A stretch of DNA of 58,045 bases from Candidatus Daviesbacteria bacterium RIFCSPHIGHO2_01_FULL_41_45 (GTDB lineage: Bacteria > Patescibacteriota > Microgenomatia > Daviesbacterales > UBA10151), in NCBI GenBank assembly GCA_001776975.1, contig MFCS01000029.1, positions 1-58,045 on the forward strand. Reading direction: 5' to 3'. Within the stretch, counting starts at the first letter, position 1, and every line of letters begins with the position of its first letter. The notes beneath the pieces were generated by a model that was not told where the DNA came from, searched no databases, and saw only the letters and a program-made list of their open reading frames with translations. Shown here one piece after another: positions 1 to 58,045 of this stretch. The position numbers were made by a program, and so were the translations under genes.

Positions 1-2
1 TA

Positions 3-617
3 GACGCTAAGATTAAGCTTGACGATGATGCCAAATTTAGACATGAAGGTTGGGACTATTCGCCCAGACTAGCTCCTGGACACACCCCAACAACATCAGA
101 GATAGAGGCTAAAAAAATTGATGAGGGTGATTATCGGGGTACTGCCGGATCAGCTTATTTTGATTTGGATGGGGACATTGCTATTTTGTCTTCCGGTGGT
201 GGAGTATCCTTGACTGCCATGGATGCTTTGATTAAGTGTGGCGGTAAGCCGGCTAATTTTACTGAATACTCTGGTAATCCACCTCGGGAGAAGGTGGTGA
301 AATTAACCAAAATTGTTTTATCTAAATCAAACATTCATGGATTGTGGATTATTGGTACGGTAGCTGCTAATTTTACTGATATCTATGAAACATTAATGGG
401 GATTATCGATGGATTAAAAGAGGTGGAAAAAGAGCTCAATACGAAGTTTAATTTTCCGATTGTCATCAGGCGTGGTGGCCCTAGAGAAGATGAGGCATTT
501 GCAGCTCTAAGAGAGGTCAAAGATTTTAATTTAATCTTACAAGGAGAGGAGGTAAGTATCTCAGGGTCAGCTAAAGTAATGGCAGAGAAAGCTCAAGAAT
601 ATGCTAATAATTCCTAA
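3..617 (+). CDS. Succinyl-CoA synthetase beta-subunit-like protein (possible citryl-CoA synthetase large subunit), C-terminal part; 5' end outside the window
   Basis: Frame 3 is open from nt 3 (DAKIKLDDDAKFRHEGWDY...) and runs into track ORF 165..617. It has CoA-ligase-domain-like segments LSSGGGVSLTAMD and PIVIRRGG. Its stop overlaps the start of the alpha-subunit-like gene by 17 nt. Confidence 0.75.
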   Translation, partial: DAKIKLDDDAKFRHEGWDYSPRLAPGHTPTTSEIEAKKIDEGDYRGTAGSAYFDLDGDIAILSSGGGVSLTAMDALIKCGGKPANFTEYSGNPPREKVVKLTKIVLSKSNIHGLWIIGTVAANFTDIYETLMGIIDGLKEVEKELNTKFNFPIVIRRGGPREDEAFAALREVKDFNLILQGEEVSISGSAKVMAEKAQEYANNS

Positions 618-1500
618 GGGAGCAAAGGTTTTGGGTCAGGGAATTACCGGGTCAGAGGGATCCCGGGCGGTGCCGTGGATGAAGCAATATGGCACAAATT
701 TAGTAGCTGGTGTTACTCCTGGCAAGGGCGGGACTGAGGTTGAAGGAGTGCCAATTTATAACTCGGTGCAGGAGGCTGTTGAGGCTGTGGGGAGTATTGA
801 TGTAGCTATCCAATTTGTTCCAGCTAAGTTTATGAAAGCAGCCCTGATTGAGGCAGTAGATGCGGGAATAAAGTTACACATTATCCAGGCTGAGAAGGTG
901 CCAACCCAGGACACTGCTTTTGTGGTAGCTTATGCCAAGGGAAAAGGAGCTACCATTATTGGTCCCAACACCGCCGGATTAATCTCCCCTTCTAGGCAGT
1001 TAAAACTAGGATTAGTGGGGGGAGGAAACCCCACCAAGATGTTTATGCCTGGTAATATAGCCGTGCTTTCCAAGTCTGGCAGTATGGCAGCTGAGATCTC
1101 GCTCCAACTCAAAAAAGCCGGGTTGGGGGTCTCCTGGGCTATAGGTATTGGGGGGGATAGAATAATTGGCTCAGATTTTGTGGATTTGATGCTTGATTTA
1201 GAAGAGGATCCGGAAACAACAGCCTATGTATTGTTTGGTGAGCTAGGGGGGACTTATGAGGAGCGGGTGGCCGATTATGTAAAATCCGCTCAGATCAAAA
1301 AGCCAGTAGTTGCCTTTATCGCCGGCGAGTTTACAATGAAATTACCCTCCGATGTTCAATTTGGACACGCTGGTGCTATTATTGAGGGGGATAAAGGACG
1401 TCCTGATCACAAAAGACAGGTTTTAAGAGAGGCTGGGGTAAAGGTAGCAGATGATCTGGATCAGATAGTAGCACTTGTGAGAGAATCAATTAATGGCTAA
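601..1500 (+). CDS. Succinyl-CoA synthetase alpha-subunit-like protein (CoA-binding domain plus phosphohistidine loop)
   Basis: N-terminus [20 protein letters not shown] and GVTPGKGG match the SucD pattern. The FGHAGAII loop carries the catalytic His. It overlaps both neighbours (601-617 and 1493-1500). Confidence 0.85.
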
Positions 1501-2116
1501 AACAGCGGACAATTTAGATTTATTAAATAGAGCAAGTTCTGTAAAGTTTTCAGATTTAATATTTGAGACTTTAAGTGAAAAGACTCCTACTGAGCAGGAG
1601 TCTAAACTGTTTGAGTTAATTTTAAACCTCTCAATTGACCATGGCCCGGATACTCCATCAGCAACTAAGGTAATTGAGACAGCTAAAAGTGGTCTGACTA
1701 TTAGTCAGGCTGTAGCAGCTGGGATTACCGAGATTAATGATACTCACGGTGGAGCAGCAGAGCCTTTGATGGAGATTCTGTATCAAATTCAAAGTTCAAA
1801 ATTCAAAGTTCAAAATTTAATAGAGGAATATTTAAGAGAAGGAAAGAGGTTGCCGGGGTTTGGGCACAGACTGTATAAGGATGTTGATCCAAGAGCGCAG
1901 TTAATTCTTACAAGTATAGAGTCTGAGTTTAAGGGGATTGTCTTAGAGATGGAATCAGAGCTGGAAAAACAAAAAGGAGTTAAGCTACCAATTAACATTG
2001 ATGGGGCTATAGCGGTAGTTTTATGCTCCTTTGGTTGGGAGCCAAGATTGGGGAAGGCAGTGTTTATTAGCTCACGAGCCTCCGGGTTGTGCACTCACTA
2101 TTTAAATAATAGTTGA
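1493..2116 (+). CDS. Short citrate-synthase-fold protein (citryl-CoA lyase-like, 207 aa)
   Basis: Citrate-synthase catalytic signatures are present: NDTHGGAAEP, GFGHRLYKDVDPRA and INIDGA. It is far shorter than a full citrate synthase. An 8-nt overlap suggests translational coupling to the SucD-like gene. Confidence 0.7.
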   Translation: MAKTADNLDLLNRASSVKFSDLIFETLSEKTPTEQESKLFELILNLSIDHGPDTPSATKVIETAKSGLTISQAVAAGITEINDTHGGAAEPLMEILYQIQSSKFKVQNLIEEYLREGKRLPGFGHRLYKDVDPRAQLILTSIESEFKGIVLEMESELEKQKGVKLPINIDGAIAVVLCSFGWEPRLGKAVFISSRASGLCTHYLNNS

Positions 2117-2142
2117 CAACTGCACCATTTTAGTAGTTCAAT
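2113..2142 (+). promoter_or_regulatory. Candidate sigma-70 promoter (TTGACA, 18-nt spacer, TTCAAT)
   Basis: Perfect -35 TTGACA at 2113-2118, overlapping the upstream stop codon. A 4/6 -10 match TTCAAT lies at 2137-2142. Confidence 0.35.
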
Positions 2143-2148
2143 ATACAG

Positions 2149-2257
2149 GTTAGATGAGTATCTTTGTTAGGCAATCGAATACATTTCACCCTAAACCCTG
2201 CATTTATGCAGGCGTTTCTGGTGTGTGATGTAGTGTGACTGCATCAAGCGCATCAGG
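2149..2257 (+). ncRNA. Unassigned structured RNA segment (small RNA or cis-regulatory 5' leader)
   Basis: Non-coding stretch between the candidate promoter and an intrinsic terminator. It contains the hairpin CCTGCA-TTTA-TGCAGG (about 2197-2212) and TGATG...CATCA. I recognise no known RNA family signature. Confidence 0.25.
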
Positions 2258-2281
2258 AACCGCCATGATAGGCGGTTTTTT
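2258..2281 (+). terminator. Intrinsic terminator
   Basis: Stem AACCGCC / GGCGGTT with loop ATGATA, followed by a run of six T. Confidence 0.6.
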
Positions 2282-2307
2282 GATGGTTTAGTAGAAAGGG
2301 AAAAATT

Positions 2308-2625
2308 ATGTCTATTGGTCCAGAATTTATAGCAGAAAATATGGGGTATTGGCTAAACTTGCCTGTTTTGATTGAGAGGAATAGATCCGACGAAACAGAG
2401 TTAATTCCTGGTGTTGTTTCTAGTATAGATCCAGGTAAGGGCAAGGTATTAATCAGGGGTTTAATTGAAGGGGTGGAATATGCTGCTCCTCTGGAGTTGT
2501 TACGATCTGGTCGAGCTTGGAGTAGGAAAGGACACTTAAGGTACAGTCTCTTACCTCAATCCAGAGGGTTTGTTTCTGATCGTGGTAGTGGTAGCTTGAT
2601 TCCTGGAAACTTGTGGGTAGAGTAA
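2308..2625 (+). CDS. Hypothetical protein (105 aa)
   Basis: ORF with a purine-rich GAAAGGGA stretch about 8 nt upstream of the ATG. No recognisable motif. Confidence 0.45.
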   Translation: MSIGPEFIAENMGYWLNLPVLIERNRSDETELIPGVVSSIDPGKGKVLIRGLIEGVEYAAPLELLRSGRAWSRKGHLRYSLLPQSRGFVSDRGSGSLIPGNLWVE

Positions 2626-2665
2626 GGGTTAAAAAGTTGTCTATTTCTGGTATACTCTCCTTGTT

Positions 2666-3658
2666 ATGAAAAGAATTTTAACTGGGGATCGGCCAACCTC
2701 CGGCAGTTTTCATTTGGGTAACTATGTTGGTTCTTTAAAAAATAGAGTTAATCTGCAGGACGAGTATGAGACATACATATTGGTGGCAGATCTACACGCC
2801 CTAACTACCCACTTTAATAAAACAGAGACTATCCGAGAAAATATTAAGGGTCTAATGTTGGGGTATCTATCTATTGGGTTAGACCCTCAAAAGGTAACAT
2901 TTGTGCTTCAATCTGGCATACCGGAGGTGACAGAATTAGCTTATTACTTAGGAACTATTACCCAAAGGTCAGTATTAGAAAGACAGCCGGCATTAAAGGA
3001 AAAACTAGACCAAGGCGCACAAGATACCTTTGCCCTATATTCTTATCCAGTATTAATGGCAGCAGATATATTGTTACCTAAGGCCAACTTAGTTCCAGTA
3101 GGCAAGGATCAAAAAGCTCATGTAGAGTTTGCCCGGGATATTGCTATTAAGTTTAACAACTTATTCGGTGAAACCTTCCCTATACCAGAGCCTTTAATTG
3201 GTGAGGTGTCAACTCTGCTAGGTACTGATGGGCAATCTAAGATGGGAAAATCTTTGGGTAATGCTATTTTTTTAACTGATTTTACTGAAGAGGTGGAAAA
3301 GAAGGTGATGAGTATGTATACCGACCCTAATAGAGTTCACCCAACAGATCCTGGTAATGTTGAAGGAAATCCGGTCTTTATCTATCTGGATGCTTTTGCT
3401 GAGGATAAAAACAAAGAACCGATAAGCGATTTTAAAAAGCGCTATGAGACAGGACAGGTAGGAGATGTTGAGGTTAAAAAGTACCTGATACAAGTTTTAA
3501 ACAATTTCCTGGATCCAATACGCACAAAGCGTGCTGAGTTTGAGAGTCATCCAGAGCTAGTGATGAGAATTCTTAAAGAGGGAACCCAAAAAGCCAGAAT
3601 TGAGGCTCAAAAAACACTGAGTGAAGTTAAAAAAGCCATGAAGTTAGATTACTTCTAG
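2666..3658 (+). CDS. trpS: Tryptophanyl-tRNA synthetase
   Basis: Class I signatures: GSFHLGNY (HIGH-like) and KMGKSLGN (KMSKS). The 330-aa size and overall pattern are typical of TrpS. Confidence 0.9.
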   Translation: MKRILTGDRPTSGSFHLGNYVGSLKNRVNLQDEYETYILVADLHALTTHFNKTETIRENIKGLMLGYLSIGLDPQKVTFVLQSGIPEVTELAYYLGTITQRSVLERQPALKEKLDQGAQDTFALYSYPVLMAADILLPKANLVPVGKDQKAHVEFARDIAIKFNNLFGETFPIPEPLIGEVSTLLGTDGQSKMGKSLGNAIFLTDFTEEVEKKVMSMYTDPNRVHPTDPGNVEGNPVFIYLDAFAEDKNKEPISDFKKRYETGQVGDVEVKKYLIQVLNNFLDPIRTKRAEFESHPELVMRILKEGTQKARIEAQKTLSEVKKAMKLDYF

Positions 3659-3668
3659 ATTAAATAAG

Positions 3669-4007
3669 ATGATCTCCTATGATGATTTTGCCAAATGTGA
3701 GTTTAGAGTAGGGACGGTTGTTTTGGCTGAGGAGATTGTTGGATCAGATAAACTATTAAAACTACAGGTGGATTTTAAAGAAGAGCAGTTAAGACAGATT
3801 CTCTCGGGAATTAAACAGTGGTATAAGCCATCCCAGCTAATAGGCAAACAATTTGTTTTTATTACCAATTTAGAGCCAAGGGTGATGATGGGGTTAGAAT
3901 CAAAGGGGATGATTCTTTGTGCTGACCTTTCGACAGACTTAGGGCAAGCAAAACCCATTCCTTTAAAGCCCACCTCTAAGGTGCTGCCTGGAACAAGAAT
4001 CAGGTAA
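3669..4007 (+). CDS. tRNA-binding domain protein (CsaA/Trbp111-like OB fold)
   Basis: FAKCEFRVGTVVLAEEIVGSDKLLKLQVDF is the typical N-terminal pattern of stand-alone tRNA-binding domains. It lies adjacent to trpS. Confidence 0.75.
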   Translation: MISYDDFAKCEFRVGTVVLAEEIVGSDKLLKLQVDFKEEQLRQILSGIKQWYKPSQLIGKQFVFITNLEPRVMMGLESKGMILCADLSTDLGQAKPIPLKPTSKVLPGTRIR

Positions 4008-4049
4008 TACACTTGTGGTGGGGTGTAATCTGGTATAATCTCCAAGCTC

Positions 4050-5933
4050 ATGGCAAACGGTAGAAAGAAGTTTCCCCAAACAAGATTAGTTAATCTCTTA
4101 AAAGGGATGGGGGTCTATGTATTAGTTGGTCTGGCTGCACTGCTATTTTTTACTAACCTCTCAGGCGGAACGAGTGGTGGTGGAGATCAGGTTCCGATAT
4201 CTAAAATTGTTACTGATATTAAAGATGGCAAAGTAGATAAACTTGAGCTGGAAAACGAACGAATTGTAGTTTTCTATAAAGGAGATAATAAGCAGGTAAT
4301 CTCCCGTAAAGAAGCAGGAGAGTCTATCTATAAGATCTTGGAGTCATCTGGTGTTGATCCAAAAACTGTTGGCATTGAGGTTAAAGACACCTCGCTGCAG
4401 CAAGCTTGGATGTCAATCCTCGGCACACTACTACCAATAATACTGATGGTGGTATTTTTCTTTTTTATCTTCCGCCAAGCCAAAGATGCCGGTAGTTCAA
4501 TCTTCTCTTTTGGACAATCTAAAGCCAAAGTTTTTTCTAAAGACGCTCCGCAGATCAAATTTACTGATGTGGCTGGTGTTGAGGATTCCAAAAAAGAGCT
4601 GCAGGAAGTGGTGGAGTTTTTAAAGACTCCCGAGAAGTTTAAGGCTTTGGGAGCTAGAACTCCCAAAGGAGTGTTGTTAGTAGGGCCAGCGGGTGTAGGC
4701 AAAACTCTTTTAGCCAGGGCAGTAGCTGGGGAGGCTGGGGTACCATTTTTCTCGATTGCTGGATCAGAATTTATGGAGATATTGGTAGGGGTAGGAGCAG
4801 CTAGGGTTAGGGATATGTTTGCCACCGCCAAAAAATCTGCCCCCTCAATTATCTTTATAGATGAGATTGAGAGTATTGGTAGACAAAGAGGGATGGGAGG
4901 ATTTTCTGGTGGACACGATGAGCGTGAGCAGACGCTAAACCAGATTTTAGTCGAGATGGATGGCTTCAGCCCTAACGAAGCGGTGATTGTGATTGGGGCT
5001 ACCAACCGTCCAGACATGCTTGATGTTGCTTTAATTAGACCCGGCCGTTTTGACCGTCGGGTTACCTTGGGTTATCCGGATTTGGAAGAACGTAAGGCGA
5101 TCATTAGTATTCATATGAGAAACAAACCTTTTGAAAAAGATGTAAACATGGAACGGATTGCCCGCCGGACGATAGGCTTTACTGGCGCTGATTTGGCAAA
5201 CATGTTAAATGAAGCAGCTATCTTGGCTGCCCGTGAAGATAAAAAAGCTATTGATAATCAGGACTTGGAAGAGGCTGCCACTAAGGTTAAGTTGGGACCG
5301 CAAAGGAAGAGATTACAGTCCGATGAAGACCGAAAATTAGCTGCTTATCATGAGGCTGGCCACGCTGTTGTGGGACATTACTCACCTCATGTTGACCCAG
5401 TGCATCGGGTGACGATCGTGGCGCGGAGTATGAGTGGCGGACATACCTCTTTTCCTCCCACCCATGATAGAAACAATGAGTCAAGATCAAGGTTGCTAGA
5501 CCAGATAGCTACAGCCATGGGAGGACAGGCAGCGGAGAAGCTAGTCTTAAAAGATATCTCTACTGGTGCCTCTTCAGACTTGGAGATCGCTACCTCAATC
5601 GCTCGGGCTATGGTCATGGATTATGGGATGAGTAATTTGGGTCCGATATCGGTGGGATCAAAATCCACCTTTGGTTGGATGAGGATGGCGGATGAGGGGG
5701 GTAGCATCTCAACAGAGATGTTAAATAGGATTGATATAGAGGTCAAGAGGATCTTGGATGAAGGGTATAAACAAGCTGAAGGGATACTAAAAAGACACCG
5801 AACCAAGCTGGATAAAGTAGCCAAAGCCCTACTGGAGATAGAGACATTGGACACAGAGGAGTTTGAAAAAATTGTTGGCAAGAAACTAATTCCCCAAGGA
5901 ATTTCTACCACCCCTTCTCCGGTATTAAGTTAA
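4050..5933 (+). CDS. ftsH: ATP-dependent zinc metalloprotease FtsH
   Basis: Two N-terminal TM segments. Walker A GPAGVGKT, Walker B IIFIDEIE, the second region of homology, and the HEAGHA zinc motif. Confidence 0.95.
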   Translation: MANGRKKFPQTRLVNLLKGMGVYVLVGLAALLFFTNLSGGTSGGGDQVPISKIVTDIKDGKVDKLELENERIVVFYKGDNKQVISRKEAGESIYKILESSGVDPKTVGIEVKDTSLQQAWMSILGTLLPIILMVVFFFFIFRQAKDAGSSIFSFGQSKAKVFSKDAPQIKFTDVAGVEDSKKELQEVVEFLKTPEKFKALGARTPKGVLLVGPAGVGKTLLARAVAGEAGVPFFSIAGSEFMEILVGVGAARVRDMFATAKKSAPSIIFIDEIESIGRQRGMGGFSGGHDEREQTLNQILVEMDGFSPNEAVIVIGATNRPDMLDVALIRPGRFDRRVTLGYPDLEERKAIISIHMRNKPFEKDVNMERIARRTIGFTGADLANMLNEAAILAAREDKKAIDNQDLEEAATKVKLGPQRKRLQSDEDRKLAAYHEAGHAVVGHYSPHVDPVHRVTIVARSMSGGHTSFPPTHDRNNESRSRLLDQIATAMGGQAAEKLVLKDISTGASSDLEIATSIARAMVMDYGMSNLGPISVGSKSTFGWMRMADEGGSISTEMLNRIDIEVKRILDEGYKQAEGILKRHRTKLDKVAKALLEIETLDTEEFEKIVGKKLIPQGISTTPSPVLS

Positions 5934-5963
5934 TTGTCTAAATGATATGTGATCCGTTATAAT
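5934..5963 (+). promoter_or_regulatory. Candidate promoter of polA (TTGTCT, 18-nt spacer, TATAAT)
   Basis: TTGTCT at 5934-5939 and a perfect TATAAT at 5958-5963, 20 nt upstream of the polA ATG. Confidence 0.4.
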
Positions 5964-5983
5964 CGTGAGACGATTACAAATAC

Positions 5984-8125
5984 ATGAAAAAATTGGTCTT
6001 GATTGATGGAAACGCGCTATTACATCGGGCCTATCACGCCACTCCGCCACTGACCACCTCCAAAGGTGAGCTAGTTAATGCTGTTTATGGGTTTACGCTA
6101 CTTTTGCTTAAGGCAATTGATGATCTAAAGCCAGATTATATCGCTGTGGCTTGGGATATGAAGGCGCCCACCTTTAGGCACACTCAATATGCAGAGTATA
6201 AAGGCAAAAGGATCGCAGCTGATGAAGCATTGAGTAAACAATATGATCGAGTATTTGAAGTCCTCAAAAACTTTTCCATCCCCGAGTTTAAACTTCCTGG
6301 ATTTGAAGCGGACGATCTAATAGGGGCTTTAGCTAAGCAGGCAGTCAAAAAAGACAGCTCTTTGGAGGTAGTTATCTTAACTGGTGATAAGGATATTATG
6401 CAGCTGATTAATGCCCATGTTAAGGTGATGATGCCTAGAAAAACTATTCAGGATGTCGGTTTGTATGGAGAGGAGGAGTTTAGATTGAGGTTTGGCTTTT
6501 CACCAATTTTACTAATTGACTACAAGGCATTAGCTGGAGATAACTCGGACAATATCCCCGGCGTGCCTGGAATAGGGGAGGTTAGCGCTACTAAGTTAAT
6601 CCAAAAATATGGCTCTTTTGAGGGTATTTATGCTCACTTAGCTGAATTGCCAGATAGAACGAGAAAGCTATTGGAGGAAGGTAAGGAGATGGGGGTGAAA
6701 AGTAAACACTTGGCCACGATTGAAACGGAGATTCCCATCAAGTTAGATCTACAATCTTGCCTGGTTCATGAATTTGATCATTCTAAAGTGATCAGTTTAT
6801 TTACAGAGCTAGAATTTAAAAGTTTAATAAAGCGAATTCCTGGCATATCAACTGTTTTAGCGGACACTCCAACCAGTCAAAATAGTGGAGTGACTGCAGA
6901 TCTCGATCGTCAAGTGGGTAAGGTTTTAAAAAAAATGTCGGAACATGGCGTACTGTTAGATTTGCAGTTTTTGAATAGACTTGGTAAGGATTTAAAGGCC
7001 CAATTAGAGAGTATTGAATCTCAAATTTACTCACAAGTTGGCCATCAGTTTAATCTTAACAGCCCAAAACAACTATCAGTAGTCTTATTTGATGATCTAA
7101 AGTTACCAGTTATTAAAAAAACTAAAACTGGCAGGAGCACCAATGAGGAAACATTGATGGAGCTGTCAAACGCTCATCCAGTAGTCCCGTTGTTGTTGAA
7201 ATATCGGCAGCTGTTTAAGTTGGTATCCACCTATATCGATGCTCTGCCTCGGTATGTGGCTCAAGATAAAAGAGTGCACTCAACCTTTAATGTAGAAGGG
7301 GCAGCTACCGGAAGATTGTCCTCTCAGGATCCTAATTTACAAAATATTCCTATCCGGGGCACCCTCGGCGCCGAGATCAGAAAAACCTTTGTAGCTCCTA
7401 GAGGAAGAATTTTACTCGGAGTAGATTACTCACAAATAGACCTGCGGATTATGGCGCATTTGGCGGATGATCCAGGCTTAAAATCTGCTTTTCAGCAGGG
7501 AGTTGATATTCATGCGGTGACTGCGGCGAGAATATTTAAAGTTCCACTTGAGGAGGTTACTAAAGAACAGCGGGGGGTGGGAAAAACCATGAACTTTGCC
7601 ACTCTATATGGCCAAGGACCGCACGCCTTATCAAAGCAATTGGGGGTAGATTATGCAACTGCGAAAGGATATATCGATCTGTACTTCAATGAGTTTCCTA
7701 ATGTTAAAGCCTGGATGCAAAAAACCCTGGAAAGAGCCTATCAGGATGGGTATGTTGAGACTTTGTGGGGGAGAAGAAGGTTTATTCCTGAGTTGCAGGC
7801 ATCCAATCGGATGATGAAATCATACGGAGAGCGGGCAGCGGTTAATCATCCGGTTCAAGGGACGTCGGCAGATATGATTAAACAAGCGATGGTAAAAATT
7901 GACGCTGTGTTTACTAAGAAAAAACTTGACTGTATTTTAATTTTACAGATTCATGATGAGTTGTTATTTGAATGTGATCCAGCCTGTCTGGAGGATGCAG
8001 CTTATATAATTCGCGAAGAGATGGAGAGCTCCCTAGAGCTTTCAGTACCAGTGGTAGCAGAGATTAAAAGTGGTCCCAATTGGGGTGAGATGGTGTCTTT
8101 AAAAATTGAACAGCTAAAGACTTAA
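5984..8125 (+). CDS. polA: DNA polymerase I, short form (5' nuclease plus polymerase domain; no 3'-5' exonuclease-type middle domain)
   Basis: 5' nuclease N-terminus MKKLVLIDGNALLHRAYHA. Pol motif A VDYSQIDLRIMAH, motif B GKTMNFATLYG, motif C LQIHDELLFE. Only about 15-20 residues link the nuclease to the start of the polymerase domain. Confidence 0.9.
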   Translation: MKKLVLIDGNALLHRAYHATPPLTTSKGELVNAVYGFTLLLLKAIDDLKPDYIAVAWDMKAPTFRHTQYAEYKGKRIAADEALSKQYDRVFEVLKNFSIPEFKLPGFEADDLIGALAKQAVKKDSSLEVVILTGDKDIMQLINAHVKVMMPRKTIQDVGLYGEEEFRLRFGFSPILLIDYKALAGDNSDNIPGVPGIGEVSATKLIQKYGSFEGIYAHLAELPDRTRKLLEEGKEMGVKSKHLATIETEIPIKLDLQSCLVHEFDHSKVISLFTELEFKSLIKRIPGISTVLADTPTSQNSGVTADLDRQVGKVLKKMSEHGVLLDLQFLNRLGKDLKAQLESIESQIYSQVGHQFNLNSPKQLSVVLFDDLKLPVIKKTKTGRSTNEETLMELSNAHPVVPLLLKYRQLFKLVSTYIDALPRYVAQDKRVHSTFNVEGAATGRLSSQDPNLQNIPIRGTLGAEIRKTFVAPRGRILLGVDYSQIDLRIMAHLADDPGLKSAFQQGVDIHAVTAARIFKVPLEEVTKEQRGVGKTMNFATLYGQGPHALSKQLGVDYATAKGYIDLYFNEFPNVKAWMQKTLERAYQDGYVETLWGRRRFIPELQASNRMMKSYGERAAVNHPVQGTSADMIKQAMVKIDAVFTKKKLDCILILQIHDELLFECDPACLEDAAYIIREEMESSLELSVPVVAEIKSGPNWGEMVSLKIEQLKT

Positions 8126-9001
8126 TTTCTTAACATCTCTTTTTTCAATTGTGAATTTAGTGTACCCAGTTTTTTCGAGGATCAAAAAAGTCAACCAGAG
8201 TAATGGAGAAACCAAGAGAGACAATAAGGAACTAAGAGAGTTTAGAGAAAGAAAAAATAACCCAGTTAGTGCCAGAGGAATAAAATCTTTATACGGATTT
8301 ATTAAGCTATCAATTTGTGATTGTAGTGCTGTTTTCATAAGATTCGTACCTGGATTGCGGTTAGTTTGAGAAGCGGTTGGTTTATCAAGCTGATCCAGAA
8401 CTTTAGGATCTAGACCATATTGTTTAAGCATCTCAGGATTTTGACGCAGGAGCTGAGTCTGTTCGGACTCAGATGATGTCTGAGGTGCCAATTGCAGAGC
8501 CTGATCTATTAAAGAATCAGGCAGTTTAAATCCTTGGGATTTTAGGTGAAGTGTTGTTAGTTGGTAATAGGCCAGAGAGCTGGTCAAGATAACTAAGGCA
8601 ATTAATAATTTTACAAGGGGAGCTAACAACTCAGTCGGCTGAAAAGTTAAGTAACTTGTTAGCTTGGGGGAGAGGAGCACAAAGCTAACAAGCAAAGATA
8701 TAATTAAACAAACAGTTGCTAGATAATTTGCTGGCGCTGTCAGGACAAAAAGCGCGGTTAATCCCAGTAATATTACAGCAGGTAGGATAAATTTCCAGTC
8801 ATTTGCTAGGGTAGCAAAAATTATATAGCAAGTAGATCCTAATATTAAAAATCCTAAGACCCAAATTAGTTTTATAAAGTTACTAAAGTTTAGGGAAAAT
8901 AATAAGTATGGATCGGTTATAAAGTTTTGGATGGACCAAAAGAATAATAGAAAAAAAACTAAGGCAGGGATAATAAAAAAGATCTTTTTGGCTAGTTCCA
9001 T
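8114..9001 (-). CDS. Polytopic membrane protein, function unknown
   Basis: 295-aa ORF with several hydrophobic segments and a polar central loop. Its 3' end overlaps polA by 12 nt. Confidence 0.55.
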   Translation of the reverse strand: MELAKKIFFIIPALVFFLLFFWSIQNFITDPYLLFSLNFSNFIKLIWVLGFLILGSTCYIIFATLANDWKFILPAVILLGLTALFVLTAPANYLATVCLIISLLVSFVLLSPKLTSYLTFQPTELLAPLVKLLIALVILTSSLAYYQLTTLHLKSQGFKLPDSLIDQALQLAPQTSSESEQTQLLRQNPEMLKQYGLDPKVLDQLDKPTASQTNRNPGTNLMKTALQSQIDSLINPYKDFIPLALTGLFFLSLNSLSSLLSLLVSPLLWLTFLILEKTGYTKFTIEKRDVKKLSL

Positions 9002-9003
9002 CT

Positions 9004-9022
9004 AAATAGTGTAGCACTATTT
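9004..9022. repeat. Perfect inverted repeat AAATAGTG-TAG-CACTATTT in a divergent promoter region
   Basis: 8-nt arms (9004-9011 and 9015-9022) are exact reverse complements. The repeat sits between the divergent starts at 9001 (-) and 9047 (+). Confidence 0.5.
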
Positions 9023-9046
9023 ACCATAGTCAGGTACAATTCTTAT

Positions 9047-10171
9047 ATGAAAGTTGCTTTGGTTCATGATTATTTAAAAGAATACGGTGGAGCGGAAAGA
9101 GTTTTGGAAACTTTGCATGAAATATTTCCTGAGGCTCCCATTTATGTGGCCTACAAAAATCTCAATGGTTTAGGATCACACAAAGAGCGGGTAAAAAAAT
9201 GGTCCGCCAATGGCGGAATTAAATCTTCCTGGATACAATATTTACCCTTTGCTAATAATTTAATCTCTTATCTAAAAATTATTGCCCCTAATCTTTTTGC
9301 CGGGATAGATTTATCAAGCTATGACTTGGTAATATCTTCCTGTAATACCTACTTTTCCAAGGCGGTTAAGGTAGGTAAAAACACACTACATATTAGCTAT
9401 ATCCACACCCCACCAAGATACCTGTATGGCTTTACCACCACCATCAGTTATAAAAATCCAATACTGAAAGCGTTGGCCGAGATTGGACATCATTACCTTA
9501 GGATTAAAGATTTTGAGGTCTCCCAACAACCGGATATTTTAGTGGCTAACTCTAAGGCAGTTCAAGCAAGAATTACCAAGTTTTATAGAAGGGACAGCGT
9601 GATAATTTATCCGCCCATTGATATTGAAAGGTTTAAGGCTGCCAGAGTGGTTGGAGAGGGAGGGTATTATCTCTCAGTCTCTAGATTAGTCAGAGGTAAG
9701 GGAGTGGAGATCATCGTTAAGGCCTGTAGTGATTTGGGGCTGCCTTTAAAAGTGGTGGGAAATGGGTCACAACTTGAGGAGTTGAGAAAAATGGCAGGCA
9801 AAACAGTAGAATTTTTAGGGGCTGTCAGCGACAGTCATTTACCAGGAATTTATGCCTCAGCAGGAGCTTTGGTTTTGGCTGCAGAAGATGAAGATTTTGG
9901 AATTACTCCGGTGGAGGCTATGGCCTCCGGAACTCCAGTTTTAGCCCTAAGATCAGGAGGATACCTGGAAACGTTGAGTGAAGGGATTACTGGGGAGTTT
10001 TTTGACGAGCCAACAACTGCTTCTCTAGCACAAGCCTTAAAAGACTTTGATTTCAGAAAATATAAATATGAGGAGCTGGTTAACAGGGCGGAGAAGTTCT
10101 CCAAAAACAGATTTAAACAGGCCGTGTTGAAGTTGGTTGAAGAAAATAATAGAAAAGGTGATAATAAATAA
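9047..10171 (+). CDS. Glycosyltransferase, GT4 (group 1) family
   Basis: N-terminus MKVALVHDYL..YGGAERV and the C-terminal EDFGITPVEAMASGTPV motif are typical of GT-B group 1 enzymes. Confidence 0.85.
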   Translation: MKVALVHDYLKEYGGAERVLETLHEIFPEAPIYVAYKNLNGLGSHKERVKKWSANGGIKSSWIQYLPFANNLISYLKIIAPNLFAGIDLSSYDLVISSCNTYFSKAVKVGKNTLHISYIHTPPRYLYGFTTTISYKNPILKALAEIGHHYLRIKDFEVSQQPDILVANSKAVQARITKFYRRDSVIIYPPIDIERFKAARVVGEGGYYLSVSRLVRGKGVEIIVKACSDLGLPLKVVGNGSQLEELRKMAGKTVEFLGAVSDSHLPGIYASAGALVLAAEDEDFGITPVEAMASGTPVLALRSGGYLETLSEGITGEFFDEPTTASLAQALKDFDFRKYKYEELVNRAEKFSKNRFKQAVLKLVEENNRKGDNK

Positions 10172-10612
10172 ATGTCGATTGTGACACATGTTGTTGTTGG
10201 TGCAGCGGTTGGTTCATTTATGCCAAATGCCCTATCTGGGGGAGTAGCGGGTTTTATCTCGCATATCTTGGGAGACTTGATACCCCACTATGACCCACCT
10301 TTAGGTAAATATGCTAAAAAAGGTCTACAAAGATCGTTTACTTGGTTTTTACTGCTGGTGGATTTTAGTTTAGGACTGATGGTTTTATGGTTGGTTAAAG
10401 ATTCTCCACAGATGTTAGTGGGGGGATTAGTGGGGGGATTAGTGGATTTGGACGCGTTCTTCTTTCATAAGCTAAAACATATTGGCATTCCCATTCATGA
10501 CCTAAAATCTAACTGGCATAAACAAACAACAGCTGTTAAGGGACTGTTTAATCAAGGCCTATTAACCTTAATTGCGGTAGCGATAATTTATCAAAACGCC
10601 TATAATCGCTAG
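10172..10612 (+). CDS. Small membrane protein, possibly a YdjM/DUF457-like membrane-bound metal-dependent hydrolase
   Basis: The ATG directly follows the GT4 stop. Hydrophobic segments with a His/Asp pattern (THVVVG..SHILGDLIPH). Confidence 0.45.
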   Translation: MSIVTHVVVGAAVGSFMPNALSGGVAGFISHILGDLIPHYDPPLGKYAKKGLQRSFTWFLLLVDFSLGLMVLWLVKDSPQMLVGGLVGGLVDLDAFFFHKLKHIGIPIHDLKSNWHKQTTAVKGLFNQGLLTLIAVAIIYQNAYNR

Positions 10613-10915
10613 ATGGAAATGAGAAAGCTTTCCTCATCTGATCCAATGTGGATTGATCAGTCTGGAGTTCAGAGATTAATCCGGGAATATAGAGGCAGTC
10701 GAAATAATCAATCCGGAGAAAAACAACAGCACTCTTTGGGAAGGGTACTTGCTAGGATGTATAAAGGACAGATTGTATTAAATGCTGGGAATTTGAATGA
10801 GGAGGAAACACTGCAATTAATGTTAGCCACCGAATCTGCCCCCCGCAGAATTAGCAGACAACTAGGACAGGGAATTCATTATTTATTTGCAGTTAGTAAG
10901 CAAGAGGAAGATTAA
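10613..10915 (+). CDS. Hypothetical protein (100 aa)
   Basis: ORF abutting its neighbours within a tightly packed operon. No motif recognised. Confidence 0.4.
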   Translation: MEMRKLSSSDPMWIDQSGVQRLIREYRGSRNNQSGEKQQHSLGRVLARMYKGQIVLNAGNLNEEETLQLMLATESAPRRISRQLGQGIHYLFAVSKQEED

Positions 10916-10916
10916 G

Positions 10917-11777
10917 ATGCCGGAACTTCCAGAGGTTGAGACCATTAAGCTTGGTCTAGAGGCTAAGATTAAGGGTTTAAAGATTGAAAAAATTCAGATT
11001 CTGACCGCAAAATCTTTTAGTGGTGCAATTGCATCCATTACAGGAGCAAAGATATCGACCGTTGCTAGGCGAGCCAAGCTATTATTAATTGGTTTGGATA
11101 ACAACAAAACTATAATAATCCATCTTAAGATGACCGGTCAGCTAATATTAGAAGCAAGTAGTCAGCAGCAGGGAGCTAGGATAATTGGTGGACATCCCAC
11201 TACAAACATGTTTTCTGTTTTGCCCAATAGTACTACCCGGGCAGTTTTTAACTTATCAGATGGCTCGAAGCTTTTTTTTAACGATCAACGGATGTTTGGC
11301 TGGATCAAAGTGGTAAATAATGATCAACTGCCAATTATCAATCAGAAATTAGGTCCGGAGCCCTTAGGAGAGGAGTTTAGCTGGACGCTTCTAAAAACAC
11401 AGCTGCTAAAAAGAAAAGCCACTCCGGTTAAGGTGGTCTTAATGGATCAAGAGATAGTGGCGGGAATAGGTAACATCTATGCTTCAGAGGCCTGTTTTAT
11501 AGCTGGATTAGACCCACGGCGCAAGGTATTAACTATTACAGACGGTGATTTCCAAAGATTACATCAAGGGGTGATACAGTCTCTCACCGAGAGTCTTAAG
11601 CAGGGTGGATCTACCCGCTCCCACTTTAAAAACATTAATGGTGAGAGGGGTAATTTTTTAGAACATGCTTTTGTTTATGGTAAAAATGGTCAGCCCTGTA
11701 AAGTATGTGCTGTTGATGTCGAAAAAGTTACACTTGGAGGTAGGGGAACATACCTTTGCTCTCAGTGTCAAAAGTGA
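10917..11777 (+). CDS. mutM: Formamidopyrimidine-DNA glycosylase (Fpg/MutM)
   Basis: Start chosen at ATG 10917 so the protein begins MPELPEVE, with the catalytic N-terminal Pro. GAGGAA lies 8 nt upstream. C-terminal zinc finger CKVC...CSQC. The track start at 10887 would add 10 unrelated residues. Confidence 0.9.
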   Translation: MPELPEVETIKLGLEAKIKGLKIEKIQILTAKSFSGAIASITGAKISTVARRAKLLLIGLDNNKTIIIHLKMTGQLILEASSQQQGARIIGGHPTTNMFSVLPNSTTRAVFNLSDGSKLFFNDQRMFGWIKVVNNDQLPIINQKLGPEPLGEEFSWTLLKTQLLKRKATPVKVVLMDQEIVAGIGNIYASEACFIAGLDPRRKVLTITDGDFQRLHQGVIQSLTESLKQGGSTRSHFKNINGERGNFLEHAFVYGKNGQPCKVCAVDVEKVTLGGRGTYLCSQCQK

Positions 11778-11816
11778 CAGAGTTGGTGATAAGTTGCTAT
11801 ACTTAAGTTTATTGCC

Positions 11817-13196
11817 ATGAAGGATCGTCCCACATTTGCCTCGGTAATACTTAATCGTGGATTCAGGTTCCTTTGGCTAAATCAAATATTAGTACAGCTA
11901 GCCTACAATACTTTAAATTTTACTCTGATAGTTTGGGTTTTTAAATTAACCGAGTCAGCCTTAGCAGTTTCTTTTTTGGTGATGGCGATGTATCTACCGG
12001 CAGTTCTTTTCGGCATCTTTGCTGGTGTCTTTGTGGATATTACAGATCGGAGAAAGGTGATTATTGTTATTGATTTCTTATTAGCTCTGTCATTTTTACT
12101 ATTTATACTTATCAAAGGATCGTACTCATTAATTTTGTTAAATACTTTTTTTATTAACTCCTTAGCTCAGTTTTTTGTTCCAGCGGAGGGTTCATCGATC
12201 CCAATGTTAGTCAATAAAAAACAATTAATTATTGCTAACTCACTTTTTTCCCTAACCTTATATGGATCATTTATGATTGGGTTCTCTTTAGCCGGGCCTT
12301 TGTTGAATTTTTTTGGAATTAATTATGTATTTTACTTAGCTTTTGGAGCGATGTTTTTAGCATTTATATCTGCCCAATTTTTACCCACTATTAAGGTGGC
12401 AAATATCCATGCCAAGTATAATAACCTATTATCTTTTAGAAATATTAGAAAGATTGTTAACATCACCTTTAAAGAGGCTACAGAAACTTGGCAGTTTATC
12501 AGAGGAAATTTGGCGGTCGCTGTTGCCATTGGACTATTATCTGCCATTCAGGGGATTATTGGCTCTTTGGCCGTTGTCATGCCATCTTTTATGGAGAAGG
12601 TATTAAGGATTCATGCCACAGATACCTCATATTTTGTGATGGTGCCATTAGGATTAGGGATGGTGGTGGGAGCGTTGATAATTGGTAAATGGGCACACAA
12701 CAAACCCAGGCGCTCGGTAGTAATCCCGTCAATCGTGGCTGCTGGTGTTATCTTTATTCTTGCTGGGCTCATTCCCAGTATTGCCGAAATACTACAAGCG
12801 TCAGATCTGTCGAGTAAAATCCCCCATCCCCGCTATTTTTTCCGGGTACCAACCCTATCAGCGACTTATGCTATCGGGGCGTTTTTATTAGGGCTAGTTG
12901 CAGTAGGGATTATCATCCCATCTCAAACTGTACTCCAGGAAAATACCAATACCAGAAACAGGGGCAAGATATTTGCGGTTTTGGCAGTAATTATGTATGC
13001 CATCTCAGCAGTTCCAGTATTATTAGCCGGGTTATTAGCTGATTTAATCGGTCCTTCGGCAATATTTTTAGGGATGGGGGTTGTAGTGTTTATCGCTGGG
13101 GTGATAGCTTTGCGTCCGAATCAGTTTTTTAGGGAACGTTATCTCTCGGATCGGATCAGGGCATTTTTAGGTTTAGGCCATTGGCAAGGCGAGTAG
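11817..13196 (+). CDS. MFS-type transporter
   Basis: About 12 hydrophobic segments, with a DRRKV-type loop after TM2 (VDITDRRKVI). Confidence 0.8.
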   Translation: MKDRPTFASVILNRGFRFLWLNQILVQLAYNTLNFTLIVWVFKLTESALAVSFLVMAMYLPAVLFGIFAGVFVDITDRRKVIIVIDFLLALSFLLFILIKGSYSLILLNTFFINSLAQFFVPAEGSSIPMLVNKKQLIIANSLFSLTLYGSFMIGFSLAGPLLNFFGINYVFYLAFGAMFLAFISAQFLPTIKVANIHAKYNNLLSFRNIRKIVNITFKEATETWQFIRGNLAVAVAIGLLSAIQGIIGSLAVVMPSFMEKVLRIHATDTSYFVMVPLGLGMVVGALIIGKWAHNKPRRSVVIPSIVAAGVIFILAGLIPSIAEILQASDLSSKIPHPRYFFRVPTLSATYAIGAFLLGLVAVGIIIPSQTVLQENTNTRNRGKIFAVLAVIMYAISAVPVLLAGLLADLIGPSAIFLGMGVVVFIAGVIALRPNQFFRERYLSDRIRAFLGLGHWQGE

Positions 13197-13214
13197 AGCG
13201 GTTATACTTAATTT

Positions 13215-14624
13215 ATGTCCAGCTTGATACCTGAAGATCGGTCGGTGATTGATAACGATTCTGGTCTGTCTAGGGTAGTTGATGTAATTGCCGATAAGAG
13301 TAGACAAGTACCTTGGGAGAAGCAGTGGATTAAAGATAATATTACAAGTCTCCAAGAGGCAGTCCGGGAAGGTAAACATGAAACTTTGTATTATCCAGCC
13401 CATGGTTTTGATATCCTGCGCCCATTAATCGCTTACGATGCCAGTCAACTAATAGCGGTAGATTCAGATAATCAACTTAGAGGGCGTATCCAACAACAGT
13501 TAGAACAATTGGGAGTCTCATTTACTACCGAGACCTCAAGTGATGATAGTTTGGTGACGACAAGTTTTAATTGGCAAGGAAAGGACAGAAGAGTAACAGA
13601 AGTTTTTGAAGATGCCAGACAGTTTAATATCCAAGAGTTAGGGTTAGCTAAAGTTGATGTTTTACATGTTTATCTGCCGACTGGTGCTGACCAAGATGTA
13701 GATGAGCTAGATTTATATTTTAAGCAGAAGTATCCGCCAGACGAATGGATGAGACGGAAGACTAGGTATCAGTTAGGTGAGATTCCTGAGGAAATGGTTC
13801 CAGCTGTTGATCCAGAAACTGGGAAGTATCAAGTTATTCATAAAGCTATTGAAAACAGACTGACTCAGCAAAATTATGATTTGGTTTCTGAAGGAGGTTT
13901 TTTCTGTTTTGATGAAAGAGGGCTGTCGCCATACAAAAGAGCGTTTGATGCCCCGCATGTACTATTTGAGATGGCCGGTCTCCAGGAAAAAGGTATCACC
14001 CGAAGGTATCCGTGGACTGTGCGCACCTCATTTGTACCAAGTAAGGCAGATGTTCAATTCATGGATCGAGCCGGGGTGATTTATCATAAAGAACGAGGGG
14101 TATCCCCGCAAACTCTGGAGGCTTTTAACCATGTCATCTCGGTGATTAATGATACTGGATACAATATCGAGATGTTTGGGTCAGGAGAGTTTGATACTTT
14201 TGTCCACTTTGAGGACGGAGAAAAATTAGGAGATGCGGTGTTGAGACGCTTTAATGATTTAGATGAGGGGGTAGAGCGAATCTCTGGAGAATTTCAAAAA
14301 GCGGGTATAAAGCCTCAAAAAATTGAACAGTTTAAGGATCAGATGACCAGGGAGTATAAACAATCACTATTAAGATTACAGCAATCATTTAAAAGTTTTT
14401 TGGAGGTTTTAGGACAAGCGGGTAATCGATTAAGACAAGGGGAGGTAAACCAATCACAGTTTTGGCAGGAGTTGGGGATAGAATTTGGCCAATCAAGATA
14501 CGACACCAAAAGTCGTCGTTGGCCGTTTGCCCCGGCCGCACTTCTAGGAAACAAGGAACAAGCTCAAAATAATTTAGCGTTAATTAGAGAGTTTACCCAA
14601 TTAGAGTTTGGACTGGAAGAGTAA
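13215..14624 (+). CDS. Hypothetical protein (469 aa); the N-terminal part resembles a Rossmann/SAM-methyltransferase motif I
   Basis: Long ORF. LYYPAHGFDILRPLIAYDASQLIAVD loosely resembles an xGxGxD...D nucleotide-binding pattern. The rest is unassigned. Confidence 0.6.
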   Translation: MSSLIPEDRSVIDNDSGLSRVVDVIADKSRQVPWEKQWIKDNITSLQEAVREGKHETLYYPAHGFDILRPLIAYDASQLIAVDSDNQLRGRIQQQLEQLGVSFTTETSSDDSLVTTSFNWQGKDRRVTEVFEDARQFNIQELGLAKVDVLHVYLPTGADQDVDELDLYFKQKYPPDEWMRRKTRYQLGEIPEEMVPAVDPETGKYQVIHKAIENRLTQQNYDLVSEGGFFCFDERGLSPYKRAFDAPHVLFEMAGLQEKGITRRYPWTVRTSFVPSKADVQFMDRAGVIYHKERGVSPQTLEAFNHVISVINDTGYNIEMFGSGEFDTFVHFEDGEKLGDAVLRRFNDLDEGVERISGEFQKAGIKPQKIEQFKDQMTREYKQSLLRLQQSFKSFLEVLGQAGNRLRQGEVNQSQFWQELGIEFGQSRYDTKSRRWPFAPAALLGNKEQAQNNLALIREFTQLEFGLEE

Positions 14625-14644
14625 TCAGTGTTATTATCCCTTCC

Positions 14645-15697
14645 ATGTTCCTAAAAAACCTCAAGTTAACAAATTTTAGAAATTACTCCTCGCTTGAATT
14701 AAATTTTTCTCAAACTACCTTATTAATTGGTAGAAATGCCCAAGGTAAGTCCAATCTTTTAGAAGCAATTTATTTTCTGTCTACCACTAAATCTCCTAAA
14801 GCAGAAAAAGATTCCCAACTAATAAAACAAGGTCAGGATTTTTGTAGGGTAGAAGGGTTAGTAGAAAGTGACCAGGAAGAAAAAACTAACCTTGAAATTG
14901 TAATGCAGATACAACAAGCACAGTTATTTAAAAGAACTAAGGTAAATGGCGTTCCCAGAAGAGTCACCGATTATATGGGCAATTTAGTGACAGTTTTATT
15001 TTCTCCGGAGGATATTCTTTTAGTAATTGGCTCACCATCTCTTCGCAGGTGGCATGTAGATATTACCTTAGCCCAAGTAGATAAAAGTTATAAAAGAGCC
15101 ATCAGCGAGTATTCAGAGGCTATCGCTTCCCGTAATAAAGTTCTCAAAAGGATAAAAGAGGGCACATCCCGAGTAGATGAACTGGATTTTTGGAGCGATA
15201 GGGCGATAGAGTCAGGACAGATAATCAGCAAAAAACGGCGGGATTTTTTTGAGTTTATTAATACTGTTGAAAAAAGATTTGGCGAGTTTTCTTATTTATA
15301 TAAACCTTCGGAAGTTGACAAGGAGCGCTTAAGGGAGTACCTGTCTCGGGAGATTGCCTCAACCAACAGCTTGATTGGTCCGCACCGAGATGATTTTATT
15401 TTTCGCTTAAATGGTTTAGATCTGGCCTATTTTGGTTCTCGTGGTGAGCAAAGAACTGCGGTGTTAGATTTAAAATTATCTGAGGTTGCCTTTATTACAA
15501 AAAGTCAAAACTCTAAACCGCTTTTGTTGTTAGATGATATTTTTTCCGAATTAGACACCGATCACCGAGAGCATGTAATCTCTGTAGTTTCAAACCAGCA
15601 AACTATAATCTCTGCTGTCGAAAATGAAGTTATTCCAGATGAATTTTTAAAATCAGTCCAGTTAATCAAAATAGAGGAGGGTACTGCCACTTTTTAG
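14645..15697 (+). CDS. recF: DNA replication and repair protein RecF
   Basis: N-terminus MFLKNLKLTNFRNY plus Walker A GRNAQGKSNLLEAI. C-terminal GEQRT signature and LLLLDDIFSELD Walker B. Confidence 0.9.
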   Translation: MFLKNLKLTNFRNYSSLELNFSQTTLLIGRNAQGKSNLLEAIYFLSTTKSPKAEKDSQLIKQGQDFCRVEGLVESDQEEKTNLEIVMQIQQAQLFKRTKVNGVPRRVTDYMGNLVTVLFSPEDILLVIGSPSLRRWHVDITLAQVDKSYKRAISEYSEAIASRNKVLKRIKEGTSRVDELDFWSDRAIESGQIISKKRRDFFEFINTVEKRFGEFSYLYKPSEVDKERLREYLSREIASTNSLIGPHRDDFIFRLNGLDLAYFGSRGEQRTAVLDLKLSEVAFITKSQNSKPLLLLDDIFSELDTDHREHVISVVSNQQTIISAVENEVIPDEFLKSVQLIKIEEGTATF

Positions 15698-15751
15698 AAA
15701 CTTTGCGGTTGTTTTGCGGGAATTATGCAATAAATATGGTACAATTAGTGA

Positions 15752-16456
15752 GTGAGATTTGTTTGGCGACTAATATCTTTAATCTTTCGTCTTGATCTGT
15801 TAATTCCATTTTTATTAATTGCCTCGTATTTGTCATTGGTATTTATTGCTAAAGGTAGCATTCCCTCCTCCGAGGAGATGATTGGATTATTTTCCGAGCT
15901 ATATGCTAAGTATGGTTATGAGATTATCTTTATCTCCGCCTTTTTGGAGAGTCTGATCATAATTAGTTTGATTGTTCCTGGAACATTGGCTCTGGCACTG
16001 GGAATTATTTTTGCTCGGACCGGACAAACAGATTTAACCTTGGTTATCTTAACTGTCATAGCGGGGGCGCTATTAGGGTATCTGTTAGATTATACTCTAG
16101 GATATCTGGGATTTTCAGACCTTTTAAAAAAATTAGGCTATGGCAAATTCTTAGAGCAATCAAAACAAAAACTAAGTAAATTTAAAAAAAGAGGATTAAT
16201 TATTGGTTTTATTCATGCTAATTTTGGGTCGTTTTTATCATTTTCTGCTGGAGCTACCGGCTATAGTTTTCCCACTTTTTTATTGGTAGCAAGCTTGGCA
16301 ACCATTGCCTGGACCTCATTTTGGAGTATAATAATTTATTCGTTAGGAGATATTGTTTTAGAGATTTTAAAAAGGTATTCATTTTTATTTTTTATGGCAG
16401 TTTTGGCAGTACTATTCCTGTCGCAGATATGGAATAGAGATAAGGAAAATAATTAA
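15752..16456 (+). CDS. DedA/SNARE-associated family membrane protein
   Basis: GTG start. YGYEIIFISAFLESLIIISLIVPG matches the DedA core pattern. Confidence 0.7.
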   Translation: MRFVWRLISLIFRLDLLIPFLLIASYLSLVFIAKGSIPSSEEMIGLFSELYAKYGYEIIFISAFLESLIIISLIVPGTLALALGIIFARTGQTDLTLVILTVIAGALLGYLLDYTLGYLGFSDLLKKLGYGKFLEQSKQKLSKFKKRGLIIGFIHANFGSFLSFSAGATGYSFPTFLLVASLATIAWTSFWSIIIYSLGDIVLEILKRYSFLFFMAVLAVLFLSQIWNRDKENN

Positions 16457-17532
16457 TGTTTGCACCAATCTATACCATCACCAATAAAACCCTACGCAAT
16501 ATTGGTATCACAGATGCTGCGCGAGAGGTAATAGACAACGCTCCTTTAATCCCGGCTTGGGAGGCAAAATTTAGAAAAGAAGCCATCGAAAGAACGGTTC
16601 ATCATGGCACTCATATAGAGGGCAATAAACTGTCTTTAGAAGAAGCTAAAGATATTTTAGAAGGTGGAGAGGTGGTAGCTAGAGAAAGGGATGTTCAAGA
16701 GGTAATTAATTTGAGAAACAGTTTAAAGTTTATCAGTCAACTTGCTTCTCAAGAATTACCAGGTGAAAGTTCTCTGATTACTGTTGAGACAATTTTTAAA
16801 CTGCACAAATTAACAGTCGATAAAATACTAGCAGAGGATAGTAGTGGCAAGTTTAGAATCCGCCAGGTGGTGGTAAAAAATGCCCAAACTGGACAGATAA
16901 CTTACACCCCACCTCCAGCAGCCGAGGTGCCATATCTAATGGAGGATTTAATCAATTGGATTAATTCCGCAGAAGGTAAGGAGATCCACCCGATAATTAA
17001 GGCGGGCATTGTTCATTATGAGTTAGCCAGAATTCATCCTTTTGTGGATGGGAACGGACGGGTTGCCAGGGCGGTAGCCACCCTGGTGATGTTTTTAGAT
17101 GGGTATGATATTAGGAGGTTTTTCTCCCTGGAGGAGTATTTTGATAATGATCCAATGAACTACTACTTAACCTTACAGTCTGTTTCTAATCAACTAGTTT
17201 TAGATCACCATGAAAGGGATTTGACCCCTTGGTTGGATTATTTTGTTGAAGGAGTGGCGATTGAATTAAATAGAATAAAAGAGGTAGTCAGGAGAATCTC
17301 TTTTGACACCCGGGTGAAGGATAAACTAGGGGAGCAGTTAACTTTGAATGAGAGGCAGATGATTTTGATGGAATTTTTACACCGGCACAAAAATATGCAG
17401 AATAAAGACTTTCGCAAGATGTTTCCTGACTACTCAGATGATACAGTCTTAAGAGAATTAAGGTTTTTGGCTAAAAAGGGTCTGATTAGAAAAATCGGTG
17501 GCACCAAAAAAGCTCAGTATATTTTAAAATAA
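16456..17532 (+). CDS. Fic family protein with a C-terminal winged-helix-like region
   Basis: Fic motif HPFVDGNGRVAR. N-terminal THIEGN segment with the inhibitory-helix-type Glu. Confidence 0.9.
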   Translation: MFAPIYTITNKTLRNIGITDAAREVIDNAPLIPAWEAKFRKEAIERTVHHGTHIEGNKLSLEEAKDILEGGEVVARERDVQEVINLRNSLKFISQLASQELPGESSLITVETIFKLHKLTVDKILAEDSSGKFRIRQVVVKNAQTGQITYTPPPAAEVPYLMEDLINWINSAEGKEIHPIIKAGIVHYELARIHPFVDGNGRVARAVATLVMFLDGYDIRRFFSLEEYFDNDPMNYYLTLQSVSNQLVLDHHERDLTPWLDYFVEGVAIELNRIKEVVRRISFDTRVKDKLGEQLTLNERQMILMEFLHRHKNMQNKDFRKMFPDYSDDTVLRELRFLAKKGLIRKIGGTKKAQYILK

Positions 17533-17534
17533 AA

Positions 17535-17669
17535 TCACTCCCTCAATTTTAGCGGAGGGGGCTGGATTATCATAGAGGGTTTAGTAACTTGCGTACCAGA
17601 TTTACCAAGTTGGCCAAGTCTTACTCGACCTTCGGCGCTAATATCTACAATTACCCTGGGAGCCGGCAT
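17535..17669 (-). CDS. Candidate small ORF (44 aa), below the track's size cutoff
   Basis: ATG preceded by GAGGAA at 7-nt spacing. Product: MPAPRVIVDISAEGRVRLGQLGKSGTQVTKPSMIIQPPPLKLRE. No homology can be asserted. Confidence 0.25.
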   Translation of the reverse strand: MPAPRVIVDISAEGRVRLGQLGKSGTQVTKPSMIIQPPPLKLRE

Positions 17670-17829
17670 CGGAATTTCCTCATTTCCTGATCTAATATTG
17701 CCTTTTCTGTTGGTGCTAGAAAACGCGCCAGGTTTATTAGAATAATCGATCGCCGAGGCAATTCCTCCAAATTCACCAGTTCAACTAATTGCCATATCAA
17801 TAATGATTATACAATAAAACTCAAGGATT

Positions 17830-18249
17830 CTAGTCTTGGTTTTTTGGAGCTGACTGATCCATGTCAATAAACCGGTGTTCTCCCATTTCAGTAACCACGA
17901 CCCGGTCAATTTTACTAAACTGACGTATTATCTCGGCTGTGGCTCGAGTAGAATCTAGCACCTCTTGGGCTAGTGACCTTAAACCAGCAGGTAATTGTGG
18001 ATCTGTTATTAACATGTCACCAAGCCCTAGTGTTTCGGATAGGGCATCGGCAACTTGTTGCCGCACGGTATTACCTACGAGTTGTGCGCCATCTAGCTGT
18101 TGAGCATCTGCAAAAGCTCTTAGTATCCGCGTTGCCTCATCAGGCCGGTTATCTCTAACAGCCTGATCGATTTGCCGAAAGACCGATGCTACAGTTTCTT
18201 TGGGGGAGATGTCTTGTTGAGGTTTATCTGTTTCGGAACCGTCCATCAT
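17830..18249 (-). CDS. Hypothetical protein (139 aa)
   Basis: ORF in a locally more GC-rich stretch, divergent from the receiver-like gene. No motif recognised. Confidence 0.5.
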   Translation of the reverse strand: MMDGSETDKPQQDISPKETVASVFRQIDQAVRDNRPDEATRILRAFADAQQLDGAQLVGNTVRQQVADALSETLGLGDMLITDPQLPAGLRSLAQEVLDSTRATAEIIRQFSKIDRVVVTEMGEHRFIDMDQSAPKNQD

Positions 18250-18298
18250 ATAACAATATTAACACTAAATGATTAAGGATAAAATTAGGAGGACTTAA

Positions 18299-18802
18299 TT
18301 GACTATAAGCTTAATTTGTGATAGGATTTACTCCTATGCAGAACAAGTACCAATTGGCGAGAAAATAACAGGTCAACAATTTGGGGCAATGAGACTTCTA
18401 TTTTTAGATAATAATCCTGATCAGTTAGATTTGATGCGGTGCAGGTTAGAGGGTATATCAATAATCAGGGAGGTTTTGTATTTTCAAAATGATCAAGAAG
18501 CCCTGGTAGCACTTACCGGACAGCCTGGTGCATTTGATGGTGTGGTCACTGACCTCAGGAGGGATGGTCCAGGAACTGGAGAGCGTTTTATAGCTACTCT
18601 CAAAAAGATCGATCCTATTGTTCCTATCGCCATTATTACAGGAGAATTATTAACTCGCCAAAAAACCAGAGCGCTCTGTAATGTTGGCGCGGATTTTGTT
18701 TTTAATCGATTGGCTTTGTTGACAGAAGACCGTCTGGTAGCGTTATTTACAGAGATGGCTCGATTAGGTCAACAGCGCAGAGATAATCAAATTTTACTGT
18801 AG
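18299..18802 (+). CDS. CheY-like receiver-domain protein, atypical (stand-alone)
   Basis: TTG start with AGGAGG 6 nt upstream. Receiver pattern: LLFLDNN (acidic pocket), VVTDL (putative phospho-Asp), IAIITGE (conserved Thr). The usual Lys appears replaced (GADFVFNR). Confidence 0.5.
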   Translation: MTISLICDRIYSYAEQVPIGEKITGQQFGAMRLLFLDNNPDQLDLMRCRLEGISIIREVLYFQNDQEALVALTGQPGAFDGVVTDLRRDGPGTGERFIATLKKIDPIVPIAIITGELLTRQKTRALCNVGADFVFNRLALLTEDRLVALFTEMARLGQQRRDNQILL

Positions 18803-18845
18803 TTTCTATTGTCACATTTTCAGATATGAACTAAAATTCAAGTCA

Positions 18846-20558
18846 ATGACTTTTGATAATTTAACAGAGTATTTTGAGAAACTAGAAGTAACCTCCTCCA
18901 GACTGATTTTAATTGATATTTTATCTGATCTTTTTTCTCAAGCTGAAAAGACGGATGTGGCTCAGATTTGTTATTTACTTCAGGGACGAGTTGCTCCTTT
19001 TTATGAACCAATTGAGATTGGTATGGCTGAAAAAAATGTGACAGCATCGATTGCCAGAGCCTATGGGGTCAAACGGGAGCTAGTGCTTTCAGAGTACGGC
19101 CGGGTAGGGGATTTGGGTCAAGTGGCACAAAATTTAGCTGATCAGAAAAAAAATAAAAGTTCGCATCTTTTAATCTCAGATGTTTTCCAGACCTTATTGG
19201 ATATAGCTGAAATGCATGGTGAGGGAATGGTAGAAAAAAAGATCGTCTCTTTAGCAAGCCTGTTATCTAATACGAGTGGTAAAGAGGCAAGGCATTTAGT
19301 TAGAATTCCTTTAGGAGCTACAAGACTCGGTGTGGGGGATCCAACAATTTTAGATGCTTTTGCCAAATTAAAATTGGGCGATAAAAGCAAAAGAAAATTA
19401 TTAGAGGGAGCGTATAATAAAGTCTCTGATTTAGGGTTAATTGGAGAGGTTTTGTGGGGTAAGGGTTTAAAAGGCGTTGCAGAATTAGATGTAATGGTCG
19501 GTAGGCCTTTAAGAAGTCAGCTTTGTGAAAGACTGACAGATTCAAAAACCATCCTAGAAAAACTGGATGGTTTAGTACATGTCCAGTATAAATATGATGG
19601 GTTTAGGGTTCAGATTCACAAAAATGGTGATAAAGTGAGGTTTTTTTCCCGGAATTTAGAGGAGACCACCCCAATGTTTCCCGAGATTGTAGAAGGAGTT
19701 TTAAAACAGGTTAAAGCAAAAACAATAATTCTAGATTCAGAGGCGTTGGCTTTTAATCCGGAGTCCGAGGAGTTTTTACCCTTTCAGGAAACTACAAAGC
19801 GAAGAAGAAAATATGAGATAGAAAAAATGCAAAAACAGTTGCCTCTAAAGGCTTTTGTTTTTGATGTGATGTATATTGATGGAAAATCTTTAGTGGATAC
19901 GCCACTCAAAGAACGAATTGAAATTCTAAACAAATTTATAGAGGGTGATGAAATATTAATTCCGCAACCGGGGGAGTATGTTAGTGATCATTTAAGATTG
20001 GAGAAGATTTTTCAAGAATCTTTGGCAAAAGGCTTGGAGGGAGTAATTACTAAAAGGCCAGATTCAAAATACGAGGCGGGGGCGAGGAATTTTAATTGGA
20101 TTAAACTGAAGAGACATTCCAGCGGGGAGTTAAAAGATACTATTGATTGTGTTATCTTGGGATACATTTTTGGCAAAGGCAAGAGAGCTGATTTTGGGGC
20201 CGGTGCATTATTAGTTGGGGTTTACGATAAAGATAAAGATGAGTTCCTAACTGTTTCCAAGATTGGCACAGGGTTGACTGATGAAGAATGGAGAGAGGTA
20301 CATCAAAGGGCGGATAAATTAAAAGTTGATACCAAGCCTGCCAGGGTAAAATCGGTTTTAACCCCGTCTGTTTGGGTGACCCCGGAGATTGTAATTGAGG
20401 TATTGGCAGATGAGATTACCATCTCACCCATACACACAGCAGGATATGCTTTAAGGTTTCCCAGGTTAGTTAAATTTAGAGGGTACGATAAGCAAGCTGA
20501 GGATGCCACAACTGTTAAAGAGATAAAAAAGATGTACAGTCAGCAATATAAGACCTAA
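18846..20558 (+). CDS. ATP-dependent DNA ligase (Lig1/archaeal-type, with an N-terminal DNA-binding domain)
   Basis: Adenylation motif I KYDGFR, motif III FVFDVMY, motif IV EGVITK, motif V LLVGVYD, and an OB domain. 570 aa. Confidence 0.9.
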   Translation: MTFDNLTEYFEKLEVTSSRLILIDILSDLFSQAEKTDVAQICYLLQGRVAPFYEPIEIGMAEKNVTASIARAYGVKRELVLSEYGRVGDLGQVAQNLADQKKNKSSHLLISDVFQTLLDIAEMHGEGMVEKKIVSLASLLSNTSGKEARHLVRIPLGATRLGVGDPTILDAFAKLKLGDKSKRKLLEGAYNKVSDLGLIGEVLWGKGLKGVAELDVMVGRPLRSQLCERLTDSKTILEKLDGLVHVQYKYDGFRVQIHKNGDKVRFFSRNLEETTPMFPEIVEGVLKQVKAKTIILDSEALAFNPESEEFLPFQETTKRRRKYEIEKMQKQLPLKAFVFDVMYIDGKSLVDTPLKERIEILNKFIEGDEILIPQPGEYVSDHLRLEKIFQESLAKGLEGVITKRPDSKYEAGARNFNWIKLKRHSSGELKDTIDCVILGYIFGKGKRADFGAGALLVGVYDKDKDEFLTVSKIGTGLTDEEWREVHQRADKLKVDTKPARVKSVLTPSVWVTPEIVIEVLADEITISPIHTAGYALRFPRLVKFRGYDKQAEDATTVKEIKKMYSQQYKT

Positions 20559-21004
20559 CGCTTGGAAGGGAAGGGATATTTTTTCGCACCCTCTGGCGTC
20601 TGCACTAAATAAATCCTCGTTCCCGGATTGACGAAACCAGTGTCTGAAAACTCTTCATGTAATAGTTCTTGACAGCCAAAGACGTCTAATACTGCCTCTG
20701 GAAAACCAGTAAACATAGCATCAGGAGCACAAAGTTCAGTGTTAAATCGTGCTTTTCCCTGGCCTAATTCAGGCCAGGTATGAACGATAATGGCAGATTC
20801 AGCAAGTATTAATCCGCCAGTTACCCCAACCGGAGAGAATTGTTCAAAGAAAGAGCTTCTAGTTGTCCAGCTCATTTTACGAGCCACCTCCCTTAAGGAC
20901 TCAATTAGTCTAGCAGGGTTATCGAGTAGACCTTGGTGAGCGCCATTTATTTTAGTTATGGCTATTTTGGCAGTGATGTCAGTAAATCTTTCAGGGATAC
21001 CCAT
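20555..21004 (-). CDS. speH: S-adenosylmethionine decarboxylase proenzyme-like protein (SpeH/SpeD small class)
   Basis: FSPVGVTGGLILAESAIIVHTWPE matches the self-cleavage and active-site region (E-S site, HTWPE). Confidence 0.7.
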   Translation of the reverse strand: MGIPERFTDITAKIAITKINGAHQGLLDNPARLIESLREVARKMSWTTRSSFFEQFSPVGVTGGLILAESAIIVHTWPELGQGKARFNTELCAPDAMFTGFPEAVLDVFGCQELLHEEFSDTGFVNPGTRIYLVQTPEGAKKYPFPSKR

Positions 21005-21009
21005 ACCTA

Positions 21010-21023
21010 AATCTTATAAGATT
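21010..21023. repeat. 14-nt perfect palindrome AATCTTATAAGATT next to the speH start
   Basis: Self-complementary 14-mer located 6 nt upstream of the minus-strand ATG at 21004, in the divergent speH/pth region. Confidence 0.4.
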
Positions 21024-21074
21024 ATTGATCCTATATCAATAAAATAGTATCTTTATCTGGTAAAATCATTAAAG

Positions 21075-21659
21075 ATGAAATTAATTGTTGGACTTGGGAA
21101 TCCGGGGGAGAAGTTTATTAATACCAGACACAATCTGGGCTTTATGGTGGTAGATGAATATGTTAAAAAACATTTAGGACCTAAAATTATCTGGGAGAGT
21201 AGTAAAGATTTTAAATCAGAGATGTTAAAACTAAGTAATGATTTATGGTTGGTAAAACCGCAAACCTTCATGAATCATTCAGGAGTAGCTGTGGAAAATA
21301 TCTGCCGTTACTACAAAATTAACCCCAGCGATTTAATAGTGATCTATGATGATTTGGATCTACCTTTGGGAAAAATAAAAATCAGAATGGGGGGATCAGC
21401 AGCGGGACATCATGGAGTAGAGTCAATCCTTGAAAGATTGGGTAAGGATGGTTTCATTAGAATTAGAATTGGCATTGGAAACTTAAAATCAAAGATGGCT
21501 GAACAAAAGGATCATTTATTCGATGCCAATCGTTTTGTGGTTGATGATTTTGATCAAAGTGAAAAATCCAAGATTCGGCACGCTGTTAAACAGTCCATCA
21601 ATGCACTAGATGTTTTAATAAAAGACGGGCTAGAAAAAGTTCAGACTCAGTTCAACTAA
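21075..21659 (+). CDS. pth: Peptidyl-tRNA hydrolase
   Basis: MKLIVGLGNPGEKFINTRHNLGF and the GHHGVES motif are typical of Pth. Confidence 0.92.
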   Translation: MKLIVGLGNPGEKFINTRHNLGFMVVDEYVKKHLGPKIIWESSKDFKSEMLKLSNDLWLVKPQTFMNHSGVAVENICRYYKINPSDLIVIYDDLDLPLGKIKIRMGGSAAGHHGVESILERLGKDGFIRIRIGIGNLKSKMAEQKDHLFDANRFVVDDFDQSEKSKIRHAVKQSINALDVLIKDGLEKVQTQFN

Positions 21660-21662
21660 TGG

Positions 21663-22421
21663 TTGACACCTATCTTACTAGATATTAAACTAACTCCAGT
21701 GAAAAATATTACTCCTCAGGTAGCGATCCTAATCGGCTCGGTACTGATCTCTTTATCGATATTGGTCCATGGTGGAATTATTAAAATAGGCAAGGCTGGT
21801 TCTGTGGTGACCCAACCAACTGCTGGGACTCCAGTAGCTCAACCTCAAGCTAAAACAGACACAGAGAGGACTCAGTCATTTAAAAAGTTAGCTGGAGATT
21901 TAAAACTAGACACTAAAAAATTCGACGCTTGTTTAGAAGCAGGAGAGAAAGCCTCCTTAGTATCAGCTGATCAAAGTGAAGGTACCACTTTGGGCGTAGG
22001 AGGGACGCCCTCATTTTTTGTTAATGGAAGAGAGTTGTTTGTTGGTGCAGCGCCATTTTCCGAGTTTAAGAAGATGATTGATGAGGAACTAAACGGTAGT
22101 GCTCCTGTGACCACGGTCAGGAAGACGGTTTCTGTGGGTAATTTACCAGCTAAGGGTAGCGCCTCAGCCCCAGTTACTCTCATTGAGTTTTCTGATTATC
22201 AGTGTCCATTTTGTGCCAGGTTTTATTCTGATGCTGAGAAACAAATTTTAAAAGAGTACGTTGATACTGGAAAAGTGAAGCTATACTATCGAGATTTTCC
22301 TTTAACTCAAATCCATCCTGGGGCTCAGAAAGCAGCTGAGGCAGCCAGGTGTGCCGGAGATCAAAATAGATATTGGGAGTACCACGATTTGGTCTTTGAA
22401 AATCAAGCTAGTATCTTCTAG
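21663..22421 (+). CDS. Membrane-anchored DsbA/thioredoxin-like thiol-disulfide oxidoreductase with swapped domain halves
   Basis: N-terminal TM segment. CPFC active site at 22203-22214. The GGTPSFFVNG block, normally C-terminal, precedes the CPFC block. The start codon is uncertain (TTG 21663 or GTG 21699). Confidence 0.75.
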   Translation: MTPILLDIKLTPVKNITPQVAILIGSVLISLSILVHGGIIKIGKAGSVVTQPTAGTPVAQPQAKTDTERTQSFKKLAGDLKLDTKKFDACLEAGEKASLVSADQSEGTTLGVGGTPSFFVNGRELFVGAAPFSEFKKMIDEELNGSAPVTTVRKTVSVGNLPAKGSASAPVTLIEFSDYQCPFCARFYSDAEKQILKEYVDTGKVKLYYRDFPLTQIHPGAQKAAEAARCAGDQNRYWEYHDLVFENQASIF

Positions 22422-22424
22422 AAA

Positions 22425-23171
22425 ATGTCAATTTTGGGAAGCATAGTCGTCGCCAATTTACTAATTGGAATGTTGGCGTTGGTAGGGGTTTTTTTGTTGT
22501 TAAAAAAAGAATTTATCAACAAACACACCATAACTTTTCTAGTAAGTTTTGCTGCGGGGGTAATTTTAGCAACATCTTTTTTAGATCTATTACCTGAGGC
22601 TATCGAAGGCGTAGGGGAGCCTCAGCAGGTTTTACCGTTTACCCTACTTGCCATTGTGTCATTTTTCTTTTTAGAGAGATTTGTTTTGTGGTTTCACCAT
22701 CATGATGATACGCATGGCGCAAATCCAGCCTCAGTTTTGATATTATTGGGAGATTCACTACACAATTTTATAGACGGGGTAGCGATCGCAGCAGCTTTTT
22801 TAACTGATCCAAACCTAGGAATATTAACTACTGTGGCAATTGCAGCACATGAGATACCCCAAGAGTTCGCCGATTTTAGCATTCTGGTTTCTGGGGGAAT
22901 GAAAAAAACTAAGGCGCTGTTATTTAACTTTCTTTCGGGCTTGACCGCTATTCTGGGAGGAGTAGTCGGATTCTTCTTTCTGGATAAAATTTCCACCCTT
23001 TTACCAATAACACTAGCCTTCACTGCAGGGATGTTTATTTATATTGCTTGCTCAGATTTGATTCCTGATCTTCATCGACATCTGGAGGAGAGAAAGGGTT
23101 GGATTCAATTCCTACCGTTTTTGTTTGGCATCGGATTAACTTGGATTATGGTAGTGAATTTAGGTCACTAG
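22425..23171 (+). CDS. zupT: ZIP family metal (zinc) transporter
   Basis: HNFIDGVAIA and the HEIPQEFADF signature, with a His-rich loop HHHDDTH. Confidence 0.8.
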   Translation: MSILGSIVVANLLIGMLALVGVFLLLKKEFINKHTITFLVSFAAGVILATSFLDLLPEAIEGVGEPQQVLPFTLLAIVSFFFLERFVLWFHHHDDTHGANPASVLILLGDSLHNFIDGVAIAAAFLTDPNLGILTTVAIAAHEIPQEFADFSILVSGGMKKTKALLFNFLSGLTAILGGVVGFFFLDKISTLLPITLAFTAGMFIYIACSDLIPDLHRHLEERKGWIQFLPFLFGIGLTWIMVVNLGH

Positions 23172-25224
23172 AGAGCTTATAAATTATTGTTTCGCCATGT
23201 TGAAAAACCTCTTCGCCTAAGTTGGCAAACTTACCTGCAGCTAATTTAGGGTATTTTTGTCTTTCTAGATCGCCAATAAAAACATAGGAGATATTATATT
23301 TTTTTATCAGCTGTCGCGTTTCGTTTAAATCTTCACTTTCATACAAAAGCTGTACCTCGGGAATACGAGAGGAGATGCCACTGTAATCTCCTCTCCACAG
23401 CCATTCGTGAACTGGCCATCCGGCTACCGTCGGCAACCCTGTGTTAGCGGATACCCGGAGGTAATCTGTATAAGAATCTCCGTTTGCTTCCAGGATAATT
23501 GGTTGTCCCTGAACGTTGTTTCTTAACCAAATAATCCCTAGGTAATCGCTGGGGTGGGTAGATGATAAATATTTTAATCCATCAAGATCTGTGGCCGACT
23601 GAAGGTTATTATAGTATGAGCTGATGGCAAAGTAGGGATATACTGCAACTAGGGTAAATAAGAAGCTAGCGGGTAATAAATATAAATAGGAAGGTTTGGA
23701 GCTAATGATTCTGACAATCAGATACCCTGAGAGTAGTCCCAGGATTGTGAAAGCCTGGTATCCAAATTTAAAAACTGTGTTAGCCCGGTAGTGTTGTGGA
23801 TAAATATCTTTAGCATAAAATATCTCGGGAATTATTACTAAAATTAATGCAGCTGTGGCAAGGGAGAGTATTAGTAAGTCAAGACTGATGATCTTTTTAT
23901 CTTTCAGGATGACAAATTTTATAAATCCACTCATTAAAAACAATGGGAATCCCCAAAGTATGAGTAGCATCCAAAATGGTGAAAGTGAGCAGTGGTTTGC
24001 TTCAAATAAGAATGGGCCAATTTTTCCAATATCTATTAAAAATTGAGGGGCGCACAGCACTCCAATGCCTGAGGCAAAAGGGGTGAAGTGGATCCAAAAT
24101 GGTAAGGAGAAAATGATGGTTAAGAAAAAAATTATACCAATTTTTAATAGAGATTCCCGAGAAAACTTTACAAATAAAATTATTGATAAAACTAGTAGAT
24201 AAATTGGTCCATCTAAAACATTGGTCATTAAAAATATAGATAGCAGTAATCCTAAAACACCGTAATCAAAAAGAAAAAGCCTCTTTTGAAAAAAAATTTT
24301 AATAATGATCGCCAAAAATAATAAGACGAAAGGAATATTAAAAACATGTCCATGCAGATCAGATACGACAAAAGAATATAAGGGAAATTCGTGAATAGTA
24401 TTGGGGATAAAACGGGTAGCATTTGGATACCAGTACTCGCCAAAGTTTAGTTTTAAGGGTAGTTGCCAAAAAGGAACGGGGTTTTCAGCTGGGACATAAC
24501 TTTGAAAGAAAAGATAAATAGGATGTAAGTTACCTCCTAATGTCACCAAGAAAGCACTGATAGCTCCGGCCGTAAGCATTAACTGCTTAGAGTCTGGTTT
24601 AAAAAAATAAAATAAGTTAGCACTGATAGAAAATGAAGCTGTTAGACAGATAGCAAATATTGTAGCCAATACTAAATTATAGGAGATGGCAGAATCGATA
24701 GCGGATAATTTCATTAAAACTGCTGCCGACAAATGTCCAAAATAATAATAGTTAATCGTTAATGGTGTCATCCAGATATCTTTTGGAGGAAAGTAGTCGC
24801 TTCTTAATATCGAGTTGATAAAACCAAAATCCATGAACTTCTCTAAGCCATAGAGAGATGGTTCGTGGGATCTGATAAAAGCCCAAAATATTAATCCGGC
24901 CGTAAACAAAATCTCACTGAGCAGTATTTGATATTTTGAGTCAAGTATTTGATTAAATAATTTATTTTTAAACAACAGATATAAGTTTAACAAAAGACAG
25001 ATCAAGGTAAGCAGATATACAGTGAATGTATTAAACGGAAGGATATACAAACTTCCAAGTAGCCAACTGAGATATCCTATAACTACCAATCCAATAACCT
25101 TGGAAAATATGTATCCTTTATCAAAAAAGGATCCAAAGATCTGTATGGTTAGGGGAAGAAATGCTATCCCTAATAAAAATAATACTACCCACCACTGAAG
25201 TATATAAAATATGTTTTCCGACAT
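23146..25224 (-). CDS. Large polytopic membrane protein, DUF2298 / YYY-motif family (putative GT-C-like)
   Basis: 692 aa with many TM segments. LTINYYYFGH motif, and a soluble C-terminal domain. Confidence 0.7.
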   Translation of the reverse strand: MSENIFYILQWWVVLFLLGIAFLPLTIQIFGSFFDKGYIFSKVIGLVVIGYLSWLLGSLYILPFNTFTVYLLTLICLLLNLYLLFKNKLFNQILDSKYQILLSEILFTAGLIFWAFIRSHEPSLYGLEKFMDFGFINSILRSDYFPPKDIWMTPLTINYYYFGHLSAAVLMKLSAIDSAISYNLVLATIFAICLTASFSISANLFYFFKPDSKQLMLTAGAISAFLVTLGGNLHPIYLFFQSYVPAENPVPFWQLPLKLNFGEYWYPNATRFIPNTIHEFPLYSFVVSDLHGHVFNIPFVLLFLAIIIKIFFQKRLFLFDYGVLGLLLSIFLMTNVLDGPIYLLVLSIILFVKFSRESLLKIGIIFFLTIIFSLPFWIHFTPFASGIGVLCAPQFLIDIGKIGPFLFEANHCSLSPFWMLLILWGFPLFLMSGFIKFVILKDKKIISLDLLILSLATAALILVIIPEIFYAKDIYPQHYRANTVFKFGYQAFTILGLLSGYLIVRIISSKPSYLYLLPASFLFTLVAVYPYFAISSYYNNLQSATDLDGLKYLSSTHPSDYLGIIWLRNNVQGQPIILEANGDSYTDYLRVSANTGLPTVAGWPVHEWLWRGDYSGISSRIPEVQLLYESEDLNETRQLIKKYNISYVFIGDLERQKYPKLAAGKFANLGEEVFQHGETIIYKLSSDLNSLP

Positions 25225-25227
25225 CAG

Positions 25228-26034
25228 CTACCTTCCACCATATCGTCCAAGTTGACTTTGGATCAGTCCTTTGTCTTTATAAATTCTATGGAAGCAACGT
25301 AGTGCTGCTAGGAGATAACTTAAAGGAAGAGGCTTTCCGTCTTTTTCTAAACCATAAGAAATCGGTACCTCAGTGTATGAATAATTATGCATCCAGGAAA
25401 CTATAGCTCTTATCTCAGTTTGATACATGTGAAAGGGGCCCTGGACTGCCGAACTCCATTTTTCTGGCGGTACCACACTAAACATATCTTTAATCACTTG
25501 ACTTCTAAAACCCTGAAAACCGCTAGCAGCATCAGTTAAGTTAGTATCTAGAAATAGATTAGAAAGTAGTGTCGCCGACCTACTCGCTAGTTGTCTTTGC
25601 CATGGGTAGGTATTAACTCCTCCGTTATTAAATCTGGTTGATAGAACTATGTCATAATAATTTAACTGTTTTACTAAATTGGACAATTCTTCGGGTAAAT
25701 GACCTCCACCGGAATCAATCTCTATGACCCTATCTCCCAACTTAGCTGCGGTCTCTAAGCCCTTGAGATAGGCATAGGCAAAAGTATTGTCTTTGACAAT
25801 TACACTACTAGCTATTCCTGGGAATTCTCTCTGTAACAGCAAATCTATCTCCTGAGTATTTTTAGGATCTAAACCCGAATGCATTGCCACTAGAACTTTA
25901 GTATCCAAACCTGTTTGAGCGGTAGTTTTAAGGATTCTCCCGATAAATGGATGAACGGTTGGTGCCGGAACGTTTAGTGAATCGATCACTACTACTAAAT
26001 CAGCTTTTTTTTCAGTTGTCATGTTGGTCTTCAT
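25228..26034 (-). CDS. GT2-family glycosyltransferase (polyprenyl-phosphate sugar synthase-like)
   Basis: LVVVID..., EIDSGGGHLPEEL (DxD-like region) and ASGFQGFR resemble dolichyl/undecaprenyl-phosphate glycosyltransferases. Confidence 0.65.
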   Translation of the reverse strand: MKTNMTTEKKADLVVVIDSLNVPAPTVHPFIGRILKTTAQTGLDTKVLVAMHSGLDPKNTQEIDLLLQREFPGIASSVIVKDNTFAYAYLKGLETAAKLGDRVIEIDSGGGHLPEELSNLVKQLNYYDIVLSTRFNNGGVNTYPWQRQLASRSATLLSNLFLDTNLTDAASGFQGFRSQVIKDMFSVVPPEKWSSAVQGPFHMYQTEIRAIVSWMHNYSYTEVPISYGLEKDGKPLPLSYLLAALRCFHRIYKDKGLIQSQLGRYGGR

Positions 26035-26087
26035 ATATTAATTCTTTCCTTCTCTTTTTTAAAGATCATCAATGTTTTCCCTGTTTT

Positions 26088-27683
26088 TCATCTTTTAATC
26101 TCTCCGATAATAAAAGCAACAGCTCCGTTAGGATAATAAACAGTTTTTTTAAGGGAGAATTTATCGGCATATTCTGATTGGCTTAAGTAGTCTGGACTTA
26201 AGGAAAATAGCTGTTTTCTTGCTAAGTCTACGATAGAAGAATTTCGATAAAAATCACCACCGCGACATTTATTTTGACATAGATTTTCCGGGTCATAAAA
26301 TTTGAGAAATATATCTGCCCCATTAAACTCACCACTGAGATACATCTCATCGTAGGCATCGCTTTGTGAAAGAAAATAACTCATAATCTCTCTTGGTCCA
26401 TATTGCCAACCCCAGTAATCTGAGGAGTATCGAGGATATTCCCGGAAATATTTATCTCTGTAATTATTTATTGATAATGCAAGTACGACAAAAAACGAAA
26501 GTAGTAGAATAAAACGCATCGGTAAAATAGTAGGATACTTTAAATTAACCATAATCTTTAATAAATATGATAATCCTACCCCAGTCAGAATGGTAAAGGG
26601 GATAACTCCTAAAAGAGACCGATGAGAGAATGGCCCTTCAGCAACTACAGTTGAACCTATTGGATAGAGAAAAATAAGAAAAAAAATTATTAATAAAAAT
26701 CTTTTGTGATTTTGAAAAAGAAATAATAGGCCGAAGATAATTAAAGGTAATTGAATTAAGTAGAGTTCACCCATTCCTCTCACAGAATGACGAGTAATAA
26801 AATGTCCCGGCATATCGATGTCACCTTTAGTGAATAAAAAATCAGCTGAAAAGTGTTCTAAGTATGTTTTAATGATCGGTCCCGAGATAGATTCCAGGCT
26901 CATTCCTTGAGCAAACGGAGAGACACTCTGAAATCTAGTCAAAGCTTGACCGGCGAGAGTGGCCTGAATAAAGGGCAAAAAACCAACGATTAAAATCGTC
27001 GCAGTTATAAAAAAAGTAGATCTTTTAACCTGGATAATTGATCTATAATAAATTACGAAAAGCAGAGAGAGTAATGGAAGCATAACTAGTTGAATCACAT
27101 ATGCCGTATAAAATGTCACAACAAAAGAGACAGCGGATAAAGGTAATAGATAGGAGGATTTATTATCTGAGGTAATGAATTTATAGAAAAACAATAAAGA
27201 TAAGCTGAGAAAAAATGGCATGGGGATATACTCAAAACCCGACCTGCTGAAGTGAATGTGCCAAGGTGAAACAGCCAGGAAAAGTGCAGCGCTCAGTCCA
27301 GAAACTTCTTGCATGTTACGACCTCTGGTATTTAAAGAGGCTTTAACTGCTAAGTATAATATTAATATGGTGAGCGTTCCGTAAATTGCCATGGTCAGCC
27401 TGACAGATAACTCACTTAATCCTAATAAGGCAACGATCGGGATCATGCTGTATATAGCAACAGGGGTGCGGTAATCTCCGAACGACTGAAAATAAAAAGG
27501 AAAAGGTTTGTTATATTCATCAGCGCCAGTTGCCAGCAATTTATAGGCATTAAATCCGTTGGCTGCTTCATCAGCGAAAAATCCAGCAGGAATTTGATCT
27601 AGTTGGTAAGTTCTTAAAAATAATCCAAGAATAAGAATTAAAAAAAGACAGACTAGGTATAAATTATTGGGATAACTTTTCAT
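26088..27683 (-). CDS. GT-C fold membrane glycosyltransferase (ArnT/PMT-like)
   Basis: First-loop acidic motif FFADEAANGFNAY, then more than 10 TM segments and a soluble C-terminal domain. Confidence 0.75.
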   Translation of the reverse strand: MKSYPNNLYLVCLFLILILGLFLRTYQLDQIPAGFFADEAANGFNAYKLLATGADEYNKPFPFYFQSFGDYRTPVAIYSMIPIVALLGLSELSVRLTMAIYGTLTILILYLAVKASLNTRGRNMQEVSGLSAALFLAVSPWHIHFSRSGFEYIPMPFFLSLSLLFFYKFITSDNKSSYLLPLSAVSFVVTFYTAYVIQLVMLPLLSLLFVIYYRSIIQVKRSTFFITATILIVGFLPFIQATLAGQALTRFQSVSPFAQGMSLESISGPIIKTYLEHFSADFLFTKGDIDMPGHFITRHSVRGMGELYLIQLPLIIFGLLFLFQNHKRFLLIIFFLIFLYPIGSTVVAEGPFSHRSLLGVIPFTILTGVGLSYLLKIMVNLKYPTILPMRFILLLSFFVVLALSINNYRDKYFREYPRYSSDYWGWQYGPREIMSYFLSQSDAYDEMYLSGEFNGADIFLKFYDPENLCQNKCRGGDFYRNSSIVDLARKQLFSLSPDYLSQSEYADKFSLKKTVYYPNGAVAFIIGEIKR

Positions 27684-29292
27684 TTTTAAAGATCATAATT
27701 TTTGGATGATCATAAACGGTAAAAGACTCGTCAGCGTCAAAATCATTGATAGCTAAATTAGTAAAAGGAATTTTTGGATAGGATGAGAATTCGGCAACCT
27801 TGGTATAGTCTAACTGCTGGTTAAATAATTTTTGATAGTAATCAGCTGATTGGCGGTAACACCTAGAAGTAGGTAATGTTTGACAGTTGGTTAGTTTCAT
27901 TAAGGGCACGTATAATCGATTACTGGCAATAATAAGATAATCGGCCTGGCCAAGAATATTATTAACCCTATCCCACTTAGCTGGAGTGTCGGGCTCATAC
28001 ATAGGTAGCTCTAAACTTTGGTAACGACCAAAATTATCTGTAGGTAACTCATCATCCCAGTGTTCACGGGCGATTACTGCTGTTTGAGGGATCTGGGAGT
28101 TAATCCATTTTGTGGCAGTAACCCGGGTATTATCTGTGGAATAAATTTGCAGGAAAGATAAAGGCCAAACTAGAAGTAGAGCAATAATTAGAGAGCTCAG
28201 CATTATAAATAATGACTTAGGTAAATATTGTTTGATAACTTCATATAACTCAAAGAGCAAGAAGCCTGCTGACAAACAGAATAGGGGATAAAGCGGTAGC
28301 ATGTATCTCATGAACCCAACCGCAAAACCACCAACAACCAGAAAATATATCCAAAAAAAAGTTACAGGAATAAGGATTAACCATCTTTTTTTAAATACTG
28401 AATAGATGGTAATATATAAAATTCCAGATAAAGACAAGACAGAAAGAATCGGACCCAACCCCCAAAGAATATTTTTTAGTTCATAAAGATAACTCACTTT
28501 CCCGACGTACTGCAGTGTATAGGGGAAGACAAAAGCGTCTTTAGTCATCACTTGTTGTTCCATTGTTTGACGGAAAAAAGTTGCAAAATCAATTAAGGCG
28601 AAAGGTTCAGAGATGGCAAAAGTTATAAATATCAGCAACAATGTTGCAACTAAGGAAACAACAGATTTATATATTTTATGTCGATTAAGATGTAAGGGAA
28701 TAGATATTAGGAGCGGAACGAATAAAATCAGAGCGCTAGTTTTGGTAGCTAAAGCCAACCCCAAAGATACCCCACCAAAGTAGAGGTATCTTAAATGATT
28801 AGACCAGCGGTATTTCACGAGTAGATATAAACAAACAGTTATGAAAAAGGTGAGTGGCGTATCTACAGCATAAAAATGAGACAGTTGGATTGGTAGGACT
28901 GAAATAGCATAGAATAAAGAGGCGAGTAGGGCAGCTATTTTATTAAAGATAAGTTTGGTTAGTAAATACAATACTAGAACAGTTCCCGTATCAAATAAAG
29001 CTGAGAGAAATCTACCAACAAGGTTAATCTGGTCATATCGGCTATATAATGGGTCAATTAATCCCGCCAGGTTACCGGCAATAGCCAGTAAATAAATTGG
29101 CAAACTACCGTAAGCAAAAAACTCAGGATTAAGATTGTTAGGCCAACTAATTTTGTTTGTCACCATAGTGATCATCCGTTCGTCGGGGTGTAGGTGATAG
29201 CCTTGATCCCAATTTAATCCGTAGACCCGGAATATAAATGCCAAAACAATAATAATTGTCAGGATTAGGTTAGATCTGTAAAATGAGCTCAT
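27664..29292 (-). CDS. GT-C fold membrane glycosyltransferase, paralog 2
   Basis: NWDQGYHLHPDERMI first-loop motif and a polytopic body. Overlaps the downstream gene by 20 nt. Confidence 0.7.
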   Translation of the reverse strand: MSSFYRSNLILTIIIVLAFIFRVYGLNWDQGYHLHPDERMITMVTNKISWPNNLNPEFFAYGSLPIYLLAIAGNLAGLIDPLYSRYDQINLVGRFLSALFDTGTVLVLYLLTKLIFNKIAALLASLFYAISVLPIQLSHFYAVDTPLTFFITVCLYLLVKYRWSNHLRYLYFGGVSLGLALATKTSALILFVPLLISIPLHLNRHKIYKSVVSLVATLLLIFITFAISEPFALIDFATFFRQTMEQQVMTKDAFVFPYTLQYVGKVSYLYELKNILWGLGPILSVLSLSGILYITIYSVFKKRWLILIPVTFFWIYFLVVGGFAVGFMRYMLPLYPLFCLSAGFLLFELYEVIKQYLPKSLFIMLSSLIIALLLVWPLSFLQIYSTDNTRVTATKWINSQIPQTAVIAREHWDDELPTDNFGRYQSLELPMYEPDTPAKWDRVNNILGQADYLIIASNRLYVPLMKLTNCQTLPTSRCYRQSADYYQKLFNQQLDYTKVAEFSSYPKIPFTNLAINDFDADESFTVYDHPKIMIFKNEKLSQ

Positions 29293-30874
29293 ATTCCTCC
29301 TTAGTTTTAGGTATCATTTTTTTATAGATTCTGATCACCGGATGGTCAAATACCGACCAAGTCTCTTCTCCAACTTCATCAGGAATCTCCAGCTTCCACC
29401 CCTGAATCTTTAGTTGAGGATATGAGGTAAAGATCTTAACTTCCTGAAAACCTAGTTGAGATGCAAAAAGACGATTATAAAAGTTTGCTGTAATGGGGAA
29501 CTGATCCGGTAGTCTTTGATGGTTAATAAAAACCCGTCGGGATTGGATAATAAAATAATCAGAGGTTACTAAGGAACTTATTAGATCTGTTTGTACTTCT
29601 TTATTTTCCTCTAACTGATAAAAATCTAAGCCTAGCTTTTGGTAGTTTCCTGTTAATGGAACATCAATCATATTACCTCCTTCGAGTAAGATTATTGAGT
29701 TAGGAGGAATATTTTGACTAATCCAGTCTGTGGCAGTCTGTCGGACATCCATCCTTTGGTAAATAGACAAAAAGGATAATACTGAAATAAGGTGCAGTAG
29801 TAATAAAGTGACTAATACAATTATTGTCATCTTTCTTCCGGTGAAATTACTAAGATGAAAAATCAGTAGTGCTGAGAACAGAGCAAAAAAAGGAAAGGTG
29901 GGGGAGGAAAATCGAGTCCATTTAGCAAATAAAAAGCTGTTAAAGAAGAAGAATAAACCAAAGGTTAATATTAGCAGAAACAATTTTCGGTCTCTTTTAA
30001 TAATACAAAAATAACTGCTAACACCTAGTCCAGTTAATCCGAAGATTTCCAGGGTTGGACCAAGGGCGTATGGGTAGATCTTCTCTAATTGAAAGATTAT
30101 AGGGATAGTATTGATAAATTGACGAGTATAAAAAACTACAAATTTTCCGGCTGCTAATCCGCCTTCGTAATCTAAGTTAGACTTAAATGCTGAGTAATCT
30201 AAAATCACAAAAGGGGCTGTTATAAAGAAAAATAGGCAAGCAGTAGTTAGGGAAAAGAATAAATATTTTACCTTTTGTAGAATAGAATTAGGAGTTAAAA
30301 ATACTAGAGCTATTAATGGGATGATCATTAAAAAACTACTCACTTTAACTGCCAGTCCTAACCCTAAACAAACCCCAGCCAAGAATAAGTATCTTACTTG
30401 TTTGCTACTGTTAAATCTAAGTTGGCAAAGCAAATTAAGCAGAATAAAAAAAATTAAAGTAGATTCAGGTGTCGCAAAATGAGCTTGTTGAATCAACCCA
30501 GGAATAGTAGCAACAGTAAAAGTAGCAAGAAGAGAGTAACGGATTGTCAGTAATTGCCGGGAGATAAGATAAATTATTGGGATACTCAAAGTAGAAAAGA
30601 ATGCTGAATAGAATCTACCGATTAAAAATGGTGATATCAGTAGGTTTAAGCTTTCTAGAACCTCCTTAGTAAAATAAATTAAGTAGATAGTAAATGTACC
30701 GTAGGAAAAAAAATCAGGGTGCATCTGATAAGGAAAATTAAGTTGATTAACTGAGGTGACTATATGGTATTCATCCGGGTGGGTAAATATTCCTTGACCC
30801 CAATCTAGGTTGTAAAATCTTAAGAAACCCCCGGTAACTGTGATGATAATGATGAGTAAGAGCTCACGTTTCAT
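29270..30874 (-). CDS. GT-C fold membrane glycosyltransferase, paralog 3
   Basis: DWGQGIFTHPDEYHI motif, parallel to paralog 2. Start placed at ATG 30874 (MKRELLLIII...); the track start 30916 would add 14 residues. Confidence 0.7.
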   Translation of the reverse strand: MKRELLLIIIITVTGGFLRFYNLDWGQGIFTHPDEYHIVTSVNQLNFPYQMHPDFFSYGTFTIYLIYFTKEVLESLNLLISPFLIGRFYSAFFSTLSIPIIYLISRQLLTIRYSLLATFTVATIPGLIQQAHFATPESTLIFFILLNLLCQLRFNSSKQVRYLFLAGVCLGLGLAVKVSSFLMIIPLIALVFLTPNSILQKVKYLFFSLTTACLFFFITAPFVILDYSAFKSNLDYEGGLAAGKFVVFYTRQFINTIPIIFQLEKIYPYALGPTLEIFGLTGLGVSSYFCIIKRDRKLFLLILTFGLFFFFNSFLFAKWTRFSSPTFPFFALFSALLIFHLSNFTGRKMTIIVLVTLLLLHLISVLSFLSIYQRMDVRQTATDWISQNIPPNSIILLEGGNMIDVPLTGNYQKLGLDFYQLEENKEVQTDLISSLVTSDYFIIQSRRVFINHQRLPDQFPITANFYNRLFASQLGFQEVKIFTSYPQLKIQGWKLEIPDEVGEETWSVFDHPVIRIYKKMIPKTKEEYELILQI

Positions 30875-32144
30875 GATGTACCAAATCTGCCACTTTTTGT
30901 CCCATCTCGACAGCATAATTTGTCCCTCTATCCCAAGGGTAGACCATATCCATGTTGGCCAAATAAATATTATCTAACGGTGTTTTAAAATTTGATAAGT
31001 TTTTTTTGTAACCTACTGTTACTACTGGTTGGGCAAAGGGAGCAGAAAACAAAAAGCAGTCAGTAATGGTTTGTTTGTAATCTGGTTTTAGCTTATTAAG
31101 ATATGGATCAAAAATTTCCAGCAACTCTTTAGCAGATAATTTTAAGTATGGATGATTAGTTGGCAAGTAATTACCAACATAGATAATATGTTGATTATTA
31201 TAAAAGACTTTATCCATAAAATTAGTGTGTTCTGCCAGAACCAAAAACGGCCAGTTTTTTTCAGTGATATTTAACCAGTAGGTATCTTTTAGGAATGGTT
31301 GATTAAGACACAAGATTAATACTTGAGCATGTAAATGTGAGATGGAACAGATTTTCTTACTGTAATCTGCTGGCAGACCAGGTGTGATTTTAGAAAATAT
31401 TGGTGATGGCAGGGTGCAGATAACTTTGTCAACGATTATCGTTTTGGGTACTTTGTTTAGCAAAATAGACAAGTTGGTGTGGTCTTTATTAGTAATCTTT
31501 AATACCTTCGAGTTTAATAAAACTTCACCGCCTAATTTTTTGATCTCAGTCAATAGATGTTCAGCAAATAATTGAAATCCACCATCTGGATAAGCAAGAG
31601 AGGGGGTACGTTTTTTAATTCTAGCCCAAAACCAACTAAGCGAGATGTCATCTTTATAGTTTGAGAATTTCCCTTGAAATAAAGGTTGCCAAATTAAGTT
31701 AGTCGCATTTTTCCCCATGGTTTTTTCTAGCCAAGGTAGGGCTTTGATACTTTCAAAATTGCGATAATTGTTACTAATTTTTAAGTAAGATAAAGTTAGA
31801 CCCATTCGCAACTTATCAATTAAACTCAATCTTGGTAATCCCAATAATGAGAGGGGGGAATCTAGCGGGTAAAGCAACCCATCAATCATTACTTTAGTGG
31901 TGGGTCTTTTAATAATTACCTTGTGGCCTATCTCTTTAGCCAAACCTAGTACAAATTCATCATTAGTAAACCAATGATGGTAGGCCTTTTCCAAACTCCA
32001 ATTCCAGTTTGGTTGTTTAAATCCTACCGCCAAGCCACCCACTTGTGTATCTTTCTCAATTAAAACAACCTGCTGACCTAGTTTTAACAGGGTATAGGCA
32101 GCTGATAATCCACCAAAACCAGCTCCCAAAATAGCAATCTTCAC
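30864..32144 (-). CDS. FAD/NAD(P)-binding oxidoreductase (amine-oxidase / phytoene-desaturase-like fold)
   Basis: N-terminal dinucleotide-binding motif MKIAILGAGFGGLSAAY...IEK. First gene of the minus-strand operon. Confidence 0.75.
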   Translation of the reverse strand: MKIAILGAGFGGLSAAYTLLKLGQQVVLIEKDTQVGGLAVGFKQPNWNWSLEKAYHHWFTNDEFVLGLAKEIGHKVIIKRPTTKVMIDGLLYPLDSPLSLLGLPRLSLIDKLRMGLTLSYLKISNNYRNFESIKALPWLEKTMGKNATNLIWQPLFQGKFSNYKDDISLSWFWARIKKRTPSLAYPDGGFQLFAEHLLTEIKKLGGEVLLNSKVLKITNKDHTNLSILLNKVPKTIIVDKVICTLPSPIFSKITPGLPADYSKKICSISHLHAQVLILCLNQPFLKDTYWLNITEKNWPFLVLAEHTNFMDKVFYNNQHIIYVGNYLPTNHPYLKLSAKELLEIFDPYLNKLKPDYKQTITDCFLFSAPFAQPVVTVGYKKNLSNFKTPLDNIYLANMDMVYPWDRGTNYAVEMGQKVADLVHHET

Positions 32145-32161
32145 TATGTAATTGTACGAGT

Positions 32162-32980
32162 TTACTGATTTTCAGTCCAGACACTTAATGTTCGGGTCAT
32201 AATGTTATTTAAAATTACTAAATATTTGGGGTCATAAATAAGGTCTTCGGCAGGTTCATTATTTACGACGCTGTCTCTAGTGCGGACAAATTTAGGAGAA
32301 GTACTAGTATCAGGATTTAGATACATGACCGATCCTCGGATGGTTAACTTAGGAGCCTCGATTGTTGATGGACAGCTACCTGCGGAAAAGCCACTGCAAA
32401 AATTGCCGTATACTATCAAGACGGCATCGATATTGGTGACGGTGGGGGCGATATTAATATCTCCCTGGACAATAAAGACTAACCCTTGGGCGTTGCCATT
32501 TCCTGAGGTAATATTCTGATTAATAAGCAGATTACCGTCAATAAAAAGTAGCCTGACTGGGTTACCCGAGATACCCCCACCTATGGTTAGATCGCCATTG
32601 TTTACCCAGTAAATATGGGCATCATTACCAGAGAATACTATCTGTTGATGATTTATGCCACCAACTAATTTTGGTTGTTTATTAACCTTACCAGAGATGG
32701 TTTTAGCCTGTTCATAGAATATTGATCTCATCTCAAGATAGGTAGGGATGCCAAATTGAGGGATTAAAGCCCGGTTTGAGGTAATGCATTTGTCGTTAAA
32801 GCTAAATTTGCTGGAGATTAAGTTATTGTCGGCTGCGGTTAACAGGCCCTGATTGGTTTGGACTGTGACTGAATATTTATCTGTTCCAGAGCAACTAGTG
32901 GAAGTTTGGGCCAGAGGTGAACGTGGATATATAGTTAAGCTCAGGGAGAGAAAAATTAAAGGCAGGAAGTATTTGTACAT
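32162..32980 (-). CDS. Secreted hypothetical protein
   Basis: N-terminal signal-peptide-like MYKYFLPLIFLSLSLTIYPRSPLAQ. Gly/Asn-rich body. Confidence 0.55.
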   Translation of the reverse strand: MYKYFLPLIFLSLSLTIYPRSPLAQTSTSCSGTDKYSVTVQTNQGLLTAADNNLISSKFSFNDKCITSNRALIPQFGIPTYLEMRSIFYEQAKTISGKVNKQPKLVGGINHQQIVFSGNDAHIYWVNNGDLTIGGGISGNPVRLLFIDGNLLINQNITSGNGNAQGLVFIVQGDINIAPTVTNIDAVLIVYGNFCSGFSAGSCPSTIEAPKLTIRGSVMYLNPDTSTSPKFVRTRDSVVNNEPAEDLIYDPKYLVILNNIMTRTLSVWTENQ

Positions 32981-33044
32981 GAGACTATTTAGAGTATAAC
33001 AGAAACTATTTAACCGCTCTGGTTAGATTGGTATAATATCTCCC

Positions 33045-33578
33045 ATGAAACTAAATGCTAAACAGTTAAGAAAGGGTATGGGGTTTAGGGAATTGGGTAT
33101 AGGGGATAGAAATGAGATTTATATTATCTTGGACAATGTTTTGGATACCTATAATATCGGTAGCATTTTTAGGTTGGCAGATGCTGTAGTAGCGAACAAA
33201 ATTATATTAACTGGTGGATCAACAACCCCGCCGAATCCAAGAATTAAAAAAGCCTCTATTAATACAACAGAGGTGGTGTCGTGGGAGTATGTCGAATCGG
33301 CCAGCGTCGCAATTAAAAATTTACAATTGCAAGTTGAAAATTTGCAGGTGGTGGCAGTAGAGCAATCTAAGAATTCAGTTCCTTATGATAAATTTAACTA
33401 CCAGTTGCCACTATGTTTGCTGGTTGGGCATGAGACAGATGGGGTATCACAGGAGGTTTTGGATCTTTGTGATGGGGTGGTGGAGCTACCGATGTATGGA
33501 GTAAACATATCCTTGAACGTCATGGTTTCCCTAGGGATAGTATTATATAAAACCCTGGAAAAGGCTGATACTAAGTAA
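33045..33578 (+). CDS. SpoU/TrmH-family RNA 2'-O-methyltransferase
   Basis: NIGSIFRLADA, LLVGHETDGVS and LNVMVSLGIVLY are the three SPOUT motifs. Confidence 0.8.
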   Translation: MKLNAKQLRKGMGFRELGIGDRNEIYIILDNVLDTYNIGSIFRLADAVVANKIILTGGSTTPPNPRIKKASINTTEVVSWEYVESASVAIKNLQLQVENLQVVAVEQSKNSVPYDKFNYQLPLCLLVGHETDGVSQEVLDLCDGVVELPMYGVNISLNVMVSLGIVLYKTLEKADTK

Positions 33579-33588
33579 TCTCAAAGCA

Positions 33589-33617
33589 TTGACAGCTAAG
33601 ATACACTCAGGTAGAAT
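33589..33617 (+). promoter_or_regulatory. 16S rRNA promoter (TTGACA, 17-nt spacer, TAGAAT)
   Basis: Perfect -35 at 33589-33594, a 17-nt spacer, and a 5/6 -10 at 33612-33617. It lies about 270 nt upstream of the 16S 5' end. Confidence 0.65.
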
Positions 33618-33682
33618 ATCCTCACCTCGTTTGAGGTGATTGGGGCAAGTTCAAACAAGAAAACTACTCACATCTTAATATT

Positions 33683-33695
33683 TGCACTTTAACAA
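33683..33695 (+). promoter_or_regulatory. boxA-like antitermination element in the 16S leader
   Basis: TGCACTTTAACAA differs at one position from the E. coli rrn boxA TGCTCTTTAACAA. Confidence 0.6.
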
Positions 33696-33708
33696 CCGAA
33701 CAAGCAAC

Positions 33709-33728
33709 AACCGCTCTTCGGTTTTTTT
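33709..33728 (+). terminator. Weak terminator-like hairpin inside the 16S leader
   Basis: AACCG-CTCTT-CGGTT followed by a T run, 14 nt after the boxA-like element. Confidence 0.3.
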
Positions 33729-33755
33729 GTGGTCTAATGGACCATCGATTGATTT

Positions 33756-33770
33756 CAGAAGAGTGGTGGG
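33756..33770 (+). other. 5' strand of the 16S precursor processing stem
   Basis: CAGAAGAGTGGTGGG is complementary to 36426-36440 (CCCACCACTATTCTG) at 14 of 15 positions. Confidence 0.55.
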
Positions 33771-33891
33771 AAAATAAATATACAAGTAGTCAACTTGTTA
33801 ATTCCAAACAACAATGAATTCACGGTACAAATCGTACAGTGTTTTTTGAGTTACGGAAAAACTTTACAAAGAAATGAAAGTTTCTTTTATT

Positions 33892-33934
<43 letters not shown>

Positions 33935-34722
33935 TAAGTATGCAAGTCATGGGGGTTCCGCAAGGAGCAACCGGCGGACGGGTGAGTAATGCATGGGAAT
34001 CTACCTTAAAGTTGGATATAGCTTGCCGAAAGGCAGGGTAATCTCCAATGTGTACTGAGATCGCAAGGTCGAAGTATAAAGAGCAATCGCTTTAAGATGA
34101 GCCTGTGTCCTATCAGCTAGTTGGTGGGGTAAAAGCCTACCAAGGCGACGACGGGTAGCTGGTCTGAGAGGATGGTCAGCCACAATGGGACTGCGACACG
34201 GCCCATACACCTACGGGTGGCGCAGCTAGGAATTTTCGACAATGGGCGCAAGCCTGATCGAGCGACGCCGCGTGGAGGATTGAAGGTCTTTTTGATTGTA
34301 AACTCCTTTTGTAGCCGAAGATTATGACGGTAGGCTACGAATAAGCCGCTGCTAACTACGTGCCAGAAGCCTCGGTAATACGTAGGCGGCAAGCGTTATC
34401 CGGAATCATTGGGCGTAAAGAGTTGCGTAGGCGGATCGGTGCATCTTGCTATAAATATTCCGACTTAATCGGGATTCACGGCAAGATATGGCTGATCTGG
34501 AAGATGTGAGGGGGTGTTGGAACAGATGGTGGAGCAGTGAAATGCGTTGAGATCATCTGGAACGCCAAAGGTGCAGACAGACACCTAACACATTCTTGAC
34601 GCTTAGGCACGACAGCTTGGGGAGCGAAGCAGATTAGAGACCTGCGTAGTCCAAGCCGTAAACGATCTCTGCTGGATATCCGGGACTTGTCCTGGGTGTC
34701 GAAGCTAACGCGTTAAGCAGAG

Positions 34723-34771
<49 letters not shown>

Positions 34772-35310
34772 AGGCGCACAAGCAGTGGAGCGTGTGGTTT
34801 AATTCGATTCAAAGCGAAAAACCTCACCAGGGTTTGACATGTATCTGCAAGCGCACGGAAACGTGTGATCTTCGAGAGTGATACACAGATGCTGCATGGC
34901 TGTCGTCAGCTCGTGGCGTGAGCTGTACCGTTAAGTCGGGTAACGAGCGCAACCCGCACCGTATGTTAAATAATTCATGCGGAACTGCCCCATTTTTGGG
35001 GAGGAAGGCGCGGATGACGTCAAGTCAGCACGGCTCTTACACCCTGGGCAACACACACCCTACAATGGCGAAAAACAACGAGTTGCAAGCCGGTAACGGC
35101 AAGCTAATCTCTGAAATTTCGCCTCAGTTCAGATTGAGGTCTGCAACCCGACCTCATGAAGGAGGAATTGCTAGTAATCGCGAATCAGCAGGTCGCGGTG
35201 AATACGTTCTCGCCTCTTGTACACACTGCCCGTCAAGGCAGCAAAGTTGGGGGCACCCGAACTTCCACTATGTGGGAGGAAGGTGAAACCAGCGATGAAG
35301 CTTAAGTCGT

Positions 35311-36191
35311 CCACTAATGTGAGCGACCTCTGATAGTAACATCAGAGAAAAATCCGACTGATATCGGTGAAGTCCTACTTGAAATTCGGGTTAACTTTGG
35401 TTAATCTAGAATCAAGGGAGAATACCGAGGGAAGTCTGCGATGCTTAAGCAGTATACCAACAGCAATTGGCTCAAAGATTATAAGAAGAATCTAGATTTA
35501 TCTAGTATTCAAAGAGATGTTTTGATTGGAACGATTTTAGGAGATGGCTCTTTTAAAATCTCTCGTTCAGGAAAAGCAGCTCAATTACAAATCTGTCATT
35601 CTTTTTCTTCTAAAGACTATGTCTCTTGGAAGAAGCAGATATTTGAAAATTGGGTTTTTGCAGAACCGAGATACCATCAAATAAATAACTCGTTAATTTT
35701 CAGAACGATATCTCACACTTTAATTTTTGAGTACATGAGATTTTTTTATAAAGAGAGGATCAAGATTATTCCACAAAATATTAAGAATATTTTAAAGAGT
35801 AATTTAAGTTTAGCTGTATGGTTCATGGATGATGGTAACGGTTACCTAAAAAGAAATGCATTTAGGATTAGTACCTATGCTTTTGGATTAAATGGCAACC
35901 TATTACTCCAAGAATGCTTAAGTCAGAATTTTGGATTACAAACAAATTTAGTTAGGGATAGTAAAGGATTTCAACTTTATGTCCCGGTTAGAGAGGGTGA
36001 GAAGTTTAAAAAACTTATTTCACCATTTGTAATTCCCTCGATGAAATATAAAATCGAGAATCGCAGCCCCCGTAGAGACTGATATGGAAGGTACCAGATA
36101 TTCTGGAAGTAAACTTCCATTAAACGTCGGCTCCAGTGAATAACTGGATGAAGATATAGTCCATGCCCTCAGTAATGAGCGGGTAAACATG
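35311..36191 (+). mobile_element. Group I intron in 16S rRNA (after the U equivalent to E. coli U1498)
   Basis: It splits AAGTCGT | AACAAGGTA. The 5' exon ends in U and pairs with the internal guide GCGAC (35323-35327), giving a U-G wobble. The intron ends in G. It contains GATGAAGATATAGTC (36147-36161), like the Tetrahymena AAGAUAUAGUC core strand. Confidence 0.85.
35441..36082 (+). CDS. Double-motif LAGLIDADG homing endonuclease (intron-encoded)
   Basis: Motifs LIGTILGDGSF and LAVWFMDDGNGY lie about 100 residues apart. The ORF's stop lies inside the conserved intron block GTAGAGACTGATAT. Confidence 0.9.
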   Translation: MLKQYTNSNWLKDYKKNLDLSSIQRDVLIGTILGDGSFKISRSGKAAQLQICHSFSSKDYVSWKKQIFENWVFAEPRYHQINNSLIFRTISHTLIFEYMRFFYKERIKIIPQNIKNILKSNLSLAVWFMDDGNGYLKRNAFRISTYAFGLNGNLLLQECLSQNFGLQTNLVRDSKGFQLYVPVREGEKFKKLISPFVIPSMKYKIENRSPRRD

Positions 36192-36425
36192 AACAAGGTA
36201 TCCCTACCCGAAGGTGGGGATGGATCACCTCCTTTCTGGAGATTTGATCTAACTGATGGATTCCTGAAATCTTGCTTTGCAAGTAGGCCGAAAGGCCTGC
36301 CGGCAGGCAGGCAGGTAGCCACGGTTACGATCCAGATACCTCTCACGCTTCAACAGCCTCAGCGCAAGCTAGAGATGTTGGGGACAGGTATCAAGAAGTT
36401 TGAAGCTCTTCTTAAAAAAGGCTTC

Positions 36426-36440
36426 CCCACCACTATTCTG
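36426..36440 (+). other. 3' strand of the 16S precursor processing stem
   Basis: Complementary to 33756-33770; lies about 190 nt past the 16S 3' end. Confidence 0.55.
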
Positions 36441-36469
36441 GAATTAATTATCTTTAATTCCAGGTCAGG
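36435..36469 (+). repeat. Direct repeat copy 1 (35 nt) containing a perfect 10-bp hairpin
   Basis: ATTCTGGAATTAATTATCTTTAATTCCAGGTCAGG. CTGGAATTAA and TTAATTCCAG are exact reverse complements. Confidence 0.7.
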
Positions 36470-36488
36470 ACTGGCGTAGCCATGTTCT

Positions 36489-36523
36489 ATTTTGGAATTA
36501 ATTATCTTTAATTACAGATCAGG
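36489..36523 (+). repeat. Direct repeat copy 2 (35 nt, 3 mismatches to copy 1)
   Basis: ATTTTGGAATTAATTATCTTTAATTACAGATCAGG. The hairpin is degraded by the substitutions. Confidence 0.7.
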
Positions 36524-36734
36524 TTGATAAAAATATGATAGAGAGACATGACGGTTCTAGTGATATAGGTAGATATATAGATAGGGATCCAGCGGTGCAG
36601 ATATCTAAAGGACTATGGTTGGTAGCAGCAATAGCTAACACCATCTGTGGGGTAGCTATGGGAGCCGAAAGGATTGCACGTTTTTCAGGTCGAGTCAGAA
36701 GAGTATTTACTCCAACTCATATAGAGCTTCCTTG

Positions 36735-36805
36735 AGGCCTCGACCGGATTCGCACCGGTGTACGAAGTTTTGCAGACTCCTGGATGACTACTCTCCCACG
36801 AGGCC
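36735..36805 (-). tRNA. tRNA-Cys (GCA), with a non-canonical T loop
   Basis: Manual fold: acceptor GGCCUCG/CGAGGCC, anticodon stem GGAGU/ACUUC with loop CUGCAAA, T stem ACCGG/CCGGU, discriminator U73, and a 3-bp D stem with a G13-A22 mismatch. The T loop reads UGCGAAU rather than UUCGAAU. Confidence 0.7.
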
Positions 36806-36825
36806 AGAACGGCGGATTCTTTACG

Positions 36826-36897
36826 TGGGCGATGTTGGGATCGAACCAACGACCTCGTCTTTATCAGAGACGCGCTCTACCACTGAGCTAATCGCCC
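36826..36897 (-). tRNA. tRNA-Ile (GAU)
   Basis: Clean cloverleaf: GGGCGAU acceptor, D arm GCUC-AGUGGUA-GAGC, anticodon loop CUGAUAA, T arm GUUGG-UUCGAUC-CCAAC, discriminator A. Confidence 0.9.
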
Positions 36898-36908
36898 AAA
36901 GTTCCAAT

Positions 36909-36937
36909 ATTTTACCTTTTACGGAGTAAACAGGCAA
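36909..36937 (-). promoter_or_regulatory. Candidate promoter for the tRNA-Ile/tRNA-Cys unit (TTGCCT, 17-nt spacer, TAAAAT on the minus strand)
   Basis: The reverse complement of 36932-36937 is TTGCCT and of 36909-36914 is TAAAAT. The spacer is 17 nt, and the -10 ends 11 nt before the tRNA-Ile 5' end. Confidence 0.45.
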
Positions 36938-36971
36938 GCTCAGCTTATCATGATTATGAGATAATAGCGAT

Positions 36972-38612
36972 GTGATCAGGCGTGAAGTTATAGTTATTCT
37001 ACTGCTGTTGTTTTTGAGTCTGCCCACAATTCAGGATCTTTTGTTTCCAGGACCATTTACCTCACATGATCTGACTCACCATATCGTCCGCCAGATCGAT
37101 ATGAACCGGCTGTTATCGGAGGGTCAATTTCCACCCCGTTGGTCCGGGGAGTTAAATAATGGCTATGGCTACCCGCTATTTTTATTTAACTATCCGCTAC
37201 CGGCCTTGGTTGGTCAATTATTTCATTTATTGGGATTAGGCTATATAGACAGTGTTAAGGCAATCTTAGGGTTGTCGCTTTTAGGGTCTTCGGTAACCAT
37301 GTATTTATTTTTAAGATCACTGCTGGGAAATCGCACCGCTGCATTTTTAGGGGCCATCTTTTATCTGTATGCCCCAGTCAGATTTTTAAATGTCTATGTC
37401 TCAGCTGCCTTAGGGAATGCCCTAGCCCTTTTGTTTGTGCCGTTAGTATTTTTATCCGTAAACAAGTTAGCTAAAACTGGTAAGAAGCTCTGGATCATGG
37501 GGGGAGCAATCAGTTTTGCGGCTTTGGTAACCTCTCATAACGTCACAACTGTGATGTTTGCTCCGGTAATAGCCGGGTTTAGCCTGGTGGCCCTTTATCT
37601 CAACAACCCTCGTTTTATGAAGCAGATACTTGTAATGTTTCTTCTGGGGCTTGGTCTCTCTGCCTGGTTTTGGCTGCCTTCATTAGTAGAGAAACAATAT
37701 ATCCGCTATGACCAATATATGGATAATTTTTTTGCTAGCCGTTTTGTGCCGTTTAAAGATATTCTTTATTCAACCTGGGGGTACGGCTCGGATTTTTCCC
37801 GACAGGTCGGAATTGCTCATTGGTTGGTGATGGTAGGACTGGTAATTAGTAGTACATATTTGCTGGTTAAGGGAGGGATTAAAGTAAAAGAGTGGGTAAC
37901 ACTAGGAACTTTTTGTTTGACAGTTTTTATAGGCGCAGTATTTTTAATGACGGAGTATAGCAGGGTATTTTGGGGGAGCGTTCCGCTTTTGGAGTATGTC
38001 CAGTTTCCAGCCAGATTTTTGACCCCGGCGGTATTTGCTGCATCTATTGCTGTAGCTTTGCTAGTGAAGCATCTTCCATTCAGGAGTATCTTGCTTGTCG
38101 GATTATTAGGGCTAGTTTTATATGCCAGCCGTAATAACATGTCCATCAATCAGTCGGTTGAGTATAGAGATGATTACTATCAAACCTTAAAGTATACCTC
38201 TACTGCCTATGATGAGCATTTACCAAATTGGGCTAGACCAATGATGGTACTCTCACCAGGGAAGTTCAGTGTGCTACAGGGTAAAGGAGTTGTTCATATA
38301 GACAAAAATTACTCATCTGAGGTTAAGGCTACCTTTATCACCGATGAAGAGACTACTCTCCAATTTAATCAATTTTATTTTCCCGGCTGGGAGATCAAGG
38401 TGGATGATAAAAAGGTGAATTTTGATTATCTGCTAGAAGGAGAGAGTAAAGGATTCCCGGTGTTTAAGGTTCCACAGGGTATGCACCAGATTGAAGCTGT
38501 ATTTAATAAAACATTTATTAGAAGTCTGGCTGATAATATTAGCCTCTTCTCGGCAGTAATTATGGGAGTATTCTTTTCTAGTGTCATATATAAAAAAAGA
38601 GTGCTACGATAG
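36972..38612 (+). CDS. Polytopic membrane protein, GT-C-like (PTPS-related / YfhO-like)
   Basis: GTG start. First-loop FTSHDLTHHIVR and GYGYPLFLFNYPLP, more than 10 TM segments, and a soluble C-terminal domain. Confidence 0.6.
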   Translation: MIRREVIVILLLLFLSLPTIQDLLFPGPFTSHDLTHHIVRQIDMNRLLSEGQFPPRWSGELNNGYGYPLFLFNYPLPALVGQLFHLLGLGYIDSVKAILGLSLLGSSVTMYLFLRSLLGNRTAAFLGAIFYLYAPVRFLNVYVSAALGNALALLFVPLVFLSVNKLAKTGKKLWIMGGAISFAALVTSHNVTTVMFAPVIAGFSLVALYLNNPRFMKQILVMFLLGLGLSAWFWLPSLVEKQYIRYDQYMDNFFASRFVPFKDILYSTWGYGSDFSRQVGIAHWLVMVGLVISSTYLLVKGGIKVKEWVTLGTFCLTVFIGAVFLMTEYSRVFWGSVPLLEYVQFPARFLTPAVFAASIAVALLVKHLPFRSILLVGLLGLVLYASRNNMSINQSVEYRDDYYQTLKYTSTAYDEHLPNWARPMMVLSPGKFSVLQGKGVVHIDKNYSSEVKATFITDEETTLQFNQFYFPGWEIKVDDKKVNFDYLLEGESKGFPVFKVPQGMHQIEAVFNKTFIRSLADNISLFSAVIMGVFFSSVIYKKRVLR

Positions 38613-38618
38613 GAGAAG

Positions 38619-40670
38619 ATGTCCTCTCAAAAAGGTATTGCCCATATTATCTTGCTGGTTGTCTTACTGGCTGGCCTAGCCCTTGGAGTTTACCTGGTCC
38701 AACAAAGAACTAATCTTTTCTCCAAAGCTTTTAGTAATGATAAAAGTGTTCAACAATTAACTAATGAGCTAGTTTCTTTAAATTCCCTTGCAGGGAGAAG
38801 TGCCCAAGATGATGAACAAATCAGTAAAATGTTGGCAGTAGCTACCAAAAGAAAAGATAAATTGTTAATGGAAGCTGAGGAAGATCCGCAGCTTTTTTTG
38901 GATCATGCTAGGCTCGTGTCTTCACGAACAGATTTTCCTGGTGATATTCAAAAGTATATTGAAGAGGAGAAGACTTTGCAGGGATATTTTGACGCTCGAC
39001 ATATTGATAGTTTTGATGAGCAAAAATCCCGGAAGGTATTTTTTATAAGGACAAAGGAAGAAAATATACAGCTATTTTTTGTTTCTCCTCCTGACAATGT
39101 CATAAACAACTCAAAAATTGAAGTGACTGGAGTATATCTGAGCAATAGAGCGGTCTTGCAATCATCAATTTCCAACGAACGATATGGAGTGAGAGTTGTT
39201 CAAGGAGGAGAAGGTCAGTTTCCAACGCTAGGCACGATCAAGGTAGCAGTTTTCTTAATTAATTATAGTGATAATCCAGGGGAGCTTGTAAGTAGAGAGA
39301 CGGTAAAAAAGCTTGTTTTTTCTGATGACAGATCAACTTCTAAATTTTTTGAGGAGACCTCTTTTGGACAATTAAAAATGACTGGTGATGTTTATGGGTA
39401 CTTTACTATTCCCAAAAGAAATCCCAATGATCCCCAATCTAGCTGTCCTTTTCTTTTTTATGAAGAGGAGACTCAGAAACTAGCTAAAAAACAAGGTATT
39501 AAGGTTGATGACTATGATTCTCTGGTTTTTGTACTAACTGGATCAGGAGATGGTTGTGGATTTGGTGGAATGGCTACCTTAGGAGGAAAACCAGGACTTG
39601 TGGATATTAAGTTGTACCGTGCTCCCCAGGTTTATACCCATGAATTGGGACATAATCTAGGAGTTGATCATGCTAATTTATTGAAGTGTGGCTTAACATC
39701 CGTCGATGATTATTCTCGTTGTCTACCAATTAATCAAAGGTTCTTTAGAGGGATTGAGTATGGAGATCGTTACGATATTATGGGATATTCCTCTGGCTTC
39801 AATCAATTTAATGCCCCACATAAAATAGCTGTAAATTGGATTTCTGGAGGAAAAGTTCAAGAGGTGACTGCAGACGGTATTTATACTATCACTGTTCCTC
39901 TTGAGACGAATATTGATAATGGAATTTACGTGCTGAAAATTCCTAAGGCTAACAGTAACGAACATTACTACCTAAGCTTGCGCAAAAAAATGGGATTTGA
40001 TAGCGATTTGCCCCAGGGAGTTGTTGATGGGGTAAGCGTACATATTTGGGATGGGATTATTTCACACCCAACTTTATTTGTAGATACTACTCCAGGAAGC
40101 TCGGCCATTCTAACTGAAGATTTTGCTGACGCTGGGTTAAAAGATGGAAACTATTTTTATGATTCTGTAAATAAAATTCAGGTAAAACAATTGATCCATT
40201 CAGGTGATTCAGTTAGCTTAGAGGTTAAGTTTAACGTTCAGACCTCACCTAGTAATCCCATACCGCCGATCCCTAGTCCAACATCAATGAAAGGTTGGGC
40301 AGTGACGGCTAATCCTGTTTGCCAAAACGGAAATAGACCAATCGGTCAAGGGAATATCTATTATACTGTTTGGCCAAGGGTTCCTTACAACTTAAATAAT
40401 CCTTTGCAGTGGGTTTATCCTGAAGCGTCACCCGGGGCTCAGACAGCGGTAATTTATACCGATAATGACGCTAATAATGTTTATGTAGGGTTTAAGGATG
40501 AAAAGGGCAACTCCTTAGTTCCCATTGATAAACCACCAGATCCCAATATTGAATATGGTAAATATTTTAATCTCCAAACCCCTTTAGCTAGGTGGAATCG
40601 TGCACTAGTTCCAAATTGGCCACCGGTTATAAAAATTAATTTTCGAGCTCCGGATTCTTGGTGTAACTAA
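38619..40670 (+). CDS. Secreted or membrane-anchored zinc metalloprotease-like protein (metzincin HEXXHXXGXXH motif)
   Basis: HELGHNLGVDH motif, a conserved N-terminal leader (see findings), and AGGAG upstream of the ATG. Confidence 0.7.
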   Translation: MSSQKGIAHIILLVVLLAGLALGVYLVQQRTNLFSKAFSNDKSVQQLTNELVSLNSLAGRSAQDDEQISKMLAVATKRKDKLLMEAEEDPQLFLDHARLVSSRTDFPGDIQKYIEEEKTLQGYFDARHIDSFDEQKSRKVFFIRTKEENIQLFFVSPPDNVINNSKIEVTGVYLSNRAVLQSSISNERYGVRVVQGGEGQFPTLGTIKVAVFLINYSDNPGELVSRETVKKLVFSDDRSTSKFFEETSFGQLKMTGDVYGYFTIPKRNPNDPQSSCPFLFYEEETQKLAKKQGIKVDDYDSLVFVLTGSGDGCGFGGMATLGGKPGLVDIKLYRAPQVYTHELGHNLGVDHANLLKCGLTSVDDYSRCLPINQRFFRGIEYGDRYDIMGYSSGFNQFNAPHKIAVNWISGGKVQEVTADGIYTITVPLETNIDNGIYVLKIPKANSNEHYYLSLRKKMGFDSDLPQGVVDGVSVHIWDGIISHPTLFVDTTPGSSAILTEDFADAGLKDGNYFYDSVNKIQVKQLIHSGDSVSLEVKFNVQTSPSNPIPPIPSPTSMKGWAVTANPVCQNGNRPIGQGNIYYTVWPRVPYNLNNPLQWVYPEASPGAQTAVIYTDNDANNVYVGFKDEKGNSLVPIDKPPDPNIEYGKYFNLQTPLARWNRALVPNWPPVIKINFRAPDSWCN

Positions 40671-41590
40671 TCTTCGTAGTATTCCCGGAGCCTAAGATTA
40701 GAGGGTCCGTTTCTCAGTACCCGTTTTGCAGCTACTAAGGCATAACGGACCTCTCCTAAGGTAATGCCTAGCTGGTGGGCTATGTCGATAGGTGTGAGGA
40801 CTTCTTGACCACTCAAGCCAAAACTCATAGCAAGCACATCCTGCTGCCTAGGTTTCAGTCGGCTGATAGCTGTTGCTATTTCTTGTGTTAGCATACTTGC
40901 CTCAACTTGTTTTGTAGGATCAGCGCTAGGGTCAGCAACTAGATCTGCCAAAAATTGCGTATCCTCCTCGTTACCCATTGGGGCATTCAGAGAAAGGATG
41001 GGAGTATTATGTGGGAGTAGCTCATTAACAGTATCTTCTGATAATCCTGATATCTCCACCAATTCGGCTCTGGTTGGCTCACGATCTGTGCTTTGTAATA
41101 CCTCTTGCCTAATTCGCTCTAAGCCTCTCATCTGTCCTTGTGAGTGGATAGGGATACGGATACTTCTTGCTTGATCCTGAATAACTCGGCCGATCGCCTG
41201 CTTAACCCACCAAGTGCCATAAGTGGAGAACCTAAATCCTCTGGCGGGGTCAAACTTATAAACTGCTCTCATTATTCCTAAGTTGCCTTCCTGGATCAAG
41301 TCTTCTAAAGGCACACCTCTGCCGGTATTTCTTTTGGCAATCGAGACCGACAGTCTTAAGTTTGCCTCTACTAATTTTGTAAAAGCCTGATCGCCTAGTC
41401 TAGATTGCTCCAACCATAAAGAAGTTTGAGGGGAAGATGGATTATGTTGCAGATTATTTAGAGCTTGAATCCCCAGATCTTTGATTTTTCCGAGTCTTTG
41501 CTCTTGATCCGCAGTTAAAAGGGAGATCTGCCTAATCTCGCCAAAAAAAAGAGTTAGAGCGTCATCTGTGCCTGTTGCTCTTTCTGTCAT
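40667..41590 (-). CDS. rpoD: RNA polymerase sigma-70 family factor (primary-like)
   Basis: Regions 1.2, 2 (EGNLGIMRAVYKFDPARGFRFSTYGTWWVKQAI), 3 and 4 are present. Start placed at the second Met (MTERATG...); the track start 41632 would overlap the pgk start. Confidence 0.8.
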   Translation of the reverse strand: MTERATGTDDALTLFFGEIRQISLLTADQEQRLGKIKDLGIQALNNLQHNPSSPQTSLWLEQSRLGDQAFTKLVEANLRLSVSIAKRNTGRGVPLEDLIQEGNLGIMRAVYKFDPARGFRFSTYGTWWVKQAIGRVIQDQARSIRIPIHSQGQMRGLERIRQEVLQSTDREPTRAELVEISGLSEDTVNELLPHNTPILSLNAPMGNEEDTQFLADLVADPSADPTKQVEASMLTQEIATAISRLKPRQQDVLAMSFGLSGQEVLTPIDIAHQLGITLGEVRYALVAAKRVLRNGPSNLRLREYYED

Positions 41591-41626
41591 AAACAATTTT
41601 GAGATTATATAGAATATAATAACCTT

Positions 41627-42601
41627 ATGCAAACAGTTTCTGCCCAGTTTGTCTCCGCTAAGGTTGTTTTATTAAGGTATGACATAGATGTTCCTTTGTT
41701 AAATAGTATGGTCTTAGATGGTTTTAGATTGACAGCAGGCCTGGAAACATTAGGGCTCTGTTTACAAAATGGGAAACGGGTTATTTTAATGGGACATATT
41801 GGTAGGCCGGGAGGTCAAGAGGATAATTCCTTGTCTATAGCAGCAATTCATGATTGGCTAATGGGTCAACCAGAGATTAAAGCCCACCTCCAGAGTGGTA
41901 AATTAAAATTGTTGGAGAATCTCAGATTTGAAAAAGGGGAAGAGGATTGTAGCTTGGAGTATGCCCATCAACTGGCCTCGTTAGGAGAAGTATTTGTAAA
42001 CGAGAGCTTTGCTGCTTACCGTCCGTCTTCATCAGTAACTATTTTACCAACCCTAATGCCGGCAGTTGCTGGATTAAGGTTTAGCAAAGAGGTGGAGATA
42101 TTAACCGGAGTGAGGGAAAATCCGCGGAGACCGTTAGTGGCTATATTGGGTGGAGCTAAAGTGGAGGAGAAATTACCGGTAATTGAGGCCATGTCAAAGA
42201 TAGCGGATATAGTTTTAGTGGGGGGTAAATTGGTAGCGAATATTAAAGGGCAGATGTTAAGGGATAATGTATTTTTAGCTGAGTTGAATGAGTGGGGGAC
42301 AGATATCACTGATCAGACAGTAGAAAATTGGCAAATAATTATTAACAAAGCTGGGCAAATTATTTGGAATGGACCTCTGGGTAAAGTTGAGGATGAGAGG
42401 AATCAAAACAGCAAAAAAATAGCGGAGATGATTATTAACTCCCCAGCTTTGAGTTTAGTAGGAGGAGGGGATACTTTGGGAGCTTTAAAAAAATGGGGTC
42501 TGAGAGATAAGTTCCACTTCATTTCCACCGGTGGTGGAGCTATGTTAGAATTTCTAACTACAGGAACCCTGCCTACTGTTGAGGCACTGGGTGATATTTA
42601 A
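41627..42601 (+). CDS. pgk: Phosphoglycerate kinase, short form (324 aa)
   Basis: LRYDIDVP, MGHIGRPGG, ENLRFEKGEE, ILGGAKVEEK, and the C-terminal STGGGAMLEFL. Confidence 0.85.
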   Translation: MQTVSAQFVSAKVVLLRYDIDVPLLNSMVLDGFRLTAGLETLGLCLQNGKRVILMGHIGRPGGQEDNSLSIAAIHDWLMGQPEIKAHLQSGKLKLLENLRFEKGEEDCSLEYAHQLASLGEVFVNESFAAYRPSSSVTILPTLMPAVAGLRFSKEVEILTGVRENPRRPLVAILGGAKVEEKLPVIEAMSKIADIVLVGGKLVANIKGQMLRDNVFLAELNEWGTDITDQTVENWQIIINKAGQIIWNGPLGKVEDERNQNSKKIAEMIINSPALSLVGGGDTLGALKKWGLRDKFHFISTGGGAMLEFLTTGTLPTVEALGDI

Positions 42602-43772
42602 ATTAACTCTTCTCTTAATCATTTTTATAACCCCACTTTTAACTCCAAATTGGGGATTTAGTTATGAAAACATTAAGGTCTTGGGGTTTGTAATTTTAGT
42701 AAGCGTGATAGTTTTGGAATATGCGCTCAATAAAAAAAGACCCCAACTTAGATGGAGTAGGGTATCTGCTATATCCCTGTTGTTCTTGCTTAGCTTATCC
42801 CTAAGCTCTATTTTAGGGGTTAAACCCCCTAGTAGTATTATGGGGGAAGCCCCTTATTACCAGGGATTAATTTTTTATATTTATCTGTTTGTCTTTAGTT
42901 TATTAGTAGGGATATCAGGGATATCCATCAGACAATGGGTTGTTGTCTTATCTCTCTCCTCTTTGTTGGTTAGCGTCTTTTCTATTAAAGACTATCTGTT
43001 GCTACACCTTTTTCAAATTTATACTCCCACATATGCCGACAGGGTGGTGTCAACTTTTGGGCAACCTAACTTTTATGCCGGATTTATTCTTCTCACACTA
43101 CCTTTAACCAGCTATCTTTTTAAATCACCAAGAAATTTTATTAGGTTATTGGGTTACCTCAGTTTAATATTAGGAAGTCTGGCTATTATAGCCTCTGAAT
43201 CCAGAGTGACCAGCGGGTTATTATTAATATTCTTGCTGACGTGGTTGATTATCAGAGCTCCAAAAATAGTTGGCTTAACTCTGGCTTTTTTCTTAGGGTT
43301 TATTAGCGCCACTTATTTTTGGATAAATTTATCTACTCAGGGTTGGGATCAGACATGGTTAATCCGCAATGCTCCGGAGAGACGGTTGTTATTTATGCCA
43401 ACACTTTTGGAGGTGTCAAAAAAGAGTCTGTTGGTGGGATACGGGCTGGAAAATATTGGCGTGGCTTATCAGAGGCATTTTCAAGAAATGAATTTTAATA
43501 CCCTTAATGATCCTTTGGCTCATGCTCTAAAGAACTTACAGGTAGATAGGTCACATTCTTATTTACTAGATATATTATTATTTTCAGGAATTTTGGGGTT
43601 AGTTAGTTATTTGGGCCTAGTGGTAATCTTAATTTTTAAAACTAAATCTCAGCTACCCTTACTTTCCAGTCTGATGATCTATCTGATCTGGACCCAACTG
43701 CACAATCAATCAGTAGTTCATTTAATTTATTTTTGGTGGTTGGTAGGGGTAGTTTCTCAAGAGGCTACTTGA
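42579..43772 (+). CDS. O-antigen-ligase/polymerase-like (Wzy_C-type) membrane protein
   Basis: About 10 TM segments with a large loop after ASESRVTSGLLL. A non-ATG start is required (TTG 42579 or GTG 42588). Overlaps the pgk end. Confidence 0.55.
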   Translation: MRHWVIFKLTLLLIIFITPLLTPNWGFSYENIKVLGFVILVSVIVLEYALNKKRPQLRWSRVSAISLLFLLSLSLSSILGVKPPSSIMGEAPYYQGLIFYIYLFVFSLLVGISGISIRQWVVVLSLSSLLVSVFSIKDYLLLHLFQIYTPTYADRVVSTFGQPNFYAGFILLTLPLTSYLFKSPRNFIRLLGYLSLILGSLAIIASESRVTSGLLLIFLLTWLIIRAPKIVGLTLAFFLGFISATYFWINLSTQGWDQTWLIRNAPERRLLFMPTLLEVSKKSLLVGYGLENIGVAYQRHFQEMNFNTLNDPLAHALKNLQVDRSHSYLLDILLFSGILGLVSYLGLVVILIFKTKSQLPLLSSLMIYLIWTQLHNQSVVHLIYFWWLVGVVSQEAT

Positions 43773-43804
43773 CAGAGAGGGGGGGGTGTTAAATACTGGT
43801 TGTA

Positions 43805-45298
43805 ATGTCTAGGTATTACCAAAGGGGTGTGGCTCATATATTATTAATGTTGGTATTACTAGCTGGTTTAGCCTTTGGGGTCTATCTGGTTCAACAAAAA
43901 ACCAACCTTTTCTCCCGAGCCTCCTCCGGTCCAATCTCAGGCCCAATATACCCGAGTCCAACAACCTCAAATTTTGGTAAATCCTTAAAAGTAGATAACA
44001 CCACTTTGAGTAGAGCCCCCCAATTAGTTACAGTTCAGAGACAAACCCCGTTTACGATTGGTAAAGAGTTTACCGTAGAGTTCTTTGTAAAATTAAATAA
44101 GGCGACGACCGGTAGGCGGAACATTTTCCGGGTAGCCTCGCCTTCACAAAAGGGAATCACGATATCAGCTGATTATAATGGATCAACATCTGTTAACGAT
44201 TTGGTAGTCAGATTTAGTGACGGAGTAAAACTCACTACTTATAATTTACCAGTTTTGAGCGTGGGGGCCTGGCATCATGTGGCTGTTACTTATTCCACTG
44301 GGTTTAGAGATGATGGGTCTGAGACACATGTTGCTCGTGTATTTGTTGATGGAGACTTTAGTAAGCAAGCTTATGTTTTCGTAGATAATTATGCAGATGA
44401 TAATCTGGCGATAATTGAGGTAGGGGAGTTGCTTGATGGGGAGATTGATGAGCTAAGGGTCTCTGATCAGGTTCGTTACTCAACTGAATTTACTAATAAT
44501 CGGTACCCTTATGCTGGTCCCTTTGACACTGACGCAGGGACTTTATTGTTGCTACACTTTGACGGAAACGTTCAAGACTATAGTTCGTATAAAAATCATG
44601 GCCAACTTAATACCGGTAAGGAGTTGTTTGTGGATTCAACCCTGTCATCCAAAGGTTCAACTCCCTCTCCAACGACAGCTCCTCCTCCTGATGTTCCTGC
44701 TCCGATACCTTTGCCTCCAGGCTGTTTTGAGATCCCGATCATCGGGGTGGTATGTACTGGAGACAAGCCTGATCCCAATCTTCCCACTCCCACCCCCACC
44801 ATCAGCTACATGGGTGTCTGTGCTGACTCAGCTGGTAATGGTCCAGATGGGATTAAGTGTCAGACCAGCTCGTACTATTCATCTTCTGACAGTAAATGTA
44901 GCAATAAAAACCTATACCCTTATTACTACACTAGATGTCTTCAATCTTCAGTGACCCCATCACCATCACCAACTACTTCTCCAACTAGTATTGGGGGGGC
45001 TTGTGCTGACTCAGTGGGAAATGGATCCAATATCAAGTGTGAACCAAGCTCCTATAACTCTAATAAGGACAGCACCTGTACCAATAAAAATCTCTATCCT
45101 TACTACTACGATAAGTGTAATGCCTTAGCAGTTCCACCGCCACCAACTGGAGGTAAAGATGAGAGTTGTAGCGCTGGTCAGACTAAAGAGTGTATCGGCT
45201 ATTCATCAAACGGCGTCAATGCCTATTGCTGGCAAGGTAGTACTTATATTAAAGCGATCTGTAACTCCAGCTGTGCCAATTACGGTGATTGTAAGTAA
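43805..45298 (+). CDS. Secreted LamG/concanavalin-like lectin-domain protein with Pro-rich linkers and tandem Cys-rich repeats
   Basis: The LamG-type pattern includes VGAWHHVAVTY and GEIDELRVS. Two 42-aa Cys repeats lie at about 44812-44937 and 44993-45117. It carries the conserved N-terminal leader. Confidence 0.75.
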   Translation: MSRYYQRGVAHILLMLVLLAGLAFGVYLVQQKTNLFSRASSGPISGPIYPSPTTSNFGKSLKVDNTTLSRAPQLVTVQRQTPFTIGKEFTVEFFVKLNKATTGRRNIFRVASPSQKGITISADYNGSTSVNDLVVRFSDGVKLTTYNLPVLSVGAWHHVAVTYSTGFRDDGSETHVARVFVDGDFSKQAYVFVDNYADDNLAIIEVGELLDGEIDELRVSDQVRYSTEFTNNRYPYAGPFDTDAGTLLLLHFDGNVQDYSSYKNHGQLNTGKELFVDSTLSSKGSTPSPTTAPPPDVPAPIPLPPGCFEIPIIGVVCTGDKPDPNLPTPTPTISYMGVCADSAGNGPDGIKCQTSSYYSSSDSKCSNKNLYPYYYTRCLQSSVTPSPSPTTSPTSIGGACADSVGNGSNIKCEPSSYNSNKDSTCTNKNLYPYYYDKCNALAVPPPPTGGKDESCSAGQTKECIGYSSNGVNAYCWQGSTYIKAICNSSCANYGDCK

Positions 45299-45407
45299 CT
45301 CTTAATCTTGACCTCATTATTCGAGCGAAGCGAGAAGTACAGTGTTAACTTGGCTCGATTAATTTCCTCGCTTTACACTTTTAGCTTTCGGCTTTACACT
45401 AGATGTA

Positions 45408-46424
45408 ATGCTCATCAAAGTTGCTGTGAACGGTTTTGGAAGAATAGGTAGAAATGCTTTTAAGGTTATCATCGAGAGATTTCCAGATGAGATCGAGGTT
45501 GTGGCGATTAATGACTTAACCGATTCTTCAGTCTTAGCTCACCTCTTACAATATGACACTGCTTTGGGACGATGGGAGAGAGAGGTCTTCTCCGATGATC
45601 AGCACCTGATTATAGAGGGAAAGAAGATCCCAGTACTCGCTGAAAAGGTCCCAGCCAATTTACCCTGGAAAGACATGGGAATTGATGTAGTAATTGAATC
45701 AACCGGTAGATTTACTGATTTAGATGGAGCCAGACAGCACATTATCGCTGGAGCCAAGAAAGTGGTAGTGTCTGCTCCTGGCAAGGACGGAGTTCCAACA
45801 TTCTTAATTGGTGTTAATCACACTAAATATCAAGGCGAAGAGGTGATTAATAATGCCTCCTGTACTACCAACTGTATTGCCCCGGTGGCAGCTATCATCG
45901 CCTCTAAATTTGGCATACAGAAGGCCTTAATGACCACCATCCACTCAGTTACAGCGGAACAGAATTTAGTAGATGGACCACCTCCAGGAGGAAAAAGTAA
46001 CGACTTGAGGCGGGCCCGGGCAGCCTATCAAAATATCATACCTACCACCACAGGGGCAGCTATCGCCACAACCGAAGCTATCCCAGAGCTAAAAGGGCTA
46101 TTTGATGGGGTCGCCTTAAGAGTTCCAACGATTGTTGGCTCGATCTCTGATTTTACCTTTCTTTTAAAAAGGAAAACTACCGTTGAGGAGATTAATAAAG
46201 CTTTTAAGGAAGCTGAGGCAACTCCGTTTTACCAGGGGATTATGGCTACCACCGAAGAACCACTGGTATCATCCGATATCATCGGCCGCTCGGAGTCAGC
46301 CATAGTTGACCTATCCTTAACTCAGGTGGTTGACGGGGATTTAGTCAAAATCTTCGCCTGGTATGACAATGAATGGGGTTATAGCAACCGATTAGTAGAG
46401 CAGGTTTTAAACATCTCTAAGTAA
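45408..46424 (+). CDS. gap: Glyceraldehyde-3-phosphate dehydrogenase
   Basis: VAVNGFGRIGRN, the active site ASCTTNC, and WYDNEWGYSNR. Confidence 0.95.
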   Translation: MLIKVAVNGFGRIGRNAFKVIIERFPDEIEVVAINDLTDSSVLAHLLQYDTALGRWEREVFSDDQHLIIEGKKIPVLAEKVPANLPWKDMGIDVVIESTGRFTDLDGARQHIIAGAKKVVVSAPGKDGVPTFLIGVNHTKYQGEEVINNASCTTNCIAPVAAIIASKFGIQKALMTTIHSVTAEQNLVDGPPPGGKSNDLRRARAAYQNIIPTTTGAAIATTEAIPELKGLFDGVALRVPTIVGSISDFTFLLKRKTTVEEINKAFKEAEATPFYQGIMATTEEPLVSSDIIGRSESAIVDLSLTQVVDGDLVKIFAWYDNEWGYSNRLVEQVLNISK

Positions 46425-46910
46425 GAGGTTAATGCGATCCCTAAAGTAAGTTACCCTCTCTTTTTCAGCAAGTAAAAGTTTTAGTAGGTCAGTTGGGTTG
46501 TTGGCATGACTGGTGATCACAGATTCATCTAAGCTTTTTATCTCCAGTACTCGTCTTCTCGCGACCTGGGTTTTGGTAGGTAGATTGATTCCTTGTAAAA
46601 GTTGGCATTTCTCTTCTTTTGTTAGAGGAATATTTGGCGGTGATGAGTGTATCTCGGTGTATCTTTTGTAGGCAATCTGTCCAAGCTCCGCTTCGTAGTT
46701 TTGTGGTGGTACTAAAATCCCGGCGTGCTTAATGTAGAAATTTTTTACCCAACTGGCATCTGGTCTTCCTTCAAGAGAGGCGGAAAACAGTAACACCCTA
46801 GAGAGGTGATGGACATACCCAAAAACATCTGAACTGTAATAACTAAGGGCATGAAGTGTTTGAATGGGTACCTGATGAGTATTTCCTGATCTCTCTGATA
46901 TTATCGACAA
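46407..46910 (-). CDS. Hypothetical protein (167 aa)
   Basis: TTG-start ORF; its 3' end overlaps gap by 18 nt. No motif recognised. Confidence 0.45.
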   Translation of the reverse strand: MSIISERSGNTHQVPIQTLHALSYYSSDVFGYVHHLSRVLLFSASLEGRPDASWVKNFYIKHAGILVPPQNYEAELGQIAYKRYTEIHSSPPNIPLTKEEKCQLLQGINLPTKTQVARRRVLEIKSLDESVITSHANNPTDLLKLLLAEKERVTYFRDRINLLLRDV

Positions 46911-47014
46911 GCTTTTGACCCTTGGAGATGTTACTGGTAGAAGCCAAGCTTGTCAATATATATCTTGACAGTTGAGTTCAATTTTTATTAACATCACAAG
47001 GTTGTGCAATTTTT

Positions 47015-47431
47015 ATGACAGAGATAAAAGGCGGTAGATGTTTTGATGAGAGAGGTGCAGCGTGTCACTTACGAGACTGTATTGATACCGTATTATCTCT
47101 TCGCAGTGAACTCCCTCCTGATTGGGTTAGACAGCTTGAGTTTACCAGAGAAAGTCTTAACCACTTAGCCTCCAGGGAGAGTCGTTTAACTACTAGTTCT
47201 CAAGGTATTAGGATACCACTGGTAAGATCAGCCGAGGAAAGGTTGGCTAGGTTAGTTGCTAGCGCAGTTGCAGCAGTTGATATTGACCAGGTTCCCTATA
47301 CTGATCTTCCGGATTATCGCGTAGGTAGAGTGGATACCGGAGTTTCGGGATTAGGATTTGGATTTCGGGAAGATCGGTTAGTTGGGGGTAATCGGGAGTG
47401 GAGAATAGAGGCGGTTTTGTCTCCGAGCTAG
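47015..47431 (+). CDS. Hypothetical protein (138 aa)
   Basis: ORF in a locally GC-richer stretch. No motif recognised. Confidence 0.45.
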   Translation: MTEIKGGRCFDERGAACHLRDCIDTVLSLRSELPPDWVRQLEFTRESLNHLASRESRLTTSSQGIRIPLVRSAEERLARLVASAVAAVDIDQVPYTDLPDYRVGRVDTGVSGLGFGFREDRLVGGNREWRIEAVLSPS

Positions 47432-47449
47432 AGAAACCTAACGGTTCAG

Positions 47450-47478
47450 TTGACATCGTTAGCTTCGTTTGATAAACT
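47450..47478 (+). promoter_or_regulatory. Candidate promoter for the tRNA-Ala/23S unit (TTGACA, 17-nt spacer, TAAACT)
   Basis: Perfect -35 at 47450-47455 and a 4/6 -10 at 47473-47478, about 165 nt upstream of tRNA-Ala. Confidence 0.5.
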
Positions 47479-47644
47479 TTCCGTTACTAGATGAGACTCA
47501 ACGCAATTTATTTAACCTGCCTTTACGCTTAAAGGACATATCCTTGAGTGTAAAAGTACACTCAAGCGTTGTATCCCTCAAAAATATTAACATCTAAATA
47601 GGATTCGAGTATCGCTTCGGAGTTTACTCCGAGTGAAACGAGGA

Positions 47645-47716
47645 GGGCCCGTAGTTCACCGGTAGAACGCTTCATTTGCAATGAAGATGTAGGAGGTTCG
47701 ACTCCTCTCGGGTCCA
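47645..47716 (+). tRNA. tRNA-Ala (UGC)
   Basis: Cloverleaf with acceptor GGGCCCG/CGGGUCC including the G3-U70 identity pair, anticodon loop UUUGCAA, T loop UUCGACU and discriminator A. CCA is not cleanly encoded (ACCCA follows). Confidence 0.9.
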
Positions 47717-47800
47717 CCCAGGTAGGGTCTAAGGTGTGGGGTCTAGTAATTTTTATTAGTCCCTAAACCCTAGTCCCTAAAGGATTAGATTTGCACCTTG

Positions 47801-47815
47801 AAATGTGAATACGGA
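47801..47815 (+). other. 5' strand of the 23S precursor processing stem
   Basis: AAATGTGAATACGGA is the exact reverse complement of 52357-52371. Confidence 0.65.
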
Positions 47816-49140
47816 AAAAATACCACGTTCATGTAAATTGAATGTGGGGGAAGAAGGCCAAAATTTACTAAATTGTAAATTTAATGCCAAAAAATACTCA
47901 ACATAAAAGCATACGGCGGATGCCTTGGTCGAAAGTACCGATAAAGGGCGTACACGGCAACGATATCCTGTGGGGAGCTGCCACGAAGCTATGATCCACA
48001 GATGCCCGAATGGGGAAACCCGATCTTTATAGATCACCTCCTGCTGAAGCATAAGCAAAGCTTGCTTTGCTGTGCAAAGTAAGCAGGAAGGGGGGTACGC
48101 GCTGAACTGAAACATCTAAGTAAGCGCAGGAAAAGAAAGCAAAAGCGATTCCCTTAGTAGTGGCGAGCGAAAAGGGAGCAGTCTAAACCACGTTCATGCG
48201 CAAGCACTGAACGTGGGGTTGTGAGGCCACGATATAGGATGTAAGAAGAATAGTAGAATCCACTGGAAAGTGGAGCCAAAGAGGGTGATAGCCCCGTAAA
48301 CGAAATTTTACTTACCCTTAGTGGTTCCTCAAGTAGCCCGGGACACGTGTAATCCCGGGTGAATCTGGGTCGACCTTGATCCAAGACTAAATATACTTTC
48401 GGACCGATAGTGAACTAGTACCGCGAGGGAAAGGTGAAAAGAAGGGCGAAATGCCCTGTGAAATAGTACCTGAAACCGTATGCTGTCAAGCTGTGGAAGC
48501 ACTGAGCCGCAAGGCGAAGTATGACCGCGTGCCTATTGAAGAATGAACCGGTGAGTTATCGTATGTGCCAAGTTTAATCAGCAATGGCTGAGAAGGCGTA
48601 GTGAAAGCGAGCCCTAACTGGGCGTCTAGGCGCATATGTTAGACCCGAAACCGAGTGAGCTAACCATGTCCAGGGTGAAGATCTCCGAAAGGTGATTGGA
48701 AGCCCGAACTCGTGACTGTTGCAATAGTCTGGGATGAGGTGTGGTTAGAGGTGATATGCCAATCGAACTCGGAGATAGCTGGTTCTCCCCGAAATATATC
48801 TAGGTATAGCCCTGTGCAATCAAATGAGGGGTAGAGCTCTGGATGGATCTGGGTGCCGCAAGGTATTCAATCCAATCAAACTTCAAATACTCATTTGTGT
48901 AGCAGGAGTCAGTCCGATCCGGCTAAGCGGAGCGGTCCTGAGGGAAACAACCCAGACCGATAGTTAAGGTCCCTAAATACAGACTAAGTGTCAAAGGATG
49001 TAAGTTTCCTTAGACAGCCAGGAAGTTGGCTTAGAAGCAGCCATCTTTTAAAGAAAGCGTAACAGCTCGCTGGTCTAGTCACGGAGACTTGCGCCGACAA
49101 TTTATCGGGGCTAAGTCTGTTACCGAAACTACGGATCAAG

Positions 49141-49590
49141 TCCGGATTTCAGAGTTCGGATGTCAGATTTCGGATATGTTAAAATGAATTTAATGCAGGA
49201 TGTAAGTGATCTACACGTCTATCAGCACTCAATGAGATTGTTAGATGAGATAAATCGTTTTCTAGATCAGTTACCAAGTAAGGATAGAGATCTCTTTCAT
49301 CAAATATTGAGAGCCGCTAGATCTATTCCCGCCTTACTTGCTGAAGGATTTGCTAAAAAGTCATCACAAAAGGACTTTCGTCACTTTGTGATCATGGCGA
49401 TGGGTTCTTCAGATGAGGTCATTACCCATCTAAGAATAGCAAAGGCAGATCCTCGGCTAATTGAGGAATACAAAGTTGTATCTAAGCAACTTAATAGATT
49501 AGCTCAGTCTCTTAATTCTGAAGCTAAACAGTTGCTGGATCAAATAATTCATAAACAATCTGATTTCTGATATCTGATTTCCGATATCCG
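49141..49590 (+). other. Intervening sequence (IVS) replacing the tip of 23S helix 45
   Basis: It lies between CTACGGATCAAG and GGCTTGGTGGTAGGGGAGCGTTC, where E. coli has only about 20 nt. The flanks TCCGGAT... and ...ATCCGGG are complementary. Confidence 0.8.
49160..49570 (+). CDS. Four-helix-bundle protein of the 23S rRNA intervening-sequence protein family
   Basis: DLHVYQHSMRLLDEINRFLDQLP...ILRAARSIPALLAEGFAKKS...MAMGSSDEVITHL matches the family pattern. An alternative start is ATG 49184. Confidence 0.8.
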   Translation: MSDFGYVKMNLMQDVSDLHVYQHSMRLLDEINRFLDQLPSKDRDLFHQILRAARSIPALLAEGFAKKSSQKDFRHFVIMAMGSSDEVITHLRIAKADPRLIEEYKVVSKQLNRLAQSLNSEAKQLLDQIIHKQSDF

Positions 49591-50371
49591 GGCTTGGTGG
49601 TAGGGGAGCGTTCAAAATGGAGCGAAGCTGTGCTGTGAGGCGTGGTGGACTGTTTTGAAGTGAGAATGCCGGTATGAGTAGCGTTTCAGACTGAGAATGT
49701 CTGACGCCGAATGCCCAAGGTTTCGCAAGCAATGTTCGTCAGCTTGCGGTTAATCGGTTACTAAGGCGAGGCCAAATGGCGTAGCCGATGAATGATCCGT
49801 TAAAATTCGGATATTAGTATTGTTTCGTTGAAATCTACGGGAGGACAAAATGGGAATATCCAGTCCGCCAATGGCGGATCCAAGTAACAAGTTAGTGGGG
49901 GTTATGAAAATCAGCCCCAAAATCGCGCAAGCGACTTAAACACGTTTGAAGCGAGTTACAAGTGCGATAAAAAGTGGAAAGTTTCTGTTTTCAAGAAAAG
50001 CCTCGTAGATAGAAACAATTTAGCCGTACCATAAACCGACACAGGTGGGCGAGTTGAGTATACAAAGGCGATCGAGTGAATCATCCTTAAGGAACTCGGC
50101 AACAAAAGCTGGACGTAAGTTAGCAAGATGTCCTGCCTTAAATCGCAAGATTTAGGGCCGCAGTGAATGACCCTGAGCGACTGTTTATCAAAAACACAGC
50201 TCCCTGCTAAAGTGAAAACTGATGTATAGGGGGTGACACCTGCCCAGTGCCAGTAATTTAACATTTTCTTTGACCTGATGGAGCAATCTTGAGGTGAGGA
50301 GAGGATCTAAGATCTGGTGAACGGCAGCAGTAACTATAACTGTTCTATGGTAGCGAAGTTCCTTGTCTGGT

Positions 50372-51096
50372 GAATGAATTCGCCAGTTCCAGAAGTGATT
50401 CTGGAAAAAATTCGGCTAATATCGGTGGAATCCTAAAAAAGTATTTACTTTTGTCTTATATTCGGGTAATCTGATTATAGGAGGGACAATACCGAGGGAA
50501 GTCGGGAAGTACCAATTGGTATAACCTTGACCCTGTAACGACTGATATATGAGGTACCAGATAATCTGGAGAAAAACTCATATTATACGCCGACGCTTAA
50601 TGAATAATTTAGGATGGTATCTTTCTGGTTTTGCTGACGGAGAAGGTAGTTTTTGTGTCTATTTCTCGCCTCGAAGTCGAATGACTTTGGGTTGGGAGGT
50701 TAGACCAAGCTTTTCTGTCGGGCAGAACACTTCAAGGCCTGAAGTTTTGAATCTATTTCTGCAATATTTTAAGTGTGGAAGTTTACGAGCTAATAAGGGA
50801 GATAATACTGTAAAATTTGAAATTCGCAGTTTAAGACCGTTATTAGATATTGTGATTCCTCATTTTAGAAAATATCCAGTACTTTCAAGCAAAGCTAAGG
50901 AATTTGAGAAGTTTGTTGCTATTTGTAACTTACTTTCCCAAAGTTCCCACTTAACTGAAGCTGGATTTAAGAAAATTGTTGATTTAGCATTTGAAATGAA
51001 TGGTTTAGGAGCAAGAAGATATAGCAAACAATACATTCTAGATAATCTTAAGATGAAGATATAGTCTGATCCTACTAGTAATAGTGGAGAAATATG
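50372..51096 (+). mobile_element. Group I intron in 23S rRNA at the site equivalent to E. coli U1951 (L1951)
   Basis: It splits GTCTGGT | GAGTTCAGACC (E. coli GUCGGGU|AAGUUCCGACC). The guide GCCAG (50382-50386) pairs with the exon end CTGGT, giving a U-G wobble. The intron ends in G. The core block GATGAAGATATAGTC lies at 51052-51066. The 3' boundary is good to about 3 nt. Confidence 0.8.
50549..51064 (+). CDS. Single-motif LAGLIDADG homing endonuclease (I-CreI/I-CeuI-like size), intron-encoded
   Basis: LGWYLSGFADGEGSF motif. The likely true start is ATG 50600 (MNNLGWYL...), since the first 17 codons overlap a conserved intron block. The stop TAG lies inside GATATAGTC. Confidence 0.85.
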   Translation: MRYQIIWRKTHIIRRRLMNNLGWYLSGFADGEGSFCVYFSPRSRMTLGWEVRPSFSVGQNTSRPEVLNLFLQYFKCGSLRANKGDNTVKFEIRSLRPLLDIVIPHFRKYPVLSSKAKEFEKFVAICNLLSQSSHLTEAGFKKIVDLAFEMNGLGARRYSKQYILDNLKMKI

Positions 51097-51196
51097 GAGT
51101 TCAGACCCGCACGAAAGGTAGAACGACTTAGGGACTGTCTTGAGGGTGAACTCGGCGAAATTGCAGTGGCTGTGAAGATGCGGCCTTCCCATACTT

Positions 51197-51232
<36 letters not shown>

Positions 51233-51351
51233 TCCCTGATTTGAAAATTTGATTGTGTAGCGTAGGAGGGAGCTTCGGCGACGATGAAACACCTCTCTTT
51301 CGAATTTTTAAGTCTCACCTCGACCCATAATCTGGGAGAGGGACAAGGCCT

Positions 51352-51382
<31 letters not shown>

Positions 51383-51545
51383 AAAAAAGTAACGGAGGCG
51401 TGCAAAGGTTGACTTAGGACGGATGGCAATCGTCCATAAAGCGCAAAAGTAAATAGTCAGCTTGACTGCGAGACCTACAAGTCGAGCAGGTGCGAAAGCA
51501 GGCTTTAGTGATCCTGTGTCAGCTCAAGGGAGCGGCACGGCTTAT

Positions 51546-51579
<34 letters not shown>

Positions 51580-51619
51580 GATACCCAACAGTCCACAAGG
51601 ACGGTATCGTTCGGCACCT

Positions 51620-51951
51620 TAATATATCGGGGTGCGGTGGGAGTAATCCCATTAACCTGTTATACAAAATATATAATTTGTCTTTTTGAAAAAATACTAG
51701 CTAAAATCGGTGAACTCCTATCTAAATCAATAGAGGACAACACCGAGGGAATCCTTCGATTCTGAGAATCTCAGGACGAGGACCCGTAACGACTTTTCCG
51801 CCTTTGGCGGGAGGATTCAAGGTACCGAAGGTTACTTCGGATTAAAACTTGGATAAAAGGCTAGCTCCTTCATTTGAGCGGGACTTGTCCCGAACAAGCG
51901 AAGGATGAAGGTATAGTCTAAGCTGCAGGTAACTGTAGATTTTTATGACAG
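51620..51951 (+). mobile_element. ORF-less group I intron in 23S rRNA at the site equivalent to E. coli U2500 (L2500)
   Basis: It splits GGCACCT | CGATGTCGGCTC exactly. The guide GGGTGC (51630-51635) pairs with the exon end GCACCT, giving a U-G wobble. The intron ends in G. The core block GATGAAGGTATAGTC lies at 51904-51918. Confidence 0.85.
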
Positions 51952-52356
51952 CGATGTCGGCTCATCCTATCCTGGGGCTGTAGAAGGTCCCAAGGGTCTG
52001 GCTGTTCGCCAGTTAAAAGGTTACGCGAGCTGGGTTCAGAACGATGTAAATCAGTTCGGACTCTATCCAGTATGGGCGTTTGGATTCTTGAGGGGAGTTG
52101 TCTCTAGTACGAGAGGACCGAGATGAGGCAACCTCTAGTGTGCCGGTTGTCACTACAGTGGCAGCGCCGGGTAGCTACGTTGTTTCCTGATAAGTGCTGA
52201 AAGCATCTAAGCACGAAGCAGACCCCAAGATTAGGGATCTTTAAGACCCCAAGTAGACTACTTGGTTGATAGGAGAGCGGTGTAAGTGCAGTAATGCATT
52301 TAGCTTACTCTTACTAATGGTCGTAGTTGAGATTTTTTGGTTGGAGCTTTCTTTCG

Positions 52357-52371
52357 TCCGTATTCACATTT
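52357..52371 (+). other. 3' strand of the 23S precursor processing stem
   Basis: TCCGTATTCACATTT is the exact complement of 47801-47815. It overlaps the last codons of the convergent gene 52364..54019. Confidence 0.65.
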
Positions 52372-54019
52372 TAGCGTGTAAATTAGATTGAGCTTGTTTT
52401 CTTGCTTCATCAATCGCCATTTTTTGAACAAAATAATATTTATTATTTGGCTTGCGAACTTTCGGGTTAACCAATCCCCATTGTTTTTCGTGTTCAGGAA
52501 GCTCGTGAATAAAAATCTCAGATCCTCCCAGCTGTCTGGCTCTGGTGATCATCTTTGGCAACATCCCTCCCTCTTCTCCGTTAAACCCCAGCTCACTAAT
52601 AATTAAGTTTCTTTTTCCGGTCGCTCTCTGAACAAGTTTCATTCTTCTGTCCAGCTCTTCCATGTCGTAGGTATGTACAGAGAAGTCGATATTATTTAAG
52701 TCAATTTTTTCATTATCCCTCAAAAGTCTTACCAGGGTTTCTTGGTTGCGCTCGGGATTGGCTAATGCTCCAATAATAATTCTGACATCAGGTTTAATCC
52801 TTCTTGCCTCTTTTATTAAAACACTAACAAATTTAGCATAGCTTTCCATATTTCCATTGGTATTGTTGTAATCTAACCAGTAACCATTGGTTGTTTCATC
52901 TGGTTCGTTACCGATCTCCAGATCAACTTTAGGGTTTTTTAAAACCTCCTGGAGGTGATTTCTAATTGAAGTTAAGGTAGGGGTGAAGCTGGGGTTAAAG
53001 GTATAAAGTATATTTAAATCTTGTCTTTGGGCTTCTTGTAAAGCCCGGCGCAGTGCTTCTTGACCTTGAATTTCTGCTGGGTGGTTATTGTTACTAACAA
53101 TTCTGACTCTGGTGGCTCCTAATCCATGTACAAAAGGCATTAACTCACTGACGTTGTTACGGATTCCCAAATAAGGTAGTTTGGGAAGATTTTCTTTATC
53201 AACCACCTCGCCACGGGCTATGTTCACCTGGTCAATCGGTACATCATAACTTTTCCTGCTTGTTTCATCATAAAAGCGAAATGAGTAATTTCCATCATCG
53301 CTATATCCAAGAACTCTTATTACATCAATATTTTGTAGAACTTGCTGCGTCTCTAGAACAGTTAATAATGACTTGGTAGTTGAATCTGTAATCCTAGGGT
53401 GGGTAGTGGTGAATAAGCCATAAGCCTTTATTTTAGGCGTATCGACCTCTTCTGCTTTTGATTCAGGTGCTGGAATTGGTTTTGAGGTGTCAACACTTAC
53501 AACAGCCTGGATTACTTCTTGAGAAATGGAGGGTGGAACTTGAGTATCATGATTGGGCGTTGTGACCGTATTAGTTTGGCCGGCAATTCGAGCTATGAGA
53601 TCTTGTCCCATTGTTATAGCTCCCACCCCAGCTGCTACAGTAGCCACCCCAATAGTTCCACCAACTAGCAGCCCTTTACTTATTCTGCCTATTCCAGAGC
53701 CCTTTTCACTTACTTTAAGTCCCAGTAGTTTGGCTAATTGAAATGAATTAGAAGCATCAGTCTCATTTTTAGCAGTTTTTATTTTTTGCTCTAAAGCCTG
53801 TTGGATTATTGGATTTGTGCCCAGTGCTTCGGTAAGACTTGTAAAGTTTTTGCCAGTTCTCAAAGATAAGTCATGTAGTTTTAAAACATCAGTGAATAAT
53901 ACAGAAGTATCCATACCCTCTTTTTTCCCATAATTATCCTTGAGGGCAGTAAGTACTTGTTTTAACTGTTGGGTTGGTGAGGATTCAATAGATTTGGGTG
54001 TTTCACTAAACGGGATCAT
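52364..54019 (-). CDS. Membrane-anchored protein with a clan GH-A (TIM-barrel) glycoside-hydrolase-like C-terminal domain
   Basis: One internal TM segment, LLVGGTIGVATVAAGVGAITMG. DLEIGNEPDE (acid/base NEP motif), FSVHTY and IISELGF (nucleophile Glu) appear in canonical order. Confidence 0.6.
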   Translation of the reverse strand: MIPFSETPKSIESSPTQQLKQVLTALKDNYGKKEGMDTSVLFTDVLKLHDLSLRTGKNFTSLTEALGTNPIIQQALEQKIKTAKNETDASNSFQLAKLLGLKVSEKGSGIGRISKGLLVGGTIGVATVAAGVGAITMGQDLIARIAGQTNTVTTPNHDTQVPPSISQEVIQAVVSVDTSKPIPAPESKAEEVDTPKIKAYGLFTTTHPRITDSTTKSLLTVLETQQVLQNIDVIRVLGYSDDGNYSFRFYDETSRKSYDVPIDQVNIARGEVVDKENLPKLPYLGIRNNVSELMPFVHGLGATRVRIVSNNNHPAEIQGQEALRRALQEAQRQDLNILYTFNPSFTPTLTSIRNHLQEVLKNPKVDLEIGNEPDETTNGYWLDYNNTNGNMESYAKFVSVLIKEARRIKPDVRIIIGALANPERNQETLVRLLRDNEKIDLNNIDFSVHTYDMEELDRRMKLVQRATGKRNLIISELGFNGEEGGMLPKMITRARQLGGSEIFIHELPEHEKQWGLVNPKVRKPNNKYYFVQKMAIDEARKQAQSNLHAKM

Positions 54020-54087
54020 ATATTCAGTTTACCAAAATTTCACTCAAAAAGAAGAAATTTAAGTAGTTAAATGGTAAAATTGAGGAG

Positions 54088-55503
54088 ATGACTCGAGAAC
54101 CTGAATCTCCTGAAAGACTATTCCCAACACCACTGGAAACTTTTCTTCAGGCTACCAAAGGTATGCCTTTAGTTGGTGATAACTATGGTCTCGATTATCA
54201 TAGTGCATTAGAAACTTTGGTGAAGGGTAATCATTGGAATTCCTTAAACAAGTTGAGAACCGAAGAGTATTTTAGAGATATTAGAAGTGATCCTAACTTT
54301 GCTCAAAAATTTCAAACAGTCAGGTTGCATACGGGGAGTCAATTACTTGGGAGAATTAAATCAAACAGAGCTCATCCAAGCCAACTTTTTAATAGAGAAT
54401 ATTTTATTAAGCTTGATGTAGAAATAATGAGACTTTTAGGATTAGATCAACTAGAAGGTAAGGCAGGTGAAGGAGCTAAGAAGCTAATTGCTGCTGCTGA
54501 AGCAGAGATCCAAAAAATTCAAGCCTTACGGGATGCCATGGAAAGGGAAATAGCAGTTCCTATAGAGAAACCAGCAACTCCTGAACCCATTATCCCCGAA
54601 CCGGTGAAAGTTGAGGATCAGTCAGAAGATCAAAGATTAAAAGAACAGCAAAGAAGGGAATGGGAATTTATGGAAAAGGTGTTATCACAAGGAGATTGTT
54701 TGTTAAGTACATCGACTCGGCCAGCAGGCGTGGATTATATTTTTCAGTCAGGCAAGGGGTCTTCGGGGATATTAAAAGACTGGAGTATCTTATTGTCTTC
54801 GGAAGATTCAGCAGTTTCTGTATTGGGAGCCTTATGGAAAAAGAAACAAAATGTGGGGATATATAACGTATTGAACGAGGCTATTATACCGGAGGTAGCA
54901 GTGATAAGGCCCTTGAAAAAAGATGTGCATGGAATAAGGAGGGTTAGGAAAACAGAGATAAAAAAAGGTTTTTTGGGAAGAAATAAACAGGTTGAAATGG
55001 AGGTTGATGAGGATTTTGTATCTGGTCAGGTTCCCTTAACTCTTAAAGAGGCAATAGGGACTGATTCTGATGAGGAGGCTTTTACGTTGCAATATTCAGC
55101 AGGGCATCTCCAGCATGCCTATATTAGAACAGATATACCATCTTATAGAGATGGTTGGGGCAGGAGTGGAAACGTCTTGGATTTTAGTGTTGTTATGCCT
55201 AAGAGTTTAGCTTTGGGAGTTGAGGGATTGGTTAGAGATAACCCAACGTTTGTCAGAGATTTAGTGTTGTGGATGATATCCAAAAAGTACTCGAGGCAGT
55301 TTAATGATCAAGTTATGAGAACTTATGGAACGCCTCCTTTTGAGGCTTGGGAGAAATATCACCAACCGAGGATGTATTTTGTGGATGTTTTAGCAAATCC
55401 GCCCCAGGATAAAAATCAAGGTTTGGATAGTTTTGATCCATCTAAAATCATCAGATTTAACACCAAAACGGTAGATGGCTATAAATTTGCAGTCAGGAGA
55501 TAA
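54088..55503 (+). CDS. Hypothetical protein (471 aa), no recognisable domain
   Basis: Long ORF with no TM segment and a central acidic/Pro-rich linker (PATPEPIIPEPVKVEDQSEDQ). Confidence 0.6.
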   Translation: MTREPESPERLFPTPLETFLQATKGMPLVGDNYGLDYHSALETLVKGNHWNSLNKLRTEEYFRDIRSDPNFAQKFQTVRLHTGSQLLGRIKSNRAHPSQLFNREYFIKLDVEIMRLLGLDQLEGKAGEGAKKLIAAAEAEIQKIQALRDAMEREIAVPIEKPATPEPIIPEPVKVEDQSEDQRLKEQQRREWEFMEKVLSQGDCLLSTSTRPAGVDYIFQSGKGSSGILKDWSILLSSEDSAVSVLGALWKKKQNVGIYNVLNEAIIPEVAVIRPLKKDVHGIRRVRKTEIKKGFLGRNKQVEMEVDEDFVSGQVPLTLKEAIGTDSDEEAFTLQYSAGHLQHAYIRTDIPSYRDGWGRSGNVLDFSVVMPKSLALGVEGLVRDNPTFVRDLVLWMISKKYSRQFNDQVMRTYGTPPFEAWEKYHQPRMYFVDVLANPPQDKNQGLDSFDPSKIIRFNTKTVDGYKFAVRR

Positions 55504-55565
55504 TGATTTTTATGTTTGACGGTATCTTGAAATTATGGGATGCTAGAAGGTGAAGAAAATTTGAT

Positions 55566-58045
55566 ATGGAAGATAACTCTGCCCCAGGCTCAACAGAATT
55601 AAGCACAGATGATTTAGACAGCTCTCTGGCTGATTTAACTGCAGGAATTAAACAAACTGCTCAAGCCCCACAGGTAACTCAGCCACCAAAACCAGAGTCT
55701 ACCTCTCCAGATCCCAATAATTTAGTGGATCAACTGGCTAAAGTACAAGACCTCCAGGCAAAATTAGGAGGAATTAAGGCTGCAGCAGGAAACCTGGATC
55801 GTCCTAAAAGAGAGCCCCCGCCAGTTCCATATGAAGAAGAGATTGTTAATGCCCGGATAGATGGAATACGGGGAATGTTAGATAGCCAAGATGCTCAAGG
55901 CAGACGGATAGAAGATATGGCCAGTCAGATATTAGCTGATCATTCAAGACCGGACGAAAGGGTTACGCCAGAGGTTGTACTACCAGCAGAACCGGAGTTG
56001 CCTTTGGATAGGGAAGCAACTGATGATTCTAATTTACCAGAATTTTTACGTACACTACGATTCCCACGGGAAGCTGGGAATGAGCCTGGAGAAAGAGCAA
56101 GGGCTATTCAACCAAGGCCGTTGCCCAGGGTTGTTCATAGGCCAACTGACATACCTGAATCAGTTGAGTCTACTACTGAATCGGCTATTAGGCCGGAGAG
56201 ACCTCTAGACGAATGGGCGATTGTTGAACAGCAGATTGCAGAGGACATAGCAAATAATAGATTTCCAGAAGGTGTTAGCTATGATGAAGAGATTGAACGT
56301 AGATTAAGAGAGGCTGGAGTGTCGGAGGATCAAATAGACGAGCGGTGTTGGACGGTTCATCAGATAACAGTACGAATGGAGAGAGAGGAAGAAGCGGTTT
56401 GGGCATTACAGAATTACGATCGTAATAGCATGATCACCGATGATTCGGTAAGAAGGGCTTTGCAATATGCTAGTTTCTTTCCTGAAGAAATCAATAATGA
56501 GCTGATCCAAGAGGTTGGGCATAGGGCTTTAAATGAGAGGCGGGTCCAAGCTGGTATTACCACACCCCTCCCACCATTAGATAAAGAAGCTGATCAGCCA
56601 GAATCAACAGGTACTCCTCCCTTAGATCAGGTTGATGCTGAGATTGATAGAGCCTTGGAGGATTTGGATCAAGAACCTGGAGCTGTAACAACAACTGAGG
56701 TACCTCTAACTCCGGAGGCAGTAGAGTTAATAAACAATGTAGATCATGGGGGTGGAGTTCCAGCCTTTATTAGTAGAAGACTAGAGAACATTGCCAATGA
56801 GAATGGGATTATTATCTCTGGTTCAGATACCCCCAACGAGGTGATTAATAGATTGAGGGCAAGACAGGGAGCTCCTGCTGGTACAACCACAGGAGATACT
56901 TCACCTCTGCCTAGAATCAATGTTCCCAGAACCTCTCCTCCTATTCCAGCCAGAGAACCGGAGAATCCATCAGCCCAGGAGAGAAGAGGAGGGGTGGGAG
57001 GATTTTTAGGAGGGTTATTTGGAAGAAGAAACAGAGGAACGGGTGAGGTTCCCCCTCCGCCAGTTGTACCTCCACCACCCATTCCACCAACGGTAGCTGG
57101 ATCAGGTGGGGAGATCGATGGACTAAATCCCGTAGATAGACTGGATTCTATTTTGGAACAATGGACCGCTTATAGAGACAGCTCTACCGGTGCCAGGGGC
57201 AGATTAGACCTACCAGCTTGGGCAGAAAGATATCTTAATGATAAAACAGGTAGTGAGATTTATGATCTGCCAGCTAAAGAGGGTCAGAGAAAAGAAGATG
57301 CCCTAAATCGAGATAAGAGGATCCAAAATGAGGTAAAGACCAGATATAAAGGTGTTCACCATATATTAAATGAGCTTCCAGCGAATAAACGGACTGAGTA
57401 TCTGGGGAAGTTAAAAGCCCTGTTAAATGATAAAGATTATCAGGGGATTGTGAATTATCAGGAATCTACGGGTCAGCCACCAATTGAACAGACCGGAAAT
57501 CCTTATGGTAAGAAGGCATTTGCAGATAATCTGACTTTACTTAACCAATTAAGCACTAAGGAGGCAGAGAAACAGTTATTAAAGGATGTGGGGTTACAAA
57601 AAAGGAAATCTGATGTTCAAAGAGCGATAGCTGAATATCTAAATCAGGTGGATTTTTTTACTAGCAATACTCCCACCAAGGAGTGGTTAGATAAATTACC
57701 ATCCCAATTTAGGACTCAGATATTAAGTAGATTAAGAGGGATGGGAGATTTTCAAGGAAGCGTTTGGAGCTGGAAAGATGGGGTTCCAGAGCCCTGGAGA
57801 AATTTCTATGAAACCTACTTTAATAGGCTACAAGATTTGGTGAGAAAACCCGGTGATCCCTGGGATGACGTTAGAAAAAGTCTACCAGATACAGCTCCCA
57901 TAACTCCTCCAGCTCCAATTCAACCCCCTCCACCTTTGCCCAGAGTTCCCAGGGCTCCTGAACCCGTTCCAACTCCAGAAAATCGCCAAGGGAGTATCCT
58001 CTCTCAGAGAGATATAGACGCCTTATTGGCTGCACTTCCTCCAGA
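55566..58045 (+). CDS. Large proline-rich hypothetical protein (more than 826 aa; 3' end outside the window); absent from the supplied ORF track
   Basis: I translated frame 3 codon by codon from ATG 55566 to nt 58045 and found no stop. An in-frame TGA lies just upstream, about 15 nt before the ATG. It has poly-Pro tracts (EVPPPPVVPPPPIPP, PPAPIQPPPPLPRVPRAP) and ends with SILSQRDIDALLAAL. Confidence 0.75.
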   Translation, partial: MEDNSAPGSTELSTDDLDSSLADLTAGIKQTAQAPQVTQPPKPESTSPDPNNLVDQLAKVQDLQAKLGGIKAAAGNLDRPKREPPPVPYEEEIVNARIDGIRGMLDSQDAQGRRIEDMASQILADHSRPDERVTPEVVLPAEPELPLDREATDDSNLPEFLRTLRFPREAGNEPGERARAIQPRPLPRVVHRPTDIPESVESTTESAIRPERPLDEWAIVEQQIAEDIANNRFPEGVSYDEEIERRLREAGVSEDQIDERCWTVHQITVRMEREEEAVWALQNYDRNSMITDDSVRRALQYASFFPEEINNELIQEVGHRALNERRVQAGITTPLPPLDKEADQPESTGTPPLDQVDAEIDRALEDLDQEPGAVTTTEVPLTPEAVELINNVDHGGGVPAFISRRLENIANENGIIISGSDTPNEVINRLRARQGAPAGTTTGDTSPLPRINVPRTSPPIPAREPENPSAQERRGGVGGFLGGLFGRRNRGTGEVPPPPVVPPPPIPPTVAGSGGEIDGLNPVDRLDSILEQWTAYRDSSTGARGRLDLPAWAERYLNDKTGSEIYDLPAKEGQRKEDALNRDKRIQNEVKTRYKGVHHILNELPANKRTEYLGKLKALLNDKDYQGIVNYQESTGQPPIEQTGNPYGKKAFADNLTLLNQLSTKEAEKQLLKDVGLQKRKSDVQRAIAEYLNQVDFFTSNTPTKEWLDKLPSQFRTQILSRLRGMGDFQGSVWSWKDGVPEPWRNFYETYFNRLQDLVRKPGDPWDDVRKSLPDTAPITPPAPIQPPPPLPRVPRAPEPVPTPENRQGSILSQRDIDALLAALPP

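What the first reader, a model, noticed from the sequence alone, without database searches (positions are those of the whole stretch)
35311..36191. Group I intron with a double-motif LAGLIDADG gene inserted in the 16S decoding-centre strand, inside the 1492R primer site
The insertion splits AAGTCGT|AACAAGGTA, just after the U equivalent to E. coli U1498 and 5-6 nt from A1492/A1493. Exon 2 is exactly 44 nt, as in E. coli. The group I hallmarks are all present: a U-G wobble in P1 with the guide GCGAC, a terminal G, and an AAGATATAGTC-type core strand. The unspliced rRNA could not form the decoding site, so splicing must be efficient. The intron also destroys the 1492R binding site. Insertions in CPR 16S genes are known in general, but this exact site and its relatedness to the 23S introns are worth documenting.
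Basis: partly seen in the sequence, partly recalled or inferred. Interest (0 to 1): 0.6.

Follow-up and report, generated by a model that had tools for sequence, protein, structure and literature searches.

The report
Known-type group I intron in 16S
The only 16S rRNA gene of this tiny uncultured bacterium is split, next to the decoding centre, by a genuine self-splicing-type (group I) intron carrying its own homing-endonuclease gene, but introns of this kind at this exact spot were already described in 2024.

Summary
An 881-nt insertion (35311-36191) splits AAGTCGT|AACAAGGTA, after the equivalent of E. coli U1498. The boundaries cannot slide, and a 44-nt 3' exon follows.

It is a group I intron. 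I traced P1 to P9, including the P3/P7 pseudoknot. Six sister introns from other genomes support the fold: 93.7% of cells are paired against 35-43% when the partners are slid, and 31 pairs change on both sides.

Rfam's group I model gives only 22.6 bits on the window itself, because a 642-nt ORF sits in the P6a loop. ORF-less homologues at the same site score 54-82 bits, above the 50-bit threshold.

The ORF is an intact I-SceI-like LAGLIDADG_2 enzyme with two motifs, and it is under purifying selection.

Splicing could not be tested, because no RNA run holds this organism.

Novelty is low. Tsurumaki et al. 2024 (PMC11270868) already describe CPR site 16IS10, position 1498, with group I introns encoding LAGLIDADG_2 or LAGLIDADG_3.

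New here:
- A covariation-backed fold.
- The two gene families occupy different loops (P6a and P8).
- The same intron family also sits in Actinomycetota and Dormibacterota chromosomes.

This scan has noted CPR rRNA introns on other DNA, but I found no note on site 1498.

The parts
35306..35310 (+). 3' end of exon 1 (GUCGU). It is the 5' strand of P1, and U35310 is the splice-site U (E. coli U1498).
   Evidence: The pairing with 35323-35327 is invariant in 7 of 7 subfamily members.
35311..36191 (+). Group I intron, 881 nt.
35323..35327 (+). Internal guide sequence GCGAC (3' strand of P1). G35323 forms the U-G wobble. A small hairpin (CAC 35312-35314 / GUG 35319-35321) sits in the P1 loop.
   Evidence: GCGAC is present within 45 nt of the 5' splice site in the 116 extracted introns, but this was a selection criterion.
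35328..35347 (+). P2 hairpin (CUCUGAU / AUCAGAG).
   Evidence: 5 of its 7 pairs change on both sides across the subfamily (helix 3).
35354..35358 (+). P3 5' strand (CCGAC). It pairs with 36126-36130 (GUCGG).
   Evidence: helix 4: 100% paired, 2 pairs with double changes.
35364..35428 (+). P4-P5 domain. P4 is 35364-35368 / 35424-35428. P5 and its extensions lie at 35373-35419. J4/5 and J5/4 are A-rich.
   Evidence: for coordinates. helices 5-7: P4 is 100% paired with one compensatory G-C to A-U change.
35429..35442 (+). P6 (GGG) and the P6a 5' strand (CUGCGAU). They pair with 36060-36069. The GAGG at 35427-35430 is a possible ribosome-binding site, and the ATG at 35441 lies inside P6a.
   Evidence: helices 8, 9. 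That GAGG acts as a ribosome-binding site is inference.
35441..36082 (+). Homing-endonuclease gene, 213 aa, LAGLIDADG_2 (I-SceI-like, two motifs), lying in the P6a loop. Its last codons run through P6a', P6', J6/7 and the P7 5' strand. The stop codon TGA is at 36080-36082.
   Evidence: ORF. (Pfam 2.1e-34). (PDB 6x1j 1.8e-18; I-SceI 1r7m 1.4e-13, full length). (codon-position differences 0.26 / 0.19 / 0.50; both motifs conserved).
36060..36069 (+). P6a and P6 3' strands (AUCGCAG, CCC).
36075..36080 (+). P7 5' strand G(A)GACU with a bulged A36076. It pairs with AGUCC at 36158-36162. G36077-C36161 is the presumed guanosine-binding pair.
   Evidence: The helix is invariant in 7 of 7 members, so it is consistent with the fold but uninformative (helix 10). 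Rfam aligns the same strands in the sibling L097. The assignment of the G-binding pair is by analogy with other group I introns.
36084..36120 (+). Extra hairpin between P7 and P3', like the P7.1 helix of subgroup IA introns. The outer stem is 36084-36090 / 36114-36120 and the inner stem is 36094-36098 / 36102-36106.
   Evidence: helices 11 and 12: 100% paired, 6 pairs with double changes. By the GGTACC[AG] motif it is found in 9 of the 116 same-site introns, plus L020, which carries it in a variant form. It is present in both 23S introns of this window.
36126..36130 (+). P3 3' strand (GUCGG).
36132..36148 (+). P8 hairpin (UCCAGU / ACUGGA).
   Evidence: helix 13: 3 pairs with double changes.
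36149..36162 (+). J8/7 (UGAAGAUAU) and the P7 3' strand (AGUCC).
   Evidence: It is the best-aligned part of the Rfam match.
36163..36190 (+). P9.0 (AUG 36163-36165 / CAU 36188-36190) enclosing P9 (36166-36171 / 36176-36182), which has a GUAA tetraloop.
   Evidence: helices 14 and 15. P9.0 also co-varies in more distant homologues (AAG/CUU in L003, GCG/CGC in L010).
36191..36191 (+). Terminal guanosine (omega-G), the 3' splice site.
   Evidence: The G before AACAAGGTA was part of the search pattern, so its conservation in the hits is by construction.
36192..36235 (+). Exon 2, the last 44 nt of the 16S (helix 45 and the anti-Shine-Dalgarno end).
   Evidence: The same 3' end is found in L006, L094 and L020.

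Best explanation
Window 35311-36191 is a mobile group I intron in the single 16S rRNA gene of a candidate-phyla-radiation (Patescibacteria/Microgenomates-type) bacterium. It is inserted after the equivalent of U1498.

Proposed mechanism:
1. The pre-16S transcript folds so that exon GUCGU pairs with the intron guide GCGAC (P1, U-G wobble at the cut site).
2. A free guanosine bound in P7 attacks after U35310.
3. The terminal G36191, positioned by P9.0 and P7, takes its place. The exons are joined, which restores ...AAGUCGU-AACAAGG... and so the decoding-centre strand.
4. The 213-aa ORF in the P6a loop is a monomeric, two-motif LAGLIDADG (I-SceI-like) homing endonuclease. It most likely cuts intron-less 16S genes at this universally conserved site, so that the intron is copied in by repair.
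5. Its start codon and likely ribosome-binding site are buried in P4'/P6/P6a, so translation and ribozyme folding probably exclude each other.

Shown here: the position, the fold with covariation, the homology and intactness of the gene, purifying selection on it, and the recurrence of the element at this site.

Inferred: splicing in vivo, endonuclease activity and target, homing, and the interplay between translation and folding.
For: - Position and hallmarks were read directly.
- Fold: 84 pairs in 15 helices on the alignment of the window plus 6 sister introns. 93.7% of cells are paired, against 34.7-42.8% with partners slid by 1-3 columns. 31 pairs change on both sides. No shuffle of 500 reached the observed value for paired cells, pairs or cells with changes on both sides, or the covariation score.
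- Rfam: the group I model aligns the same P3-P9 helices in the natural ORF-less sibling L097 (46.6 bits, E 5e-11). It passes its threshold in 13 other introns at the same site (53.8-81.8 bits).
- Gene: Pfam LAGLIDADG_2 2.1e-34. Full-length match to I-SceI structures. Both motifs and their acidic residues are conserved in 8 of 8 relatives. Third codon positions vary about twice as much as first and second positions.
- Only one 16S gene was found in the 96%-complete assembly.
- Literature: CPR rRNA insertions are removed from transcripts (Brown et al., as cited in PMC11270868). Position 1498 is a recognised group I site with LAGLIDADG_2 and LAGLIDADG_3 genes.
Against: - There is no RNA evidence for this organism. 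The RNA runs found hold only conserved 16S pieces of other organisms.
- Rfam RF00028 on the window itself is below threshold (22.6 bits against 50).
- P1 and P7 never vary, so covariation says nothing about them.
- P10 is weak here. Most family members have UGUU next to the guide, which pairs with the exon-2 start AACA. The window has only a displaced UGU that is also used by the P1-loop hairpin.
- Self-splicing without a protein helper is not shown for any intron at this site.
Confidence: 0.9

Rival explanations
1. It is a group I intron by descent, but the ribozyme no longer splices on its own. Removal depends on the encoded LAGLIDADG protein acting as a maturase, or on host factors.
For: P10 is weak in the window. 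The 642-nt ORF in P6a and the extra hairpin make folding harder. LAGLIDADG proteins with maturase activity are known (mentioned in PMC11270868). The Rfam score is below threshold.
Against: All core helices are intact and co-vary. The core strands J8/7, J6/7 and P7 are identical to those of compact ORF-less relatives that pass the Rfam threshold. ORF-less derivatives such as L097 persist in 16S genes, and L097 sits in a 16S that scores 1140 bits, so the protein cannot be generally required.
Confidence: 0.12
2. The insertion is cut out without ligation, like the RNase III-processed intervening sequences of 23S rRNA. The ribosome would then carry a fragmented 16S with a separate 44-nt 3' piece.
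For: Fragmented rRNAs and unligated intervening sequences are known in bacteria, including some with reduced genomes (PMC11270868). This window's 23S also has an intervening-sequence-type insertion with a 23S_rRNA_IVP gene.
Against: A complete, co-varying group I catalytic core, a terminal G and P9.0 would not need to be conserved for RNase III excision. No long flanking stem brackets the insertion itself. The 44-nt piece would have to hold helix 45 and the anti-Shine-Dalgarno end by only a few pairs.
Confidence: 0.04
3. The insertion is an assembly or binning artefact: a chimeric join of an intron-bearing fragment to this 16S.
For: The genome is a metagenome-type assembly of 34 contigs.
Against: The junctions are exact to the base on both sides. 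The same architecture recurs in 118 independent 16S genes, including complete chromosomes. The contig continues for tens of kb on both sides of the gene.
Confidence: 0.01

Closest known systems
CPR 16S rRNA insertion site 16IS10 (position 1498): group I introns encoding LAGLIDADG_2 or LAGLIDADG_3 (Tsurumaki, Sato, Saito and Kanai 2024, J Bacteriol, PMC11270868)
   Same: Same gene, same position, same intron class, same endonuclease family, same kind of host. The paper notes that LAGLIDADG_2 proteins at 1498 form two distant clades. That fits the window-type proteins (55-77% identical to each other) against the 37%-identical L075 protein.
   Different: Nothing essential differs. The paper classifies the introns by Rfam hit only. 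It gives no secondary structure for this site, does not say which loop holds the gene, and counts LAGLIDADG_2 as 'single-domain' in the Pfam sense, whereas the protein has two LAGLIDADG motifs like I-SceI. I could not check whether this very genome is in their data set (the held supplement has no hit).
LAGLIDADG_3-bearing and ORF-less group I introns at the same 16S site in other genomes (for example L003, L004, L006, L010)
   Same: Same splice site, guide GCGAC, core strands (UCGGUGAA, ACCGAGGGAA, GUAGAGACU, GAAGAUAUAGUCC), P9.0, and GNRA loops on P2 and P9.
   Different: In 68 of 116 introns the gene is LAGLIDADG_3-type. Where I looked, it lies in P8 and ends on the UAG inside J8/7. The window's gene is LAGLIDADG_2 and lies in P6a. 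Most of these relatives lack the extra hairpin between P7 and P3' and have a clear P10 (UGUU/AACA).
The two group I introns in this genome's own 23S rRNA (about 50372-51096, with a LAGLIDADG_1 gene in P8; and 51620-51951, ORF-less)
   Same: Same core blocks and the same extra hairpin (GGUACC...) between P7 and P3'. BLAST finds 74% identity over 76 nt.
   Different: Different host gene and guide sequence, and a different endonuclease family and loop.
I-SceI and related mitochondrial intron endonucleases (PDB 1r7m, 6x1j)
   Same: Full-length sequence match (E 1e-13 to 2e-18), about 210-235 aa, and two LAGLIDADG motifs in one chain.
   Different: Those are mitochondrial enzymes, and the I-SceI intron lies in large-subunit rRNA. 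The target here would be the 16S 1498 region. No activity data exist.
[quoted passage not shown] 2012, PNAS; cited in PMC3984707 and PMC11270868)
   Same: Group I introns in bacterial 16S genes, some with LAGLIDADG genes. They are the only experimentally characterised case according to PMC11270868.
   Different: Different hosts. From memory, one of their four sites lies near position 1495. I could not verify this or compare sequences, because the paper is not held. Tsurumaki et al. state that group I introns at 16IS10 had not been reported in known bacteria.

Membership tests
Group I intron (Rfam RF00028) | P1 helix between the exon end and an internal guide, with a U-G wobble at the 5' splice site | tested here: met
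   GUCGU 35306-35310 pairs with GCGAC 35323-35327, and U35310-G35323 is the wobble. It is invariant in 7 of 7 sisters.
Group I intron (Rfam RF00028) | Terminal guanosine at the 3' splice site | tested here: met
   G36191 immediately precedes AACAAGGTA.
Group I intron (Rfam RF00028) | Conserved core: the P3-P8 and P4-P6 domains, the P3/P7 pseudoknot, and J8/7 | tested here: met
   All helices were placed. 93.7% of cells are paired and 31 pairs have double changes, against 2-11 in the slid controls. P7 itself is invariant. Rfam aligns the same helices in the sibling L097.
Group I intron (Rfam RF00028) | Score at or above the family's gathering threshold (50 bits) | tested here: not met
   The window scores 22.6 bits, E 0.0028. 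The ORF in P6a and the extra hairpin break the model. The ORF-less sibling L097 scores 46.6 bits. Same-site homologues score 53.8-81.8 bits. The failure is explained by the insertions, not by a missing core.
Group I intron (Rfam RF00028) | Guanosine-dependent self-splicing | not testable with these tools
   No RNA run holds this organism.
Group I subgroup IA (extra helices P7.1/P7.2 between P7 and P3') | Peripheral helices between P7 and the 3' strand of P3 | tested here: inconclusive
   A co-varying two-stem hairpin lies at 36084-36120. However, closely related introns at the same site lack it, and no subgroup-specific models were available. I do not assign a subgroup.
CPR 16S insertion site 16IS10 / position 1498 (PMC11270868) | Insertion at E. 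coli position 1498 of the 16S gene | tested here: met
   The junction is AAGTCGT|AACAAGGTA. Numbering follows the established 1492R site.
CPR 16S insertion site 16IS10 / position 1498 (PMC11270868) | Group I-like insertion encoding LAGLIDADG_2 or LAGLIDADG_3 | tested here: met
   Pfam LAGLIDADG_2 2.1e-34. For the group I evidence see the rows above.
CPR 16S insertion site 16IS10 / position 1498 (PMC11270868) | Host is a CPR bacterium | tested here: met
   The genome is 685 kb. Its phylum sample consists of 0.4-2.1 Mb genomes. The closest intron and endonuclease relatives are in Daviesbacteria and Microgenomates records. This is indirect, because the genome itself is unnamed.
LAGLIDADG_2 / I-SceI-like monomeric homing endonuclease | Two LAGLIDADG motifs in one chain, each ending in an acidic residue | tested here: met
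   LIGTILGDGS starts at residue 28 and LAVWFMDDGN at residue 124. Both are conserved in 8 of 8 relatives. The protein aligns full length to I-SceI chains.
LAGLIDADG_2 / I-SceI-like monomeric homing endonuclease | Site-specific cleavage of the intron-less allele | not testable with these tools
   This needs protein expression and a cleavage assay.

The most novel reading that the evidence does not exclude
The position-1498 intron is not a CPR peculiarity. It is one mobile ribozyme lineage spread across distant bacterial phyla. About 49 of the 116 recovered copies have a distinct 'actinobacterial' core variant, and these include copies in complete 3-5 Mb chromosomes of Solirubrobacterales, Acidimicrobiaceae and Dormibacterota. 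Two unrelated LAGLIDADG gene families have colonised different loops of the same ribozyme: P6a in the window's rare form and P8 in the common form. If so, the ribozyme has repeatedly acquired different homing-endonuclease genes while keeping one universally conserved target next to the decoding centre. As far as I could find, the occurrence outside the CPR is not in the literature I could search.
Probability: 0.5. Interest if true: 0.45.

Novelty: already known. Interest (0 to 1): 0.22.

Why it matters
For this window it matters mostly as annotation.
- The 16S gene is 2,350 nt long (33886-36235), not the 1,459 nt that the Rfam model reports. The model forces its last positions onto intron sequence and misses the true 44-nt 3' exon.
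- 1492R-type primers cannot bind this gene, so the organism is invisible to full-length 16S amplicon surveys.

The case also illustrates how far selfish introns are tolerated in CPR ribosomal RNA. The only 16S copy is interrupted five bases from the decoding adenosines, so every ribosome depends on accurate splicing.

The wider points deserve a short note rather than a discovery claim. They are the covariation-backed fold, the two endonuclease families in different loops, and the same intron family in soil Actinomycetota and Dormibacterota chromosomes.

Tried and rejected
1. Rfam on the window at gathering threshold gave no group I hit. At the E-value threshold it gave 22.6 bits, covering mainly J8/7-P7-P9. 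I do not take this as evidence against group I identity, because the ORF and the extra hairpin explain it.
2. RNA evidence. The look-up of sequencing runs returned only runs sharing at most 16% of sampled words. Laying four of them showed depth only over conserved 16S stretches, with many mismatches. There was no cover of the intron and no joint across 35310/36192. These are other organisms' rRNA, so nothing can be said about splicing either way.
3. Salman et al. 2012 (PMC3306719) is not held. Searches for 'S1495' and in two Thiomargarita/Beggiatoaceae papers gave no site numbers.
4. The held supplement of PMC11270868 has no entry for '1498' or '16IS10'.
5. One cmscan call on four loci failed internally. 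I repeated it on two loci.
6. I considered building my own covariance model. I did not, because the subfamily alignment is 952 columns (limit 400) and a model built from ORF-less relatives would again be broken by the ORF.
7. I considered that the window-type intron came from a 23S intron by a change of site, because of the shared extra hairpin. I set this aside. The same hairpin motif occurs in same-site introns with the other gene family (L070, L103), and by eye the window's P4-P6 region is closest to same-site introns such as L004.
8. No subgroup was assigned, because no subgroup models were available.

Full report
**What is there.** The bacterial SSU model covers 33886-35344, but its last 35 or so positions are forced onto unrelated sequence. 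The true end of the gene is further on. Reading the sequence, exon 1 ends ...GCTTAAGTCGT at 35310 and the conserved continuation AACAAGGTATCC... starts at 36192. It runs 44 nt to ...CACCTCCTTT at 36235. The 881 nt between (35311-36191) are the insertion. The junction cannot be moved in either direction. The assembly (685 kb, 34 contigs, 96% complete) contains no other 16S match and no second copy of the intron.

**Is it a group I intron?** Rfam's model does not reach its threshold on the window. There is no hit at gathering level, and 22.6 bits (E 0.0028 on 1.1 kb) at the permissive level, aligned mainly over GAAGAUAUAGUCC and the last hairpin. I therefore derived the fold by hand and tested it comparatively.

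- An exact pattern for the core strand plus the exon-2 start found the same junction in 8 of 401 genomes of the phylum, with no control hits.
Of these, 118 are 16S 3' ends.
- I extracted 116 introns.
- Six of them (L017, L020, L033, L038, L041, L115) carry a protein 55-77% identical to the window's. They align with the window over their whole length (alignment A1).

On A1 my structure has 84 pairs in 15 helices, with coordinates. It has 93.7% of cells paired, against 34.7-42.8% when partners are slid by 1-3 columns. There are 31 pairs with changes on both sides, against 2-11 in the slid controls. No shuffle of 500 reached the observed paired fraction, pairs or cells with changes on both sides, or covariation score. 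P2, P3, P4, P5b, P6a, P8, P9, P9.0 and the extra hairpin each show compensatory changes. P1 and P7 are invariant, so they are consistent with the fold but uninformative.

The structure is the standard one:
- P1: 35306-10 / 35323-27, with U35310-G35323 as the wobble.
- P2: 35328-47.
- P3: 35354-58 / 36126-30.
- P4-P5: 35364-35428.
- P6 and P6a: 35429-42 / 36060-69.
- P7: 36075-80 with a bulged A / 36158-62, forming the pseudoknot with P3.
- P8: 36132-48.
- J8/7: 36149-57.
- P9.0: 36163-65 / 36188-90.
- P9: 36166-82, with a GUAA loop.
- Terminal G: 36191.

**Independent support from the curated model.** A natural ORF-less derivative of the window type (L097, 269 nt) still holds the ATG and the last codons of the lost gene. 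It scores 46.6 bits (E 5e-11) over the full length of RF00028, with the same helix assignment as mine. Only the 32-nt extra hairpin is treated as an insertion. More distant ORF-less introns at the same site, and one with the gene in P8, pass the 50-bit threshold with 53.8-81.8 bits. So the family belongs to group I, the window's member is homologous to it, and the low score on the window is due to the 642-nt ORF in P6a plus the extra hairpin.

**The gene.** ORF 35441-36082 (213 aa) matches Pfam LAGLIDADG_2 over the whole domain (E 2.1e-34). It also matches solved I-SceI-type enzymes over nearly their full length (6x1j 1.8e-18; 1r7m 1.4e-13). It has two LAGLIDADG motifs, starting at residues 28 and 124. 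Both, with their acidic residues, are conserved in all eight relatives. Mean pairwise differences by codon position are 0.26, 0.19 and 0.50, the signature of selection on the protein. So 'double-motif' is right. The 2024 paper's 'single-domain' refers to one Pfam domain.

The ATG lies in the 3' end of the P6a 5' strand. A GAGG lies 10 nt upstream within P4'/P6. The reading frame runs through P6a', P6', J6/7 and P7, with the stop codon overlapping the last P7 base. I infer that translation and ribozyme folding compete. This is not tested.

**How it most likely works.** It works by standard group I splicing: guanosine attack after U35310, then exon ligation at G36191. This restores the strand that carries A1492, A1493 and U1498. 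The endonuclease would cut intron-less alleles at this universally conserved sequence and drive homing when such alleles are met. Because this is the only 16S gene found, removal must be efficient. That is inference, supported by the statement that CPR rRNA insertions are absent from transcripts (Brown et al., as cited in PMC11270868). One weak point is P10. Most relatives have UGUU next to the guide, which pairs with the exon-2 start AACA. The window subfamily does not, so 3' splice-site choice would rest on P9.0 and the terminal G.

I could obtain no RNA evidence. The best RNA runs share at most 16% of words and hold only other organisms' conserved 16S pieces.

**Comparison with what is known.** Tsurumaki et al. 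2024 (PMC11270868) surveyed 380 CPR 16S genes. They defined ten frequent insertion sites and list 16IS10 among the group I intron sites. [quoted passage not shown] The window's element is therefore an instance of a published class.

- (a) A base-level fold with covariation.
- (b) The location of the genes. Of 116 introns, 68 carry a LAGLIDADG_3-type gene (Pfam check on L003). In 51 of the 116 the longest ORF ends on the UAG inside GAUAUAGUC, and where I read the sequence the gene lies in P8. Only 7 carry the window-type LAGLIDADG_2 gene in P6a, plus a 37%-identical one in L075. About 30 are ORF-less (198-358 nt).
- (c) The extra hairpin between P7 and P3' is a variable module. By its motif it is found in 9 of the 116, with either gene family, plus L020 in a variant form. 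It is shared with both 23S introns of this genome.
- (d) The family is not confined to the CPR (see below).

I do not assign a subgroup. The extra hairpin is IA-like, but compact relatives lack it, and no subgroup models were available.

**Outside the CPR.** About 49 of the 116 introns have a distinct core variant (GCUGGAA / CAGCAGGGAA). Records carrying it include ones labelled Solirubrobacterales, Acidimicrobiales, Actinomycetota, Dormibacterota and Chloroflexi. Among them are complete chromosomes of 3-5 Mb (OY970282.1, OY970155.1, OY970307.1). For two of these I confirmed a full 16S next to a group I hit above threshold: L026 with 71.6 bits and L049 with 55.8 bits. A full-text search found no paper combining 'group I intron' with these taxa. 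That is weak evidence of novelty, not proof.

**Verdict.** The element is an ordinary, already described kind of CPR rRNA intron, so interest is low. The wider distribution and the two-loop, two-gene pattern are the only parts that may be new.

Noticed in passing
window 33886-36235: The Rfam SSU model reports the 16S as 33886-35344. It forces its last 35 or so positions onto the first 34 nt of the intron and misses the real 44-nt 3' exon at 36192-36235. Automatic annotation would give a wrong 16S 3' end here.
   Followed up: yes
window 47893-52337: The 23S rRNA gene is 4,445 nt for a 2,925-position model and holds three insertions. One is an intervening sequence with a 136-aa 23S_rRNA_IVP gene (49160-49570, Pfam 2.6e-21). 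One is a group I intron at about 50372-51096, with P1 CUGGU/GCCAG and a 171-aa LAGLIDADG_1 gene (50549-51064) in P8 that ends on the UAG of J8/7. One is an ORF-less group I intron at about 51620-51951, with P1 CACCU/GGGUG and 48.9 bits. The boundaries were read by eye.
   Followed up: partly
L026 (OY970282.1), L029 (OY970155.1), L049 (OY970307.1) and about 45 other loci: Group I introns at the same 16S position occur in non-CPR bacteria, including complete 3-5 Mb chromosomes labelled Solirubrobacterales, Acidimicrobiaceae and Dormibacterota. They have their own core variant (GCUGGAA / CAGCAGGGAA) and often a LAGLIDADG_3-type gene. I found no paper on this in the held library.
   Followed up: partly
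L003:841-1541, L004, L007, L008, L009 and 46 others: In the common form of the position-1498 intron, the LAGLIDADG_3-type gene lies in P8. Its stop codon is the UAG inside the catalytic-core strand GAUAUAGUC, so the last three to four codons (...MKI or ...LKI) are fixed by the ribozyme core.
   Followed up: partly
L097:4458-4726 (-), record LCLX01000003.1: This is a 269-nt ORF-less derivative of the window-type intron. It keeps the start ATG in P6a and the last codons before P7. It looks like a clean deletion of the endonuclease gene, one stage of the gain-decay-loss cycle.
   Followed up: partly
window 36735-36897 (-) and 47645-47716 (+): The 16S and 23S genes are 11.6 kb apart. Two tRNA genes lie on the opposite strand just after the 16S, and one tRNA gene lies just before the 23S. 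No 5S gene follows the 23S in this window.
   Followed up: no
L011, L020, L030, L032, L038, L039, L052 and others (TPA MAG records): Many records titled 'uncultured Gammaproteobacteria' or 'Pseudomonadales' carry 16S 3' ends and introns identical in type to Daviesbacteria or Microgenomates records. Their taxonomic labels look unreliable.
   Followed up: no
L059, L077, L097: The same 16S genes also hold group II intron domains (Rfam group-II-D1D4-1, 36-51 bits) upstream of the position-1498 intron. This may correspond to the published CPR group II site near position 1400, but I did not map their positions.
   Followed up: no
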